Assembly: GCA_963843145.1 (NCBI GenBank)
Contig: CAWJJC010000005.1
Location: 160,001-224,000, forward strand
Direction of reading: 5' to 3'
Length of the DNA stretch: 64,000 nucleotides
Source of the DNA: an uncultured delta proteobacterium
GTDB taxonomy: Bacteria > Desulfobacterota > RBG-13-43-22
This document shows positions 1-64,000 of this stretch, piece after piece; within the stretch, counting starts at the first letter, position 1, and every line of letters begins with the position of its first letter. The notes below the pieces were generated by a model, which searched no databases, was not told where the DNA came from, and saw only the letters and a program-made list of their open reading frames with translations. Made by a program: the position numbers and the translations under genes.

Positions 1-1
1 G

Positions 2-55
2 GAAAAATCGATGATGCGGTTGATCATGAGGCTGGGATTAACTTTCAGTATGTAA
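2..55 (+). CDS. 3' end of a gene running in from outside the window (partial)
   Basis: Open frame ...EKSMMRLIMRLGLTFSM ending in TAA at 53-55; too short to identify. Confidence 0.25.
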   Translation, partial: EKSMMRLIMRLGLTFSM

Positions 56-120
56 ATTCAAAATGCAAAATTTAGTACGAAAAGAAGATCGAATACCCCT
101 TTCGGGTTTTTGTTTTCGTA

Positions 121-175
121 GTCATCCCGGACTCGATCCGGGATCCAGGAAGCTCGAAAAATCCCGGATTCCGTC
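121..175. repeat. GTCAT-type REP-like palindromic element
   Basis: gtcatcccggactcgatccgggatccagg...ccggattcc; related to copies at 12391, 16123 and 19376. Confidence 0.6.
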
Positions 176-275
176 TCTCTCCTGATTATGCCAAAAATAA
201 GCCCAAATTGCTACCGATCAACTTATTCCTGGGGGCAGATGTCGGTCCTCCCGATTAGTCCTGTTCACCGAAGCC

Positions 276-719
276 CTATTTTACTATCTTTTCCTCTGAC
301 CCTTTCCTCGCCGCCTCAATGGCGTCCCGGCACGGCAGGGATAGCTCGCTCGCATGTTCCTGGAGGCACTTTGCGGTCCCGCCTTCCCTTGACTTGATGT
401 CGTTGCAGAACTTGACGATGTCGCCTCTACAGGCCTGCCGGACCTTCATCTGCTGCATCACTACCTCTTTCCACTCTACTCTGGATCCTTCCAACTTCGC
501 CTCATAATCCTTACAGGCGTCGGAAAGTTGACTTTCATGTCGTTCGAGGCAATCCCTGATGGCTGCCTGACCGGGTCCGACGTCCTTGCAAAATTTACCG
601 ATATCCTGAGAACACGGGTTCTGATCGGCGGCGGATGCGGCGGCGGCGAACATCACGCCTAAAATCAATAGTGCCCCTACAAGAGTTGCAAAAAAAAGCC
701 TGCTTTTTATTTTCATCAT
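276..719 (-). CDS. Secreted cysteine-rich repeat protein (GLG1/Cys-rich FGFR-like repeats)
   Basis: Signal peptide followed by two repeats of C-x2-D-x3-FC...CL-x5-LS-x2-C. Confidence 0.75.
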   Translation of the reverse strand: MMKIKSRLFFATLVGALLILGVMFAAAASAADQNPCSQDIGKFCKDVGPGQAAIRDCLERHESQLSDACKDYEAKLEGSRVEWKEVVMQQMKVRQACRGDIVKFCNDIKSREGGTAKCLQEHASELSLPCRDAIEAARKGSEEKIVK

Positions 720-764
720 TTCTCCTTTTTTCTCCCTACTAATGATTCTGCCCGGTGAAAGGGA

Positions 765-2270
765 CTAGGGGGAGAGTTTTTCGGCATACCGACCCGGATC
801 TTTCTCGAAACGGGCCCGGTTCTCGGCGGAAGCGAAATAATAAACTTTTTGATTGTAGGTACTTTTAAGCCCCGCCTTCTCCGCCTTTCGTATGGACACC
901 TCCACACCGGATACCGGGTCGTTCTTCAGCGAACCGCTCATCCCGGCAGCGGCCAGGTCCATCCGGCTTTCGGAGTCGAGGAGAAAGGTACCGGAGGCGG
1001 CGATCCGTTCCCCGGCGGACAACCCTTGAACAATTTCAACCCGGTCACCGAAACGCCGGCCGATCTTAACTTCCCGGGGCTCGAAAAACCCTTGGCCCTG
1101 AGCCATAAAGACCGTTTTTTTAAGACCGGTATCGAGGACCGCATCCACCGGTACGATAATCGCCGGAGGGCCGCTGATAGGAATCTCAACATTGACAAAC
1201 ATATCAGGGCGCAGGATAAAACCGGGGTTGTCTGCCTCCAATCTCAATTTCAAGGTCCTGGTCGTCGGGTCGAACTCGGGCAGGACCTTGCTTATTCGGC
1301 CAACAAAGGTTTTATGGAGATAGGGAAGCTCCATCGTTACCCGTCTCCCGGGTTGGTATAAAGAGGTCTCGTTTTCAAAGATATCGGCCACGATCCAAAC
1401 CTTGGACAGATCCGCAATGCGGAAAAACTCCAACCCTCGGTCGAAACGCAGTCCCGGAGAAACATTTCGCGAGAGAATGAATCCGTTGATCGGAGAGCGG
1501 ATTTCAATGTCATCGGCGACCATTCCGCCCTTTTCCATTTCGTCAATCTGATGTTCGGATATCCCAAAGTTGAGCAGTGACTTTTTGTAATAATACTTTT
1601 GCGAGGCATCACTGGTAAAGTTGAGGTCCCGCGTGACATCCCTCAAAACATCCCTCATGGGTTTAAATTGACTCGGGCTCAGCCGGAGGTCCTTTTCTTC
1701 TCCTTTGGTTTCGGGGACCCCGGGTTTCTTGGTGCCCGGGGACACCGATCTAGTGGTTCCTGCGGGCGCAAGCCTACTGGTTCCTGGAGGCGCAAGCCTG
1801 GTGGCTCCTGGAGGCGCAGGCCTATTGGTTTCTACGGCTGCAGGATTGGTGGATCGGATTAAGTTTAGATAGACTTGAACCGTGGTCCGATAATCCACGG
1901 AGTAAAAGGTGGCCAAGAGCTCATTTTTCTTAACTAAGCTTCCGGTAGTGACCGGCTGAACATCCTCAATCCAACCGTTAAGGGCGGCGTTGATTCGGAA
2001 GACCCGGTTTTCATCCGGCGTTACCCTGCCCAGCACCCGCATGGTATAGCTCCAGGGAGCCTTTTCCACCGTGACTACTTTAACGCCGATCATCTGCTGT
2101 TTTTCCGGGCTCACTTTCACGGCCCCCGGCGGCAGGTCCTCTTCATCGCCGCCGGATACTATCCGGGCAGGGCTGCTCTTGGGAGCCGCCTGCCGGTTAT
2201 GCCTGGAAATCGCTACATAGGATCCGACCGCCACCAAAATCAGTATAATAAGATAAATGACTTTTTTCAC
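765..2270 (-). CDS. Efflux RND periplasmic adaptor (CusB/CzcB-like) with C-terminal YHS-like domain
   Basis: N-terminal TM anchor; GWIE..GSLVKK, ADLSKVWIVADIFE, TRTLKLRLE and LRPDMFV motifs; DPVSG...YYFAS C-terminus. Confidence 0.85.
   Translation of the reverse strand: MKKVIYLIILILVAVGSYVAISRHNRQAAPKSSPARIVSGGDEEDLPPGAVKVSPEKQQMIGVKVVTVEKAPWSYTMRVLGRVTPDENRVFRINAALNGWIEDVQPVTTGSLVKKNELLATFYSVDYRTTVQVYLNLIRSTNPAAVETNRPAPPGATRLAPPGTSRLAPAGTTRSVSPGTKKPGVPETKGEEKDLRLSPSQFKPMRDVLRDVTRDLNFTSDASQKYYYKKSLLNFGISEHQIDEMEKGGMVADDIEIRSPINGFILSRNVSPGLRFDRGLEFFRIADLSKVWIVADIFENETSLYQPGRRVTMELPYLHKTFVGRISKVLPEFDPTTRTLKLRLEADNPGFILRPDMFVNVEIPISGPPAIIVPVDAVLDTGLKKTVFMAQGQGFFEPREVKIGRRFGDRVEIVQGLSAGERIAASGTFLLDSESRMDLAAAGMSGSLKNDPVSGVEVSIRKAEKAGLKSTYNQKVYYFASAENRARFEKDPGRYAEKLSP
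1731..1820 (-). repeat. 24-bp (8-aa) tandem repeat inside the adaptor gene
   Basis: APPGATRL-APPGTSRL-APAGTTRS-VSPGTKKP. Confidence 0.8.
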
Positions 2271-2396
2271 TTAAATCTCCTGCCTGCAACAGCCACAAGG
2301 CTGACTTCTTTTTAACCCTCAGGCCCCCGAAGGACACCCCGAAACAGGTAAACGCCTTTGGCCAAGGGCCGGTCGCCCTAGGCCTTCGGTCAGGCT

Positions 2397-2534
2397 GTCA
2401 TTCTGAGCTCTTCACCAGCTTGTCAGCCTGAGTGAAACGAAGGATCTCGGTTCCCAGCTCAGCTTAAACTCCGCAAAGGATCAGCTCACGGGCTGCCTGA
2501 GGGATCCTTCAGTCGTTTCGCTCCTTCAGGAGGT
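2397..2534. repeat. REP-like element (GTCATTCTGAG...GAAGGATC type)
   Basis: gtcattctgag...ctgagtgaaacgaaggatctc and the inverted arm gggatccttcagtcgtttcgctccttcagg. Confidence 0.5.
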
Positions 2535-2729
2535 CTATTTTCGTATTAGCCCCCCATGCTTGGGGCTGGGCACTCATGCCGCATGAAGATCCCGCGTCCC
2601 CTCACCCATACTTGACATAATAATATACGTTTAAAGCGATTTCCTGTCAACCCTTTGAAGAAAACTCATCCCTCAGCCGGCTCCATTTCTTGGTCGCCCG
2701 GTCAGCCATCATCGGAGGGAAAAGGTCGA

Positions 2730-3689
2730 TTAGGAATTCAGGGAGGCCCCCAGAATCTTAATCTTTTTTGGTAATATTTCAAACCGCACCGACAGACGGC
2801 CCACCAGTTCCCCGTCCATATCGATAAACACCTCTTCCTCCGATTCCAGGCTGATGGTTTGGGCCTGAAAGGTTTGGACTTTGGGATGGCCGGATAAAGT
2901 GCCTCGGTAGAGGCGGCGGGTATTGGTTAACACTTCCATCCGGGAAACGTCGCCGACCACCACTACCTCCAAAAACCCGTCATCCATCCGGGCCGGTGGG
3001 GCCACCCACATGCCGCCCCCGAAATACTGCCCATTGGCAATAACGATGGAACTGGCCTTGACCTCGAAAGGCGGGCGGTCGTCCAGACCGATCCGAATGC
3101 GCTTATTCCGATATTGGAGAAGGGTAACTAAAAGTCCGCGGAAGAAACTGAGTTTACCTCCCCAGCGCTTGCTGTGACTGTTCACATAGCGGACCAGGTC
3201 CCCCCCAAAGCCGACATCGGTAACATTTAAAAAATGCCTCCGGCAAGGATTGCCGTTCAGATCAAGAAAGCGGGCCACCCCCACATCGATCTTCCGAAAA
3301 ACATTTCCGCCAGCCTGTTGAGCGGCCACGGTTAAAGAATGAGAGATGCCCAGCGTCCGGACCAGGTCGGCCCCGGTGCCGCAGGGCAGGATGGCCAGGT
3401 CCGTATCCTCAAACCTCGGATGGGCCAATAATCCGTTGAGCACCTCATTGACTGTGCCGTCGCCCCCGTGCACCACCACCGTGGGGTACCCCTGTTCAAC
3501 CGCCTGGTAGGCCAGGTCCGTGGCTTGATGGGGGGCGTCCGTGGTCCAGGCCGTAAAGGGAGGAAGGAGGCTTCGAAGAAGCGGCTCATTCTTCGACCAA
3601 TCACGTCCGGTCCGGCCGTCGGCGCTCACCGGATTGACGATTACGACCCAGGAGGGTCGGTCCTTGGGGTCTTGTGCGGATTTGGTCAT
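2730..3689 (-). CDS. Diacylglycerol kinase family lipid kinase (YegS/BmrU-like)
   Basis: IVNPVS, GGDGTVNE, LPCGTGAD, ANGQYFGGGM and DMDGE motifs. Confidence 0.9.
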   Translation of the reverse strand: MTKSAQDPKDRPSWVVIVNPVSADGRTGRDWSKNEPLLRSLLPPFTAWTTDAPHQATDLAYQAVEQGYPTVVVHGGDGTVNEVLNGLLAHPRFEDTDLAILPCGTGADLVRTLGISHSLTVAAQQAGGNVFRKIDVGVARFLDLNGNPCRRHFLNVTDVGFGGDLVRYVNSHSKRWGGKLSFFRGLLVTLLQYRNKRIRIGLDDRPPFEVKASSIVIANGQYFGGGMWVAPPARMDDGFLEVVVVGDVSRMEVLTNTRRLYRGTLSGHPKVQTFQAQTISLESEEEVFIDMDGELVGRLSVRFEILPKKIKILGASLNS

Positions 3690-3753
3690 AGGCGACTAAA
3701 TAAACATCGAACTTCGAACATCGAACGCCCAACCTTGAATGAAAATATGACGC

Positions 3754-4067
3754 TTCGCCCTTTTGGGTGGGTATCCCCAGATCTGGTATGGCCGTCTGGT
3801 CTCGGCAAAAGGGTTTCCCACCTTGCTTTACAGGTTCGGAACCCGGCCCAAATGTTTCTAAATCTTCACGGAGGCAGGGCCAGCCCGAGGAAGCGTCAAA
3901 AGCCTCTGAGTTTGGGCCTGCTGCAAATAAAATTACTAATTTCGGCCCGGGGTCGAACTCCGGGGACCCTTTGGAAAACCCTTTCGCCGAGATCAGACGG
4001 CCACGAAGGCCTGAATATTCAGTCTAATGCTAACAGATATCGTGGCCCCCCACCCAGAAATGGCGAA
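3754..4067. mobile_element. MITE-like element, copy 1
   Basis: Terminal inverted repeats ttcgcccttttgggtggg / cccacccagaaatggcgaa plus an internal inverted repeat; homologous to 33298-33523. Confidence 0.65.
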
Positions 4068-4167
4068 AATCGAAAATATCACCAATAAGCCCACGATTGT
4101 CAACACAAAAAGCGTTGCTTTGGCCGGTTGATCTGTTGTAAACTTAATCCAATTGAAAGGGGAAAGA

Positions 4168-4620
4168 ATGATGATGAAAAAATGGTTGAGGGCCCTTCCT
4201 TTTTTCTGTCTTCTGGCCTTTTTGGTTCTTCCAGGAAACCTTCTGGGCGCTGACTGGAAGCTATGCTCGGAAAATGAATTCTTAACCCTATACTTTGATG
4301 TAAACAGTTTGAACCGAAGGGATGCGGACCGGATTAAGGTCTGGACTAAATACGTTCCCAAGGGGAAAAAAGGGAAGGATTTTTGGGCTCATATCCGCAC
4401 CTTCGACAAGATACCGATCAAGCAATTCCAGCACTATGCCTATAGCGTAGTCCTCTATGAATTCAGTTGCCCGGGAAAGACTTACCAGCTAATATCCGGG
4501 CTCGACTTTGACCAGGAAAAAAAGATGCTCAGCGAATTGCAGCCCTCCAAATCCAAACCTATCTTCCCGGAGTCCCTCCCCGAAACCCTTTATCAGATAG
4601 TTTGCCCCGGGGAAAGATGA
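4168..4620 (+). CDS. Secreted protein, surface-adhesin protein E-like
   Basis: Signal peptide; W...LYFDVNSL...KVWTK...EFSC...PIFPES...LYQIVC pattern; RBS aagggg. Confidence 0.6.
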   Translation: MMMKKWLRALPFFCLLAFLVLPGNLLGADWKLCSENEFLTLYFDVNSLNRRDADRIKVWTKYVPKGKKGKDFWAHIRTFDKIPIKQFQHYAYSVVLYEFSCPGKTYQLISGLDFDQEKKMLSELQPSKSKPIFPESLPETLYQIVCPGER

Positions 4621-4745
4621 GGGGTAGGGTCTAGGGTGTAGGGGGAAAACCAAAGCGTTCTATATCGTATCTTCTTTTTCTTCCCTCTTCCCTCTTCCCT
4701 CTTCCATCTCTCTCACCCTGCCCCCAATACCCTCACCCCTAAACC

Positions 4746-4967
4746 CTATATCTTCTCGACTAAAACGACCTTATCCCGGCTTTTCTCGCCCCGGATGATG
4801 CGGATTTCGCTTTTGCGAACGTTCAGGTATTCGGCCAGAATCTTGATCAAGGCTTCGTTGGCCCGGCCCTCAATCGCCGGGGCGGTAAGATAAACCTTGA
4901 GTCGGTCTTTCTCGACAACCACCTTGTTTTGTTTGGCTTTGGGTATTACCCGGATGGAATGGCGCAT
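4746..4967 (-). CDS. DUF167 / YggU family protein
   Basis: IRVIPKAK, LTAPAIEGRANEALI and GEKSRDK motifs. Confidence 0.9.
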   Translation of the reverse strand: MRHSIRVIPKAKQNKVVVEKDRLKVYLTAPAIEGRANEALIKILAEYLNVRKSEIRIIRGEKSRDKVVLVEKI

Positions 4968-5250
4968 AGGTAATACGAAAATAGGGCACAGGGTATAAGG
5001 TTCAAGGTATAAGGTTTGGAGAATACCATTTTAATGCTTCGTGGGTGCCCCGCGGGGCATGTGGGTTTAGTATGTAAATAAGCCTCTATGACCTGCAATA
5101 AGGCCAATAATCAATTGTCAATGATCAATTGATTATTGATTATTGATATCCTGCGGTTAAACAGTTGTCTCGCCCCTTTTATTTTTATGCTACGAGGGTA
5201 CCCACCAGGGGCCTAGTGTTTAACTCGGGGCTAAAATACCATTTTTCCCC

Positions 5251-5278
5251 TTGACATTCCACCAGGATCATTTAAATT
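5251..5278 (+). promoter_or_regulatory. Sigma70-type promoter of the small peptide ORF
   Basis: TTGACA at 5251-5256, 16-bp spacer, TAAATT at 5273-5278. Confidence 0.55.
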
Positions 5279-5320
5279 TTAATATAACAAACATCGCACG
5301 AAGCGAGAAAGGGGCCGGTC

Positions 5321-5383
5321 ATGAAGATCCGCAAAGTGGTTAAGGTATCCAAAGGTCTTTGCAAGTGTAAAAAGACCTGCTAA
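5321..5383 (+). CDS. Putative RiPP precursor peptide, 20 aa (MKIRKVVKVSKGLCKCKKTC)
   Basis: ATG 5321 to TAA 5383; RBS AAAGGGG upstream; promoter before and terminator after; lies upstream of an RRE-radical SAM/SPASM gene. Confidence 0.75.
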   Translation: MKIRKVVKVSKGLCKCKKTC

Positions 5384-5400
5384 AAGAAATTTACTATTTC

Positions 5401-5435
5401 AAAAAAGGCCGATAGTTGATCTGTCGGCCTTTTTT
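5401..5435 (+). terminator. Intrinsic terminator/attenuator after the precursor ORF
   Basis: AAAAAA-GGCCGATAG-ttgat-CTGTCGGCC-TTTTTT. Confidence 0.85.
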
Positions 5436-5465
5436 ATTCCAAAACCTAAATGAGATGGTTTTGCA

Positions 5466-5825
5466 ATGCCCAAAACCGATTTCCAAGATTATATCTGCCG
5501 GCCCTTCTGCGATTTTTTTAAGCCGAGGGTCAAAGAAGAGCTGACCTGCCGGGGGGCGCTGCTGGTGGAACACCTGGTCCGGCGCCGGCGTCTCATCCCC
5601 GGAGACTTCCAGAGCCTGGAAAAAAGCGAATCGTTATTCCCGGGCCAAGAGGCCGATTTGGAAGCCGCTGTTTGCCGGGGCTGTCCTTTCCAAGCCGAAG
5701 ATTGTGATTTTATGTCCGCCAATCCGCCATCCGACTGTCGGCCCTGCGGCGGATTGGTTCTCCTGCGGCAGCTCACGAAAAAAGGGTTGATCACCATCCC
5801 GGACCTATTCCATGACGACAACTGA
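5466..5825 (+). CDS. Cys-rich hypothetical protein (possible Fe-S/Zn binding) coupled to the radical SAM gene
   Basis: 8 Cys in two similar modules; overlaps the rSAM start by 14 nt. Confidence 0.7.
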   Translation: MPKTDFQDYICRPFCDFFKPRVKEELTCRGALLVEHLVRRRRLIPGDFQSLEKSESLFPGQEADLEAAVCRGCPFQAEDCDFMSANPPSDCRPCGGLVLLRQLTKKGLITIPDLFHDDN

Positions 5826-6990
5826 TTGGCAGGAATCCTTCCTCTCCTTGCATCCCCGGGTTTTCCTCAAACGCCTGGAACAGCCCTATCTTTATCACCT
5901 GGACCGGGATGAATTGTACGAAATCGACGAACAGGCCCTTCTTTTCTTAAGCCTTTGTGATGGAACCACCCAAGGAAAATCCCTGACCGGCGATGCGGAA
6001 TTCGTTTCTTTTTGTCTGGAGGAAGGGCTCTTGGAAACCAACAGCCAACCGATCCTCAAGAACGTCTCCATCGGAGAAGCCCCCGTTCCTTCTCTGCGTT
6101 ACCTGGAGCTGCAACTGCTCCACCAATGCAATCTGCGCTGTCGACATTGCTATCTGGGTCCACCCCGCCCCGGGCGGTTGTCCTTGGAAGAGGCCGTCAC
6201 CATCACCCGGGAATTTGCCGCCCGGGGCGGCTTGCGGCTTTTGATTTCCGGGGGCGAACCCCTGCTTTATCCCGAACTCCCCTCCTTCCTGGCGCAGACC
6301 CAGGGCCTGGGCATCCGTCGTATTCTCTTAACCAATGGGACCCTGCTCACTACGGAAAGCCTCCTCCAACTTCAGGTGGAAGAGATTCAGGTCAGCCTGG
6401 ACGGCTGGCGCACGGGTCACGAAGCTATCCGGGGTGTAGGGACCTTCGATCAAACCCTTAAGGGTCTCCTGGCCGCCCGGGAAGCCGGACTGCCCATTGC
6501 CATCGCCACCATGGTTCATCGGAAGAACCTGGTTGAATTCGATCAACTGGCCCGTCTGGTAAAAGAGATCGGGGCTGTTGAATGGGGAGTGGATGTGCCC
6601 TGCCTGGCAGGTTCTATGAAAGAACATTCCGATCTACTGGTCCCTTACGAAGAGGCCGTCCCCTTTCTAAATTTTTCCTTTGGGGGGGGCTATCACGGCT
6701 CCGCGGAGGGATATGCCTGTGGACGCCATTTGCTGACGGTGTTACCCGGCGGGCAGGCGGTAAAGTGCGGCTTCTATGAAGAGCAGATCCTGGGAGATGC
6801 TCGCCGGGGCCTGATCGAATGTTGGCTAAAGCTTCAACATATCCCGCTGGAAAAACTGGAATGCCGGGGGTGTCCGGCACTCGAGGAGTGCGCCGGGGGA
6901 TGCCGTTACCGGGCCGATCATCCTTTCGGTCGGGACCCGCTGATGTGCGCCCTGTATGAAGTGGCGGGGGATAGACCTTTAACACATTAG
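5812..6990 (+). CDS. Radical SAM/SPASM peptide maturase with N-terminal RRE (PqqD-like) domain
   Basis: CNLRCRHC (Cx3Cx2C), SGGEPLL, TNGTL, VSLDG; SPASM Cx15C...Cx2Cx5Cx3Cx14C; N-terminal YLY..DELYEIDEQA..FLSLCDGT RRE-like pattern. Confidence 0.9.
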   Translation: MTTTDWQESFLSLHPRVFLKRLEQPYLYHLDRDELYEIDEQALLFLSLCDGTTQGKSLTGDAEFVSFCLEEGLLETNSQPILKNVSIGEAPVPSLRYLELQLLHQCNLRCRHCYLGPPRPGRLSLEEAVTITREFAARGGLRLLISGGEPLLYPELPSFLAQTQGLGIRRILLTNGTLLTTESLLQLQVEEIQVSLDGWRTGHEAIRGVGTFDQTLKGLLAAREAGLPIAIATMVHRKNLVEFDQLARLVKEIGAVEWGVDVPCLAGSMKEHSDLLVPYEEAVPFLNFSFGGGYHGSAEGYACGRHLLTVLPGGQAVKCGFYEEQILGDARRGLIECWLKLQHIPLEKLECRGCPALEECAGGCRYRADHPFGRDPLMCALYEVAGDRPLTH

Positions 6991-7158
6991 GTGCTTACAT
7001 CTATTAAATTGACAGAGGACCTATAAATCCGAATCCGAAGAGAAGCACAAAGGTCCAAAATCCAAATCATCAAAAAAAATCGTTTCGAATTTTGAAATTC
7101 GGTTCGGATTTGGCCCAAAAAGTCAAATTGTAGGTAGCTATTTAAGGAGGTCTAACAA

Positions 7159-8025
7159 GTGGGTAAAATATTAGTCACCGGCGCCACCGGCACCATCGGC
7201 AGTCAGTTGGTGCGGCGGCTCAAAGAAAAGAACCTGGAGGTCATTGCCGGGGTCAGCAGCCTTTCCAAAGCCGGACGCTTCTCCAAACAGGGCATCGATA
7301 CGACCATCCTCAACTTTGCCCAACCCGATTCTCTGGAACCGGCCTTCGAGGGGGTCGATCGTCTATTTCTTTTGCTGCCCCTGGCGGAACCCATGGAGGA
7401 TTGGGGCTTGCGGGCCATAGCCGGCGCTCAGAAAGCCGGGGTCCAATTCATCCTTCGCTCATCGTGCTTGGGGGCCGATTCGCCAGCCGAATTTGAACTG
7501 GGTCAGGTGCATGGCCGAATCGATCAGGCGCTGATCGATAGCGGCCTGGCCTACACGATCGTTCGCCCCAATTCGTTCATGCAGAACTACCTAAATTTTT
7601 TCGGAGGGATGATCAAGGACCAACAGTCCATCTTCCTGCCCCAGGGCCAGGGCCGGATCAGCCTGATCGACGTCCGAGACATCGCCGCCGTGGATACTGA
7701 AATCCTGACCGCTCCCGAAAACCATAGGCAGAAGGCCTATGACCTGACCGGTCCGGAGGCGTTAACCAACGAGGAAATCGCCCGGATCCTCGCCCGGGTC
7801 CTGGGGAAACCAATCACCTCTGTGGATATCGACGAATTAACCGCCCGCCAGGCCATGGCCCGGAGGGGGATGCCGGAATGGAATATTCGCCTGTTGGAAA
7901 GCCTGAACCGTCGTATCAAGCTGGGGATGACGGCCGAAGTCACTAACTGGGTCCGGATGATTGCCGGGAGACAGCCGACAACCTTTGAGCAATTTGCCTG
8001 GGACCATGCGGATGCCTGGAAGTAA
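7159..8025 (+). CDS. NmrA-family NAD(P)-binding protein (atypical SDR)
   Basis: ILVTGATGTIG, RPNSFMQN, IDVRDIAAV, YDLTGPEAL; RBS AAGGAGG with GTG start. Confidence 0.9.
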   Translation: MGKILVTGATGTIGSQLVRRLKEKNLEVIAGVSSLSKAGRFSKQGIDTTILNFAQPDSLEPAFEGVDRLFLLLPLAEPMEDWGLRAIAGAQKAGVQFILRSSCLGADSPAEFELGQVHGRIDQALIDSGLAYTIVRPNSFMQNYLNFFGGMIKDQQSIFLPQGQGRISLIDVRDIAAVDTEILTAPENHRQKAYDLTGPEALTNEEIARILARVLGKPITSVDIDELTARQAMARRGMPEWNIRLLESLNRRIKLGMTAEVTNWVRMIAGRQPTTFEQFAWDHADAWK

Positions 8026-8141
8026 CGGTGAACGTCCAACATCGAATGTCAAATGGAGGTTTGTTTTTCATTCGAAGTTGGGCGTTCGATGTTCAATGTT
8101 CGTCTAGCATTTCGAATTTTATATTTACCCATTAAGGATCT

Positions 8142-9806
8142 ATGATCTCTAGCCGACATCTTCGCCTATTGTCTTTTGTCCTGCTGTTCTATTGTCTAAT
8201 CCCTCAAATCTCCTGGGGTTCTACTCCCGACACCTCTTTTTGTACCGATCCGGAAAACCTATTAGTCCTTCGGCTTTATTATCAATCGCCGAAGAATCTC
8301 AAAGCCGTCGCCGCCCAATATGATATCTGGGAGGCCCATCCCGAAGAGGGTTTTGTGGTCATCGGCACCCGCTGTGGGGAATTGGAAAAAATCAGCGGTC
8401 AGGGCTGGACGGTGAAAATCGACCCCACCTTGACTCGGGAGACCAGGGCCAGTCTGCTCGGAATTCCCAAATTCCCCTGTTATCGGAGCGTGGAAGAGAC
8501 CTTGGCGGTCCTTAAAAACCTGGCCGCCGACTATCCGGCCTTAACCGACCTCATCACTATCGGCCAGAGTTGGGATAAAAGCACCTCCGAAGGACCTGCA
8601 GGATTCGATTTACAGGCCCTCCGGATAACCAATAAGCAGATACCAGGACCCAAACCGGTTTTTTTCCTGATGGCCGCCATCCATGGCCGTGAATTAACCA
8701 CCTCGGAAACCGCTCTCCGTTTAGCCGAAACCCTGTTGCAACAGTATGGGGTCAACCCTGAGATCACCCTGCTCCTGGATTACCAGGAAATTCAGGTGGT
8801 CCCCCTGATGAACCCCGACGGCCGAAAGTGGGCCGAACAAGGTTATCTTTGGAGGAAAAATACCGATTCCCTCTGGGGGTGTACCTTTCCAAACTTTGGG
8901 GTCGATCTGAATCGCAACCATTCCTTCCACTGGGGAGGCGCCGGCGACGCTCCCTGCGATGAAATCTATCAAGGACCCGCGGCGGCTTCGGAACCGGAGA
9001 CCCAGGCCCTGCAAAATTATGTTCGCCTCCTTTTTCCGGATCAGCGCGGTCCTTTGGATACAGATCCCGCCCCGGTAGACACTGCCGGCATCTTTGTCAC
9101 CCTCCATTCCTACGGCAGATTGGTTCTCTGGCCCTGGGGCTGGACCGATCAATTCCCGGCTCCCAACGACGCTCAACTCCAGGCGATCGGCGTTAAACTG
9201 GCCTCCTTTAATCACTATACCCCCAAGCAATCAAGCCTTCTGTATCCCGCTACCGGGACTTCCGATGACTGGGCTTATGGTGAGATGGGGATAGCCTCTT
9301 TTACCTTTGAAATGGGAACACAATTTTTCCAGGATTGTTCGAGTTTTGAAGCCACTATCTGGCCGGACAACTTGAAAGCCCTGCTTTATGCTTTCAAAAT
9401 CGCCTCCGCACCCTACCGCCTGGCCTACGGCCCGGATGCCTTGTCCCCCCTGGTCAATCCCCCTTGGGGCAAACAGGGGGAACCTCTTGAACTGACCGCC
9501 CTGATCTCCGACCAGCAGATTGGAGGGCTTTCCCTCCAGCAGGCGGAATATTTCATTCTCTCCGAACATCAGGCAAATCCCCCCGGCACTCCCGGGACCG
9601 GACTACCCCTGACGCCAACCGACGGTCAATGGGATAGCCCGATTGAAACGGTCAGGGCCGTCATTGATACCGCCCATCTGGTCCCCGGGAATTACTTGAT
9701 CGCCCTGCGGGGCCAGGATGTGGATGGAAACTGGGGCCCTCTCACCGCGACTTCTTTGCGGATTCGCTATGACTACCAGTTATTTTTCCCCATCTTCTTG
9801 AATTAG
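8142..9806 (+). CDS. Secreted M14 zinc carboxypeptidase (carboxypeptidase T-like)
   Basis: Signal peptide; IHGRE, NPDG, WRKN, GVDLNRN, LHSYG and FTFE motifs. Confidence 0.9.
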   Translation: MISSRHLRLLSFVLLFYCLIPQISWGSTPDTSFCTDPENLLVLRLYYQSPKNLKAVAAQYDIWEAHPEEGFVVIGTRCGELEKISGQGWTVKIDPTLTRETRASLLGIPKFPCYRSVEETLAVLKNLAADYPALTDLITIGQSWDKSTSEGPAGFDLQALRITNKQIPGPKPVFFLMAAIHGRELTTSETALRLAETLLQQYGVNPEITLLLDYQEIQVVPLMNPDGRKWAEQGYLWRKNTDSLWGCTFPNFGVDLNRNHSFHWGGAGDAPCDEIYQGPAAASEPETQALQNYVRLLFPDQRGPLDTDPAPVDTAGIFVTLHSYGRLVLWPWGWTDQFPAPNDAQLQAIGVKLASFNHYTPKQSSLLYPATGTSDDWAYGEMGIASFTFEMGTQFFQDCSSFEATIWPDNLKALLYAFKIASAPYRLAYGPDALSPLVNPPWGKQGEPLELTALISDQQIGGLSLQQAEYFILSEHQANPPGTPGTGLPLTPTDGQWDSPIETVRAVIDTAHLVPGNYLIALRGQDVDGNWGPLTATSLRIRYDYQLFFPIFLN

Positions 9807-9931
9807 TCCTCCCCTTGACAGATTCTTTTTGGTGCTTAATTTAAAGATCAGTTAATTGAACCCGCCCAAAACAGGGGGCAACGAGCCGGGTTACTTTTAG
9901 GGTAAACCCGGCTTTTTATTTGGGGATAACC

Positions 9932-11011
9932 ATGATAGCAACGAAAACCTCGACTTTGAAACACGGTTCGGCCCTGGAGAGCCTTATCTCTGAGGATGCT
10001 TTTTCGCGATCGGACGAAACCGATGATCGGGAATTTTACTCCCGGGACCGCTTCGTCTCCCACCTGGATTCCTTAGCCCTGGCCACCGTTGAGAAAATCA
10101 TTGGGGACCTGGTGGTGGAAAAGCAGCCGATCATTTTAGACCTCATGTCCGGTTGGGATTCCCATCTCCCGGAAGGGTTCCAGCCTGCCCGTCTGGTCGG
10201 TCTGGGCTTAAATGAAAATGAACTTCAAATGAACAAAGCCCTGACGGAATACCGCCTTCATGACCTGAACCGGGACCCGATTCTCCCTTTTCCGGATCAG
10301 ACCTTTGATGTGGTGCTCAATACCTTGTCGGTTGATTATTTGACCAACCCACTGCGGATCTTTGAAGAGGTGAACCGGGTGCTGAAACCCGGGGGATTAT
10401 TTCTGGTTATTTTTTCCAATCGGATGTTCCCCGAGAAGGCGGTCAGGATCTGGCGGGAGGCCAACGAAGAAGAGCGAGTTTTTCTGATCCAGGATTTTTT
10501 TAAGGAAGCTTCACATTTTGAAAAACCGGGGCTTTTTGTTTCTAAAGGAAAACCCCGGCCCCAAGACGACAAATACGCTCACTTGGGCATCGCCAGCGAT
10601 CCCATTTACGCAGTCTTCGCCGACAAGGTCGGCGGGGATTCAAATCGAAAAAAAAGGAGAATCACCATGTCGACCGTCAACCGTAAGCTCAGTCCGGAAG
10701 AGTTAAGAGAAATAGAAAAGGAAGTTAAAAATACCCTTTGCTGCCCTTACTGCGGGGAAAAAATGAAAAAATGGGCCGTTCCCGACAATCCCTTTTCTCA
10801 GACCTGGGACAATGATTTTATGTACATCTGCTTCAACGACGCCTGCCCCTATTATGTCCGGGGCTGGGATCACATGGCCCGAGAAGTGCAAAGAAGTGTT
10901 TCCTATCGACTCATGTACAACCCCGAGCGGGATTATTGCCTGCCCATTCCCGTTCCGACGCCCTTTGCCTTAAAGGAGGGAATTGTCGAGCAGGACGAAT
11001 GCGGCAAATAA
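9932..11011 (+). CDS. Class I SAM methyltransferase fused to a C-terminal zinc-ribbon domain
   Basis: DDREFY..RFVSHLD, LDLMSGWDSH, SVDYL, FSNRMFPEKAV; C-terminal CPYCG...CFNDACPYY. Confidence 0.8.
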   Translation: MIATKTSTLKHGSALESLISEDAFSRSDETDDREFYSRDRFVSHLDSLALATVEKIIGDLVVEKQPIILDLMSGWDSHLPEGFQPARLVGLGLNENELQMNKALTEYRLHDLNRDPILPFPDQTFDVVLNTLSVDYLTNPLRIFEEVNRVLKPGGLFLVIFSNRMFPEKAVRIWREANEEERVFLIQDFFKEASHFEKPGLFVSKGKPRPQDDKYAHLGIASDPIYAVFADKVGGDSNRKKRRITMSTVNRKLSPEELREIEKEVKNTLCCPYCGEKMKKWAVPDNPFSQTWDNDFMYICFNDACPYYVRGWDHMAREVQRSVSYRLMYNPERDYCLPIPVPTPFALKEGIVEQDECGK

Positions 11012-11143
11012 TTCTTCCGCTGGATGGAGAGTGTGAGGGTCGCTGATAGGTTGAACGTCGAACATCGAACGTCCAACATCGAATGTTGAATGGCGGTTAA
11101 TATTTCATTCGAGGTTGGGCGTTCGATGTTTAATGTTCGATGT

Positions 11144-12166
11144 TCATTTTTCTTTCAAGCTCGGGTCCAGGATTTCTATCTTGGCCTTCTGGCGCAGATT
11201 GTGGACATATTCATTAACGGTCTTTTGAAATTTCTCATTTTTCACCTGGGCCTCGACCTGTCGGCGAACCTCCTCCAGGGGAGTCACCCCCGCGGGCTTT
11301 TTCCCGTAAACCTGGATTAGATGAAAACCGAACTGGGTTTCCACTACGGGACTGATCTCCCCTTCCTTTAAGGCTAAGGCCGCCTTTTCAAAAGCCGGGA
11401 CCATCCGTCCCTTTTCAAAGTACCCTAAATCTCCGCCCCGGGCCTTACTCGGGTCCTCGGAATACGTCTTGGCTAATTCGGAGAAATCCTTGCCGGCCTG
11501 GGCCTCCTTAAGCACGGATTCTATTTTTTCCTTGGCCAGCTTCTTTTGTTCCTCGGTGGCCTCCTTGGGCACGCGAATCAATATGTGACGCGCCCCAATA
11601 AGTTCTCCATGGCGATACCGCTCCGGATTGGCCTGGTAAGCCGCTTCCAATTCCGCGTCGGAGACTTTCACCAGCGGCTGGATTTTCTGGTTGATGACGG
11701 CCCGGACATAAATGTTCTTTTTGATATTGTCCCTGGCCTGGTCCTTCGTCAGCCCCTCTTTGGCTAATTGCTCCTCGAATTTCTCTTTGGAACCGGCCTG
11801 TTTTTCAGCCGCAGCCCACATGGCCTCCACTTGCGAGTTCACTTCGGGAAGGTTCAGGGCTTTCCCTTCCTGGTAAAGTAACTCCACGGCTACGAATTGA
11901 TCCAAGGCCTTGCGGCGAAGCGTTTCCGGCCCCTCTTTATCCGCTTCTTTATCTCCAAACTGGCGGCGCATCTCCCGGATGGTCATCTGCAGGTCCCGGT
12001 CATAGATTTTCGTGCCCTCAACCACTGCCACCGGTGCATCGGCTTTGGCCGCTACCACTTTTTCCTTGGTGGCGGAAGGGGGCTCCTGCGCCCAAACCGT
12101 AAAAGCGATCAAGATGCTTAGAATCCAGGATGCAACCCAAACCAGGCCTTGTTCTTTTCTTGGCAT
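11144..12166 (-). CDS. PpiC/parvulin-type peptidyl-prolyl isomerase (SurA/PrsA-like foldase)
   Basis: ARHILI, FSELAKTYSEDPS, GGDLG, MVPAFE, TQFGFHLI; start chosen at the GGAG-preceded ATG. Confidence 0.9.
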   Translation of the reverse strand: MPRKEQGLVWVASWILSILIAFTVWAQEPPSATKEKVVAAKADAPVAVVEGTKIYDRDLQMTIREMRRQFGDKEADKEGPETLRRKALDQFVAVELLYQEGKALNLPEVNSQVEAMWAAAEKQAGSKEKFEEQLAKEGLTKDQARDNIKKNIYVRAVINQKIQPLVKVSDAELEAAYQANPERYRHGELIGARHILIRVPKEATEEQKKLAKEKIESVLKEAQAGKDFSELAKTYSEDPSKARGGDLGYFEKGRMVPAFEKAALALKEGEISPVVETQFGFHLIQVYGKKPAGVTPLEEVRRQVEAQVKNEKFQKTVNEYVHNLRQKAKIEILDPSLKEK

Positions 12167-12390
12167 AACCGATCTCCATTCCACGATTTCTTTGCCGGGC
12201 TGTAATTCACCCGAATGGTTATTATAGCCCAATCCGGCGGCAAAAAAAACCTTATTTACAAAACAGATTCAATTGTGTTATTAGGATCAACAACTACTAA
12301 TTGATTGACTGTCGACCCCAATCAAACGGTCACCCAAATTAGTATGCAAATAAGAATCCACCACCACTTTTTAGACCTTTTCCCTGAGTA

Positions 12391-12477
12391 GTCATACCGG
12401 ACTTGATCCGGTATCCAGGCCCTCCGGAGCTTATCCGAGGCTGGATTCCGGATCACGCTTCGCTTGTCCGGAGCGAC
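12391..12477. repeat. GTCAT-type REP-like element
   Basis: gtcataccggacttgatccggtatccagg...ctggattccgg...gagcgac. Confidence 0.65.
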
Positions 12478-12659
12478 GAATTTTGGTCAAGCCTAATTTC
12501 CATGCACCGGGATGCCCGCCCCAGGCATGGGGGTATAATTCGAAAATAAAGCGAAAACTTGGCATATTTTCAGCCGAGTGTTTAAGATTCCCGAGATCAA
12601 ATTCGAAGATCAGCGCTCTGGTCCTTTGATGAACTCAAGACTTTCCGGAATTTAATCAT

Positions 12660-12905
12660 TCAAAGAACAGGCCGACTAACGACTCCCCAAGGAAAATTGA
12701 CGCTGGCCATGAGTGCCAATAAGGCCGTCCAAAAGGATTTCCTTGGCTGGAGAGGTGTTTCCTGAAAATGGGCTTTCTGGTCAATTACAGGAGGAACTGG
12801 TCTTCTTCGGTCAGCCCAAAGAGAATCCCAAATAACTTTAAAGTTTTTCTTTGTGAGATCAGATGTTCCCTTCGCTTTTGATAAGTATATTTTCTTGTTT
12901 CCCAT
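12660..12905 (-). CDS. Small hypothetical protein
   Basis: 81-aa ATG ORF in otherwise non-coding space, divergent from the kinase; no recognised motif. Confidence 0.3.
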   Translation of the reverse strand: MGNKKIYLSKAKGTSDLTKKNFKVIWDSLWADRRRPVPPVIDQKAHFQETPLQPRKSFWTALLALMASVNFPWGVVSRPVL

Positions 12906-13013
12906 TTTATCGCTGGATTACGGTGTAAACAAAAGTTCCGCAGAGCAGTTTACTTGAACAGGGTGTATAGTCTGTTCCCGATACATGCATAGGTCTCAGG
13001 GCAGGAGAACAGC

Positions 13014-15269
13014 ATGACCGCCATCCGAACTTTTTTCCGCGATTTGCCCATTAGTTCAAAGCTGTTAGGTGCTTACGCCTCAGTTTTCATCATCACCCTG
13101 CTCATAGGCAGCGTTTTCCTCTATTCCCTGGTACGCCATACTATTGAGAGAAATATTGAAAGCGAGCTGAACAATACCACCACCATCATCCTGAGCATGG
13201 TTCGCACAGCGGCCAAAACATCCATCAAAAACCACTTACGGGCGGCTGCCGCCCAGAATCACAAAATCGTTTCCTGGATTCATAAAAAACAGCTCGACGG
13301 GGATTTAACCGAAGCCGAAGCCAAATTCCAGGCGCGTGAGTTGTTACTGAGTCAGACCGTTGGCAAAACCGGCTACATCTATGTCATCAACAGCAACGGA
13401 CTGGCCGAAATACACCCCAACGCTGGGGTTGAAGGAAAAAATTTCCGTCATGTTTCCTTTGTCCGGGAACAGATCGACCGTAAGGAAGGCTATCTGGAGT
13501 ACGAATGGCAGAATCCGGGGGAAGACTCTCCAAAACCCAAATCTCTCTATATGATTTACTTTGCGCCCTGGGACTGGATTATCTCGGTCACATCCTACCG
13601 AGAGGAGTTTGCGGAATTGATTGCGGTGGATGATTTTCGAGATAGTATTCTGGCCCTGCGCTTCGGTAAAACCGGGTACTCCTTTGTATTGGACAGCAAA
13701 GGCAATTTGATTCTTCACCCCGTGTTGAAGGGCAATGCTTACAACTTTATCGATGCAGAAGGTAACCGGTTTGTCCGTACGATCTGCACCCAAAAGAAAG
13801 GCAAACTGATCTACTCATGGAAAAATCCGGAGGAAACGGAATTCAGGGATAAACTGGTGATTTTCAATTATATCCCGGAATATGACTGGATCGTGGCCTC
13901 TTCCTGCTATCTGGAAGAATCCTATGCCGCGCTTCGTGACGTCCGTACCGTGGTATTGGCTACCATAGCGGCGACGTTTTTATTGGCCCTGCCCATCACC
14001 TGGCTCATGAGCGTCTATATTGTAAGACCATTGAAACGGTTGATGGTTTGCTTCAGAAAAGCCGGCACCGGAAACCTGAACGTGCGCATGGAAGACACCG
14101 CCCGGGATGAAGTCGGTGAACTGACAGGATATTTTAACACCTTCATGGAAGAACTTCAAAAGTCAAACGAAAAGCTGGTCGCCGAGGTGAGGGAACGCAA
14201 ACAGGCCGAGGACCAGTTGCGGGTCAGCGAGAAAAAGTATCGGACTATTCTTGAGCGAATGGAAGAGGGCTATTTCGAGGTGGATAAAGAAGGAAATTTT
14301 ACCTTTTTCAATGATGCTTTTTTGGCCATTCTTTGCTACTCTGAAAAGGAACTTATCCATTTGAGCATGAGGGAAATCGCGGAAGCCAAATCGGCTGCTC
14401 GACTCACCCAAACCCTAAAAGAAATAAGGGTTACGGGGAATCCCATCAAAACCGTCGACTGTAAGCTGATTAAAGGAGATGGTTCCTTCTGCGACATTGA
14501 GACATCCATTTCTCTAATAGAAGACTCCCAGTGCGCTGAAGTTGGATTTCGGGGGGTTTTGAAAGATGTAACGGAGAAGAAAAGAGCGGAGAAAGCCTCC
14601 CGACGTCTGGAGAGGGAAATTCTGGACATCAGCGAAAGAGAACATCAGAAAATCGGTCGAAATCTCCATGATGACCTTTGCCCGCATCTGTTGGGTATCG
14701 AGGTGCTGACTGCGGTTCTCAAACAAAAACTCGAAGAGAAATCGATACCTGAGGCCCAAAACGCGAAAAAGATTCAAACACTGATACAGGATTCCATCAG
14801 AAAGTTGAAACGTCTGTCAAAGGGATTATATCCGGTGGATCTGCCGGATCACGGCTTTGATTCCGCTCTGGCGGACTTAGCGTTTCTTACCCAGGATATC
14901 TTCGGAGTGGCATGCCGTTTTAGCTGTGAAATACCGGTCAGTATCGCTGACAACACCGTAGCCATGCATGCTTACTACATCGTCCATGAAGGCATTCACA
15001 ATGCGATCAAGCACGCCAAGGCGGAGAATATCTTTGTCTCTTTAAGCGCGCAACATGGCAAAGTCAAATTGGAAATAAAAGATGACGGTTTGGGAATCGA
15101 AAAGGAGGACAACAACCGGGGCATGGGGTTGCGGATCATGAACTACCGGGCAAGGCGAATCGGCGCCGATCTCAACATAATGAAGGACGTGAATGGCGGT
15201 ACGGTATTGACCCTGGTATTGGCTGCGGACAGTTTAGGGAATAAGAAACAAGGCCTGGGTAATGGCTGA
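13014..15269 (+). CDS. Sensor histidine kinase (two Cache domains, HAMP, PAS, HisKA_3)
   Basis: Two GKTGY...W.NP.E Cache repeats, DEVGEL HAMP, IGRNLHDD H-box, NAIKH, DDGLG, GMGL. Confidence 0.9.
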   Translation: MTAIRTFFRDLPISSKLLGAYASVFIITLLIGSVFLYSLVRHTIERNIESELNNTTTIILSMVRTAAKTSIKNHLRAAAAQNHKIVSWIHKKQLDGDLTEAEAKFQARELLLSQTVGKTGYIYVINSNGLAEIHPNAGVEGKNFRHVSFVREQIDRKEGYLEYEWQNPGEDSPKPKSLYMIYFAPWDWIISVTSYREEFAELIAVDDFRDSILALRFGKTGYSFVLDSKGNLILHPVLKGNAYNFIDAEGNRFVRTICTQKKGKLIYSWKNPEETEFRDKLVIFNYIPEYDWIVASSCYLEESYAALRDVRTVVLATIAATFLLALPITWLMSVYIVRPLKRLMVCFRKAGTGNLNVRMEDTARDEVGELTGYFNTFMEELQKSNEKLVAEVRERKQAEDQLRVSEKKYRTILERMEEGYFEVDKEGNFTFFNDAFLAILCYSEKELIHLSMREIAEAKSAARLTQTLKEIRVTGNPIKTVDCKLIKGDGSFCDIETSISLIEDSQCAEVGFRGVLKDVTEKKRAEKASRRLEREILDISEREHQKIGRNLHDDLCPHLLGIEVLTAVLKQKLEEKSIPEAQNAKKIQTLIQDSIRKLKRLSKGLYPVDLPDHGFDSALADLAFLTQDIFGVACRFSCEIPVSIADNTVAMHAYYIVHEGIHNAIKHAKAENIFVSLSAQHGKVKLEIKDDGLGIEKEDNNRGMGLRIMNYRARRIGADLNIMKDVNGGTVLTLVLAADSLGNKKQGLGNG

Positions 15270-15927
15270 AGAAAAAATACGCGTTTTGATTGTTGAAGAT
15301 CATCCCATTTTCCGAATGGGACTTAAAGAATTGATTAACGCACAAAAAGATATGGAAGTGTGTGGCGAAGCCGATGATGTGAATGTGGCAAGGCGGGCCG
15401 TTGGGGAGCATCCGCCTGATATGATTATTTTGGATTTGGCCCTGAAAAGCAGCAGCGGGATAGAACTGATAAAAGAACTCGGTGCTCGAAAACAAGACAT
15501 TCCGGTATTGGTTCTGTCCATGCATGACGAATCGGTTCATGCCGAGCGTTGCATTTCAGCCGGCGCCAAGGGTTATATCATGAAACAGGAAGCCACGGTA
15601 TCCGTGGTAAAGGCGATTCGTCACATTTTAAACGGCAATTGTTATGTCAGCGAACAAATCATGACCCGGTTGCTAAATAGAATGCGTCGCCCGGACGAAC
15701 CTTTGCTCAGATCCCCTATCGGCAATCTGACGGATCGCGAGATAGAGATATTTCAATTAATCGGTAAAGGACATTCCCCAAGCAAAATTGCACAACAGTT
15801 GCATTTGAGTGTGAAGACCGTAGGCACCCATAAGGAACGGATCAAGGAAAAACTGAACATCACAGACGGCGGCGAATTGGTCAGATTTGCCGTTTTGTCG
15901 AATGAAAACGAGAACGAGGATAGGTAA
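15262..15927 (+). CDS. NarL/LuxR-family response regulator
   Basis: VEDHPIFRMGL, ILDLAL, LSMHDE, GYIMK; LTDREIEI...LSVKTVGTH HTH; overlaps the kinase stop. Confidence 0.92.
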   Translation: MAEEKIRVLIVEDHPIFRMGLKELINAQKDMEVCGEADDVNVARRAVGEHPPDMIILDLALKSSSGIELIKELGARKQDIPVLVLSMHDESVHAERCISAGAKGYIMKQEATVSVVKAIRHILNGNCYVSEQIMTRLLNRMRRPDEPLLRSPIGNLTDREIEIFQLIGKGHSPSKIAQQLHLSVKTVGTHKERIKEKLNITDGGELVRFAVLSNENENEDR

Positions 15928-16024
15928 CTTACCTATCCTAATTTGAATAAATTGCCTATCGCAAATTCATTAATTTCCCTATATACTTTCCCGGCGTTTT
16001 TGATGATGATAGGTCATCTCCTAT
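15917..16024. promoter_or_regulatory. Phased ATAGG/CCTAT operator array
   Basis: Palindrome AGGATAGGTAA-c-TTACCTATCCT; CCTAT at 15932, 15955 and 15978; ATAGGtcatctCCTAT at 16009-16024. Confidence 0.5.
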
Positions 16025-16122
16025 GGAAGAGGATCTTGTTAATCGGGCTGACGGCTTAGTTGTCGGGTGGCAAACGGACTTTTTCAATTAACAAGACCTA
16101 AAATCGGCTTGCCGCATCTATC

Positions 16123-16185
16123 GTCACTCCTGGCTAAAGCCGGAGTCCAGAAAAACTCTGGGTTCCGGATCAAGCCCGTCATGAC
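16123..16185. repeat. GTCAT-type REP-like element
   Basis: gtcactcctggctaaagccggagtccag...ctgggttccggatcaagcccgtcatgac. Confidence 0.6.
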
Positions 16186-16472
16186 ATCGCAGGGAGGCCA
16201 TTGATATCCATCGGCTTCTGGCCGGATAGCTGATTAAACATTGTGAATTTATAAATATTTTTCCTGAGTTGTCAGGCTATTATGTTCTCTATTGCTGATT
16301 TTCTCTACAGATCGGATATAGGGAAACAAGCGGAGATTTAAGTGAAAGACTGCTCGTAAAGGCCTGAATAAAAGATCAACTCCGGTAACAAATTTAAATT
16401 AATTCACAATTATCTCGGAGTTATGCTATAGAACACCTGTTTAGGTTAAGGTTTTTTAATGTGGTTTGAAAG

Positions 16473-17780
16473 TTGAAAAGATTGACCAAAGAGGCCGTTT
16501 TGAAAGATCGAATCTCCGGATATTTCGACCCTCAGTGGGAAACCCGACCTATTGAGGGAAAACGACCCGTAATAGAAAAACGCCTTCGTCAGACCCTTCT
16601 ATCTGCTTATGCCCAGGCCCCGGCCATAAAACATAAGTTCGATCTGGTGGGATTGCGTCCTGAAGAGATCCGGACGGAAAAAGATCTGGAACGGATCCCT
16701 ATTACTAAAAAAGTCGAACTGGTTGGCATCCAGAAAGCAAACCCTCCATTCGGCGGCTTGTTGACCCTTGCTCCCAACCAACTGAAACGAATTTTTGTTT
16801 CCCCCGGACCAATCTTTGATCCCATGAAAACAGGAGCGGCCGATTCCCGTTGCTGCAAGTGTCTCTTTGCCGCCGGGATCCGGCCGGGCGATCTGGTCCA
16901 GAATACTTTCCTTTATCATTTCACTCCCTTTGGATTATATTTTGATGATGCCCTGGTGGAGATGGGCTGCACCGTGATCCCGGCCGGGGTGGGCAACACC
17001 GAACTTCAGGCTCAGGTCATGCAGGCCCTGAAGGTGAACGGCTATATCGGGACCCCCAGTTTCCTGAAAGCCGTCCTGGACAAAGTCGAGGAATTGGGAT
17101 TTGATCCCCGGGAGGATCTGGATTTAAAGGTGGCGGTGGTGGGGGCCGAAATGCTGGCTGAATCCCTCCGGTCCGAGATTGAATCCCGGATCGACCTGAA
17201 AGTCCGCCAAGCCTACGGCACGGCCGACGTGGGCCTGATCGGCCATGAATGCCCGGAGAAGAATGGGTATCACCTTTTCGATATGGAAATGTTCTTTGAG
17301 GTGGTGGACCCCTCCACCGGACGACAAACCCCGCCCGGGGAAATCGGAGAGCTGGTGGTCACCAGCTTTAACCCGGTCTATCCCCTGATCCGCTTCGGTA
17401 CCGGAGATTTGACCGCCAGCGATGATTCCCGCTGCCCCTGCGGCAGGACAGCCCCCCGCCTGAAAGGGCTTTATGGCCGGGTGGATCAAGTCACCAAAGT
17501 CCGGGCCATGTTCATCCATCCCAGCCAGGTGGATCAGGTCATTGGTCGGAATCCTGAAGTATCCCGGGGCCGAATAATCGTGACCCAGCAAAACCATCAG
17601 GATGAAATGAACTTCCAGATTGAACTGAAGGACGATTTGATAGAAGCGGAGCCGCTGCTTAAAAAAATGCGGGAAGATATCCGGGAAATCATGCGGCTCC
17701 GGGGGGAAGTAATGATTGTCCCTCGAGGAGCCATCCCGGCCGACGCCAAAAAGATAGAAGACCGGCGAAACTGGGATTGA
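16473..17780 (+). CDS. Phenylacetate-CoA ligase family protein (PaaK-like)
   Basis: IFVSPGPI, PAGVGNTELQ, QAYGTAD, PLIRFGTGD, GRVDQVTKVR. Confidence 0.85.
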   Translation: MKRLTKEAVLKDRISGYFDPQWETRPIEGKRPVIEKRLRQTLLSAYAQAPAIKHKFDLVGLRPEEIRTEKDLERIPITKKVELVGIQKANPPFGGLLTLAPNQLKRIFVSPGPIFDPMKTGAADSRCCKCLFAAGIRPGDLVQNTFLYHFTPFGLYFDDALVEMGCTVIPAGVGNTELQAQVMQALKVNGYIGTPSFLKAVLDKVEELGFDPREDLDLKVAVVGAEMLAESLRSEIESRIDLKVRQAYGTADVGLIGHECPEKNGYHLFDMEMFFEVVDPSTGRQTPPGEIGELVVTSFNPVYPLIRFGTGDLTASDDSRCPCGRTAPRLKGLYGRVDQVTKVRAMFIHPSQVDQVIGRNPEVSRGRIIVTQQNHQDEMNFQIELKDDLIEAEPLLKKMREDIREIMRLRGEVMIVPRGAIPADAKKIEDRRNWD

Positions 17781-17928
17781 GGGTTAATATAAAAAAAAGG
17801 CGTTGCGGGTTGCAGGTTCAAAAAAACCGATACTGGATACTGGATACTGGATAAAAGATGGTCATTCCTTTACTTCCCCTCCCCCACGTGGGAGGGGACT
17901 GAGGGGTGGGGAGACTTGGAATTTTCAA

Positions 17929-18052
17929 GTAGGGGCGGCGACCCCGCCGCCCAACCCGGGGCCGGATTTAGCCACCGTCGCCGTAAGCTTACCTTGGACG
18001 TGCAGGGAACTTTATCCCTCACCAAGCCCGCCGGCGGGGTCGCCGGCCCTAC
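17929..18052. repeat. GTAG-type REP doublet (REPIN-like), copy 1
   Basis: gtaggggcggcgaccccgcc...ggcggggtcgccggccctac; full-length inverted homolog at 21573-21698. Confidence 0.75.
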
Positions 18053-18145
18053 GATAAACGAAAACTTGGGATAATTTCATGATTCGCGGGTGCTCGCCCC
18101 GGGCATAGGGGTTTATTATCCAAATCAAGGGAAGGAGATAAAGTC

Positions 18146-19303
18146 ATGCAATATAGTCTGACCGAAGAACAGCTCATGCTGAAGGATATGATCGGCCGAC
18201 TGGCCAAGGAAAAGATCGCCCCCGGAGCGGCGGAACGGGACGAAAAAGGAGAATTCGCCGCGGACATGGTGGAACTGCTTCGGGAAAACGGCCTTTTCGC
18301 CGCCGATTTTCCCAAGGAGTACGGCGGGGAGGAAATGGGACTCCTCTCCCTGTGCCTGATTATCGAGGAAGTAGCCAAGGCCTGCGCCTCCACCTCGCTC
18401 ATCCTGGCCGTCCATGAACTGGGCACCATGCCCATCTTTTTGGCCGGGAACAAGGAACAGAAGGATAAATACTTCCCCAAATTGGCGACGGGTGAATACC
18501 TGGCGGCCTTTGGTCTGACCGAACCGAATGCCGGCTCCGATGTGTCCGGCCTGACCACCAAGGCCGTGCGGGACGGAAATTATTATGTCCTCGACGGGAG
18601 AAAAATTTTTATTTCCCACGGGGACGTGGCTCAGGTGGTTTGTATAGCCGCCAAGACCAATCTGGAAGTTCCCGGCCACAAGGGAATCAGCATGTTTATC
18701 GTGGAAAAAGGTACCCCGGGCTTTACCATCGGCAAGCATGAGAATAAAATGGGGATCCGGGGCTCCTCCACGGTGGAGCTCATCCTGGAGGAGGTGCGGG
18801 TGCCCAAGGAAAACCTGCTCGGACAGGAAGGAATGGGCTTTAACATCCTGATGAAAACCCTGGATTTCACCCGCATCCCGGTAGCCGCCCAGGCCCTGGG
18901 CATCGCTCAAGGGGCCTTGGACTACGCGATCAACTACACCAAGGAACGCGTCCAGTTTGGGAAACCTGTTTTTGCCAATCAGGGCATTCAATGGATGATC
19001 GCCGAAATGGCCGCCAAGCTGGAGGCGGCCCGCCAACTCACCTACAAGACCGCCGCGCTCTACCAGACCTTTCCCAAAAACTTAGACCGGATGACGGCCG
19101 AAGCCGTTCGCTATTCGGCCATGTGCAAGATGTTGGCCGCCGATACGGCCATGAGTGTGACCACCGATTGCGTCCAGTTGTTGGGCGGCTACGGCTTTAT
19201 CAAGGAATATCCGGTGGAACGGATGATGCGGGACGCCAAGATCACCCAAATCTACGAAGGCACCTCGCAGGTGCAAAAGATGGTGATCGCCTCCACCCTC
19301 TAA
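18146..19303 (+). CDS. Acyl-CoA dehydrogenase
   Basis: FGLTEPNAGSD, KMGIRGS, ERVQFGKP, GGYGF, RDAKITQIYEGT. Confidence 0.95.
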   Translation: MQYSLTEEQLMLKDMIGRLAKEKIAPGAAERDEKGEFAADMVELLRENGLFAADFPKEYGGEEMGLLSLCLIIEEVAKACASTSLILAVHELGTMPIFLAGNKEQKDKYFPKLATGEYLAAFGLTEPNAGSDVSGLTTKAVRDGNYYVLDGRKIFISHGDVAQVVCIAAKTNLEVPGHKGISMFIVEKGTPGFTIGKHENKMGIRGSSTVELILEEVRVPKENLLGQEGMGFNILMKTLDFTRIPVAAQALGIAQGALDYAINYTKERVQFGKPVFANQGIQWMIAEMAAKLEAARQLTYKTAALYQTFPKNLDRMTAEAVRYSAMCKMLAADTAMSVTTDCVQLLGGYGFIKEYPVERMMRDAKITQIYEGTSQVQKMVIASTL

Positions 19304-19375
19304 GCGCAAAGCGCGGAGCGTAGGGCGCGGAGCGTTTTTTAAAATGGGCTCAAAATAGAAACAACGCCCTGAAGC

Positions 19376-19458
19376 GTCATTCCCGCGACGCTTCTGAGCG
19401 GGAATCCAGGATTTTCTTAAGGAACATTGGATCCCCGACAAAGACATTCGGGGATGAC
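19376..19458. repeat. GTCAT-type REP-like element
   Basis: gtcattcccgc...gcgggaatccag...ggatccccg...cggggatgac. Confidence 0.7.
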
Positions 19459-19578
19459 GAGAATTTACTTTTTTATGAATTCTTGCTTATCATTCCGGCT
19501 TTGTTTTTTGCACTCTGCGCCTCGCGCCCTGCACTCCGAGCTCCGCGCCTTGCGCCTTCCGCCTCACAGATTTTAGAT

Positions 19579-20463
19579 ATGGAAATGATCCTGCAAATCA
19601 TTGTCAGCGGGCTGGCCACGGGCGGCGTTTACGGATTGATCGGCCTGGGCTTTGTGCTGATCTACAAGGCCACCAGTGTTTTGAACCTGGCCATGGGCGA
19701 TTTTATGACCCTGGGGGCCTTTATCTGCCTGACCGTGCTGGAAAAATTTCAGGCCCCCTTTTATGTGGCCTTTTTGGTTACCCTGCTGTGCGCCTTTATC
19801 ATTGGGATAACCGTGGAACGACTTATTCTCCGACCGCTGATCGGGGAACCGGTCATTTCCGTTATCATGGTCACCATCGGTTTGGGGGTGTTTTTGCGGG
19901 GGATCATGTACATGGTCTGGACCCCTGTCTTTCGCAGTTTTCCGGAGATCTTCCCCCCCCAACCACTTAACCTGGGATTTGCCATTGTCCCCTCCGGTCT
20001 GCTCTGGGGGTTTATCTTTGCCGTCATCGGGACCTTTGTCTTTTTGTTCATTTTTAAATTTTCCCGGACCGGGGTGGCCATGCGAGCCACAGCTAATGAC
20101 CAGCAGGCCGCCCAATCCATGGGCATCAGCGTCCGCTGGGTCTTTGCCCTGGCCTGGAGTTTCGGCGCCGTCGCTTCGGTAATCGGCGGAATCGTCGTCG
20201 GGAACCTCTCCGGTATCAGCGTCTACATGGGGGACATCGGGCTCAAGGTGCTGGCCGTCATCATTTTAGGCGGACTGGACAGCATCGGCGGCGCTATCCT
20301 GGGGGGATTTATTATCGGGGTCCTGGAAAACCTGGCCGGGTTCTATATCGATCCCCTGGTCGGCGGCGGCATAAAAAACGTGGCTCCTTTCTTTATCCTG
20401 GTGATCATCCTGATGATCCGCCCTTACGGGCTGTTCGGCAAAAAGCTGATTGAGCGGGTTTAG
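19579..20463 (+). CDS. Branched-chain amino acid-type ABC permease (LivH-like)
   Basis: GLATGGVYGLIGLG, GVAMRATA, ILGGLDSIGGA, RPYGLFG; start moved to the ATG after the repeat region. Confidence 0.9.
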   Translation: MEMILQIIVSGLATGGVYGLIGLGFVLIYKATSVLNLAMGDFMTLGAFICLTVLEKFQAPFYVAFLVTLLCAFIIGITVERLILRPLIGEPVISVIMVTIGLGVFLRGIMYMVWTPVFRSFPEIFPPQPLNLGFAIVPSGLLWGFIFAVIGTFVFLFIFKFSRTGVAMRATANDQQAAQSMGISVRWVFALAWSFGAVASVIGGIVVGNLSGISVYMGDIGLKVLAVIILGGLDSIGGAILGGFIIGVLENLAGFYIDPLVGGGIKNVAPFFILVIILMIRPYGLFGKKLIERV

Positions 20464-20468
20464 AGCTG

Positions 20469-21512
20469 ATGCGCTGCGGTGATTTTAAAGAATCGTATAT
20501 TCAGGACGACGCTATTTTTCAGTCCGGACCCGTCAAGTTTTTTCTGGCCCTTTTTTTCGTTTTCCTCCTGATCTTTCCCTTCGTGGCCAATGCCTATATG
20601 CTTTACCTGGCCAACATGATCGGGTTTGCTGTCATCGGGGCCGTGGGTTTGAACCTGCTCACCGGCTTTACCGGACAAATATCGCTGGGCCACTCGGCCT
20701 TTATCGGAGTAGGGGCCTATACCTCAGCCATCCTGATCACCCGCTTAGGCTTCTCTTTCTGGCTATCGCTGCCCTTCGCCGGCCTGGTCTCAGCCCTGGC
20801 CGGTCTGATTATCGGACTCCCGTCCCTAAGGGTCAAAGGCCTGTATCTGTGCATCGCCACTTTGGCTTCCCAGTTCATTCTGGAATTTATTTTTGTGCAC
20901 TGGGAATCCCTGACCAAGGGGATCGCCGGTATTCACCTCCCGGCGCCTCAGATCGGCGGTTTTGTTTTTTCCACGGAAAGAAAGTTTTATTGGATTACCC
21001 TGTTTTTTGTCATCATCGCCGTGGCCTATGCCCGGAACCTGGTTCGGTCCCGCATGGGCCGGGCCTTTGTGGCCATCCGGGACCGGGACTTATCGGCCGA
21101 AATTATCGGCATCGATCTACTACGTTATAAATTGAGCGCCTTCGCCATCAGTTCCTTCTACGCCGGTGTAGCCGGGGCCCTCTGGGTGAGTTTTCTGAAG
21201 GTGGTCACTCCGGAACATTTTCCCTTTATCCTCAGCATCCAGTTCCTGGCCATGGTCATCATTGGTGGTTTGGGCAGCATCCTGGGCTCGATCTTCGGCG
21301 CCGTATTCATGACCATTGTCCCCGAATTTTTGGGTTATATGGCCTCGGTGGTGAAAACGCTGGCTCCCGGGTATGATCAGTTATTCATTCCGATGAAAGA
21401 GGTGATTTTTGGGGGGCTGATCATCGTTTTCCTGATTTTTGAGCCTCATGGCCTGGCGGAAATATGGAACCGCGTTAAGAGCGTCTTCCGCCTTTGGCCG
21501 TTTTCGTATTAG
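20469..21512 (+). CDS. Branched-chain amino acid-type ABC permease (LivM-like)
   Basis: GLNLLTGFTGQISLGH, GRAFVAIRD, IIGGLGS. Confidence 0.9.
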   Translation: MRCGDFKESYIQDDAIFQSGPVKFFLALFFVFLLIFPFVANAYMLYLANMIGFAVIGAVGLNLLTGFTGQISLGHSAFIGVGAYTSAILITRLGFSFWLSLPFAGLVSALAGLIIGLPSLRVKGLYLCIATLASQFILEFIFVHWESLTKGIAGIHLPAPQIGGFVFSTERKFYWITLFFVIIAVAYARNLVRSRMGRAFVAIRDRDLSAEIIGIDLLRYKLSAFAISSFYAGVAGALWVSFLKVVTPEHFPFILSIQFLAMVIIGGLGSILGSIFGAVFMTIVPEFLGYMASVVKTLAPGYDQLFIPMKEVIFGGLIIVFLIFEPHGLAEIWNRVKSVFRLWPFSY

Positions 21513-21572
21513 ACCCGCATGCCCAGAGGTGGACACCCCGAATCATGAGAATATTCCAAGGTTTTGTTTTTC

Positions 21573-21698
21573 GTAGTGCCGGCGACCCCGCCGGCCGGCT
21601 GGGTGAGGGCTAAGGGTCCCTGCTCATCCGAGGTAAGGCCACAGCGAAGGTGGCCAAATCCGGGCACGGTTTGGGCAGGCAGGGATCGCCGCCCCTAC
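21573..21698. repeat. GTAG-type REP doublet (REPIN-like), copy 2
   Basis: Reverse-complement homolog of 17929-18052. Confidence 0.75.
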
Positions 21699-21856
21699 GA
21701 AAGACCACTTCGCCATTCGATATTCGGTGTTCGATATTCGTTATTCGTATTCTTTATTTGTGGACTAAGGGTTCTGCGAAAGGGGGGATTATTTTTTAAA
21801 CCATCAGGCCCAACGAGACTTCAAAGCTAACCTTAAACAAGAAGGGGGAAACTTTT

Positions 21857-23026
21857 ATGAAAAAGGCACTTAGGATCGTTATGGTTATGGTGATGGCCCT
21901 GGGCGTCTATCAGGTCAGCCAGGCCCAACAGACTTACACCTTGGGGGCGGTTCATCCTTTTACCGGCCGGTTTGCCTTCGCCGGCATCATGGGGCAAGAC
22001 GGCATGAAAGACGCCGTGGACATGGCCAATGAGGCCGGGGGCATCAACGGGAAAAAACTGCAGTATTTCTGGAAAGACGGCGAATACAAGGATGACGTGG
22101 GGATCGCCGCTTTCAAGAGCCTCTATGCCCAGTACAAGCCCCAGATCATGTGGGGCCAGAGCACGGGTATGACCAAGGCCCTGGGGCCGGAAATCAAGGA
22201 TCGTTATAAGGTGCTCTACTCGGCCTACACCTTTGCCGACGTAGCAGCCAATCCTAAGGAAAACCCCTATCTGTTTATTCCCGGTCCGACCTATGCCGAA
22301 CAATTCGCCGTACTGCTCAATTACATTGCCAAACGAAAACCCGGGGCCAACGTCGCCTTCTTTTACGGCGACTATGAATTCGGCCGGGAGCCCATACCCT
22401 TTGCCCGGGAGTACGCCAAGAAACTGGGTTTGAAGGTTGTGGCCGAAGAAGTGACCAAGGCGGGCGGGGTGGACGTGACCACAAATATCCTGGACATGAA
22501 GCAGAAAAACGTGGAATTCTGCATCTTCCAAGGTTATATCGCCGATCCCATCCAGAACGTCATCAAGCAGTCCAAGGATTACGGGTTAAAATGCCAGTTC
22601 ATGGGCACTTTCTGGTCCACGGAAAAGCAGCTTCTTGACCTGTTGGGTCCCCTGGCCGATGAATACATCGGAGTGACCGCCTATTCCTTTTACTATCAGG
22701 ACCAGTACCCGATGATCAAAAAGATTCGGGAATGGACTCAGAAGCACAATCCCAAACAGGCAGAATACCGCACTCAAGCCTATATGCAGGTTTTCATGGG
22801 CACTACTTTGATGATCGAGGCCCTCAAGCGGGCGGACAAGGCCGGCCCGGTGACCGGGGAAAGTTTGGTCAAGGCCCTTCAGTCCATCAAAAATTTCGAT
22901 GTGGGCGGGTTGATGCCGCCGGTGACCATCAAGGGTAATAGCATCCCCGTAGGGCGGGTCGTGCGCGGGAACTCCAAAACTCACCGCTTTGACCCCATCA
23001 CGGATTGGATCATTCTGGACCTGTAA
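21857..23026 (+). CDS. ABC transporter substrate-binding protein (LivJ/K fold)
   Basis: Signal peptide, NEAGGINGKKL motif, operon context. Confidence 0.9.
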   Translation: MKKALRIVMVMVMALGVYQVSQAQQTYTLGAVHPFTGRFAFAGIMGQDGMKDAVDMANEAGGINGKKLQYFWKDGEYKDDVGIAAFKSLYAQYKPQIMWGQSTGMTKALGPEIKDRYKVLYSAYTFADVAANPKENPYLFIPGPTYAEQFAVLLNYIAKRKPGANVAFFYGDYEFGREPIPFAREYAKKLGLKVVAEEVTKAGGVDVTTNILDMKQKNVEFCIFQGYIADPIQNVIKQSKDYGLKCQFMGTFWSTEKQLLDLLGPLADEYIGVTAYSFYYQDQYPMIKKIREWTQKHNPKQAEYRTQAYMQVFMGTTLMIEALKRADKAGPVTGESLVKALQSIKNFDVGGLMPPVTIKGNSIPVGRVVRGNSKTHRFDPITDWIILDL

Positions 23027-23111
23027 GGGTGTAGGGTACAGGGTTTAGGGTGTAGGGAACACGGAGGGGAATTCCCCTCAACCCTACCCCCTACACCCCA
23101 AACCCTCAATT

Positions 23112-25031
23112 ATGGCGAAAATGACTGAACCCATTAAAACCCTGCCCGGCCTGCTGAAACGGAATGCCCGGGAGTTCGGGCCGGATAAAGTGGCCCTGCG
23201 CGAGAAGGAATTCGGGATTTGGCAGTCCGTTTCCTGGCAGGATTATTTCGACCGGGTACGCTGCCTGGCCCTGGGGCTGGTGGAACTCGGCTACGAGAAA
23301 GGCGATAAACTTTCGGTGATTGGAGACAACCGCCCGGAGTGGCTTTACTCGGAATTGGCCATCCAGGCCTTAGGGGGGGCCGTGGTCGGCATCTACCCTG
23401 ACAGCCACCTCGAGCAGGTCCGCTATATCATCGACCACTCCGATTCGATGTTCATCATGGTGGAGGACCAGGAACAGACCGACAAGATCTTGAACATGAT
23501 CGATGAGCTCCCCAAGGTAAAGAAAGTCATCGTGGATGACCAGAAAGGGATGCGCCGCTACGACCACCCGCTGCTCATTCCTTTCAAACAGGTCCTGGAG
23601 ATGGGCCGGGAGGCCGACCGGACAGATCCCGGCCTTTTTGACCAGTTGCTGTCTCAGGTCAGCGAAGAAGACGTGGCCATGATCCTTTATACCTCGGGGA
23701 CGACGGGCCTGCCCAAAGGGGTGATGCTCACCCACCGCAATATGGTCCGGATGATCGAAAACTTCGATCAGGTGGACCCGGCCTTCCCGACCGACAACCA
23801 CGTTTCTTTCCTGCCCTTGCCCTGGGTGGGCGAACAGGCCACGGCCGTGGCCTGGAACCTGTACAAGGGCGTGACCATTAATTTCCCTGAAAAAGTGGAA
23901 ACCGTTTCCGTGGACATTCGGGACATTGGTCCGAACCTCCTGTTGGCGCCCCCCCGCCACTGGGAAAAGATGTGTTCAGACATCCAGGTCAAGATCCAGG
24001 ACGCGGCCTGGATCAAGCGCATTCTTTACAAAAGCTGCATGCCCGTCGGCTACCGGATGGCAGCCTTACGACTGAAAGGGACCCGACCCGGGATCCTTTA
24101 CACCCTGCTAGATAAAATGTGTTATCTGCTGCTGTTCCGTTCCCTGAAAAATTACCTGGGGCTGACTAATTTACGAAATGTCTACACTGGGGGCGCCCCC
24201 ATCGGGCCGGAGGTTTTTAATTTTTTCATGGCCCTGGGCATCAACATCAAACAGCTTTACGGACAGACCGAAGTCACCGGACTGGCCGTGGGACACCGCA
24301 ATGAAAGCGTAAAATTGAATACCGTCGGCTCCCCCATGCCGGAAGTGGAACTGAAGATATCCGATGTGGGGGAAATCCTGATCAAAGGGCCTATCGTATT
24401 CAAAGGCTACTACAAGAACGAGGAGGCCACCCGCAAAACCCTGGACGCGGAAGGGTGGGTCCATACCGGCGATGAAGGCCTCTTGGATGAAGACGGCCAA
24501 CTCATCATGATCGACCGGCAGAAGGACGTCATGCGCCTGGGCGACGGCAGCAAATTTTCTCCTCAACTTATCGAGAACAAGCTGAAATTCAGCCCCTATA
24601 TCAACGAAGCCATGGTGGTGGGCAAGGACCGCCCTTACATCGCCGCCCTGATCATCATGGATCTGGGCAACATGGGCAAGTGGGCTGAAAACAACAAATT
24701 GACCTTTACCACCTTTACCGACCTTTCCCAGAAGCCGGAGATCTATGACCTGATCGCGGAGGAAATCCGACGAATCGACCAGTCCCTGCCCAAGGTCGCC
24801 CGGGTAAAGCGGTTCGTGATGCTCTATAAGGAATTGGATGCCGACGACGACGAGATGACCCGAACCCGTAAGCTCCGGCGGGGCTTCGTAGCCGAACGCT
24901 ACGCCCATCTGATCGAGGCCCTTTACGAAGACCAGGAGGAACTGGCGGTGGAGGCCGAAATCCGCTATCAGGACGGGACTGGGTTTACTATGAAGACCCG
25001 GGTTAAAATCAAAGAGGTCCAGATCGATTGA
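23112..25031 (+). CDS. Long-chain-fatty-acid-CoA ligase-like AMP-binding enzyme
   Basis: YTSGTTGLPKG, LYGQTE, GWVHTGD, TRTRKLRR. Confidence 0.92.
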   Translation: MAKMTEPIKTLPGLLKRNAREFGPDKVALREKEFGIWQSVSWQDYFDRVRCLALGLVELGYEKGDKLSVIGDNRPEWLYSELAIQALGGAVVGIYPDSHLEQVRYIIDHSDSMFIMVEDQEQTDKILNMIDELPKVKKVIVDDQKGMRRYDHPLLIPFKQVLEMGREADRTDPGLFDQLLSQVSEEDVAMILYTSGTTGLPKGVMLTHRNMVRMIENFDQVDPAFPTDNHVSFLPLPWVGEQATAVAWNLYKGVTINFPEKVETVSVDIRDIGPNLLLAPPRHWEKMCSDIQVKIQDAAWIKRILYKSCMPVGYRMAALRLKGTRPGILYTLLDKMCYLLLFRSLKNYLGLTNLRNVYTGGAPIGPEVFNFFMALGINIKQLYGQTEVTGLAVGHRNESVKLNTVGSPMPEVELKISDVGEILIKGPIVFKGYYKNEEATRKTLDAEGWVHTGDEGLLDEDGQLIMIDRQKDVMRLGDGSKFSPQLIENKLKFSPYINEAMVVGKDRPYIAALIIMDLGNMGKWAENNKLTFTTFTDLSQKPEIYDLIAEEIRRIDQSLPKVARVKRFVMLYKELDADDDEMTRTRKLRRGFVAERYAHLIEALYEDQEELAVEAEIRYQDGTGFTMKTRVKIKEVQID

Positions 25032-25052
25032 CAAACACCATCAGCCGGACTT

Positions 25053-25898
25053 TTGGCGAAGATACCCAGAATAATGATCCAAACTAAAAACCCTTATTCT
25101 CCCGATGAATACCAGTTGATCCTGGAGGATATTTCCCTGACCTTTGGGGGGATCAACGCCCTTTCCGGGGTCAGCACCGGGGTAAAAAAGGGAGAAATCT
25201 TCGCCATTATCGGACCCAATGGGGCCGGGAAAACCTGTATCCTCAACTGCATCAACCGCTTCTATCATCCGGACCCGGGGCGGATCCTTTTTGAGGGCCG
25301 GGAGATCACCAAGATCAAGGCCCATAAAATCGCTAAACTGGGAATCGCCCGGACCTTCCAGAATGTGGAGCTTTTCGGCCACATGACCGTTATGGACAAT
25401 ATTAAACTCGGACGCCATGTCCATCTGAAGTCCGGTTTTCTCTCCGGTGGGATTTATTACGGCAAAACGCGACGGGAAGAGATGGCGCTGCGGAAAGAGA
25501 TCGAGGAAACCATCATCGATCTGTTGGAAATCGAGGCTATCCGCAAACGGACCGTCCATACCCTGCCTTACGGGCTGCAGAAGCGGGTGGAGCTGGCTCG
25601 GGCCTTGGCCATGAAGCCCAAGCTGCTCCTGCTGGACGAACCGGCCACCGGCATGAACCTGGAGGAAACGGAAGACATGGCCCGCTTCATCCTGGACATC
25701 AACGATGAATGGGGAGTGACCATTATCCTGATCGAACACGACATGGGTATGGTTATGGACATCAGCGACCGGATCTGCGTCCTCGATTTCGGGCGCAAAA
25801 TTGCCGAGGGTCCTCCCCAGGAAATCCGGCACCATCCGCAGGTCATTCAGGCTTATCTGGGCGAAGAAACGCTGGCCTATTCGCGGTTGGGCGCCTGA
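25053..25898 (+). CDS. ABC ATP-binding protein (LivG-like)
   Basis: GPNGAGKT, LPYGLQKRVELARAL, LLLDEP, IEHD. Confidence 0.92.
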   Translation: MAKIPRIMIQTKNPYSPDEYQLILEDISLTFGGINALSGVSTGVKKGEIFAIIGPNGAGKTCILNCINRFYHPDPGRILFEGREITKIKAHKIAKLGIARTFQNVELFGHMTVMDNIKLGRHVHLKSGFLSGGIYYGKTRREEMALRKEIEETIIDLLEIEAIRKRTVHTLPYGLQKRVELARALAMKPKLLLLDEPATGMNLEETEDMARFILDINDEWGVTIILIEHDMGMVMDISDRICVLDFGRKIAEGPPQEIRHHPQVIQAYLGEETLAYSRLGA

Positions 25899-26035
25899 TT
25901 GCAGGCCAAAGGATCGAGGAACAAGGATAAGAGATGACCACACGGGTTTCGCTGATGTTTCGATTCAGAATCGGCTCTTTGCCCTTCCTCCTGACTCCTT
26001 TACCCTTTATCCTCGAACCTTAAACCGGTTTTTTT

Positions 26036-26839
26036 ATGGAACCTTTACTGGTCGTCAACAACATCGAGGTCATCTACCATAACGTCATCCTGGTCTTGAA
26101 AGGGCTTTCCCTGCAGGTCCAGGAAGGTCAGATCGTGACCGTCCTGGGCAGCAACGGGGCCGGGAAGACCACCACCCTCAAAGCCATCTCCGGCTTGCTG
26201 AAGTCCGAAGACGGGGCCGTAACCGACGGGAGCATCACCTTCCTGGGTCAGCGAATCGACCGCCTCTACCCCGAGCAGATCGTCCGGAGAGGCATTTTCC
26301 AGGTCATGGAAGGCCGCCGGGTTTTCGACGAATTGAATATCGAGGAAAACCTGATCGCCGGGGCCCACACCAATAAGAATAAAAAGAAGATGAAAGACGA
26401 CATCGAGGTCGTTTACCACTACTTCCCCCGGTTAAAGCAGCGCCGCACCGTTCAGGCCGGCTATATCAGCGGCGGGGAGCAGCAGATGCTGGTCATCGGC
26501 CGCTGTCTCATGGCCAACCCCAAACTGATGCTGCTGGACGAACCCTCCATGGGCCTGGCCCCCTTGTTGGTGGCCGAGATCTTCGAGATCATCAAGCGGA
26601 TCAACCGGGAGCGGGGGGTGACCATCCTGCTGGTGGAACAGAATGCCCGTCTGGCCCTCTCCATTGCCCACCACGGGTACGTGATGGAAACCGGAAGGAT
26701 CGTCCTCGACGACACGGTGGAGAAACTAAGGGAAAACGCCGACATCAAAGAATTTTATCTCGGTCTGACCGAGGTGGGGAAAACCAAAAGCTACCGGGAC
26801 GTGAAGCATTATAAGCGCCGCAAGCGCTGGCTGGCCTAA
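26036..26839 (+). CDS. ABC ATP-binding protein (LivF-like)
   Basis: GSNGAGKT, SGGEQQML, LDEPSMGLAP, VEQNA. Confidence 0.92.
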   Translation: MEPLLVVNNIEVIYHNVILVLKGLSLQVQEGQIVTVLGSNGAGKTTTLKAISGLLKSEDGAVTDGSITFLGQRIDRLYPEQIVRRGIFQVMEGRRVFDELNIEENLIAGAHTNKNKKKMKDDIEVVYHYFPRLKQRRTVQAGYISGGEQQMLVIGRCLMANPKLMLLDEPSMGLAPLLVAEIFEIIKRINRERGVTILLVEQNARLALSIAHHGYVMETGRIVLDDTVEKLRENADIKEFYLGLTEVGKTKSYRDVKHYKRRKRWLA

Positions 26840-26940
26840 AACTGTTGTGATTCGTTTTGATTCCGCCCCCCTCACCAGGGCCATAACCAGCCCAGACCAG
26901 AAAAAAGAGCAACCGGCCAGGGTGATCAGGCTGAATCCGG

Positions 26941-27184
26941 AATAGGTGGTTTACCGAAATTTGACCAGGAAGGAGAGGCGAAGTCGTTGGTCAGGTCGCC
27001 AATTAGATTCGCAAGGGGCTGGCGGCCGTCCCGTTAATCGACATTGCATAGAGGCGAGCGAACGCCCCGGTATACCGTCCGGGCCGACCTGGGATGGCGG
27101 TGATCGTACTTGGCACGGCAATAGGCCAGACGATGATCACAATGACCACATCAGTTCAATCGGAAAACTGGGTCAACTTTTCAT
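26941..27184 (-). pseudogene. Degenerate copy of the adjacent pilin gene with many small deletions
   Basis: Collinear with 27385-27692 (shared tttgaccaggaaggagaggcgaag, ggccgtcccgttaatcga, acggcaatag, atcagttcaatc); no open frame. Confidence 0.7.
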
Positions 27185-27277
27185 TCGCCCCATGATGGTA
27201 AAGCAGTCCCTAGAATAAGGGGTATTTTCCACCTGGCGCCAACAGAATGGAAACCAAATGGAAGGCCCGCAGCGAAT

Positions 27278-27326
27278 AAAAGAACAAAAAGAAAAGGGGC
27301 CTCCAGTTGACCCTGAAGGCCCTTCG
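27278..27326 (-). terminator. Intrinsic terminator after the major pilin
   Basis: Minus strand AAGGGCCTTCAG-ggtcaa-CTGGAGGCCCCTT followed by a T-rich tract. Confidence 0.75.
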
Positions 27327-27344
27327 AAAAGGTGATAAACGGGT

Positions 27345-27692
27345 TTAGTTGGCGGTTATCGTGGCCGGGGTAGTCCAGGTCCAGGTATAGGTGGTTGTAC
27401 CGATCAATTTTGACCAGGAAGGAGAGGCGAAGGTCAGGTTGGTCGTGTCCGCCAATTGAGCATTCGCCAAGGCGGCCGTGGGGGCCGTCCCGTTAATCGA
27501 GCATTGGGCATAAGACAGCGCGGCCGCGGCCCGCAACGCCCCGGTTATCCCGTCCCGGGCCGCCAACTGGGCGCTGTCGCGCAGATCCAGGTACTTGGGG
27601 ACGGCAATAGCCGCCAGGATCCCGATGATGACGATAACGACGATCAGTTCAATCATGGTAAAACCTTGGTTGTTCTTCAATCCCTTTTTCAT
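27345..27692 (-). CDS. Type IV pilin, probable major pilin (MSHA-like)
   Basis: QG|FTMIELIVVIVIIGILAAIAVP class III signal; strong RBS GGGAGG; followed by a terminator. Confidence 0.9.
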   Translation of the reverse strand: MKKGLKNNQGFTMIELIVVIVIIGILAAIAVPKYLDLRDSAQLAARDGITGALRAAAALSYAQCSINGTAPTAALANAQLADTTNLTFASPSWSKLIGTTTYTWTWTTPATITAN

Positions 27693-27742
27693 TTTTTACT
27701 TCCTCCCTTTTTATTTTGTTTTTTTGAATTACAAATTATTGA

Positions 27743-28111
27743 TCAGGATGACGGATCGCTGATCGTGGCCGGAAACGTGTACCCCCAGGTATATACGGTA
27801 CCGTTAATCGTTGCCTGAAAATTGTCCCCGGCCAGCGTTATTCCTCCCGGAACCTCCAAGGCCTGATATACCGAACTCGCGCTCAGCGCCCCGACGGTGT
27901 TATTGACCGCCGCCTGGGCATAAGCCAATGAGGCCGCCGACCGCAGGTTCGAGGTCATCCCGTCCCGAACGGAACGCTGGGCTTGGGCCTGTAAATCCAT
28001 AAACCGGGGTACGGCTATGGCGGCTAAAATCCCGATAATTACGATCACCACGATCAGTTCGATCATGGTGAACCCCTGATCGAAGCAGCCATTTTTCTGT
28101 TTCAAGGCCAT
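27743..28111 (-). CDS. Type IV pilin paralog
   Basis: QG|FTMIELIVVIVIIGILAAIAVP; paralogous body ending YTW...PATI. Confidence 0.9.
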   Translation of the reverse strand: MALKQKNGCFDQGFTMIELIVVIVIIGILAAIAVPRFMDLQAQAQRSVRDGMTSNLRSAASLAYAQAAVNNTVGALSASSVYQALEVPGGITLAGDNFQATINGTVYTWGYTFPATISDPSS

Positions 28112-28123
28112 TGTTTTCCATAA

Positions 28124-28140
28124 TGCAAATCAGATACCAA
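28124..28140 (-). promoter_or_regulatory. Sigma54 (-24/-12) promoter upstream of the pilin pair
   Basis: Minus strand TTGGTATCTGATTTGCA, giving GG-N10-GC. Confidence 0.6.
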
Positions 28141-28264
28141 GCCCTTCTTGATCCTTTAGACCACCAGTCCCCTTCCCTATGTCCACTTTATCGACCCTTA
28201 TCCTTACGTTCTTTAGTTTTTTTTTTGATACCTTGGCAAAAAGTCCATCAAAGAGAAATCCTCA

Positions 28265-29500
28265 CTACCTCTTGGCCATTTTGGTCAAATCCCACATGGG
28301 CAAGAATATCCCCAAGGCCAGGAACAGGACCATGGCCCCCATGCCGATAACCAATATGGGTTCGAGCATGGATGTCAAATTTTTGACCCCATAGTCCACT
28401 TCCCGGTCGTAATAGTCCGAGACTTTACCCAGGACCCGATCCAAGGCCCCCGAGGACTCCCCGATGGCAAACATATGGTACACCAGGGGGGGGAAGACCT
28501 GGGAACGCCGCATCCGCTCCCACATATCCCCACCCTCTTTTACCCCTTCCTTGACCTCATTGACCTTCCCGGTCAAATAAGAGTTACCAAAGGTCTTGGC
28601 CGAGATATCCAGGTTCAGGATAACCGGCAGGCCACTGTTATAAAGATTCACGAAGGTCTTGACGAATCGGGACATGTAAATCTTCATGAAAAGCTGGCCG
28701 AAGACCGGGAATTGCAGTTTGATTCGATCCCACCAGAGGAGCCCTTTAGGGGTCCTCAACAAAGCCTTGAATCCGATCCAGACGCCGACCACCAACAAGG
28801 CCACCCAATACCAGTATTCCCGAAAATAGACACTCAGGTTCATTAATATCTTTGTTGGCAGGGGCAGGTCCAGCTTTGAGGACTTGAAGATCCCCATGAA
28901 CTTGGGAACAATAAAGGTAACCGCCAGCACGAAGGCCCCGGCCATGGCGATGACCACAAATTTGGGATAACGGGTAGCCGACTTGATATCGGCCCGGATC
29001 TTAATCTCAAAATCCAATAAATTGGCCAGTCGCTCGAAAACGGATTCCAGGTTTCCCGAAGATTCCCCGGACTCGATCAGGCTGACGTAGAGTTCGTCAA
29101 AAACCCTGGGGAACTTGGCCATGGCCACGGATAAATTCTTGCCCTCCTTGACCTGTTCGACGATCTCCCGGATAATCTGCTGGAAGTAGGGATTGGTGGT
29201 CTGTTCCCCCATAAGGGTGAGGGAATTTTGAATGGGGACCCCGGCCCCGTAGAGGGTCCCTAATTGACGGGAAAAATAGACCAATTCCTTCAAATTGATG
29301 GTATTTTTGTATTGATGTATCTTTCGGGACAACCAGACCATCATCGGGGGGGCTCCCTGCTCGGAGACCGGCTGAATCTGAACCGGTATATACCCCAATT
29401 CCCCTACTTTATTGGCAATGAAGGCCTTGTCACGCCCCTCCAGTTGCCCGGAGATCAGTTTGCCCGAGAGGTCCCGAGCCTTATAGGCAAAAACCGCCAT
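28265..29500 (-). CDS. Type IV pilus/T2SS inner membrane platform protein (PilC/MshG/GspF family)
   Basis: FAYKARD..G, FSRQL, GESSG, ATRYP, MLEP, GIFLPMW. Confidence 0.9.
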   Translation of the reverse strand: MAVFAYKARDLSGKLISGQLEGRDKAFIANKVGELGYIPVQIQPVSEQGAPPMMVWLSRKIHQYKNTINLKELVYFSRQLGTLYGAGVPIQNSLTLMGEQTTNPYFQQIIREIVEQVKEGKNLSVAMAKFPRVFDELYVSLIESGESSGNLESVFERLANLLDFEIKIRADIKSATRYPKFVVIAMAGAFVLAVTFIVPKFMGIFKSSKLDLPLPTKILMNLSVYFREYWYWVALLVVGVWIGFKALLRTPKGLLWWDRIKLQFPVFGQLFMKIYMSRFVKTFVNLYNSGLPVILNLDISAKTFGNSYLTGKVNEVKEGVKEGGDMWERMRRSQVFPPLVYHMFAIGESSGALDRVLGKVSDYYDREVDYGVKNLTSMLEPILVIGMGAMVLFLALGIFLPMWDLTKMAKR

Positions 29501-29648
29501 GGTGCCTCCCCTTAACTGCTTAATATTAATAATTAATTATTTATTATTGATTATTGATTATTAAAAGAATGCCTGCTCCTTATCGCGACTATTCTCAAAC
29601 TAACCCACCAAATATTGCGGCCACCCGCCCAACAAGTCGAATAACCTC

Positions 29649-31331
29649 TTACTTCGGCAATTCCCGGAGCGTCACCCGGTTCAGTTCTTCAACCGAAGTG
29701 ATCCCCTTGATAACTTTGGTCACTCCATCCTCCCGCAGCGTCTTCATGCCCTGGGTACGGCGCGCGGTTTCGGCCACCAATGCGGGAGAAGCCTTTTGCA
29801 GCATCAATTCCTTGATTTCCTGATCCGCGATCAATAATTCATAGAGCCCCAGACGACCCCGATAACCGGTATTTTTGCAGAGCCGACAGCCTTTGGGCCG
29901 GTACAGGAGCAATTCCTTATTCGCAGGGAACTTTAAATCCTGTAAATTTTCCGAGGTGGCCTGATAAGGTTCCTTGCAATCCGGACAGAGCTTCCGGATC
30001 AGGCGCTGGGCCAGCACCCCCTCGACGGAGGAGGCGATTAAAAAAGGAGGGATGCCCATCTCCCCTAAACGGATCAACGTGCTGGGAGCATCGTTGGTAT
30101 GGATGGTGCTGAACACCAGATGTCCGGTCAGCGCCGCCTGTACGGCAATATTGGCGGTTTCCGCGTCCCGGATTTCGCCGACCATCACGATATCGGGATC
30201 CTGTCGAAGGATGGACCGCAACCCGCCGGCAAAAGTCAGTCCGGCCTTGGGGTTGACCTGGGCCTGGCGAATACCCTGAAGCCGGTATTCTACCGGGTCC
30301 TCCAGGGTGATCACGTTTTTTTGCGGGTCATTGATGCTGTTCAGTGTTGCGTACAAGGTAGTGGTCTTACCGCTCCCGGTCGGTCCGGTCACCAGCACGA
30401 ACCCGTAAGGGATATGAATCAGATAAAGAAATTTCTTGAAATCTTCCGGAAGGAAGCCCAGGTCCTCCAGGGTTAATAGGATGCTGGACTGGTCCAGGAG
30501 CCGCAAAACCACATTTTCCCCGTGAATAGTCGGAAAACTGGATACCCGAACGTCAATGTTATGACTATTAGAGGAAAAATGGAATCGGCCGTCCTGGGGG
30601 CTCCGCCGTTCGGCAATGTCCATCTTGGACATAATTTTTATTCTGGAAGTCACCGGGTTCGTATACTTGCCCTGCAAGGGCGTGGTTGCCCGGAGCATGC
30701 CGTCCACCCGGTAACGGATACGCAACTGGTTTTCTTCCGGTTCAATATGGATGTCGCTGGCCCGGTCCCGAACCGCCTCGGAAAGGATCAGGTTCACCAG
30801 TTGACTGATCGGGCCCTCTTCTATTTCTTCTTCGACCTTGCCTGAATCTTCTTCCTCGGCGCCGACCGAGTCCACCGAAGATTCATCCCGGGATAATAAC
30901 GACTGCCCATACAATTCCTCAATGGCCCGCAGGATCTCTTCTTCCAGGGCGATCACCGGTATAATAGTCAGTTTGGTTCGAATGGACAACTCGTCGATGG
31001 CCAGGATGTTGAGCGGGTCGGACATGGCTACGGTGAGCGACCGGCCATCTTCCCGGATTGGGACCAGCAGGTAATTTTCGGCCACGGTCTTCGGGACCAG
31101 CAGAATCAGTTTCTTGTCGATGGTCTGGGTGGACAAGTCAATATAAGGAATGCGCAACTGTTGAGAGAGAGTCCGCAGGATATCCTCTTCCGAGACGAAT
31201 CCCTGTCTAATCAACAGTCGGCCCAATCGTTCCCGGGTGACTTTCTGCAAGGCAATAGCCTCTTCCAACTTGCTCTTATCGATCAAGCCTGCTTCCAGCA
31301 AAATGTCGCCCAGGCGCTTCTTAGCAATCAT
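29649..31331 (-). CDS. Pilus assembly ATPase (PilB/MshE/GspE family) with MshEN c-di-GMP-binding motif
   Basis: RLG..L...G tandem motif; ASDIHIEP, GPTGSGKTTTLY, EDPVEY, LRQDPD, TGHLVFSTIH, tetracysteine motif. Confidence 0.92.
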   Translation of the reverse strand: MIAKKRLGDILLEAGLIDKSKLEEAIALQKVTRERLGRLLIRQGFVSEEDILRTLSQQLRIPYIDLSTQTIDKKLILLVPKTVAENYLLVPIREDGRSLTVAMSDPLNILAIDELSIRTKLTIIPVIALEEEILRAIEELYGQSLLSRDESSVDSVGAEEEDSGKVEEEIEEGPISQLVNLILSEAVRDRASDIHIEPEENQLRIRYRVDGMLRATTPLQGKYTNPVTSRIKIMSKMDIAERRSPQDGRFHFSSNSHNIDVRVSSFPTIHGENVVLRLLDQSSILLTLEDLGFLPEDFKKFLYLIHIPYGFVLVTGPTGSGKTTTLYATLNSINDPQKNVITLEDPVEYRLQGIRQAQVNPKAGLTFAGGLRSILRQDPDIVMVGEIRDAETANIAVQAALTGHLVFSTIHTNDAPSTLIRLGEMGIPPFLIASSVEGVLAQRLIRKLCPDCKEPYQATSENLQDLKFPANKELLLYRPKGCRLCKNTGYRGRLGLYELLIADQEIKELMLQKASPALVAETARRTQGMKTLREDGVTKVIKGITSVEELNRVTLRELPK

Positions 31332-31623
31332 AAACAGACGCTTCCCTATAGCTATAAACGGTACTCAAAAGAGGCCAGGTAGGCTTTCCTACATAGCAAT
31401 CCTTTATGCTCGGACTCCCATTCAGACCCCTACTATGGGGCTTACTTAGCAAAATCCATTCCAAAGATAAGCCTTACCTGGGCCTGGAAATAGATGAATA
31501 TCAATCAACTAATCGGCAGAGAGGTGCCAACCCTTTACCTCCATCGTTAATTATTTGTATGGTATCGGTGAAGTTTCATGTTATAGTCAAAATAAATCAA
31601 TAAGTTCAACGAGGAAGATTCCT

Positions 31624-32616
31624 TTGAGCAGACTGACGCGAAACCCCCATAGACCTTTAAGGGCACTGGGAGTCGATTTAGGCGGAACGCGTATAAAAAT
31701 CGGGGTGGTGGACGAGCGGGGTGGTTTATTTAATATGAAAAAATTCGCAACCCGCGTGGACTTAGGCCGAGAAGCCCTGATCCGACGGATTATCCGGTTG
31801 ATTCACAGGAGCCTCTCTGCTGACCCTGACCTCCAAAACCCCCCAGCAGGCATCGGCCTGGGAGCCGCCGGGATGATCGATGTCCGGAAGGGCGTGGTAC
31901 TCGTCTCCCCCAACTTCCCGGACTGGCATCAAGTCCCCCTGGCCCGATTGATCAGTGAGCAAACCGGGCTTCCCACTTTTTTGGATAACGATGCCAATGC
32001 GATTACCTATGGAGAAAAATGGGTGGGGGTGGGCAAAGATATGAACAATTTTGCTTGCTTAACTCTGGGTACCGGAGTGGGCAGCGGGCTTATGCTGAAC
32101 GGGCGCCTTTGGTATGGAAGCCAGGGAAGCGGGCCGGAAATCGGCCACATGACCATCCAGCCCAAAGGCCGGCGCTGTGCGTGCGGCAATCGGGGATGTC
32201 TGGAAACCCTGGCTTCCGCCGGTTGGTTGGTAAAAACCGCTACTGAGAAAAGAGGGGCTGAATCCTTGACCCTTAATCACCCCCTAAAAGACCGGGCAGC
32301 CCTCAGTGCCAAAGACCTCTACCGGGAAGCGCTTCAAGGGGACCCTTTTTGCCGGGAGCTTTTTGAAAACCTGGGAGAGGCCCTGGGGATTGCCATCGCC
32401 AATTTGATCCATATCCTGAGCCTGGAAGGGGTCGTTTTGGCGGGCGGCCTAAGCCGGGCGTCCACTATTTTCTTGCCTTCTCTGGAGAAAGAATTTAAAA
32501 AGCGATTAACGCTGGTCCCTCCCGAAACAATTAAAATCCGCGTTTCCCGGTTGCAGGAAAAAAGCGGGGTCTTGGGGGCCGCCGGAATCGCCCTGGAACA
32601 TTTAAATAAAGGATAG
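31624..32616 (+). CDS. ROK family sugar kinase (glucokinase-like)
   Basis: GVDLGGT, DNDANA, TLGTGVG, EIGH, CACGNRGCLE; TTG start after GAGG inferred. Confidence 0.88.
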   Translation: MSRLTRNPHRPLRALGVDLGGTRIKIGVVDERGGLFNMKKFATRVDLGREALIRRIIRLIHRSLSADPDLQNPPAGIGLGAAGMIDVRKGVVLVSPNFPDWHQVPLARLISEQTGLPTFLDNDANAITYGEKWVGVGKDMNNFACLTLGTGVGSGLMLNGRLWYGSQGSGPEIGHMTIQPKGRRCACGNRGCLETLASAGWLVKTATEKRGAESLTLNHPLKDRAALSAKDLYREALQGDPFCRELFENLGEALGIAIANLIHILSLEGVVLAGGLSRASTIFLPSLEKEFKKRLTLVPPETIKIRVSRLQEKSGVLGAAGIALEHLNKG

Positions 32617-32619
32617 CTC

Positions 32620-33282
32620 ATGGCTGCTCAAAAAAAATCAATCAGCCGGAAAGAACTGCTGAAGAAACCGGATGAGTTTATTACCACTTCCAATAAAATT
32701 GCCAATTGGGTCACCATCCATTACCAGAAGGTAATCTGGGTGGGAGCCGTTATCATTCTGGTGGCGGGGGCCTTTTTTGGTTACCGGGCCTATGCCGCGC
32801 GCCAGGAAAAACAGGGCCGGGAGGCCTATTTCGCCGCCCTGGAATTGCCGGATATCAACCAAAAGATAAAAAAATTATCGGGTGTCGCCGCGGACTACCC
32901 CCGCACTCAGGGCGCCCAAAAAGCCTGGATCTCCCTGGGGAACCTTTATTATCAGCAGAAAGATTACTCCAAGGCGTTGAACGCCTACCGTTCGGCCCTG
33001 AATCAGGGGGACCTCCCCCAGGAATTTCAGTCGCTGGTCAACGAAAGCCTGGCTTACACGCTGGAAGAGAAAGGGGACCTCAAAGGAGCCGCCGATGCTT
33101 TCAATCAAATATTAAAAGGATCCGATCCGCTGCTCAAAGAAAACGCTCATCTGAACCTGGCCAGGGTGTATGTCAAACTGGGCCAAACCAAAGAAGCCAA
33201 GAGCACTTATCAGGACTTCCTCAAATCCTTTCCCAATTCCATTTATGCCCCCCTGGTCAGAGATCGGTTGGCCAAGATGTAA
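32620..33282 (+). CDS. Membrane-anchored TPR protein (YfgM-like)
   Basis: RKELLKKPDEF N-terminus, single TM, TPR helices, FPNS. Confidence 0.8.
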   Translation: MAAQKKSISRKELLKKPDEFITTSNKIANWVTIHYQKVIWVGAVIILVAGAFFGYRAYAARQEKQGREAYFAALELPDINQKIKKLSGVAADYPRTQGAQKAWISLGNLYYQQKDYSKALNAYRSALNQGDLPQEFQSLVNESLAYTLEEKGDLKGAADAFNQILKGSDPLLKENAHLNLARVYVKLGQTKEAKSTYQDFLKSFPNSIYAPLVRDRLAKM

Positions 33283-33297
33283 TAGTATAAAAGACGC

Positions 33298-33523
33298 TTC
33301 GCCCTTTTGGGTGGGTACCCCCCAGATCTGGTATGGCCGCCGGGTCTCGGCGAAAGGGTTTTCCAAAGGTGCTCCGGACTTCGAATCCGGGCCTAAGTGT
33401 TTAATTTTATTTAAAGCAGGCCCAAACCCCGTGTTTCTTGGTGCCTCCAGGTTGGCCCTGCCTCCTGGAAAATAATTCAGTCTAAAAAACTACATATTGT
33501 GGCCACCCACCCAAAAGGGCGAA
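33298..33523. mobile_element. MITE-like element, copy 2
   Basis: Perfect 19-bp terminal inverted repeats TTCGCCCTTTTGGGTGGGT. Confidence 0.7.
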
Positions 33524-33675
33524 CAACCGTATAAAAATAAGAGGCTTGCTGGTTGAAAGTAACTGGTTACAGGATAAAATAACCGATACTGGATTAAGAC
33601 CAAAAACCTCCAAGCGACGATCAGATTTTCATGCTTCGCGGATGCTCGGCTAAATGGACGAAGCGTCATTTTTCC

Positions 33676-33704
33676 TTGACAAGCTATTTTAAAGAATATA
33701 GCGT
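33676..33704 (+). promoter_or_regulatory. Sigma70-type promoter of iorAB
   Basis: TTGACA-17 bp-TAGCGT. Confidence 0.4.
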
Positions 33705-33766
33705 AGCTACAATATAACTATAAATTTTTTTCTTTCGAAAAAAATTTATAAAGGGGGGAGATCAAC

Positions 33767-35614
33767 ATGCACGCACTATTGTCGGGAAAAGCGGGAGACC
33801 AAATGCTATTGCTGGGCAACGAAGCCATTGTCCGGGGGGCGTTGGAGGCCGGGGTGGCCTTCGCCACCGCTTATCCCGGAACGCCTTCTTCGGAAGTGCC
33901 CTTGAATTTTTTTCAGATCAAGCAGGAAACAGACCTGTATTTCGAATATTCCACCAATGAAAAGGTAGCGCTGGAAGTGGCCGCCGGAGCCGCGGTCTCC
34001 GGATTGCGGACCATGGTCACCATGAAACACGTAGGGGTAAATGTGGCCGCTGACCCCTTGATGACCCTGGCCTACACCGGGGTCAAGGGCGGGATGGTCA
34101 TTTTGACCGCTGACGACCCCTCTATGTTCTCCAGTCAAAACGAGCAGGACAACCGTTACTACGCCCGGCTTTCCGGCCTGCCCATGTTAGAGCCCACCAC
34201 CCCTCAGGAAGCCAAAGACATGACGGTCTATGCCTTTGTCCTCTCCGAACAGTTAAGCCTGCCGGTTTTACTGAGGACCACCACCCGGATCAATCACTCC
34301 CGGGGCGTTGTCACCCTGGGAGAGATCGCACCCCGGCAGACGAAGGGAAATTTTGTCAAAGACCCCTTCAGCTACGTCACCGTCCCGGCCGTTTCCCGGA
34401 ATCTGCATGTGAAACTCCTCAAGAAATACGATCAGGCCCGGGAAGAGGCCGATCGTTCTTCCTTCAACGCCATTATCGGCACGGGGAAGTTGGGGGTCAT
34501 CACCCAGGGAGTCAGCTTCTGTTATGTTCAGGATGCCCTGGAGGAAATGAAGGTCACCGGGGCGTTCTCCGTACTGAAGATCGGTTTTTCCTATCCCTTC
34601 CCCGAGAAGTTGGTTGAAAAATTCCTGACCCGGGTTGATAAAGTCCTGGTTGTGGAAGAACTGGAAGCGATCATGGAGGAGGCCGTTCGGGCCGCAGCCC
34701 AGAAAATCGGCCGGCAGATCCCCATCGAGGGCAAAGGACAGGGTCTGCTGACCCGTCTTTACGAATATGAGCCGGTCCGGGTTAAAAAATCCATTTCCCA
34801 ATATTTTGATCTGCCTTACCAGGAAAAAGAACCGTTGGATGTCTCGGATCTCCCCGTCCTGCCCGGCCGGCCGCCCAACCTCTGCCCGGGCTGCCCTCAT
34901 CGTTCCACTTTTTATGCCGTCAAAAAAGTGGCCGGCGAAGAGGCCATCTACCCCACCGATATCGGCTGCTATACCCTGGGGATCCTCCCCCCCTTGAGTG
35001 TGGCCGATTTCGTCATCTGCATGGGATCGAGTGTCAGTTCAGCCGCCGGCTTCTCCCGAGCCACGGACAAGCCGGTGATCGCCTTTATTGGCGACTCCAC
35101 TTTTTTCCACAGCGGGATTACCGGGTTAATCAATGCCTACCATAACAACCATAAGTTCACTCTGATCATCCTGGACAACGGGACGACGGCCATGACCGGT
35201 CACCAACCCCATCCGGGGGTGGACTCTTCCCTGCTGGGCCGGACGAACAATCAGGTATCCATTGAAGCCCTGGTCAAGGGGATCGGGGTGAAAATGATCA
35301 CCGTGGTCAACCCCAAAAAGGTGAAAGACACCATGGAGGCGGTCAAGAAATCGCTGGCTTTCGATGGGGTATCCGTGATCATTTCCCAGGAAATCTGCCC
35401 GCTCTATGCCCGGCGGGTGCTGCCGCCCTCCAAAGCCAAAACTTTTACGGTCAATGAAAGCCGTTGCAAGAATCACCGTGACTGCGTCAATCTTTTTGCC
35501 TGCCCGGCTTTTTATATCGAAAAGGATCGGGTCAAAATCAACGAGAACCTGTGTATCGGCTGTGCCGTCTGTGCTCAGGTCTGCCCGGAAAATGCAATCC
35601 TGCCCCGCAAATAA
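33767..35614 (+). CDS. iorA: Indolepyruvate:ferredoxin oxidoreductase alpha subunit
   Basis: LLGNEAI, YPGTPSSE, MKHVG, SSQNEQD, CPGCPH, DIGCY, GDSTFFH, C-terminal ferredoxin motif. Confidence 0.95.
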   Translation: MHALLSGKAGDQMLLLGNEAIVRGALEAGVAFATAYPGTPSSEVPLNFFQIKQETDLYFEYSTNEKVALEVAAGAAVSGLRTMVTMKHVGVNVAADPLMTLAYTGVKGGMVILTADDPSMFSSQNEQDNRYYARLSGLPMLEPTTPQEAKDMTVYAFVLSEQLSLPVLLRTTTRINHSRGVVTLGEIAPRQTKGNFVKDPFSYVTVPAVSRNLHVKLLKKYDQAREEADRSSFNAIIGTGKLGVITQGVSFCYVQDALEEMKVTGAFSVLKIGFSYPFPEKLVEKFLTRVDKVLVVEELEAIMEEAVRAAAQKIGRQIPIEGKGQGLLTRLYEYEPVRVKKSISQYFDLPYQEKEPLDVSDLPVLPGRPPNLCPGCPHRSTFYAVKKVAGEEAIYPTDIGCYTLGILPPLSVADFVICMGSSVSSAAGFSRATDKPVIAFIGDSTFFHSGITGLINAYHNNHKFTLIILDNGTTAMTGHQPHPGVDSSLLGRTNNQVSIEALVKGIGVKMITVVNPKKVKDTMEAVKKSLAFDGVSVIISQEICPLYARRVLPPSKAKTFTVNESRCKNHRDCVNLFACPAFYIEKDRVKINENLCIGCAVCAQVCPENAILPRK

Positions 35615-35632
35615 GAGGAGAGGTGTTCTTAA

Positions 35633-36229
35633 ATGGAAACTAAAAGAATCGTTTTCGTAGGTGTAGGCGGGCAAGGGAACCTCTTATCTTCCCAAGCCTT
35701 AGGGGAAGCCGCCATGCTGGCCGGCGTGCCGGTCAATGTCAGTGAAGTGCACGGCATGGCCCAGCGGGGCGGTGTGGTGGAGTCGGCCGTGGTCATGGGT
35801 GGGGCTTTAAGCGCCATCGTCTCCGATGGAGAAGCCGATGTGCTCATGAGTTTTGAGCCCTCGGAAACCCTCCGGGCCTTGGCCAAATGCTCCCCGGCTT
35901 CCACGGTGATCACCAATATCGTGCCCCTGGTCCCTTTTACCGTGGCCGTCGGGAAGGGGACTTACCCGGATATCAAGGCCTCCCTGGAGTTGATCCGAAA
36001 AAAAGTAAAACGCCTCATCGCCCTGAATGCCAATGCCCTGGCGGAAGAAGCCGGTTCGGCCCTGGCGGTCAACATCGTCATGCTGGGCGCTCTGGCGCAA
36101 AGCGGCATCCTGCCCCTGACCCGGGACCACTTTCTGGCGGCTTTGAAGAAAACCATAAAAAAGAAATTGCTGGAGGTCAACTTGAAAGCCTTTGATTTGG
36201 GCTTCGAGGCGGCGGCCAAAATGGCCTAA
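35633..36229 (+). CDS. iorB: Indolepyruvate:ferredoxin oxidoreductase beta subunit
   Basis: GVGGQG, SEVHGMAQRGG, NLKAF. Confidence 0.95.
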   Translation: METKRIVFVGVGGQGNLLSSQALGEAAMLAGVPVNVSEVHGMAQRGGVVESAVVMGGALSAIVSDGEADVLMSFEPSETLRALAKCSPASTVITNIVPLVPFTVAVGKGTYPDIKASLELIRKKVKRLIALNANALAEEAGSALAVNIVMLGALAQSGILPLTRDHFLAALKKTIKKKLLEVNLKAFDLGFEAAAKMA

Positions 36230-36272
36230 GGATAAAGACGTTCGGCGTATAGCCTTCGGCATTCGGCGAAAC

Positions 36273-36302
36273 AAAAAAGCACCCCCACCCGGGTGCTTTT
36301 TT
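36273..36302. terminator. Bidirectional terminator between iorB and hisD
   Basis: AAAAAAGCACCC-ccaccc-GGGTGCTTTTTT. Confidence 0.8.
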
Positions 36303-36354
36303 ACCTTTCGGTTCAGTTTTTTCGCCGAACGCCGAACTCCGAACGCATCACGTG

Positions 36355-37656
36355 TTACGGCTTTTCGAAGCGGACCTCGATCGTCTTGGCATGCAGGGGA
36401 AGCCCTTCTTTCCGGGCTAACAGGGTAATCGTATCCTTCAGCCCTTGAAGGCCTTTACGGCTCAGGTATTGGAAAGTCGGTTTCTTGATGAAATCATCCA
36501 CTGAGAGCCCGGAAAACATCCGCGCGCATCCGCCCGTCGGCAAGACATGATTAGTTCCCGAGGCGTAATCGCCCGCTGGGACGGGGGCATAGGCTCCCAT
36601 GAAGATAGACCCGGCGTGTTTAATCTGGGGAAGGATGATCCAGGGATCTTCCGTGACGATCTGGAGGTGTTCGGCGGCATAGGCATTGGCAAAATCCACC
36701 GCTTCTTTCAGATGGGAAGTGACCAGGATCGCCGAATGACGGGTCAAGGCCGCCTCGATAATCGCTTTTCTTTCCAACCCCGGTAATTCCGTATTGATCA
36801 TCCGGCAGATTTCCGCGGCCAGTTTTTCTGAAGGGGTCACCAGCACCGCCCCGGCATCCGGATCGTGTTCAATTTGAGAGAGAAAATCCCAGACTAGCCA
36901 TTCCGCCTTAGCCGTTTCATCGGCCACGATCAGGGCTTCGCTGGGACCGGCCGGCGAGTCAATGTCCACGATCCCAAAAACCGCCATTTTGGCCGCAGTT
37001 ACATATTTATTCCCCGGCCCGACGATCTTGTCCACCTTGGGTATGATTCCCGTGCCGTAGGCCAACCCGGCAATGGCCCAGGGGCCGCCGATCTTAAACA
37101 AATAATCGGCTCCGGCAATGTCGGCGGCCACGATGGTTACCGGATCTACCACCTGGCCCTTCTTGGGTGGAGTGCAGGCCACCACGGTCTTCACCCCGGC
37201 CACCTTGGCCGGAATGATGTTCATCAGGACACTGGACGGATAGTTGGCCAGACCTCCCGGCACATAGGCCCCTGCCGAATCCAGGGGGCGGGTAACCCTC
37301 CCGGCTAAAATACCCTCCCGGATTTCGACCGTCCACATGTCCCGCTCCAACTGGGCGCGATGAAACTTCTCTATATTTCGGGATGCGGCTTTCAGCGCCT
37401 GGACCACTTCCTTCTCGACCTGCTGATAGGCGGTTTTCACCTCTTCCGGTTGAACCTGTAAATCCTGAAGGGTAATTCGGGCTTTATTTTTTTGATAATG
37501 CTTTAAAATGACCTCATCCCCATCTCTTTGGATAGAGTGAACTATGGCCCGCGTCTCCTCGTAAATGCCGGAGATATCCTCCATGGACCTGGTAATGAGC
37601 GCAGCCCGGCGTTCGGGATTAAGGTCTTGCAGTCGTTCCGGTCGAATAAATTCCAT
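36355..37656 (-). CDS. hisD: Histidinol dehydrogenase
   Basis: [46 protein letters not shown]. Confidence 0.92.
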
Positions 37657-37728
37657 AGATGGTTCGTCTCCTTAGGGAGTTTAGTAGGCAAGTAAACCGT
37701 TTGGATATAATGAACCCTCGGGAGGTTG

Positions 37729-38274
37729 TCAAGTGGAAAAGCGAGCCAGATAATCCCGCAAGGCATCCCGGGTGCTGGAAAAGGCCAAGTTCTCCCAGGG
37801 AATTTCGGGGGGATGGAATAGTCCAATCTCCAAGGTTTCGTCCCCGGCTTGAGGCGCGCCGGCCAACCATTCGGCTAAGTAGGCCACAATTACCACCAGA
37901 CTGCCGGGGTAAGAATAAATGTTCAGCAGGGAAGTAAGACGGACCTCCATCTCGGTTTCTTCCAATGTCTCCCGGATGGCCGCCGATTCCACGGTTTCAC
38001 CCCGGTCCACAAACCCTCCGGGGATGACCCATTGGCCGTAACCGGGCGAGATGGCGCGCCTAACCAGGACAATTCGATCTTCATAGGTAGTCACGGTGCA
38101 GGCGGCTATCTTGGGATCCAAATAATAGACAAACCCACAGCGACGGCAGACCAATCGTTCCGGTTCTTTGGGTTTTATCACCCGTTGATCTAAATCGCCA
38201 GCGCATAAGGGGCAAAATCGGTAAGGGGGCTGCCCCTGGTGGGGATGGACCATTCGGGGTTCTAAATCGGCCAT
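37729..38274 (-). CDS. NUDIX hydrolase with N-terminal zinc ribbon
   Basis: FCPLCA...VCRRCG; Nudix box PGGFVDRGETVESAAIRETLEET. Confidence 0.9.
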   Translation of the reverse strand: MADLEPRMVHPHQGQPPYRFCPLCAGDLDQRVIKPKEPERLVCRRCGFVYYLDPKIAACTVTTYEDRIVLVRRAISPGYGQWVIPGGFVDRGETVESAAIRETLEETEMEVRLTSLLNIYSYPGSLVVIVAYLAEWLAGAPQAGDETLEIGLFHPPEIPWENLAFSSTRDALRDYLARFST

Positions 38275-38388
38275 AATCAGCTATTCTACGGCAGACCCCC
38301 GGGGAAATAAAGACTTTTTTCTTGATTCCTGGGGCTATTCCCGTTAAATATAAAAGTTTATGTAAAGGAATTCAGGGAAGGAGCAGTT

Positions 38389-39042
38389 TTGGAAAAAGAG
38401 AAAACCTCGGGGAAAGCCCCGTACAAGAAAAAATCAACTATCCGGGAATATGCCGAATCCATTGCCATTGCCATCCTATTGGCCCTGGTGATTCGGGCCT
38501 TTGTGGTCCAGGCCTTTAAAATCCCCTCCGGTTCCATGAAGCCGACCCTTCAAATCGGCGACCATATTCTGGTGAATAAGTTCATCTATGGGGTCAAGTT
38601 GCGTGTTCCCTTTACCTCCCTCAACTATACCCTGATCCCGATCCGCCAACCCCAACGCAATGACGTCATTGTTTTTATTTATCCGATTGACCCTAGCAAG
38701 GACTTCATTAAACGGGTAGTCGGCCTTCCAGGGGATACGGTTCAGGTGTCTGATAAGAAGGTTTTTATCAATAATCAACCCTTTGAGGATGTTCATGGTT
38801 TCCACAGCGACCAGAATGTGATTCCTTATTTTGAGCAACCCCGAGACTTCCTGGGTCCCATCAAAGTTCCCCCCCACAAACTGTTTGTTATGGGGGACAA
38901 CCGCGACGAAAGCTATGACAGCCGTTATTGGGGCTTCGTGGACCAAAAAGCCATTATCGGCCAGGCCTTTATTATATACTGGTCCTGGGACCGGCTCAAT
39001 TTCGGCGTCCGCTGGAACCGCCTGGGGCGCCTGATAAAATAA
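38389..39042 (+). CDS. lepB: Signal peptidase I
   Basis: IPSGSMKPTL, FIKRVVGLPGD, MGDNRDESYDSRYWG. Confidence 0.95.
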   Translation: MEKEKTSGKAPYKKKSTIREYAESIAIAILLALVIRAFVVQAFKIPSGSMKPTLQIGDHILVNKFIYGVKLRVPFTSLNYTLIPIRQPQRNDVIVFIYPIDPSKDFIKRVVGLPGDTVQVSDKKVFINNQPFEDVHGFHSDQNVIPYFEQPRDFLGPIKVPPHKLFVMGDNRDESYDSRYWGFVDQKAIIGQAFIIYWSWDRLNFGVRWNRLGRLIK

Positions 39043-39199
39043 AGGTTCCTCAACTTTTTTTAAAGCAGGCCCAAAACGGCTTGACTATTTTTGATTAGTA
39101 GTTGATTATTAGATATTTGACCTGATCCGGCTCTTGATGTTCAACCCTCCACCAAGAATATTTGAATTTTTGGTGGAGCTTCTCCGACGCAAAGGAAAT

Positions 39200-39298
39200 A
39201 TGATGACCTGGGACATTATCCCGCAACCTTCCACCCCCTCTCCCATCGGGCTAGAGGGGGTTTTTTTTAACCCCCAGGGGTTCCGCCATGCCTTTTAG
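39200..39298 (+). CDS. Putative pyrL-like leader peptide (32 aa)
   Basis: RBS AAAGGA; ATG 39200 to TAG 39298; spans the terminator hairpin and overlaps the pyrB start. Confidence 0.45.
39233..39268 (+). terminator. Attenuator terminator upstream of pyrB
   Basis: ACCCCCTCT-cccatcgggct-AGAGGGGGT followed by a run of 8 T. Confidence 0.75.
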
Positions 39299-40214
39299 TC
39301 GCCACCACTTAACCGGGATGAAAGGGTTAACCCGGGAAGAGATCGAGACCATTCTGACTACCGCCGAGTCTCTCAAGGAAATCTCCTTCCGGGACATAAA
39401 AAAAGTCCCTACGCTGAGAGGGAAAACGGTAGTCAATTTCTTCCATGAGCCCAGCACGCGTACGCGGACTTCCTTTGAAATCGCCGCCAAACGGCTAAGC
39501 GCTGATACGGTCAGCTTGTCCGCCGGAACCAGTTCCCTGGTCAAAGGCGAAACGCTGATTGATACGGCTAAAAACCTGGAAGCCATGGCCCCCGATGTCA
39601 TCGTGATTCGCCATTCCATGGCCGGTGCGCCGCACCTGCTCTCCCGCTCCGTCAAAGCTTCCATTATTAACGCCGGGGACGGGATGCATGAACACCCTAC
39701 CCAGGCCTTACTGGACCTGATGACCATCCGGGAAAAAAAAGGGACGCTCCAGGGTCTTCAGGTGGCGATTATCGGCGATATTGCCCACAGCCGGGTCGCT
39801 CGGTCCAATATCATCGGACTGAAGACCATGGGGGCCAATGTGATGGTCGCCGGCCCTCCGACCATGATCCCTCCCCACCTCGATGCCTTCGGGGTGGAAG
39901 TCAGTTTTCAACTTGAAGAAATCATTCCCCGAGCAGACGTGATCATGATGCTGCGGGTCCAGTTGGAAAGGCAACAGCAACTGCTATTCCCCTCCTTAAG
40001 GGAATATTCCCGTTTTTTCGGCCTCCATCCCGGAAACATGAAAAAGGCGAAAAAGGATGTCATCCTCATGCACCCCGGCCCGGTCAACCGGGGGGTGGAA
40101 CTTCATCCCGATTTGGCCGATGGACCGTTTTCGGTAATACTCGACCAGGTAACCAATGGGGTGGCTGTTCGGATGGCCATGCTCTACCTGCTTTTGGGAG
40201 GTGAGCGGAAGTGA
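39288..40214 (+). CDS. pyrB: Aspartate carbamoyltransferase catalytic subunit
   Basis: [37 protein letters not shown]. Confidence 0.97.
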
Positions 40215-41527
40215 AATATTTAATCAAGGGGGGGCGTCTCATCGATCCAGCCAATCAGATGGACGACCTCATAGATATCTACATTCATAACGGAAAAATT
40301 CAGGACCTGCTGCCCGCCGCCCCCAAAAGGACCGACAGAGAGCTGACCGATTACAGGATCATCCCGGCCGAGGGCCTGGTGGTGACTCCCGGCCTAATCG
40401 ATATGCATACCCATTTGCGGGAACCTGGCCAGGAATACAAAGAAACCATACTCACCGGCGCCCGGGCCGCCGTGGCGGGAGGCTTTGCCGCCGTGGCCTG
40501 CATGCCGAACACCCAGCCGGTAAATGACCAGCGTTCGGTTTGTGAATATATAGTCAGCAAGGCCAGAGAAGCCCGATTGGCTAAAATTTTTCCGGTAGGG
40601 GCCATCAGCATCGGTCTCCGCGGGGAGGCGCTGGCGGAGTATGGGGACCTCAAGGAAGGCGGAGCGGTGGCCCTTTCCGATGACGGCCGGCCGGTCATGA
40701 ACGGCCAGTTGATGCGGCGGGCCATGGAATACGCCAAAGCCTTCCGTCTGCCCATCATTTCCCATTGTGAAGACCTCCATTTAAGCCAATCCGGGGTTAT
40801 GAACGAAGGCCCGACCTCCACCTGGCTGGGGCTAAGGGGTATTCCGGCCGCGGCGGAGGAGACCATGGTCCAGCGGGACATCTTGCTTTGCCAGCTTACC
40901 GGCCATCCGTTGCATATTGCCCATGTAAGCACCGCCGGATCCGTTCAGTTCATTCGAGAAGCCAAAAAAAAGGGGTTGCCGGTTTCCGCAGAAACGGCCC
41001 CTCATTATTTCACTCTGACGGAAGAGACCTTAGTCGGTTTCGACACCCTGGCCAAGGTCAATCCCCCTTTGCGAAGCCGCGAGGATCTTCAGGCCATCCA
41101 AAAGGGATTAAAAGACGGGACCCTTGACGTCATCGCCTCCGACCACGCCCCTCACAGCTCGTTGGAGAAAGAGGTCGAATTTGAGCAGGCCTTAAGCGGC
41201 CTCGTCGGCCTGGAAACCGCCCTGCCCCTGACGCTGCAGTTGGTCCACAAGGGGCTCTTAACCCTGCCCCAGGCTATCGCCAAGTTCACCATCGGACCGG
41301 CTCGGGTATTGAATCTGGAAGGCTGGGGGCAGCTCCAGCGGAGTGGCCCCGCCCACTTGACGATATTGGATCCTACCTTGGAATTTCAGGTCGATGTCCA
41401 ACAATTCCGGTCAAAGAGCAGGAATTCCCCCTTCAACGGCTTTGAATTGAAGGGGAAGGCCCTTTTAACCATGGTAGACGGTCGAATCGTCCACAATCTG
41501 TTATTCCAAACCCTTGAGGGCTTATGA
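40211..41527 (+). CDS. pyrC: Dihydroorotase
   Basis: [33 protein letters not shown]. Confidence 0.95.
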
Positions 41528-42900
41528 AATCCATACTGGTTGTCGACGATGAGGCCAGCATCCGGGAAATGCTGGAGATCATGCTGGCCAAAGAGGGGTA
41601 CCAGGTTACCACGGCCGCCAGCGGAACCGAGGCCCTCCAAAGCTTCAAAAAATACCCCGCCGCGGTGGTCCTGACGGACATCCGGATGCGGCCCCTCGAC
41701 GGGTTGGCCCTGTTAAAAGAAATAAAGAACCTCCACCCCCGGACGGAAGTGATCATGATCTCCGCTTACGCCGATACGGAAACCGCTGTGGAGGCCATGA
41801 ACGAAGGGGCCTACGACTACTTCCCGAAACCCTTTGATATCGTCGAGCTGAAAACGGTTATCCATAGCGCCTTTTCCAAATATGAGGGGCAGCCCGAACA
41901 GCCGACACCGGCCGGGACGCCCCTTCAATACCAGACCAAGCCCCTGATCGGTCATAGTCCTCAGATAAAGCGGGTGTCCGAATTGATTCAGCGATCCTCC
42001 CAGGTAGTCAGCAACGTCCTGATCACCGGGGAAAGCGGCACCGGCAAGGAATTGGTAGCCCACTTGATCCACGAAAACAGCCAGCGCCGCGAATTTCCTT
42101 TTGTCACCGTTTCTTGCGCCGGGATCCCGGAAACCCTGATCGAAAGCGAACTTTTCGGTTATCGCAAAGGGGCTTTTACCGGCGCCCAGACCAACAAAAT
42201 CGGATTGGTGGAAACAGCCCACCGGGGTACCCTTTTCCTGGACGAAATCGGGGAACTTTCGCCCACCATGCAGGTGAAACTATTACGGCTCCTCCAGGAA
42301 AAAAGCTTCACTCCCCTGGGCGGAACCGATGAGCGCTTGGTGGATATCCGTTTTATTTTGGCCACCAATAGAAACCTGGAAAAGGAAGTTATGGAAGGAC
42401 GTTTTCGGGAAGATCTCTTTTACCGGATCAACGTGGTTTCCATCCAGCTCCCGTCGCTTCGGGAAAGACCGGAAGATATTCCCCTCCTGGCCCACCAGTT
42501 TCTGGAAAACTATTCCCGGTCCTTAGGTAAAAAGATCAATAAAATCTCCTCCTATGCCCTGAAAGTTTTAAGTCAGTATCCCTTCCCCGGAAACGTCCGG
42601 GAACTGGAGAATATTATCGAAAGGTCGGTGGCCATGGAACGTTCCACCATCGTCCTTCCGGAAAGCCTGGCCCTGGCCACCTTCAAAGGAGTGATCGCCT
42701 CCACCGGGGAACTCCCGCAGATCACCCTGCCGGGAGAAGGCCTGGATCTCGACCAAACCATGGATAAAATAGAAAAAAATCTAATTATCCAAGCCTTAAA
42801 GCGGGCACTGGGCAATAAGCAGCGGACCGCCAATCTATTGAAAATCAACCTTCGCTCGCTGCGCTATCGAATGATCAAACACGGATTGGAACAGGAATAA
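41524..42900 (+). CDS. Sigma54-dependent response regulator (PilR/NtrC-like)
   Basis: Receiver domain, GESGTGKE, GAFTGA, RFREDLFYR, FPGNVRELEN, LRSLRYR HTH. Confidence 0.9.
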   Translation: MKSILVVDDEASIREMLEIMLAKEGYQVTTAASGTEALQSFKKYPAAVVLTDIRMRPLDGLALLKEIKNLHPRTEVIMISAYADTETAVEAMNEGAYDYFPKPFDIVELKTVIHSAFSKYEGQPEQPTPAGTPLQYQTKPLIGHSPQIKRVSELIQRSSQVVSNVLITGESGTGKELVAHLIHENSQRREFPFVTVSCAGIPETLIESELFGYRKGAFTGAQTNKIGLVETAHRGTLFLDEIGELSPTMQVKLLRLLQEKSFTPLGGTDERLVDIRFILATNRNLEKEVMEGRFREDLFYRINVVSIQLPSLRERPEDIPLLAHQFLENYSRSLGKKINKISSYALKVLSQYPFPGNVRELENIIERSVAMERSTIVLPESLALATFKGVIASTGELPQITLPGEGLDLDQTMDKIEKNLIIQALKRALGNKQRTANLLKINLRSLRYRMIKHGLEQE

Positions 42901-42904
42901 ATAA

Positions 42905-42999
42905 GGGTTGCCCGGTGGTGATCCCCTATAAGGGGTATGGGCGACGGGTCTCGCCGGAAGGGCTTTTCAAAGATACTCCGGACTTCGAATCCTGGCCTA
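42905..42999. repeat. Degenerate partial copy of the MITE-like element
   Basis: ggtatgggcgacgggtctcg...agggcttttcaaagatactccggacttcgaatcctggccta matches 33330-33394. Confidence 0.6.
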
Positions 43000-43014
43000 T
43001 CTTACTAATATTAT

Positions 43015-43587
43015 ATGAAAATGGAATCATTCATCAAAAAATATAAGCGCTCGATTACTATCCTCCTCCTGGTCGGACTGGCTTTCGGACTGGGACTAAC
43101 CTGGCGCTGGCTGGAGGGGACCCCCCAATACGCCTTATATCGGATTGGGTCCAGTTTAAAAAACCGCGATTCTGAAACCTTTTTATCGTATATTGATCTG
43201 GATAGCATTCTTAAGCAGCAGGTGGCTGATTCTTTTTCCACCCTGTTCAAATCCTCCAATTCAGACAGCCCCCTGGGGAAGTTATTAGGGCCCCTGGGGG
43301 AGTTTAGTATCACCTTGATTCCCGGGGTCCAGAGCGGGTTGTCCGGCCTGGCTCGGCAGGAACTGGAAAAATATCTAAAAAACCCGAATAACCCCACCCT
43401 GCCCTCGGCTTTTTTGCTGCTTTCCGCAGCTCAATTCAATACCCGGGATGACCTCTCGTTAGTAACCTTGAAAAAGGAGGGTGATCAGCTTCGGATGGCC
43501 ATGCGCAAGACCGGCGGGACTTGGCGGGTGATTGAATTTAATCCCGAGGATACCCAGCGGTTGATCAGGAAGTATCTACTTCATTGA
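43015..43587 (+). CDS. Membrane-anchored hypothetical protein (DUF2939-like)
   Basis: N-terminal TM followed by TPQYALY...D...F..YIDLDS. Confidence 0.6.
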   Translation: MKMESFIKKYKRSITILLLVGLAFGLGLTWRWLEGTPQYALYRIGSSLKNRDSETFLSYIDLDSILKQQVADSFSTLFKSSNSDSPLGKLLGPLGEFSITLIPGVQSGLSGLARQELEKYLKNPNNPTLPSAFLLLSAAQFNTRDDLSLVTLKKEGDQLRMAMRKTGGTWRVIEFNPEDTQRLIRKYLLH

Positions 43588-43636
43588 GTCCGAACTTAAA
43601 GCCGGCCCTTACTCCTTCATAACCCTCTATTCTAAG

Positions 43637-44356
43637 ATGCGACCTCTTGCCGAATATATAGAGAATCCTCAGGCGATCATTGCTTTTCTGGAAAAATTAC
43701 GTAAATCCATCATCCAGATGGCGGTCGTCGTCCTGGGCTTCTCTCTGATCGGGTACGTGTTTTCTAAGGAAATCCTGTCCTTTCTCCAGCGGCACACCGG
43801 GGTGACCCTGGCTTACTATGCCCTGTCCGAGACTTTTTTCGCACTTTTGAGTATCGCCCTGGCCGTCAGCCTGGCGGTCAGCACGCCCTTTATTCTCTTT
43901 AAGGTCTTGTCCGCCCTGCACGCCACCTTCGAGAATTTCACCAGGACCATGATGTTCAGCTTCTGGCTGGGCTCGGTTTTATTATTTTACCTGGGCGCAT
44001 CTTTTTGCCTTTGGATTACCTTGCCCTACGGGACTAAATTTCTCTTGGGTTTTCAAAACCAGAACCTGGAAGCCATCATCTCGGTTCGAAAATTTATCTC
44101 TTTCTGTCTCACTTTTATCTTCGGCTTCGGAGTCATGTTTGAGTTGCCCTTGGTCATGATCCTCTTGGGCCGAGTCGGACTAGTCAAACGGTCGGTCTTT
44201 ACCCGCTACCGAAGCTATGCCGTCCTAATCATCGCCATCATTTCGGCCGTTTTAACCCCCACGCCGGATGCCTTCAACATGATGCTGATGGCCGTCCCTT
44301 TGTATATCCTTTTTGAAATCGGGATTATCGGCATGAGGATCTGGGAGAGAAGTTGA
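43637..44356 (+). CDS. tatC: Twin-arginine translocase subunit TatC
   Basis: Polytopic membrane protein; FGVMFELP, SAVLTPTPD, PLYILFEIG. Confidence 0.9.
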   Translation: MRPLAEYIENPQAIIAFLEKLRKSIIQMAVVVLGFSLIGYVFSKEILSFLQRHTGVTLAYYALSETFFALLSIALAVSLAVSTPFILFKVLSALHATFENFTRTMMFSFWLGSVLLFYLGASFCLWITLPYGTKFLLGFQNQNLEAIISVRKFISFCLTFIFGFGVMFELPLVMILLGRVGLVKRSVFTRYRSYAVLIIAIISAVLTPTPDAFNMMLMAVPLYILFEIGIIGMRIWERS

Positions 44357-44390
44357 CAGGCAGGCCGGCAATATGGTAAACAATCAATAT

Positions 44391-44478
44391 GGAGGGATGG
44401 CCGAGGGGTTTAAGGCGGCGGTCTTGAAAACCGCTTTCCTTCCGGGGAACGGGGGTTCGAATCCCTCTCCCTCCGCCA
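44391..44478 (+). tRNA. tRNA-Ser (anticodon UGA)
   Basis: GGAGGGA acceptor stem, GCGGT-CTTGAAA-ACCGC anticodon arm, long variable arm, GTTCGAATC, 3' GCCA. Confidence 0.95.
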
Positions 44479-44682
44479 TTCGCGCCGGTATCACCCCCCC
44501 CTTCATGCCCAGGGCGGGCACCCGCGAAGCATGAGAATAAGGGGAAGGGGAGTCTTTGGCTTAAGCCTTAACTTAACAATTAGTCATTAACAATTGATTA
44601 TTGACCGGTTTTTTTTCAAAGGCAGTCTCTACATCGGGCCTAATAATTAACAATCAATTGTTAATTATCAACTATTAATAAT

Positions 44683-44775
44683 GGAGAGATGACCGAGTCG
44701 GCTGAAGGTGCTCGCCTGCTAAGCGAGTGTAGGGGGAAACCTCTACCGAGGGTTCGAATCCCTCTCTCTCCGCCA
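44683..44775 (+). tRNA. tRNA-Ser (anticodon GCU)
   Basis: GGAGAGA acceptor stem, CTCGC-CTGCTAA-GCGAG anticodon arm, long variable arm, GTTCGAATC, 3' GCCA. Confidence 0.96.
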
Positions 44776-44787
44776 TCCTTAACTTCC

Positions 44788-44901
44788 AACGATCGACACT
44801 AGGCAATCCACCGCAGACCAAGGAACTATTCTGGCAGCTCTGGCTGAGTCCTGACGGAATCGCGAGGGGTCCGTCAGGACGGACGGTTGATCGTTTTTTT
44901 T
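44788..44901 (+). ncRNA. Candidate structured RNA or compound terminator
   Basis: Closing stem AACGATCGAC/GTTGATCGTT, 11-bp hairpin GTCCTGACGGA/TCCGTCAGGAC, T tail. Confidence 0.3.
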
Positions 44902-45595
44902 ACTTGAGGCTTTTTACTTTTTCCCGGCAGGCTTGCAGGTAAGATTGCAGCTTAGGTGGGTGGGGAGTCTGGGGATATTTATTAATAATACCCTCGAAAC
45001 GTCCCAAGGCGGCCCGATAATCACCCTTTTTCAGGTAGAATTCCCCTATATAAAATTCATGGGCCACAATATTCTTTTGGGCCTCTTCCCGGTTAATCTT
45101 GGCCTGGGTGACATATTCACTTTGCGCATGGTTTTTGATGAAGCGGTCAAACTCCTGAACGGCTAATAGGGCCTTCGATTGGTCCCGGTCAATAGTGGGC
45201 ATCTGTTTAAAATAGCTCATGCCCTGCATGAAGACCACATAGGCGATCACCTCATTGGTGGGATGCATCCTTTCAAATTCCTTGTAACTGGTGGCCGCTA
45301 ACTCGTAGTCCTTGTTGAGATAGTAGCTGTCCGCCAATTTCAATTCGGAGAGAACGGCGTATTGACTATAGGGAAACCGGTCTTTTATTTTTTGAAAGGC
45401 TTCGGTCGCCCGCTCGTATTTTTTCAACTGATAGGCATCCAGCCCTTCTTGGATCAAGGCATCCGCGCTCTGCTCGGTATCCTCCTTGGTGGAACTGGAA
45501 AACCAGCCGCACCCTCCGGCCGACAAAAGATAAAAACCAACCGCCAGTAAAATGAATCCGCGCCTTCCGCCAAAATAAAAAAGATTCTTTTTCAT
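44900..45595 (-). CDS. bamD: Outer membrane protein assembly factor BamD
   Basis: Lipobox AGGC, FPYSQYA, IDRDQS, HEFYIGEFY, AALGRF. Confidence 0.9.
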   Translation of the reverse strand: MKKNLFYFGGRRGFILLAVGFYLLSAGGCGWFSSSTKEDTEQSADALIQEGLDAYQLKKYERATEAFQKIKDRFPYSQYAVLSELKLADSYYLNKDYELAATSYKEFERMHPTNEVIAYVVFMQGMSYFKQMPTIDRDQSKALLAVQEFDRFIKNHAQSEYVTQAKINREEAQKNIVAHEFYIGEFYLKKGDYRAALGRFEGIINKYPQTPHPPKLQSYLQACREKVKSLK

Positions 45596-46515
45596 AAGGA
45601 ACTCAGATAGTTTTCAACTGCCAGAACCGCCGTGGCCGCATCGCCTACCGCCGTGGAAATCTGCCGAACTAATTTTTGACGCGCATCCCCGGCGGCAAAC
45701 ACCCCGGGAATGGACGTGGCCATAGTCTGATCGGTTGGAATAAACCCTTGGGAATCCAAAGAGACCGCCCCCCGCAACCAGTGGGTATTCGGTTGAATCC
45801 CCACATAAATGAACGTCCCCTGTACCTTCAGAGTTCGTCCGCCGGAACCATCCGCATTCTTGATACGCAGGGCCTCCACCTGATCCACCCCTTCGATCGA
45901 TTCCACCACGTTTTTCCAGATAGGTTCAATCTTAGGATTGGTCAGGGCCTTTTCCTGCAAGACCCGGATGGCCCGCAGTTGGTCGCGCCGATGAATCAAA
46001 TAGACCTTGGTGGCGAAGCGAGTCAAATAGGCGGCTTCCTGAACGGCGCTATCGCCTCCGCCGACTACGGCGATTTCCTGGCCCTGATAAAAAGGCCCGT
46101 CACAGGTGGCACAATAGGAAACCCCCCGGCCGGTCAGCCGCTCCTCCCCGGGGACCCCCAACTTCTTGTACTTGGCCCCGGAGGCAACAATAACGGACTG
46201 GGCCTGATAGGTTTGATTGGCCCCTTGAATGATTTTTTCCGGACGGCTGAAATCGACCCCGGTGACTTCATCGGAAACGATCGAGAGGCCGAAACGTTCA
46301 GCCTGTTGCCGCATGCGGTCCACCAAGTCAAAACCGGAAATGCCATCCGGGAAACCGGGGTAATTATCCACCCAATCGGTGGACAAAACCTGCCCGCCGG
46401 GGACCAGTTTCTCGATCATCAAGGTTTTTAACTTGGCCCGACAGGCATAGAGACCGGCGGTCATCCCTGCGGGTCCTCCACCAATAATAATAACCTCGTG
46501 CATCGAAATCCCCAA
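45592..46515 (-). CDS. trxB: Thioredoxin-disulfide reductase
   Basis: GGGPAG, NYPGF, SYCATCDG, GGGDSA, HRRD, FAAGD. Confidence 0.96.
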   Translation of the reverse strand: MGISMHEVIIIGGGPAGMTAGLYACRAKLKTLMIEKLVPGGQVLSTDWVDNYPGFPDGISGFDLVDRMRQQAERFGLSIVSDEVTGVDFSRPEKIIQGANQTYQAQSVIVASGAKYKKLGVPGEERLTGRGVSYCATCDGPFYQGQEIAVVGGGDSAVQEAAYLTRFATKVYLIHRRDQLRAIRVLQEKALTNPKIEPIWKNVVESIEGVDQVEALRIKNADGSGGRTLKVQGTFIYVGIQPNTHWLRGAVSLDSQGFIPTDQTMATSIPGVFAAGDARQKLVRQISTAVGDAATAVLAVENYLSSL

Positions 46516-46561
46516 CCCGGTTAAATTAAAATAGATAAGCAGCTAAACGCCCGGTCAGGGG

Positions 46562-46891
46562 CTACAAAACTTTCTTTATGGCGGTCTCCAAGGTCGTTTT
46601 GGATACCGCTCCGGTAATCTGCTCGGCCACGGTACCGTTTTTGAACAGGATCAGCGTGGGGATGGCCCGGATACCGTATTGACCCGGTATTTTCGGATTT
46701 TCATCCACATTGCATTTCCCGATCTTAATCTGGCCTTCATATTGGCCGGCCAGTTCCTCGACCACCGGCGCAATGGCGCGGCAAGGACCGCACCAAGCCG
46801 CCCAGAAATCCACCAAAGCCGGAACGGCGGCATCTAATATTTCGATTTTGAAATTTTCATCGGTCACATCGGTAATATTTTTATCGGCCAT
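46562..46891 (-). CDS. trxA: Thioredoxin
   Basis: WCGPC active site, IPTL. Confidence 0.97.
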
Positions 46892-47075
46892 ACGATCTCC
46901 CTCCTTGCCTTTCTGAATTATTTGGACGGTTCAGTTGGCGGGCACCAACTGAACCGTCCAAATAATTTAGAAATTTTAATCCCCTTTCCTTTATTTGTCA
47001 ATAGTCCCCTTTTTTCTCTCGAAGAGAATTCGATCCGGGGTATTCCGCGGAATTATGGGGATTTGACAATTCTTG

Positions 47076-47103
47076 TTGACAAATCTAAAAAATATAATAT
47101 ACT
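47076..47103 (+). promoter_or_regulatory. Sigma70-type promoter of purM
   Basis: TTGACA-16 bp-TATACT in an AT-rich intergenic region. Confidence 0.45.
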
Positions 47104-47147
47104 TATTTGTTTACGTATCTTAAATTCTTTTAAAAGCGTCAAAGAAA

Positions 47148-48185
47148 ATGACCAATCGTTACCAGGAAGCCGGGGTGGATATCACCCGGGGGAACGCCTT
47201 TGTGGACCGGATTAAGCCCCTGATCCGTAAAACCTTCACCCCGGGGGTGATTACCGACATCGGCGGTTTCGGGGGACTGTTTCGATTGGAGACCTCGGCT
47301 TTTCAAAGGCCGGTACTGGTATCTTCAACCGATGGCGTGGGCACCAAACTAAAGATCGCCCAAGGGCTCAATCAGCATCAGACCATAGGCCTTGACCTGG
47401 TAGCCATGTGCGTGAATGATATCATCGTCCAGGGGGCGACCCCTCTTTTTTTCCTGGACTACCTGGCCACGGGAACAATGGATTTGGACACGCTCACGGC
47501 CGTTGTCGAGGGCATTGTCGAGGGTTGTCGCCAGGCGGAATGCGCCTTGATCGGAGGAGAAACGGCGGAGATGCCCGGACTCTACGCGCCGGAGGAATAC
47601 GATTTAGCCGGATTTGTGGTGGGTATTGTGGACCAGGATCGACTGATCGACGGGAGTCGAATACAGCCTGGGAACCGACTGATCGGACTGGCCTCCAACG
47701 GACTGCATAGCAATGGTTTTTCCCTGGTCCGGAAAGTTTTTTTCACGGATCAGCAGTTCGATCCCCAACAGGTTCTGCCGGAATTAGGCCTCCCCTTGGG
47801 CGAAGAACTGCTGAAGCCCACCCGGATATACGTCAAGTCTATCGTCTCGCTGCTAAAAAAATATCCCCTCAACGGTTTGGCCCACATTACCGGGGGCGGA
47901 ATCATAGAAAATTTGCCCCGAATCTTGCCCGATCACTGCCAGGCCCGGATTCAGGGCGACAGTTGGGACATCCCTCCCATTTTTCCCCTGCTGAAAAAAC
48001 TGGGGGCGGTCTCGGAGGAAGAGATGTGGCGGGTTTTTAACAACGGACTGGGGATGATCTTAGTCGTTTCGGCTGAACAGACCCTTTCGATCCAAGAGGA
48101 ATTGTTCCGACTGGGGGAAAAGACTTTCCTGATCGGTGAAATCATTGCCCGGCCCGAATCGGGACCGGCGGTTCTAATTGATTAA
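47148..48185 (+). CDS. purM: Phosphoribosylformylglycinamidine cyclo-ligase
   Basis: STDGVGTK, AMCVND, GGETAEMP, HSNGFSL, HITGGG. Confidence 0.97.
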   Translation: MTNRYQEAGVDITRGNAFVDRIKPLIRKTFTPGVITDIGGFGGLFRLETSAFQRPVLVSSTDGVGTKLKIAQGLNQHQTIGLDLVAMCVNDIIVQGATPLFFLDYLATGTMDLDTLTAVVEGIVEGCRQAECALIGGETAEMPGLYAPEEYDLAGFVVGIVDQDRLIDGSRIQPGNRLIGLASNGLHSNGFSLVRKVFFTDQQFDPQQVLPELGLPLGEELLKPTRIYVKSIVSLLKKYPLNGLAHITGGGIIENLPRILPDHCQARIQGDSWDIPPIFPLLKKLGAVSEEEMWRVFNNGLGMILVVSAEQTLSIQEELFRLGEKTFLIGEIIARPESGPAVLID

Positions 48186-48209
48186 TTTTTTCAAAAAAGG
48201 AGTTATCCA

Positions 48210-48401
48210 ATGGCCAAAGTTTGTGCGGTATGCGGTAAAGGATCACAGATCGGGCATAATGTCAGCCATGCCAATAATAAAACCTTCAAACTCTGGAGTC
48301 CGAACCTGCAGCGGATTAAGACGGTCTATCAGGGTACGGTCAGGCGGATCCAGGTCTGTACCCGCTGCCTCCGGTCAGGCAGGGTAATTCGGGCCTCGTA
48401 A
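48210..48401 (+). CDS. rpmB: 50S ribosomal protein L28 (zinc-ribbon form)
   Basis: [17 protein letters not shown]...PNLQ...CTRCLRSG; RBS AAGGAG. Confidence 0.95.
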
Positions 48402-48479
48402 CCCTAGCCAAAAATATTTGAAATATTTTTGGCTATAATAAAAACCACTGCCACAGATTTAAAGATAGCCAACCCCGGA

Positions 48480-50621
48480 TCAATGATAAACCCGGGTAAC
48501 CTGAAGGACCCCTTTGATCTTTTTAATACCGGAAAGGACCTTTTGCAGGTGCCGGGCATCGACCACCTCAATGGTAAAATTGTAAAAAGCTTTTTTGTCC
48601 AGCGTGGTATAGGCCTCGGCTTTTAAGATGTTCGATTCCGCGGAAGTTATCGCCGTGCTCACCTGCGCCAGCATCCCCTTGTCGTCGGTTGAAGAAATTT
48701 CCACTTTTACCGGGTAATAGGCCCCCCGGTCTTTTTCCCAAAGTACTTCTACCAACCTTTCCGGGTCCTCATGTGCGACCCGCGGGCAGGACCGGCCATG
48801 AACCGTTATTCCCCGGCCCCGGGTAATAAAGCCGATGATCGGATCCCCGGGGAGGGGTGCACAGCAACGGCCGAAGCGGATCAGCACGTCATCCACTCCC
48901 CGTATGACTACCCCTCCGGCGGGTTTGGGTTTTTTGGGTTTTTTAGGGAGTTCTAAGGGGATCTGGTCCGGATCCTTTTCAACCTCCGGTCGTGGGGCAA
49001 TCCGGTTGATGATCTGCTTAATGGAAATCTTGCCAAAACCGATGGCCGCCAGCAGGTCCTCCCCTTGTTGAAAAGAAAATTCACGGGCAATTTGCAACAG
49101 GGATTCTTGTTTCATCTGCTGAGAAACGTTCAGGTGCAAACGCCTTAATTCCTTCTCCAGCAAATCTTTTCCGAGAGTGATGCTGCGGGTCCGTTCTTCG
49201 TTCTTGACCCACTGCCTAATCTTTGACCTAGCCCGGGAGGTCTTGGCGACCTTGAGCCAGTCTTTGCTCGGTTTACGTTTGGCCGAGGTAATAATTTCCA
49301 CAATATCGCCGTGCCGCAAGGTGAACCGCAGAGGCACCATCTTGTTGTTGACCCGGGCCCCGGTGCAGCGATGGCCCACATCGGTGTGGATGGCGTAAGC
49401 GAAGTCAATGGGGGTGGCTCCTTTGGGCAGGGTCTTAACCTCACCGCGGGGGGTGAAGACGTAGACTTCGTCAGGGAAAAGATCCACCCGCAGGGTTTCT
49501 AAAAATTCCTTGGCATCCGGATATTCTTTTTGGGATTCCAGCAGTTGGCGGACCCAGGAGAATTTTTTCGCGTCGGTTTCATCCAGGCGGCCCTCTTTAT
49601 ACTGCCAGTGAGAGGCGATGCCCTCCTCGGCCACTCGGTGCATCTCAGCAGTCCGGATCTGAACCTCAATGCGTTCCCCGTAGGGACCAATGACCTTGGT
49701 GTGAAGGGATTGATAGTGATTGGCCTTGGGCAGGCTGATATAATCCCGGAATTTCCCGGGAATCGGTTTCCACAAAGCGTGGATGAGACCTAAGGCTTCA
49801 AAGCAGGCGGCCACTTCCGGCACGATTACCCGGAAGGCGATCAGGTCGTAGAGCTGGTCGATTTCCAGGTTCTGGTTGATCATTTTCTGGTAGATGCTGT
49901 AAAAATGTTTGTGCCGCCCCTCCACCCGGCACTCGAGGTGGGCTGCCTCCATTTTATTTTGAAGGATGGTTTTGACCTCCCGGATATAAGACTCTCGCTC
50001 CTCCCGTTTCTTAGCCACCCCCAGTTTGATTTCCTGGTATTTTTCAGGCTCCAGATAATATAAACAGAGGTCCTCCAGTTCCGTTTGGATGCGGCGCATC
50101 CCCAAGCGGACGGCAATCGGGGCATAGATTTCCAGGGTTTCTCCGGCGATCTTCCGCTGCTTCTCCTGGCTATGAAAACCCAGGGTGCGCATATTGTGGA
50201 GCCGGTCGGCCAGCTTGACCAGGATTACCCGGATATCGTCCGACATGGCTAAGATCATCTTCCTGAAATTTTCCGCCTGCCGTTCTTCCAGGGTCTGAAA
50301 ATGAAAGCTGCTGATTTTGGTCACTCCGTTGACGATGCGGAGGACCTCCGGTCCGAACTGTTCCTTGATCATCTCGGGGGTCGCCAGGGTGTCTTCCAGG
50401 GTGTCGTGCAATAGTCCGGCAGCGATGGTCACCTGATCCATCTTCATTTGGGTCAATATCCAGGCCACTTCCAATGGATGGGAGAGGTAGGACTCCCCGG
50501 AAAGGCGGACCTGCCCCTCGTGAACCTTGGCGGAAAAAACATAGGCCTTTTCAACGAGTTCAATGTTGGCCTGGGGCCAATAAGAAAGGATCTGATCGAT
50601 GATGGTGTTGATGCGGATCAT
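48480..50621 (-). CDS. Bifunctional (p)ppGpp synthetase/hydrolase (long RSH)
   Basis: HD motif LLHDTLED, KLADRLHN, YQSLHT, EVQIRT, TGS (DFAYAIHT), ZFD and ACT domains. Confidence 0.95.
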   Translation of the reverse strand: MIRINTIIDQILSYWPQANIELVEKAYVFSAKVHEGQVRLSGESYLSHPLEVAWILTQMKMDQVTIAAGLLHDTLEDTLATPEMIKEQFGPEVLRIVNGVTKISSFHFQTLEERQAENFRKMILAMSDDIRVILVKLADRLHNMRTLGFHSQEKQRKIAGETLEIYAPIAVRLGMRRIQTELEDLCLYYLEPEKYQEIKLGVAKKREERESYIREVKTILQNKMEAAHLECRVEGRHKHFYSIYQKMINQNLEIDQLYDLIAFRVIVPEVAACFEALGLIHALWKPIPGKFRDYISLPKANHYQSLHTKVIGPYGERIEVQIRTAEMHRVAEEGIASHWQYKEGRLDETDAKKFSWVRQLLESQKEYPDAKEFLETLRVDLFPDEVYVFTPRGEVKTLPKGATPIDFAYAIHTDVGHRCTGARVNNKMVPLRFTLRHGDIVEIITSAKRKPSKDWLKVAKTSRARSKIRQWVKNEERTRSITLGKDLLEKELRRLHLNVSQQMKQESLLQIAREFSFQQGEDLLAAIGFGKISIKQIINRIAPRPEVEKDPDQIPLELPKKPKKPKPAGGVVIRGVDDVLIRFGRCCAPLPGDPIIGFITRGRGITVHGRSCPRVAHEDPERLVEVLWEKDRGAYYPVKVEISSTDDKGMLAQVSTAITSAESNILKAEAYTTLDKKAFYNFTIEVVDARHLQKVLSGIKKIKGVLQVTRVYH

Positions 50622-50737
50622 GGAGTATTAGTAGAATGAACATTGAACATGAACATCGAACATCGAACGCCCGACATCGAATTAAAGACAACCCTTCTTT
50701 TCAGAACAGGGAGCACCTATTTCTTCATCTCTTCCCG

Positions 50738-52453
50738 TCAAAACTTCGATGCGGCGATGATTTTCTGAACCGCTTCCAGGACCTCTTCCACTTTGACCAG
50801 TTCCATCTGCTTCGTCCTTCGGGGACGCAGCTCGACTTGACCTTGTTTCAACCCCTTGGGGCCGACGGTTATCCGGAGGGGAATACCGATCAGGTCCCCG
50901 TCTTTAAACTTTATTCCCGGCCTTTCGTCCCGATCATCGAGTAACACCTCGATCCCGGCCTTTTGGAAGGATTCATAAAGGGCCATAATGGTGGCCTGCT
51001 CCGCTGACCCCGGCTTCCAATCAATGGGGGTGATCAGGACCTGAAAGGGTGCCAGGGCCAGAGGCCAGACAATCCCGTCCGAATCATGGTTTTGTTCGAT
51101 GGCCGCGGCCACGGTCCGGCCCACGCCGATGCCATAGCAACCCATGATCATCGTCTGCTCCCTTCCCTGTTCGTCGAGATAGGTGGCTTTCAATGCCCGG
51201 GAATACTTGTCCCCCAATTTAAAAACGTGCCCCACCTCAATACCCCGGTAAGACTCCAGAGGAGCCTGGCAACGGGGACAGGGTTCTCCGGATTTGACCT
51301 GGCGCAAGTCGGCCCAGGTGACGGGGGGGATATCCACTTCCCAGTTCAAGTCCAGGTAGTGCTGGTCAGCCTCATTGGCCCCCATGATGAAATTTTTCAA
51401 TCCCTGGAGAGTTTGATCGGCCCAGAGAGGGACGGTCAGTCCCACCGCGCCGGCAAAACCTACCGGAGCACCCGTTACCTGCTCCACGACGCGCTCATCG
51501 GCCAGGGTGATTTCATCCAACCCCAACGCCCGCAAGACTTTGGTTTCATTCACCTCTTGATCCCCCCGCACCAGGATGCCCACCGGCCCGGCTGAGGTTT
51601 GATAAAGAATGGTCTTCACCAGACGATCCGCCGGGACCGACAGAAATCGGGCCACTTCCTCTACCGTTCGCTGCCCCGGGGTATGCCGTTTCTCCCGGGG
51701 GCGAACCAAGACCTGGGGATCTTCCCCGGGCTGCCAGGCGGAAACAGCCCGTTCCACGTTAGCGGCGTAGCGACAGGCGCTGCAGGCCATGACGGCATCC
51801 TCCCCAGTCTCGGCCAGGACCATGAACTCATGAGAGAAGCTCCCGCCGATGGCCCCGCTGTCGGCCTCCACCGCCTTGAAGCGCAGACCGCAGCGTTCAA
51901 AGATCCGCTGGTAGGCCTCGAACATCTTGCCATAGGAAAGCTCTGCGCCGGTCTCATCCCGGTCAAAGCTGTACCCATCCTTCATCCCGAACTCCCGCCC
52001 CCGCATCAATCCGAATCGGGGGCGGATTTCATCCCGGAACTTGGTCTGAATCTGGTACAGGTTTACCGGCAGTTGGCGGTAAGAACGGATTTCGTGGCGG
52101 ATTAAATCGGTGACGACCTCCTCGTGGGTAGGTCCCAGACAATAGGCATGACCGTGACGATCCTTCAATCGGAACAGCTCCTTCCCATACTTATCCCATC
52201 TTCCGCTTTCCTGCCAGAGCTCTGCCGGCTGCAGGGCCGGCAGGATGACTTCCTGGGCACCGGCCCGCTCCATTTCCTCCCGGATGATGGACTCCATTTT
52301 TCTCAAGGAGCGGACGCCCAGGGGAAGATAGCTGTAAATCCCGGAAGACAGCTTGCGGATCAATCCCGCCCGCACCATGAGCTGGTGACTGATGACCTCG
52401 GCTTCAGCCGGTTTTTCCTTCAGCGTCGGAATATAAAGTTGGGAAAAAAACAT
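50738..52453 (-). CDS. proS: Proline--tRNA ligase
   Basis: GPTHEE, FRDEIRPRFG, INS editing domain, IEVGHVFKLG, MGCYGIG. Confidence 0.97.
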   Translation of the reverse strand: MFFSQLYIPTLKEKPAEAEVISHQLMVRAGLIRKLSSGIYSYLPLGVRSLRKMESIIREEMERAGAQEVILPALQPAELWQESGRWDKYGKELFRLKDRHGHAYCLGPTHEEVVTDLIRHEIRSYRQLPVNLYQIQTKFRDEIRPRFGLMRGREFGMKDGYSFDRDETGAELSYGKMFEAYQRIFERCGLRFKAVEADSGAIGGSFSHEFMVLAETGEDAVMACSACRYAANVERAVSAWQPGEDPQVLVRPREKRHTPGQRTVEEVARFLSVPADRLVKTILYQTSAGPVGILVRGDQEVNETKVLRALGLDEITLADERVVEQVTGAPVGFAGAVGLTVPLWADQTLQGLKNFIMGANEADQHYLDLNWEVDIPPVTWADLRQVKSGEPCPRCQAPLESYRGIEVGHVFKLGDKYSRALKATYLDEQGREQTMIMGCYGIGVGRTVAAAIEQNHDSDGIVWPLALAPFQVLITPIDWKPGSAEQATIMALYESFQKAGIEVLLDDRDERPGIKFKDGDLIGIPLRITVGPKGLKQGQVELRPRRTKQMELVKVEEVLEAVQKIIAASKF

Positions 52454-52455
52454 GG

Positions 52456-53548
52456 CTATCCTTTCTCTTGAACCATTTTTTCAATTTCCGTCAGTAGGGT
52501 GGCCACCAGATCCGCCTCCTTGACCCTGCGTACCAGCCGGCCCCGGGCAAATAACATTCCCTGGCCTTTTCCCCCGGCAATGCCGATATCCGCTTCCCGG
52601 GCCTCACCCGGTCCGTTGACCACGCAACCCATAATGGCCACTTTGATCGGGGTGGTGATCTTTTGAACGGCCTTTTCCACCTGGCGCACCAGGGGAATCA
52701 GATCGATTCGGCATCGGCCGCAGGTTGGGCAGGAGATGATCTCCACTCCCCGTTCCCGGAGTTTAAGGTTCCGTAGCAGCTCGAAGGCCACCCGGATCTC
52801 CTCCTTGGGCGGGGCCGTCAGGGAAACCCGCAGGGTGTCACCGATTCCCTGATAAAGAAGCAGGCCTATTCCCAAGGTGGATTTGATCGTCCCCGAAATC
52901 AGAGTCCCGGCCTCGGTGACCCCCAGGTGAAAGGGATAGTCGCACCTGGGGGGCCAGCCCCTGATAGGCCCGGATAGTCTGCATCACGTCCGAGGCCTTC
53001 AGGGATATTTTCAGGTTCGTAAAATGATGCTGTTCAAACAGCTCAATGTGGCGCAAAGCCGAAACGACCATGGCCTCGGCCAAGTGCTCCTCTCCCCGGC
53101 CCTGCAGATCCTTTTCCAAGGAACCGGCATTGACCCCGATCCGGATGCAGACCCCGCGATCCCTGGCCTCCTGGATGATCCGGATGACCTTGGCCCGGGA
53201 TCCGATGTTCCCGGGATTAATCCGGATCCCCGCGGCCCCGGCTTTCATGGCTTCCAGGGCCAGGCGGTGGTCAAAATGAATATCGGCGATCACCGGCAAC
53301 GGGGATCTTTCCACTATGCCCCCTAGAGCCCGGGCAGCCTCGGAATCCGGCACCGCCACCCGGATCAATTCGCAGCCAGATTTGTATAAGCTATTTATTT
53401 GCTTAACTGTGCTTGCTATAACCCGAGTGTCGGTATTCGTCATGGACTGAACCACAACCGGGTGTCCCCGGCCGATAAGGACCCCTCCTACTGAGACCGT
53501 ATTGGTTTTCCGCCGCAGCTCTGGGGCGGAGGGATTTTGAGATGCAAT
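52456..53548 (-). pseudogene. ispG: HMBPP synthase IspG, split by a frameshift (probably a sequencing error)
   Basis: RRKT..VGGV.IG...VQSMTNT, ADIHFD, RINPGN; frame changes at the G6 run 52948-52953 to RCDYPFHLGVTEAG; SCPTCGR, GCVVNGPGE. Confidence 0.88.
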
Positions 53549-53699
53549 TTGATTCCATTTTAAAAAGAATTGACAACCCCGGTTAAATGGGTTAAAAATT
53601 TCATCAGGCTGTTATTTTCTTCTATTACTATTTTTATACCATAAATTATCGTTAGACAAGTGGTTTTGATCCAGTTTCTGGAAACCCCTGCCCTTCCGG

Positions 53700-54050
53700 A
53701 TGGAATATTCCCCCAACCATGAATTGAAAGGTCTCATTGAGCTTGTCAGCAATGTGAATGACGCTTTCACCGCCGCTTTGTTTCTTTTCAATCCCCAGAG
53801 GGATCGGCTTTTACTGAGCGCTTACCATACCTTGAGCCTCCAGGTAAACCCTAAAACCACAATCCAGCCGGGAGACAGCCTCATCGGGTGGGTGGCCAAA
53901 AACGAACAGCCCGTGAATGTGGCCCAGTTCGATCGAGATAACCGGAATCTGAAACTCTATCTGAGAGATGAGGGCATCAAATCCTTCATGGCCGTCCCGG
54001 TGGGTGACGCCGGGGTACTTTGTGTAGACAGCAAACGCAATTATGTCTTT
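53700..54050 (+). CDS. GAF-domain protein, truncated at the junction
   Basis: DAFTAALF, GWVAK, IKSFMAVPV, GVLCVDSK; the sequence after KRNYVF is unrelated. Confidence 0.7.
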
Positions 54051-54056
54051 ATCATG
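54051..54056. other. Compositional junction (contig join or chimera)
   Basis: Abrupt rise in GC and CpG content; genes on both sides are truncated here. Confidence 0.85.
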
Positions 54057-54283
54057 ACGGCCGCCCGCGTCGCGGACTCGCCTTGCAGCACGAGCACGCG
54101 GTCGTTGCCCGTGGTCCGCCGCGCGACCGCTGCGATCTCCGCCGTGGCCTTGTCGAATTGCTCCTGATACTTCGGCTCGCCGCCGAGTCCGCCGACCACG
54201 AGGTAGTACAGGTCAGCGCGGGCGGGGGCCGCGAACGCCGCACCGAGGGCGAGAACGAGCCACGCGCACCCTCGGCCGTTCAT
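54053..54283 (-). CDS. Secreted protein of a VWA/DUF4159-type cluster, truncated at the junction
   Basis: Signal peptide ending ARA, LVVGGLGGEP.Y...F; ATGA overlap with the upstream gene. Confidence 0.65.
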
Positions 54284-56523
54284 AGCCGCCCCCAGAACAG
54301 GCGCAGCACCCATTCGCCCGTCTTCAGGGCAAGCAGCAATAAAAATACGATGGGCATGTTCCAGAGATCCAGCACTTGCCTTTCGACACTGCCCGCGTCC
54401 GAAAAGCTCACCGCTTCCGGCAATCGGCGCATGTCCGACACCGGGAAGTAGCTGCCCCCCGTCGCGGCGGCAAGCCGCTCGAGCAACGGCCGATTCTGCT
54501 GCACGTGGTAGTGCTCGACGACGCCATCCTCGCGCCGCACGGCGACGCGGGCGTCGCCCAACGTATCCTTGCCCACCTGCGCCTTGGCCTCGAAACGGAA
54601 CACGCCGGTGTGCGCCGTTTCGTAGTTGGCCTCGTAGACGCCGTGCTGCCCGGCGACGGGCGTCATCGCGAGCGTCGTCGCGGGCCCTTGGCCGTCGCTG
54701 ACCTCGACGTCCACTTTGGCGTCGTCCGCCGGCTCGAATTTCGGGTTACGGACTTCAGCGCGCAGCTTGACGGTGCTCTCGTCGCCGTAGAAGACGCGGT
54801 CGGAAGTGAGCGTGACCGCTTGCGGCGCAGTGGTCGCGGCGGCTTGCAGGAGCTGCCGCCAAAACGTCTCGTGGCGCTGATCTTCGTGCGGCAGCTGCAT
54901 CTGCCAACGCCACGTGCCGCCCGTGGCAAGCACATACACATTGCCGAGCCCGTAGCGCTGGTGCACGAGCAGCGGCTCGATTTTGCCGCCGAAATCGGCG
55001 TCGAGCAGAGATTCGGCGCCCGGTTTGAGCTCCGCTACGTGCTGGAAATCCGCGAGCTCAGGCATGCTGGCCCAGAGTTCGGCGTTTTTCTTGTCGTCGG
55101 CGTCGAGCCGCGTGACGGCCGATGTGCGACCGAAGGCCGTGAGTTTGGGCTTAGCGGGCTCGCGCACGAAGCTCGGGCCGTCCAGCATCGGCAGCCGCAC
55201 CGGCAAAATCTCGGCAACGCTCGTCGCGGCCCAGCCCCCGTCGGTGAGGCCGCGTCTGCCGCCCATCATCAACAACGTGCCGCCGCGGCGGCTCACGAAG
55301 TCGCGGATCAGGTCCTGCTGCGCTGCCGTCAGCGACGCCGCCTCGAAGCTGCCGATCATTATTGCGTCGTAGTGGAACAGCGAGATCTCGTCCGTCGGGA
55401 AGCCGTTCACGAGCTCGTCCGGTGTTTCCACGCCCTGGCGGTAGAACTTGTTCGGCGTGGTCTTCAGCAGGCTCGCGACACGCACGGCCGGGTTGTCGTC
55501 GATCGCGCGGCGGATGAACTTGTACTCCCAGCGCGGCTCCCCCTCGATATATAAGATGTGTCGGCGCTGTTCCGGCACTTCCATGGGCCGCAGACGCGAG
55601 TTGTTGACGATATCGGTCTCGCCGGGCAAGGCGTCGAGCGCGAACTTGAGGTCCCGGACGCCAGCCTTGCCGACATCGATGTCGACCAGCCGCGTGGTGA
55701 CGCCGGCCGTGCTCGGTAGCTGGATCGACTGCGAAGCGATGATCGCGTCGCCGTCGTAGACCTTCAGCTGCGCAAGCGCGCTGCCGCTGTGGCGGATGCT
55801 GACCTGCGCACTGACGGTGGAACCCGGCATGCCGACGGCCGGCATTTGCACGTCCTCGAGCTCGAGGTCGTTCGGAATCGTCTCCGCACCCACACCCACC
55901 GTATGCACGGGTACGCCGAAGCTTGCGATCTCCGCGATCTTGGCCGAATCGAGCTCGTTCGAGTTGTCCGCGCCGTCGGTCACGAGCACGACCGCCGCGA
56001 TGGCGCCGGACTGCGCGCCGCGCAGCAACCCGAGCAATGCGTCGCCGATGTGCGTGACGGGCCCCGGGGCCGGCACCTGCTCGAGCGACGGCAACTCGAT
56101 CAGGTCGCGCGCGAACGAAAACATATTGACGGTGAACGACGCCTTCAGCTGCGGGAGCGCGTTGGCTTCGAGACTGTCGATGGCGATCTGGAGCCTGGAC
56201 TTATCGCCCTCGCCGTACAGCATGCTGCCGGAGGTATCGAGCAGCACGGCGACGGAGTTCTCCTGCGGCCGCAGCGTCTGCGTCACGAGCGCCGGCCGCC
56301 AGACGAGCACGAGCAGCGCTGCGAGCAGCGCCGTCTGTAGCACGCCGAGCGTAATCACGCGCACGAGACCGAGTGCGGGCTGGCGGCGCCACAAGCTGAC
56401 ACCCACGGCGACCCCCGCGAGCACGATCAGCGCGAGCAACAGCCACACGGGCCACCCGCTCGCGAACACGAGCTCGCCGCGTTCGAACGTGGCGCGAGAG
56501 TATTTGAAGAAGAAGTCGAACAA
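54280..56523 (-). CDS. Membrane protein with VWA and glutamine amidotransferase-like domains
   Basis: N-terminal TMs, LLDTSGSM MIDAS, LVTDG, EGEPRWEYKF, GGTLLMMGG, C-terminal EWVLR. Confidence 0.8.
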   Translation of the reverse strand: MFDFFFKYSRATFERGELVFASGWPVWLLLALIVLAGVAVGVSLWRRQPALGLVRVITLGVLQTALLAALLVLVWRPALVTQTLRPQENSVAVLLDTSGSMLYGEGDKSRLQIAIDSLEANALPQLKASFTVNMFSFARDLIELPSLEQVPAPGPVTHIGDALLGLLRGAQSGAIAAVVLVTDGADNSNELDSAKIAEIASFGVPVHTVGVGAETIPNDLELEDVQMPAVGMPGSTVSAQVSIRHSGSALAQLKVYDGDAIIASQSIQLPSTAGVTTRLVDIDVGKAGVRDLKFALDALPGETDIVNNSRLRPMEVPEQRRHILYIEGEPRWEYKFIRRAIDDNPAVRVASLLKTTPNKFYRQGVETPDELVNGFPTDEISLFHYDAIMIGSFEAASLTAAQQDLIRDFVSRRGGTLLMMGGRRGLTDGGWAATSVAEILPVRLPMLDGPSFVREPAKPKLTAFGRTSAVTRLDADDKKNAELWASMPELADFQHVAELKPGAESLLDADFGGKIEPLLVHQRYGLGNVYVLATGGTWRWQMQLPHEDQRHETFWRQLLQAAATTAPQAVTLTSDRVFYGDESTVKLRAEVRNPKFEPADDAKVDVEVSDGQGPATTLAMTPVAGQHGVYEANYETAHTGVFRFEAKAQVGKDTLGDARVAVRREDGVVEHYHVQQNRPLLERLAAATGGSYFPVSDMRRLPEAVSFSDAGSVERQVLDLWNMPIVFLLLLALKTGEWVLRLFWGRL

Positions 56524-56754
56524 CCGCGGCTCCGCTTTTGCCAGGCGCCGGGGCGCGTGTGCGCACCCTCGCCCAACCTTACCCCGACCACCCCATCGAC
56601 GCTCGGTCTGGACAAAACTCCAGACTGCCGGCCGTGCGGCCGGCGGCTCGTTTTCAAACGATCTGACCGGAGCTTACCGAAACGGTGCGGCCAACGCCTA
56701 GACCCGAAAATCGAATGGCTTGGTGGCCGGGGCTCGCGGGGCTAGGATCGCACC

Positions 56755-56979
56755 GTGAAGAGTGCGGATAAAAAAGCCGTCGTGACCGAGTATCTGCAGC
56801 GCTGCAACCGCTACGCCGAGGGCCAACTGTCGAAGTATCGGCAGGAGCTTGGCGCCGCTGATGCCACCGCGGCGCTCCTGATCCAGGACAAGATCGGCCA
56901 CTGGACGGCGTATCGCGCCTTCAACGAGCACGCGCTCGGCGAGCTTGGCCGCGGTGAGCTCGACGACTGGTTCGCATGA
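56755..56979 (+). CDS. Small hypothetical protein
   Basis: 74-aa ORF with coding-like codon bias; KIGHWTAYRAFNEH...ELDDWF. Confidence 0.55.
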   Translation: MKSADKKAVVTEYLQRCNRYAEGQLSKYRQELGAADATAALLIQDKIGHWTAYRAFNEHALGELGRGELDDWFA

Positions 56980-57012
56980 ACTTGGCAGACCTTCGCACGG
57001 CATGACTCGACG

Positions 57013-57774
57013 ATGACACCACGACTCGCAAGCAAAGGCCTCTTCGGCCTCGCGGCCGCTCTGATCGTGCTCGCGGTCGCCGGCGACGATTTGAATGGCG
57101 CACCGAGCTGGCCGACCAACGAGTTCCACTTCACCCGGATGTACTACCAGGGCAACCGCACCGACCGGGGCTGGCGCGGCGGCAGCTGGACCACGGACTA
57201 CCCCGAAGCCGAGGTGCACTTCACGATGGGCGTGGGCCGGCTCACACGCGTGGATATCGGCGAGGCGCGGATGCTGAAGGTCACGGACGACACGATCTTC
57301 AACTACCCGTGGCTGTACGCCGTCGAAGTTGGCCGCTGGTACTTGGACGAGACGGACGCAGCGCGCTTGCGGGAGTACTTGGACCGCGGCGGTTTCCTCA
57401 TGGTCGACGACTTCCACGGCACGCTGCAGTGGGCGAGCTTCATGGACTCGATGCAGCGCGTATTTCCCGACCGGCCGGTGGTCGAGATCAGCGACCGGCA
57501 CGAAGTTTTTCATGTGCTGTACGACTTGGATCAGCGCATCCAGATCCCTGGCATCGCGGCGCTTTCTCGCGGCCAGACATACGAGCAGGACGGGGTGCAG
57601 CCGCACTGGCGCGGCATTTACGACGACACGGGCCGGCTCGTGGTCGCGATCAACTTCAACATGGATTTGGGCGATGCATGGGAGCACGCGGATAACCCCC
57701 GCTACCCCGAGGCCATGACCACGCTCGCCTACCGCTTCGCTGTAAACTACGTCGTATATTCGATGACGCACTAG
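57013..57774 (+). CDS. DUF4159 domain protein
   Basis: WTTDYP, YPWLY, LREYL.RGGFL.VDDF, NMDLGDAWE, NYVVYSMTH. Confidence 0.85.
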   Translation: MTPRLASKGLFGLAAALIVLAVAGDDLNGAPSWPTNEFHFTRMYYQGNRTDRGWRGGSWTTDYPEAEVHFTMGVGRLTRVDIGEARMLKVTDDTIFNYPWLYAVEVGRWYLDETDAARLREYLDRGGFLMVDDFHGTLQWASFMDSMQRVFPDRPVVEISDRHEVFHVLYDLDQRIQIPGIAALSRGQTYEQDGVQPHWRGIYDDTGRLVVAINFNMDLGDAWEHADNPRYPEAMTTLAYRFAVNYVVYSMTH

Positions 57775-57787
57775 CGTCCTCGCGGCA

Positions 57788-57905
57788 GGCGACGACGTCT
57801 GCGAGGGGGCCCGCGAAAAACGCCGCAAGTACGTCCCTGTAGGCTCACTCGGCACCGTCCCTGGCGCCGAGTGTTTTCGCGGGTCCCCTCGCAGACATCG
57901 TCGCC
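57788..57905. repeat. Long nested inverted repeat (REP/MITE-like)
   Basis: About 32-bp arms ggcgacgacgtctgcgagggggcccgcgaaaa / ttttcgcgggtcccctcgcagacatcgtcgcc with an inner hairpin. Confidence 0.75.
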
Positions 57906-57941
57906 GTTTTCGGTTTCGGTGCTAGATCAAGAGAGAGACAG

Positions 57942-59654
57942 ATGGACGGAGCGCAAACAGGAACGGCATCGGTGGCGGAAGGGTTGCTCAAGGCGCTGAA
58001 GCGGCGCGGCATCGACTACGTGCTCGCGAACGCGGGCACGGACTTCGCGCCGGTAATCGAAGGACTCGTGCGGCTGCAGGGCCAGCGCGAGGCAATCCCG
58101 CGCTTTATCACCGTGCCGCACGAGAACCTCGCAATGGCGATGGCGCACGGCTACTACCAGGTCGCGGGCAAGCCGGCGGGCGTCATGGTCCACGTCACGG
58201 TGGGCACGGGTAACACCATCTGCGCGCTGATGAACGCCGCGCGCGACAACGTGCCACTGCTGCTGATGGCGGGGCGCACACCGCTGACACAGAACGGGCA
58301 CATCGCGTCGCGTTCGGCGCCCATTCATTGGGGCCAGGAGAATTTCGACCAGGCCGGCGTCGTGCGCGAATACACGAAGTGGGACTTCGAGCTGCGCGCG
58401 GGCCAGCCCGTGGACGAGGTGGTGGGCCGCGCGCTCGAGGTTGCGCTCTCCGAGCCGCGCGGGCCCGTGTATCTCACGCTGCCACGCGAAGTGCTGGCGG
58501 ATGCCGACCGCGCGCAGAACCGGTTGCTGCCGCCGACGGAGCAAGCGCCGCCGCAGCCGAGCAGCAAGCACATCGATCAGGTCGCGGACCTCATTGCGGG
58601 CGCCGAGTGGCCAATGATCTTGACCTCGAATCTCGGCCGCGACACGAGTGCCGTCGGCGTGCTCGCAGAGCTCGCGCAGCGCCATGCGATTCCCGTCGCG
58701 CAACCGCACGCGAGCTGCGTGAACCTGCCGGCGAGCCACCCGTTCAACACGGGGCACGCGGGCACCGAGCTGTTGGCCAAAGCCGACGTGATCATCGTGG
58801 CCGACTGCGAAGTGCCGTGGTACCCGCGGTACGCCACGCCGCGCGCAGACGCGAAAGTCATCCATCTCGGCGTCGATCCGCTCTGGGTGCGCTACCCCAT
58901 CCACTCGTTCCCGGCGCATCTCGCGATTCCCGGCAGCTCGAAGAGCGCGCTCGCCCTTCTCGACGAAGCGCTGCAGGCACGGCGTCTCGACCGCGTCGCT
59001 GCCGAAAAGCGGCGCGTCGCTATCGCGGCTTTCAACGCAACCGTGAGGCAGAAGCGCGCGGCAACAAACGCTGCGGCTCGCGCCGCGAGGCCCATTAGCT
59101 ATTCCTATGTAGGCGCGTGCATCCACGACGCGTTGCCGAAGGACGGCATCGTGATCACGGAGCTCGGTGTGGGGCTCGACGCCATGGAGCTCGAGGAGCC
59201 CGGCAGCCTGCTCGGCGTGAGCATCGGCGGCGGGCTCGGCTTCGGCCTCGGCGCGTCGCTCGGCGCGAAGCTCGCCGCACCGAATCGCATGGTGATCAGC
59301 ACCATGGGCGACGGCAGCTACATGTTCGGCAACCCCACGCCGTTCCACCTCGTGTCGCGCGCCGCGAAGCTGCCCACACTCACGATCATCTGCAACAACG
59401 GCCGCTGGCAGGCGGTGGAGTCCGCGACGCGAGTGGTGTATCCGGACGGCGCCGCGGCGCATGCCGACGAGATGCCGCTCGTCGAGCTGCAACCGTCTCC
59501 GGAGTTCACGAGGGTCGCGGAAGCGTCCGACGCCTGGACGCGCCGAGTCGACGATCCGGGAGAGCTGCCGCGAGCCATCGATGCGGCAATGACGGCCGTG
59601 GCCGGCGGCCGGCAAGCGTTGCTCGACGTGCGCATGGAACACGGCCAGCGTTAA
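57942..59654 (+). CDS. Thiamine pyrophosphate-requiring enzyme (acetolactate synthase-like superfamily)
   Basis: ANAGTDF, PHEN, HVTVGT, GPVYL, GDGSY...CNN TPP motif. Confidence 0.9.
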   Translation: MDGAQTGTASVAEGLLKALKRRGIDYVLANAGTDFAPVIEGLVRLQGQREAIPRFITVPHENLAMAMAHGYYQVAGKPAGVMVHVTVGTGNTICALMNAARDNVPLLLMAGRTPLTQNGHIASRSAPIHWGQENFDQAGVVREYTKWDFELRAGQPVDEVVGRALEVALSEPRGPVYLTLPREVLADADRAQNRLLPPTEQAPPQPSSKHIDQVADLIAGAEWPMILTSNLGRDTSAVGVLAELAQRHAIPVAQPHASCVNLPASHPFNTGHAGTELLAKADVIIVADCEVPWYPRYATPRADAKVIHLGVDPLWVRYPIHSFPAHLAIPGSSKSALALLDEALQARRLDRVAAEKRRVAIAAFNATVRQKRAATNAAARAARPISYSYVGACIHDALPKDGIVITELGVGLDAMELEEPGSLLGVSIGGGLGFGLGASLGAKLAAPNRMVISTMGDGSYMFGNPTPFHLVSRAAKLPTLTIICNNGRWQAVESATRVVYPDGAAAHADEMPLVELQPSPEFTRVAEASDAWTRRVDDPGELPRAIDAAMTAVAGGRQALLDVRMEHGQR

Positions 59655-59658
59655 CGCG

Positions 59659-60699
59659 GTGCGAGCCACACTGAAATCTCTGACTCGCCGCGCGTGGCTC
59701 GAGCACTGCATGCGCTTCGGCGCACTCGGCGTTGCGGGTGCCGCCCTCCCGAGCTTGCTGCGCCCGGGGCGCGCCGCGGCGCAGAGCCTCGTGCCGGCAC
59801 GCGGCGTTCACGTCGTGCTGCTCGGCACGCAGGGCGGGCCGAACTTCAACACCGAGCGCGCGGAAACCGCGAACGCCGTCGTCGTCGACGGCACCCCGTA
59901 CGTCGTCGATCTCGGAGAAGGCGCACTCGCCGCCATGCGCAAAGCGGGAATCGCGTTCCGCGACGTCGCGCGCGTGTTCCTGACGCATCTGCACGACGAT
60001 CACAGCGCTGAAGTCACGTCGTTCCTGACGCACCAGTGGTCCGACGGCCGCATCAAGCCGACGGTAGTGGCGGGCCCATACGGCACGGTGAAGCTCGTGG
60101 AGGCGGCGCTTCACGCGAGCGAAGCGAACGCAGCGATTCGCCTCATCGACGAGGCGCGCAAAACCAAACCCACCGACATCTTCAGCGGCCAGGATCTCGC
60201 GGCCACACCGGAGCCGATCGAGGTCTACCGCGATGAGCGCGTCACCGTGTCGTCGGTCGAGAACACGCACTTCCCCGAAGAGTCGAAGCGCCGCATGCCG
60301 TATCGGTCGCTGTCGTACCGCTTCGACTGCCCCGGGCGCTCGATCGTGTTCTCCGGAGACACGGCGTATTCCGCGGGGCTCGTCAAGCTCGCGCGCGGTG
60401 CTGACGTATTTATCTGCGAGGCGATCGAAGTGTCGAGCATGCGGCACGCGTTCGAGCGCATGGTTGCGAACGGCGCGTATGCCGACAATCCCGAGGGCGT
60501 GTGGGATCACATCGTCGCCACGCACACGACCACGGAGAACGCGGGCCGCATGGCGTCCGAAGCGGGAGTCGGCCTGCTCGTGTTGAACCATCTCGTGCCA
60601 GGCGCCCTGCAGTCCATCAGCGACGCGACCTACATCAAGGGCGCGCACCAGCACTTCAAAGGTAAAGTCGTCGTCGGCAAAGACCTCATGGTGCTGTGA
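59659..60699 (+). CDS. Tat-exported MBL-fold metallo-hydrolase (RNase Z/arylsulfatase-like)
   Basis: TRRAWL signal, LLGTQGGP, THLHDDH, FSGDT, HTT, LNHLVP. Confidence 0.85.
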   Translation: MRATLKSLTRRAWLEHCMRFGALGVAGAALPSLLRPGRAAAQSLVPARGVHVVLLGTQGGPNFNTERAETANAVVVDGTPYVVDLGEGALAAMRKAGIAFRDVARVFLTHLHDDHSAEVTSFLTHQWSDGRIKPTVVAGPYGTVKLVEAALHASEANAAIRLIDEARKTKPTDIFSGQDLAATPEPIEVYRDERVTVSSVENTHFPEESKRRMPYRSLSYRFDCPGRSIVFSGDTAYSAGLVKLARGADVFICEAIEVSSMRHAFERMVANGAYADNPEGVWDHIVATHTTTENAGRMASEAGVGLLVLNHLVPGALQSISDATYIKGAHQHFKGKVVVGKDLMVL

Positions 60700-60712
60700 G
60701 CGCGTAGCGCCT

Positions 60713-60754
60713 CAGCCAGCAGCCAGCAGCCAGCAGCCAGCAGCCAGCAGCCAA
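60713..60754. repeat. Heptamer tandem repeat (CAGCCAG)x5 plus one imperfect unit
   Basis: Read directly from the sequence. Confidence 0.9.
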
Positions 60755-60817
60755 GCGGACAAAGCACTCGGCAGCCGTTGCCACGACTCGCCCGGGCCGT
60801 GGGACGAGTGCTATCCC

Positions 60818-63800
60818 CTAGAAGTCCAGAGCCACCCCCAACGTGAAACGACGGCCGCGTGCATCGCCGATGACGCCGGTGCCGGGGCCAGTGCTGAAGT
60901 TGTCGCTGAAGGCCACCCCCGTCGGGAAACCGAGAAACTCTTGCGGGCCCTTATCGAATAGATCGTTGATGGTCGCGAAGAAGGTTGTGCGGTTGTCTCC
61001 CTTCCCGAAACGATATCTGACGCTGGCATCAAACAGCACCTGGCTCTCGAGCGAATTGTCAGCCACGTCCCACCGCGTGCTGGTGCCGTGGAAGTTGAAG
61101 TTCGGATTAATGAGCACCTCGCCGGTATAGCGAGCCGACAAACTGACGGACAAGGGCCCTTTAATCAGGCTGCTCGAGACTAACCCCGTCCATTGCGGAA
61201 ACATTTGAGGATTCAGAAACTGACCCTGGATCTCAGTCTTCTTACCCGTGCTGTCCTTGCTCGATCGCTCTTTTAGATGGCTTCCCAGGAACCGGACATT
61301 CACGGCGCTGCCACGGAACCAGGGCACGTTCTTGCGGTAGTTGATTTCCAGGTCCACACCCTGGGCTTTAACCGACGCCTGGTTGTAGTACGGCACGCCC
61401 ACTAGCGCGATGGACGGGGTGTTCGGGAATGCCGGCACGGGCGGGCCCGTGCGCGTGATGAACTGGCACAGATCCACGTTATTGTCCACGTAGCACCCGC
61501 TCACTACTTGGGCCGCAGTGATCTGGTTGATGTTATCCGTGACCTCGATGGTGTATGCGTCCACCGAAGCGCTAATGCCCTCGGCCCAATGGGGCTGGTA
61601 GACAAACCCGAAGACCGTAGTTTTGGCGCTCTCGGGTCGAATGTCCGGAGTCCCGTTCGAGAACGTGGTAATCCCGTAGGTCGTGCCGCCGGTCGGGTCC
61701 AGGAAGTAATCGGTCACGTTTGCAACGCCGCCCGTACGGTCGAACTTCTCGCCCATCGTTGCCGCGCGTACGTCCTGTGAGATCGTAGCGCGCAGGCGTA
61801 GTTGATCGTTGACCGTCCAGTCGAAACCGCCTTTCCAGGAGTCGACACCGCCCACACCGGAATAGTCCGCATAGCGGTAGGCCACGTCGAAGTTCAACTG
61901 CTGAACGATGCCGCGTTCGTGAACCAACGGCAGGAGGACCTCGGGAAGGCCTCCGTGACATCCTGCGAACCGCGAGCGAACGGCACGTTCGAGAACTGAA
62001 TTTCCACGCTGTTGCCCGATGCGGCGTTGCCGCCGGGAACGCCGCGAATCCCAAGTGCTGCGTTGTTCGCCATGACCGGCCGGTACGTCGGATCCTCGTT
62101 GATGTTGCCGCCGGGGCCCACCTCGACGACTTGCAGGAAGGATTCCTTGCGGCCTCCGTATCCTGCGGCCATCGTGATCGGGCCCGCCCAGCCGTTGCCG
62201 AGCTTGCCCGTCGGCCGAAATCTCCCAGACATCCTGGTTGATGGTAATGACTCTCTGTTTGTTCTCCCCGCTGATGTAGTCGTACGGGACACACTCGGTC
62301 GCGGAGACGAAGCCATTGGCGTGGATCGGTACCCCCGGCTCGAAGCCGGTGACCCAGTCGACCGCCGCGGCCGAGGCGTGACCGCGGCCGAAGAGGTTTA
62401 GTGGCACACAATTCTGGTACAGGGGATTGAGCGGTGCCCCGGGTGGTCACGGCGACATTGCAGGCGGGTTGCCCGTGCTAGGGTCGTCACGACGTCGGCC
62501 GCCAGAAAGATACGGTCGAGACGTATACCGCCCTTCTGAATCGCTTTCACGTCCGTTTCGCCGGCCTGGTAGTAGCCCTTGATGCCCCAACTACCTCCGA
62601 AGGAGTACTCGAAGCCTGCGGTATAGGAGTCCGTCGTGGTCGTCTGAGTGGTGGCCGATTCGGCGCCGATGTCTTCGGGCGCCCCGATCCGGCTGAACGG
62701 CACCGACGCCAGATGTTGGCCGTCATCGCCGCCTGGATCGCGGCCGGCAGGAACGGGTTACCACTGTAGATCGTGAAATTCCTGCGGAAAGGCGGCGCTG
62801 GCCGGGTACGGGAACAGACCGGGAGTGTTCAGCGAGGTGAAGTCGGCCTTGCTGTGAATCAACTGGCCGAAGACCGAAAACTTGTCGGTGAAGTCGTGCG
62901 TGACGTACAGGAATGTGTTCTCCCGGCCAGAATCCGGCGTGACAGTGATCGAGCCGATTTGGCTGTCGTGACCAGAACCACCATTCGCAACCGAGCAGCC
63001 GGTCGTGCTGCAGGGATTGCCGCGCACGTACGGTGACGGGGTACCGCTCGAATCAAGAATCTGGGTTCCTCCCGCCGCGGTCGGGAGATAAAAAATTCCA
63101 TCGATGTCGTAGCCGAGGGCACGGACATCGTTCACTGCGATGTAGAACGGATTGGTTGGAGAACTACCCGCGCCCGCAGCCGGGTTGTCGATCAAGCCGC
63201 GGTTCTTGTACCAGTCGTAGTGCAGAGCGGCCGAACCCCAGATCGGATCCTGTCGCTCCTTTTCTACGTTGAACAGAATGTGAGTCTTTTTCCCCACATC
63301 GAAGCCACCACCCGCGGACACCTTATAGTTCCTGTTATCCCCCTCCGAGTTGGCGCCGTACTGGACGTTGGCTTTGATGCCCTTTAAGTTTTTATCGAGG
63401 ATGAAGTTCACGACGCCCGCGACGGCGTCGGTTCCATAGGCGGCCGAAGCACCACCGGTCACGGTTTCCACCGTTCGCACCAGGTTCTCGGGAAACAGGT
63501 TGATGTCCGGACCGCCGAAAATCGTCGACGGGACTACTCGGCGACCGTCTAGGAGTTGCAGCGTACGTTTGCTCTGAAGGCCGCGCAGGTCCAAGGAGCC
63601 CGCCCCAGTGCTCGTGAAGAACGGCGACGGCGTTTGGGTCGTCGCTGAACCGTAAAACTGTGGCAACTCCGAAAGACCTTCGATCAAATTCGTGGGCGCG
63701 AGTACCGACAGTTCTGCGGGAGTGACGACAGTGACGGGAACCGGCGTGTCCATCCCATTCGTATTGGTGATACGAGATCCGGTAACGACAATCTCTTCGG

Positions 63801-63924
63801 TCGGTTGCTGGGCGAAGGAAATGTGGTAGACGAGGCTGGTCGCGATGCATGCAAGGCCGAGCGGACGAATCGTCGGATGGCGGCGGCTCTTCGAGAACGC
63901 GCCCGATAGCGGTTGGTGTCGCAT
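60818..63924 (-). pseudogene. TonB-dependent receptor, broken by several frameshifts
   Basis: EEIVVTGSRI TonB box, LDLRGL..RTL.L.DGRR plug, GGASAAYG..AVAGVVN, C-terminal GRRFTLGVALDF; spread over four ORF pieces. Confidence 0.85.
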
Positions 63925-64000
63925 TACCCCCCCAAAATTTGTCGATCGTTATGTTTTCAAACCAGCTGATGGAGGGCCCGCGGACCAACATCTGAGCAAG

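What the first reader, a model, noticed from the sequence alone, without database searches (positions are those of the whole stretch)
5251..6990. Candidate new RiPP system: 20-aa Lys/Cys precursor, Cys-rich partner and RRE-radical SAM/SPASM maturase
Seen in sequence: an ORF too short for the ORF track (5321-5383) encodes MKIRKVVKVSKGLCKCKKTC, with 7 Lys, 1 Arg, no acidic or aromatic residue, and a C-terminal CxCx3C. It has a TTGACA promoter, an AAAGGGG RBS and a terminator hairpin (5401-5435). Two overlapping genes follow, the second a radical SAM enzyme with a full SPASM Cys set and an N-terminal extension of about 75 aa. Established: a precursor, a leaky terminator and an RRE-rSAM/SPASM gene is the layout of ranthipeptide/sactipeptide loci such as SCIFF/CteB, where the hairpin gives excess precursor over enzyme. 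Inference: the extension is an RRE, and the enzyme makes Cys-thioether crosslinks in an unusually tiny cationic core. The lack of aromatic residues argues against cyclophane chemistry. No transporter is adjacent, so the product may act intracellularly, for example as a signal, metal ligand or cofactor precursor. I do not recognise this as a characterised family.
Basis: partly seen in the sequence, partly recalled or inferred. Interest (0 to 1): 0.88.

Follow-up and report, generated by a model that had tools for sequence, protein, structure and literature searches.

The report
Conserved 20-residue peptide with radical-SAM maturase
A tiny 20-amino-acid gene, too short for gene finders, travels through many anaerobic microbes together with a radical-SAM enzyme and a new cysteine-rich helper protein, so it is most likely an undescribed enzyme-modified peptide that stays inside the cell.

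Summary
The 63-nt ORF at 5321-5383, the strong hairpin at 5401-5435, the 119-aa Cys-rich gene and the overlapping 392-aa radical SAM/SPASM gene are all present.

The micro-ORF is a real gene:
- 41 of 55 rSAM-ortholog loci carry a 20-21-aa ORF ending in the CKC..(S/T)C motif, each with a Shine-Dalgarno site.
- 13 of the other 14 genomes carry it elsewhere.
- All differences between the window and a locus with a 71%-identical enzyme are synonymous.
- In 401 genomes of the phylum, peptide and enzyme each occur in 44, and 43 have both.

The gene lies upstream of the enzyme in some lineages and downstream in others, which excludes a leader-peptide attenuator.

The AlphaFold model (pLDDT 93.9) aligns over its whole length with SuiB, including SuiB's N-terminal peptide-binding domain. 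The Cys-rich partner is a new all-helical family, sometimes fused to the enzyme. No NCBIfam, Pfam or literature description was found.

The thioether chemistry and an intracellular role remain inferences. I call it a new variant of the rSAM peptide-maturation kind, interest about 0.6.

The parts
5251..5278 (+). sigma-70-like promoter (TTGACA, 16 nt, TAAATT) of the micro-ORF
   Evidence: Consensus scan, 10 of 12 matches. The -35 box and 5' UTR are conserved in G000, G002, G001 and G004. Function is not shown. A contig from an RNA library starts 27 nt upstream of it.
5308..5314 (+). Shine-Dalgarno-like AAAGGGG, 6 nt before the ATG
   Evidence: Sequence. GGAGG-like sites precede the micro-ORF start in the 38 loci listed.
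5321..5383 (+). 20-aa peptide gene. The N-terminal half (M-x-I-[KR]-K-[VIL]-x-[KR]) is the proposed recognition part. The C-terminal CKCxx(S/T)C is the proposed core.
   Evidence: ORF. Orthologous ORFs are in 41 of 55 rSAM loci. I3, C14, K15, C16 and C20 are invariant; position 19 is always S or T; K5 has one R. Only synonymous changes separate it from the G004 copy. It is the single copy in G000.
5401..5435 (+). intrinsic-terminator-like hairpin with U-run between the peptide gene and the partner gene
   Evidence: -24.1 kcal/mol, z = -7.5. The stem is conserved in 4 genomes. MFE z <= -2.5 in 34 of 41 loci; most listed folds show a GC stem with a T-run.
5466..5825 (+). 119-aa Cys-rich, all-helical partner protein (new family, 7 invariant Cys)
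   Evidence: No Pfam or NCBIfam family. C11, C15, C28, C70, C73, C80, C94, G95 and G96 are invariant in 22 sequences. AF2 pLDDT 82.4, helices only. Best PDB match Z 4.7. 264 cluster representatives. Fused to the rSAM in several proteins.
5812..6990 (+). 392-aa radical SAM/SPASM enzyme with an N-terminal RRE-like domain
   Evidence: PF04055, E = 3.6e-21. Best NCBIfam 88 bits against a cut-off of 500. AF2 pLDDT 93.9. Best structural neighbours are SkfB, SuiB, anSME and CteB.
5839..6042 (+). RRE-like winged-helix domain (aa 10-77) with two nearly invariant Cys (C49, C68)
   Evidence: Predicted strands 17-21, 25-29, 34-37, then helices 40-47, 55-58, 62-70. It is aligned together with the rest of the enzyme on SuiB chain 1-439. 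C49 and C68 are >= 90% conserved. Sequence-level tests were negative or inconclusive.
6127..6150 (+). CX3CX2C radical-SAM cluster motif (C106, C110, C113)
   Evidence: Invariant in 56 orthologs.
6718..6948 (+). SPASM-type auxiliary-cluster Cys set (C303, G314-x4-C319, C351-x2-C354-x5-C360-x3-C364, C379)
   Evidence: Invariant Cys. The C-terminal domain aligns with anSME (model 94-385, Z 24.4), CteB and SuiB. The Pfam SPASM model itself did not hit.

Best explanation
This is a conserved three-part peptide-maturation system.
1. A separately transcribed 63-nt gene makes a 20-residue, strongly basic peptide.
2. An RRE-like N-terminal domain of a radical SAM/SPASM enzyme most likely binds the peptide's conserved N-terminal half (M-x-I-[KR]-K-[VIL]-x-[KR]).
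3. The enzyme, which has one SAM cluster and two auxiliary clusters, then acts on the invariant C-terminal CKCxx(S/T)C motif. The most probable reaction is one or more intramolecular Cys thioether cross-links, as in sactipeptides and ranthipeptides.
4. A 119-aa all-helical protein with seven invariant Cys works as an accessory subunit of the enzyme. It probably binds a metal or an Fe-S cluster.

No protease or exporter is conserved with the system, and the whole peptide is conserved. The product therefore probably stays in the cytoplasm uncleaved.

Shown here: the gene is real and under protein-level selection; it co-occurs with the enzyme and the partner; the folds are as described; partner-enzyme fusions exist.

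Inferred: that the peptide is the substrate (about 0.7), the thioether chemistry (about 0.35), the metal binding of the partner, and the intracellular role.
For: Real gene:
- A 20-21-aa ORF lies beside the rSAM ortholog in 6 of 6 related genomes.
- It also lies beside it in 35 of 49 ortholog loci from public contigs (38 of the 41 re-extracted, L032, L034 and L062 taken).
- All 38 re-extracted copies have GGAGG-like sites upstream.
- The window and the G004 copy differ at 8 of 63 nt. All are third positions, 7 synonymous plus TAA to TAG, while the enzymes are 71% identical.
- Across 38 copies, differences by codon position are 4221/4334/7830.

Linkage:
- In 41 relatives, the peptide pattern occurs in exactly the 6 genomes that hold the enzyme ortholog, with 0 control hits.
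- In 401 genomes of the phylum, 44 have the pattern and 44 have the enzyme (E <= 1e-60); 43 have both. The two exceptions are one odd pattern match (G236) and one enzyme gene at a contig edge (G242).
- 41 of those 43 have both on one contig within about 1.6 kb.
- Of the 14 loci without an adjacent peptide gene, 13 genomes have it elsewhere.
- The gene order differs. The peptide gene is upstream in 17 loci and downstream in 24. The partner gene is divergent in Nitrospirota.

Enzyme:
- CX3CX2C and the seven SPASM Cys are invariant.
- AF2 pLDDT is 93.9.
- VIA-align: SkfB Z 26.8; SuiB Z 25.6, rmsd 3.7, 353 residues, model 10-382 on chain 1-439, which includes SuiB's N-terminal domain; CteB Z 23.6.
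- Strand and helix order in residues 17-70 is beta-beta-beta then helices. [quoted passage not shown]

Partner:
- It is found in most loci.
- 10 longer proteins of 433-571 aa match it and carry PF04055. P0202 and P0266 have the partner at the N-terminus followed by Radical_SAM.
- L027 is one 510-aa partner-enzyme ORF.

No exporter or protease recurs among 55 loci.
Against: - No experiment shows any modification. The chemistry rests on analogy with the nearest solved enzymes, which include a C-C cross-linker (SuiB) and an oxidase (anSME) as well as thioether formers.
- The RRE has no sequence support. Pfam PqqD hits 0 of 36 N-domains. The PDB profile search gave nothing better than E = 0.42. 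hhalign against PqqD proteins of relatives gives probability 9.1% over 32 columns. The predicted domain also has two extra short strands (50-54, 74-77).
- The Pfam SPASM model did not hit.
- A 20-residue peptide leaves about 13 residues for recognition. Conservation of the full length, unlinked copies in 13 genomes and second copies with CKCH would equally suit an unmodified metal-binding peptide or a small subunit.
- The only RNA-library evidence is one 151-nt contig (5224-5374). It may be DNA, and it starts upstream of the predicted promoter.
Confidence: 0.6

Rival explanations
1. The Cys-rich 119-aa protein, not the 20-aa peptide, is the substrate. This would resemble the Crp system, where a SPASM rSAM installs thioethers in a Cys-rich protein. 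The micro-peptide would then have another role.
For: The partner has seven invariant Cys and is encoded directly before the enzyme, overlapping it by 14 nt. CrpC of Methanococcus voltae installs ranthionine links in the Cys-rich protein CrpA (PMC13692751: abstract; section 8).
Against: - The partner is fused to the N-terminus of the enzyme in several proteins, which suits a subunit better than a substrate.
- It is predicted as a compact helical fold (pLDDT 82.4), without the repeated Cys motifs described for CrpA.
- Short forms in Archaeoglobus, Dehalococcoidia and Actinomycetota keep only the C-terminal half with 3-4 Cys.
- This reading leaves the near-perfect peptide-enzyme co-occurrence unexplained.
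Confidence: 0.12
2. The peptide is not modified. It is a very small metal- or Fe-S-binding peptide (mini-metallothionein-like CKC..C), or a small subunit or cofactor carrier that works with the enzyme-partner pair on some other substrate.
For: - The whole 20 residues are conserved, not only a core.
- No leader protease is conserved.
- Unlinked and duplicated copies exist.
- One lone copy lies divergent from a MerR-family regulator gene.
- Two nearly invariant Cys in the N-domain (C49, C68) and seven in the partner could share a metal site with the peptide's three Cys (inference).
Against: The enzyme's nearest solved relatives by sequence and fold are peptide-modifying SPASM enzymes with an N-terminal peptide-binding domain. 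No other candidate substrate gene is conserved in the neighbourhood.
Confidence: 0.15
3. The micro-ORF is a regulatory leader peptide. Its translation, together with the hairpin, attenuates transcription of the downstream operon.
For: In the window, a short ORF followed by a strong terminator-like hairpin lies directly upstream of the two genes.
Against: - The micro-ORF lies downstream of the enzyme in 24 of 41 loci.
- It is on another contig or far away in 13 genomes.
- The amino-acid sequence, not only the RNA, is conserved, with only synonymous change.
- The hairpin follows the ORF in both arrangements.
Confidence: 0.02

Closest known systems
SCIFF peptide with its maturase CteB/Tte1186 (ranthipeptides; features recalled; fold comparison with PDB 5wgg/5why done here)
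   Same: - A Cys-rich, highly conserved short peptide sits next to an RRE-rSAM-SPASM enzyme.
- No dedicated exporter or protease is present.
- It is widely spread among anaerobes and its physiological role is unknown.
- CteB is a top structural neighbour (Z 23.6, model 91-383).
   Different: - The peptide here is 20 aa, not about 45, and has 3 Cys, not 6. It is extremely basic, and no sequence similarity is evident.
- The enzyme matches no NCBIfam maturase model above its cut-off (best 88 bits).
- A third component, the Cys-rich helical partner, is present.
- The taxa differ: Desulfobacterota, Nitrospirota and others rather than Clostridia (the latter recalled).
Streptide system SuiA/SuiB (PDB 5v1q/5v1s/5v1t)
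   Same: SuiB gave the best full-length structural alignment that includes the N-terminal RRE domain (Z 25.6, rmsd 3.7, 353 residues). It is also the top Foldseek hit (E = 2.1e-15).
   Different: SuiB links Lys to Trp (recalled), and the peptide here has no aromatic residue. Identity is 18%.
Sporulation killing factor maturase SkfB (PDB 6efn)
   Same: It is the best sequence hit among solved structures (E = 2.8e-20) and has the highest structural Z (26.8). It is a thioether-forming peptide maturase.
   Different: Only the rSAM core aligns by sequence (residues 99-255). Its substrate and operon, with exporter and immunity genes (recalled), have no counterpart here.
PQQ (PqqA/PqqD/PqqE) and mycofactocin (MftA/B/C) cofactor systems
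   Same: Both use a very short conserved precursor of about 20-30 aa (recalled) and an rSAM/SPASM enzyme with an RRE function. The product stays in the cell, and the distribution among genomes is patchy.
   Different: - PqqE and MftC models score 61 and 60 bits against cut-offs of 381 and 265.
- No further tailoring enzymes or peptidase are conserved here.
- The core is Cys/Lys/Ser rather than Glu/Tyr or Val/Tyr (recalled).
Crp system of Methanococcus voltae (CrpA/CrpC; PMC13692751)
   Same: It pairs a SPASM rSAM carrying a predicted RRE with Cys-rich partners encoded alongside. Thioether (ranthionine) formation was shown for CrpC (abstract).
   Different: There the substrate is a large repeat-containing Cys-rich protein, and the enzyme belongs to TIGR04463 (section 8). 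Here there is a 20-aa peptide plus a small helical Cys protein without repeats.

Membership tests
Radical SAM superfamily (PF04055) | CX3CX2C cluster motif and the TIM-barrel-like core | tested here: met
   PF04055 E = 3.6e-21, 76.5 bits against a cut-off of 29.5. C106, C110 and C113 are invariant in 56 sequences. The core aligns with many solved rSAM enzymes at Z > 19.
SPASM subfamily | C-terminal seven-Cys motif for two auxiliary [4Fe-4S] clusters (CX9-15GX4C ... CX2CX5CX3C ... C; motif recalled) | tested here: met
   C303-x10-G314-x4-C319, C351-x2-C354-x5-C360-x3-C364 and C379 are all invariant. The C-terminal domain aligns with anSME up to model residue 385 and with CteB and SuiB. Caveat: the Pfam SPASM model gave no hit at E <= 1.
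RiPP recognition element (RRE, PqqD-like) | [quoted passage not shown] | tested here: inconclusive
   Predicted order: strands 17-21, 25-29, 34-37; helices 40-47, 55-58, 62-70; plus two extra short strands. It was aligned as part of the full model on SuiB residues 1-439. The domain was not folded and searched alone.
RiPP recognition element (RRE, PqqD-like) | Sequence similarity to PqqD (PF05402) or another known RRE | tested here: inconclusive
   Pfam hit 0 of 36 N-domains at E <= 10. The PDB profile search gave nothing better than E = 0.42. hhalign against 16 PqqD proteins gave probability 9.1%, E = 0.0036, 32 columns in the expected register. RREs are described as sequence-divergent.
Named NCBIfam peptide-maturase families (StsB, ScmE/F, PqqE, MftC, GeoRSP, ACGX, AlbA, WgkB and others) | Score above the curated cut-off of the model | tested here: not met
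   The best of 68 matched families is AhbD, 88.2 bits against a cut-off of 500. All 25 families listed lie far below their cut-offs.
Sactipeptide / ranthipeptide class | Cys sulfur to alpha-, beta- or gamma-carbon thioether installed by the rSAM | not testable with these tools
   Needs mass spectrometry of the modified peptide. Only fold and sequence neighbours (SkfB, CteB) point this way.
Transcription-attenuation leader peptide | Short ORF always upstream of, and in cis with, the regulated operon | tested here: not met
   The ORF is downstream of the enzyme in 24 of 41 loci and unlinked in 13 genomes.

The most novel reading that the evidence does not exclude
The 20-residue peptide is the precursor, or already the final form, of an unrecognised intracellular peptide-derived cofactor or metallopeptide, for example a thioether-caged thiol or metal site on a polycationic tail. 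It would be shared by anaerobes of at least five bacterial phyla and an Archaeoglobus. It would be made by a three-part enzyme whose Cys-rich helical subunit is a new fold. In standing it would be comparable to PQQ or mycofactocin rather than to a secreted antibiotic.
Probability: 0.2. Interest if true: 0.85.

Novelty: new variant of a known kind. Interest (0 to 1): 0.62.

Why it matters
- The peptide gene is 63 nt long. As far as I recall, this is below the default minimum of common gene callers, so the family may be largely absent from protein databases.
- The peptide occurs in about one genome in nine of a whole phylum sample (44 of 401).
- It also occurs in contigs labelled Nitrospirota, Dehalococcoidia, Nannocystaceae, Actinomycetota and Archaeoglobus.
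- It gives the rSAM/RiPP field a compact and very conserved substrate-enzyme pair with a new accessory protein.
- It points to an unknown piece of physiology in sulfate reducers, syntrophs and magnetotactic Nitrospirota.
- If the product is a cofactor or metal ligand rather than an antibiotic, it would add to the very short list of peptide-derived cofactors.

Tried and rejected
- Complex prediction of the enzyme (A3) with the partner (A2) returned 'no answer', score 0.00. It is not used either way. The 20-aa peptide was not sent because the tool asks for chains of 30 residues or more. I did not use the longer 33-aa reading of the L005 ORF to get round that.
- Sequence tests for a PqqD-type RRE were negative or inconclusive.
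- The partner has no Pfam or NCBIfam family apart from a weak FmdB zinc-ribbon hit at E = 0.0072, below its cut-off. No clear solved fold was found; the best is Z 4.7, the XpsE N-domain. The ESM Atlas gave only 'hypothetical protein' clusters.
- Neighbourhood clustering of 55 loci found no conserved exporter, protease or further tailoring enzyme. The only recurring neighbours were a rubrerythrin-like gene (10 loci), a cupin-like gene (9), 2-oxoacid:ferredoxin oxidoreductase (8) and a TPR protein (8). Most of this is probably shared synteny among relatives.
- Genes beside unlinked peptide copies are heterogeneous.
- Sequencing runs: 15 runs hold small shares. Laying four of them gave only contigs. 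One RNA-library contig covers 5224-5374, and there is no cover from 5383 to 6846 in that run. This cannot rank expression or prove transcription.
- Rfam found only two tRNAs in the window, far from the locus.
- Of the 80 loci (L070-L100, E >= 3e-30, partial matches to the rSAM core only) were dropped as other rSAM families before any count.
- The first HMM iteration for the partner was polluted by the L027 fusion and pulled in rSAM genes. Partner calls were therefore read by eye from that list and not counted exactly.
- Five literature searches found no description of this peptide, partner or enzyme family. These were search listings only, except PMC13692751 (abstract and section 8) and PMC12710340 (passages). 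Subscription journals are not covered. Supplements are closed, so Supplemental Data set 1 of PMC13692751 (rSAM-associated Cys-rich proteins in bacteria) could hold the partner family and I could not see it.
Full report
WHAT IS THERE. The window (G000, contig C5, 160001-224000) holds, on the + strand:
- a sigma-70-like site at 5251-5278;
- AAAGGGG at 5308-5314;
- a 63-nt ORF at 5321-5383 encoding MKIRKVVKVSKGLCKCKKTC;
- a hairpin at 5401-5435 of -24.1 kcal/mol (z = -7.5, 0 of 200 shuffles as stable) followed by a U-run;
- a 119-aa Cys-rich ORF at 5466-5825;
- a 392-aa ORF at 5812-6990, overlapping the previous one by 14 nt.

The last ORF is a radical SAM protein (PF04055, E = 3.6e-21). No NCBIfam model comes near its cut-off: the best is AhbD at 88 bits against 500, and all peptide-maturase models listed are far below theirs. 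The partner and the peptide match no family.

IS THE MICRO-ORF A GENE? Yes.
- Among 41 related genomes, orthologs of the enzyme (E < 1e-100) occur in six. All six have a 20-aa ORF of the same kind plus a 118-132-aa Cys-rich ORF next to the enzyme gene.
- A scan of one genome per species returned 80 loci. 49 of them (L021-L069, E <= 2e-44) are orthologs. They come from contigs labelled Desulfobacterales and relatives, Geobacteraceae, Desulfarculaceae, Nitrospirota/Thermodesulfovibrionia, Ca. Magnetobacterium, Dehalococcoidia, Nannocystaceae, Actinomycetota (Ca. Solincola) and Archaeoglobus. The other 31 loci match only the rSAM core and were dropped.
- 35 of the 49 loci hold the micro-ORF, which makes 41 of 55 with the six relatives.
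- In the 38 copies re-extracted by script, every one is preceded by a GGAGG-like site. I3, C14, K15, C16 and C20 are invariant, position 19 is S or T, and K5 has one R.
- The window's copy and that of G004 (enzyme 71% identical) differ at 8 of 63 nucleotides. All are third positions: 7 synonymous changes plus the stop codon.
- Over all copies, differences fall 4221/4334/7830 on codon positions 1/2/3.

This is protein-level purifying selection.

IS IT TIED TO THE ENZYME? Yes.
- A degenerate DNA pattern for the peptide's C-terminal half hits exactly the six enzyme-bearing genomes among the 41 relatives. It hits none of the other 35, and its reversed control hits nothing.
- In an even sample of 401 genomes of the phylum, the pattern occurs in 44 and the enzyme ortholog (E <= 1e-60) in 44. 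43 genomes have both.
- The one pattern-only genome (G236) has an atypical match. The one enzyme-only genome (G242) has the enzyme gene starting at base 3 of its contig.
- In 41 of the 43, the two lie on one contig within about 1.6 kb. In G077 and G177 they lie on different contigs.
- For the 14 public loci without an adjacent micro-ORF, 13 genomes have it elsewhere (5 of 5, 5 of 5 and 3 of 4). The exception (L061) again has the enzyme at a contig edge. So 54 of 55 enzyme-bearing genomes have the peptide gene.
- Kin are not independent. However, gene order varies: the peptide gene is upstream in 17 loci and downstream in 24, and the partner gene is divergent in Nitrospirota. Simple inherited synteny is therefore not the explanation, and a leader-peptide attenuator is excluded.
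- A stable hairpin, usually with a T-run, follows the micro-ORF in both arrangements (MFE z <= -2.5 in 34 of 41). The peptide gene thus looks like a small transcription unit of its own. Whether the window's hairpin is 'leaky' is not tested.

THE ENZYME.
- In 56 orthologs, CX3CX2C (C106/110/113) and seven C-terminal Cys in the SPASM spacing are invariant. Two Cys of the N-terminal domain (C49, C68) are at least 90% conserved.
- The AlphaFold2 model is confident (pLDDT 93.9, pTM 0.92).
- Foldseek ranks SuiB, SkfB and CteB first.
- VIA-align gives SkfB Z 26.8, SuiB Z 25.6 (rmsd 3.7, 353 aligned, model 10-382 on chain 1-439), anSME Z 24.4 (model 94-385) and CteB Z 23.6 (model 91-383).
- The roughly 90-residue N-terminal extension is therefore laid on SuiB's N-terminal peptide-binding domain. 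Its predicted element order is three strands followed by helices. This fits the structural definition of an RRE given in PMC12710340 (passage), apart from two extra short strands.
- Sequence methods do not see it: Pfam PqqD hits 0 of 36, the PDB profile search finds nothing, and hhalign against PqqD proteins from related genomes gives probability 9.1%. I rate the RRE as likely but not proven.

THE PARTNER.
- It has seven invariant Cys (C11, C15, C28, C70, C73, C80, C94) and a C-terminal PCGG-x-LL-x-x-LL helix.
- The predicted fold is all-helical (pLDDT 82.4), with no convincing solved relative (best Z 4.7).
- The family has 264 cluster representatives at E <= 0.001 and 206 at <= 1e-10, mostly 100-150 aa.
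- Short forms of 64-80 aa, holding only the C-terminal half, accompany the enzyme in the Archaeoglobus, Dehalococcoidia and Actinomycetota loci.
- It is fused in front of the enzyme in L027 (510 aa), in ten longer proteins with PF04055, and in P0202 and P0266.
- Open frames of 500-572 aa around the enzyme in nine further genomes suggest more fusions, which I did not check.

Fusion and translational overlap argue that the partner is a subunit, not the substrate. Its Cys pattern suggests a metal or Fe-S site (inference).

MECHANISM. The best-supported reading is a RiPP-like system.
- The peptide's conserved N-terminal half is bound by the RRE-like domain.
- The invariant CKCxx(S/T)C end is modified by radical chemistry.
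- Thioether formation is the most likely reaction. The nearest relatives include SkfB and CteB, and the core offers three Cys and no aromatic residue.
- SuiB-type C-C chemistry on the invariant Lys15, or anSME-type oxidation of Ser19 or Cys, cannot be excluded.
- There is no conserved exporter or protease, and the whole peptide is conserved. This suggests an uncleaved intracellular product.
- Rivals are that the partner is the substrate (as CrpA is for CrpC; PMC13692751), or that the peptide is an unmodified metal-binding subunit.

KNOWN OR NEW. By architecture it belongs to the known kind 'RRE-rSAM/SPASM enzyme plus short precursor'. It fails the membership tests for every named maturase family in NCBIfam 20.0. 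Its partner has no Pfam family. Five literature searches found no description. I call it a new variant of a known kind. Its closest analogues in logic are SCIFF/CteB and the PQQ and mycofactocin precursors.

LIMITS.
- No biochemical data exist.
- Most genomes are MAGs with submitters' taxon labels.
- The pattern search misses variants, for example those ending in an extra G or A.
- Supplements of papers could not be read.
- The expression evidence is one contig in an RNA library.

Noticed in passing
L034 minus strand 2370-3794; protein P0153: In one Nitrospiraceae locus the partner domain is the C-terminal end of a 475-aa protein with a response-regulator receiver, a PAS domain and a partial HisKA_3 domain. 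A second database protein of 474 aa has the same architecture. This may be a real sensor fusion or a gene-fusion accident.
   Followed up: partly
L005 2649-2993, L006, L061 936-1307; protein P0223: A roughly 120-aa cupin-like gene directly follows the enzyme gene in 9 of 55 loci. One database protein fuses the partner to a Cupin_2 domain (E = 2.6e-4). It may be an optional fourth component. It is absent next to the window's cassette.
   Followed up: partly
L022 5145-6116, L023 1761-2762, L034 7407-8225, L039 6409-7440: A second, different rSAM gene of about 270-340 aa with its own C-terminal Cys motif lies downstream of the enzyme in four loci.
   Followed up: no
G240:C80:20626-20842; L101/L106 (G043); L102/L107 (G045); G414, G415: Some genomes carry two peptide genes, one with CKCK and one with CKCH in the core. 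In G240 they are tandem, 166 nt apart.
   Followed up: no
L107 592-1002 (minus) and 1489-1551 (plus); L102 1954-2445: One unlinked peptide gene lies divergent from a MerR-family regulator gene, and another lies next to an Hsp20 gene. These are single cases with no pattern.
   Followed up: partly
window 3703-3745 and 8030-8102: A palindromic intergenic repeat brackets the 4.3-kb segment that holds the cassette (38-nt arms, 89% complementary). It is dispersed over the genome: 33 and 56 short blastn hits, on at least 10 contigs. It is therefore REP-like, not the ends of a mobile element.
   Followed up: yes
G000:C5:88458-90417 (outside the window): There is another candidate peptide-maturation cluster in the same genome: two rSAM genes and a PqqD-family gene side by side.
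   Followed up: no
window 8142-9806 and 9920-11011: A secreted-looking M14 zinc carboxypeptidase and a methyltransferase with an Ogr/Delta-like zinc finger lie downstream of the cassette. The methyltransferase is also next to the cassette in G004, but neither recurs in distant loci.
   Followed up: partly
window 5105-5147: An AT-rich palindrome (ATCAATTGTCAATGATCAATTGATTATTGAT) lies about 100 nt upstream of the peptide promoter. It may be an operator or the terminator of the upstream DUF167 gene.
   Followed up: no
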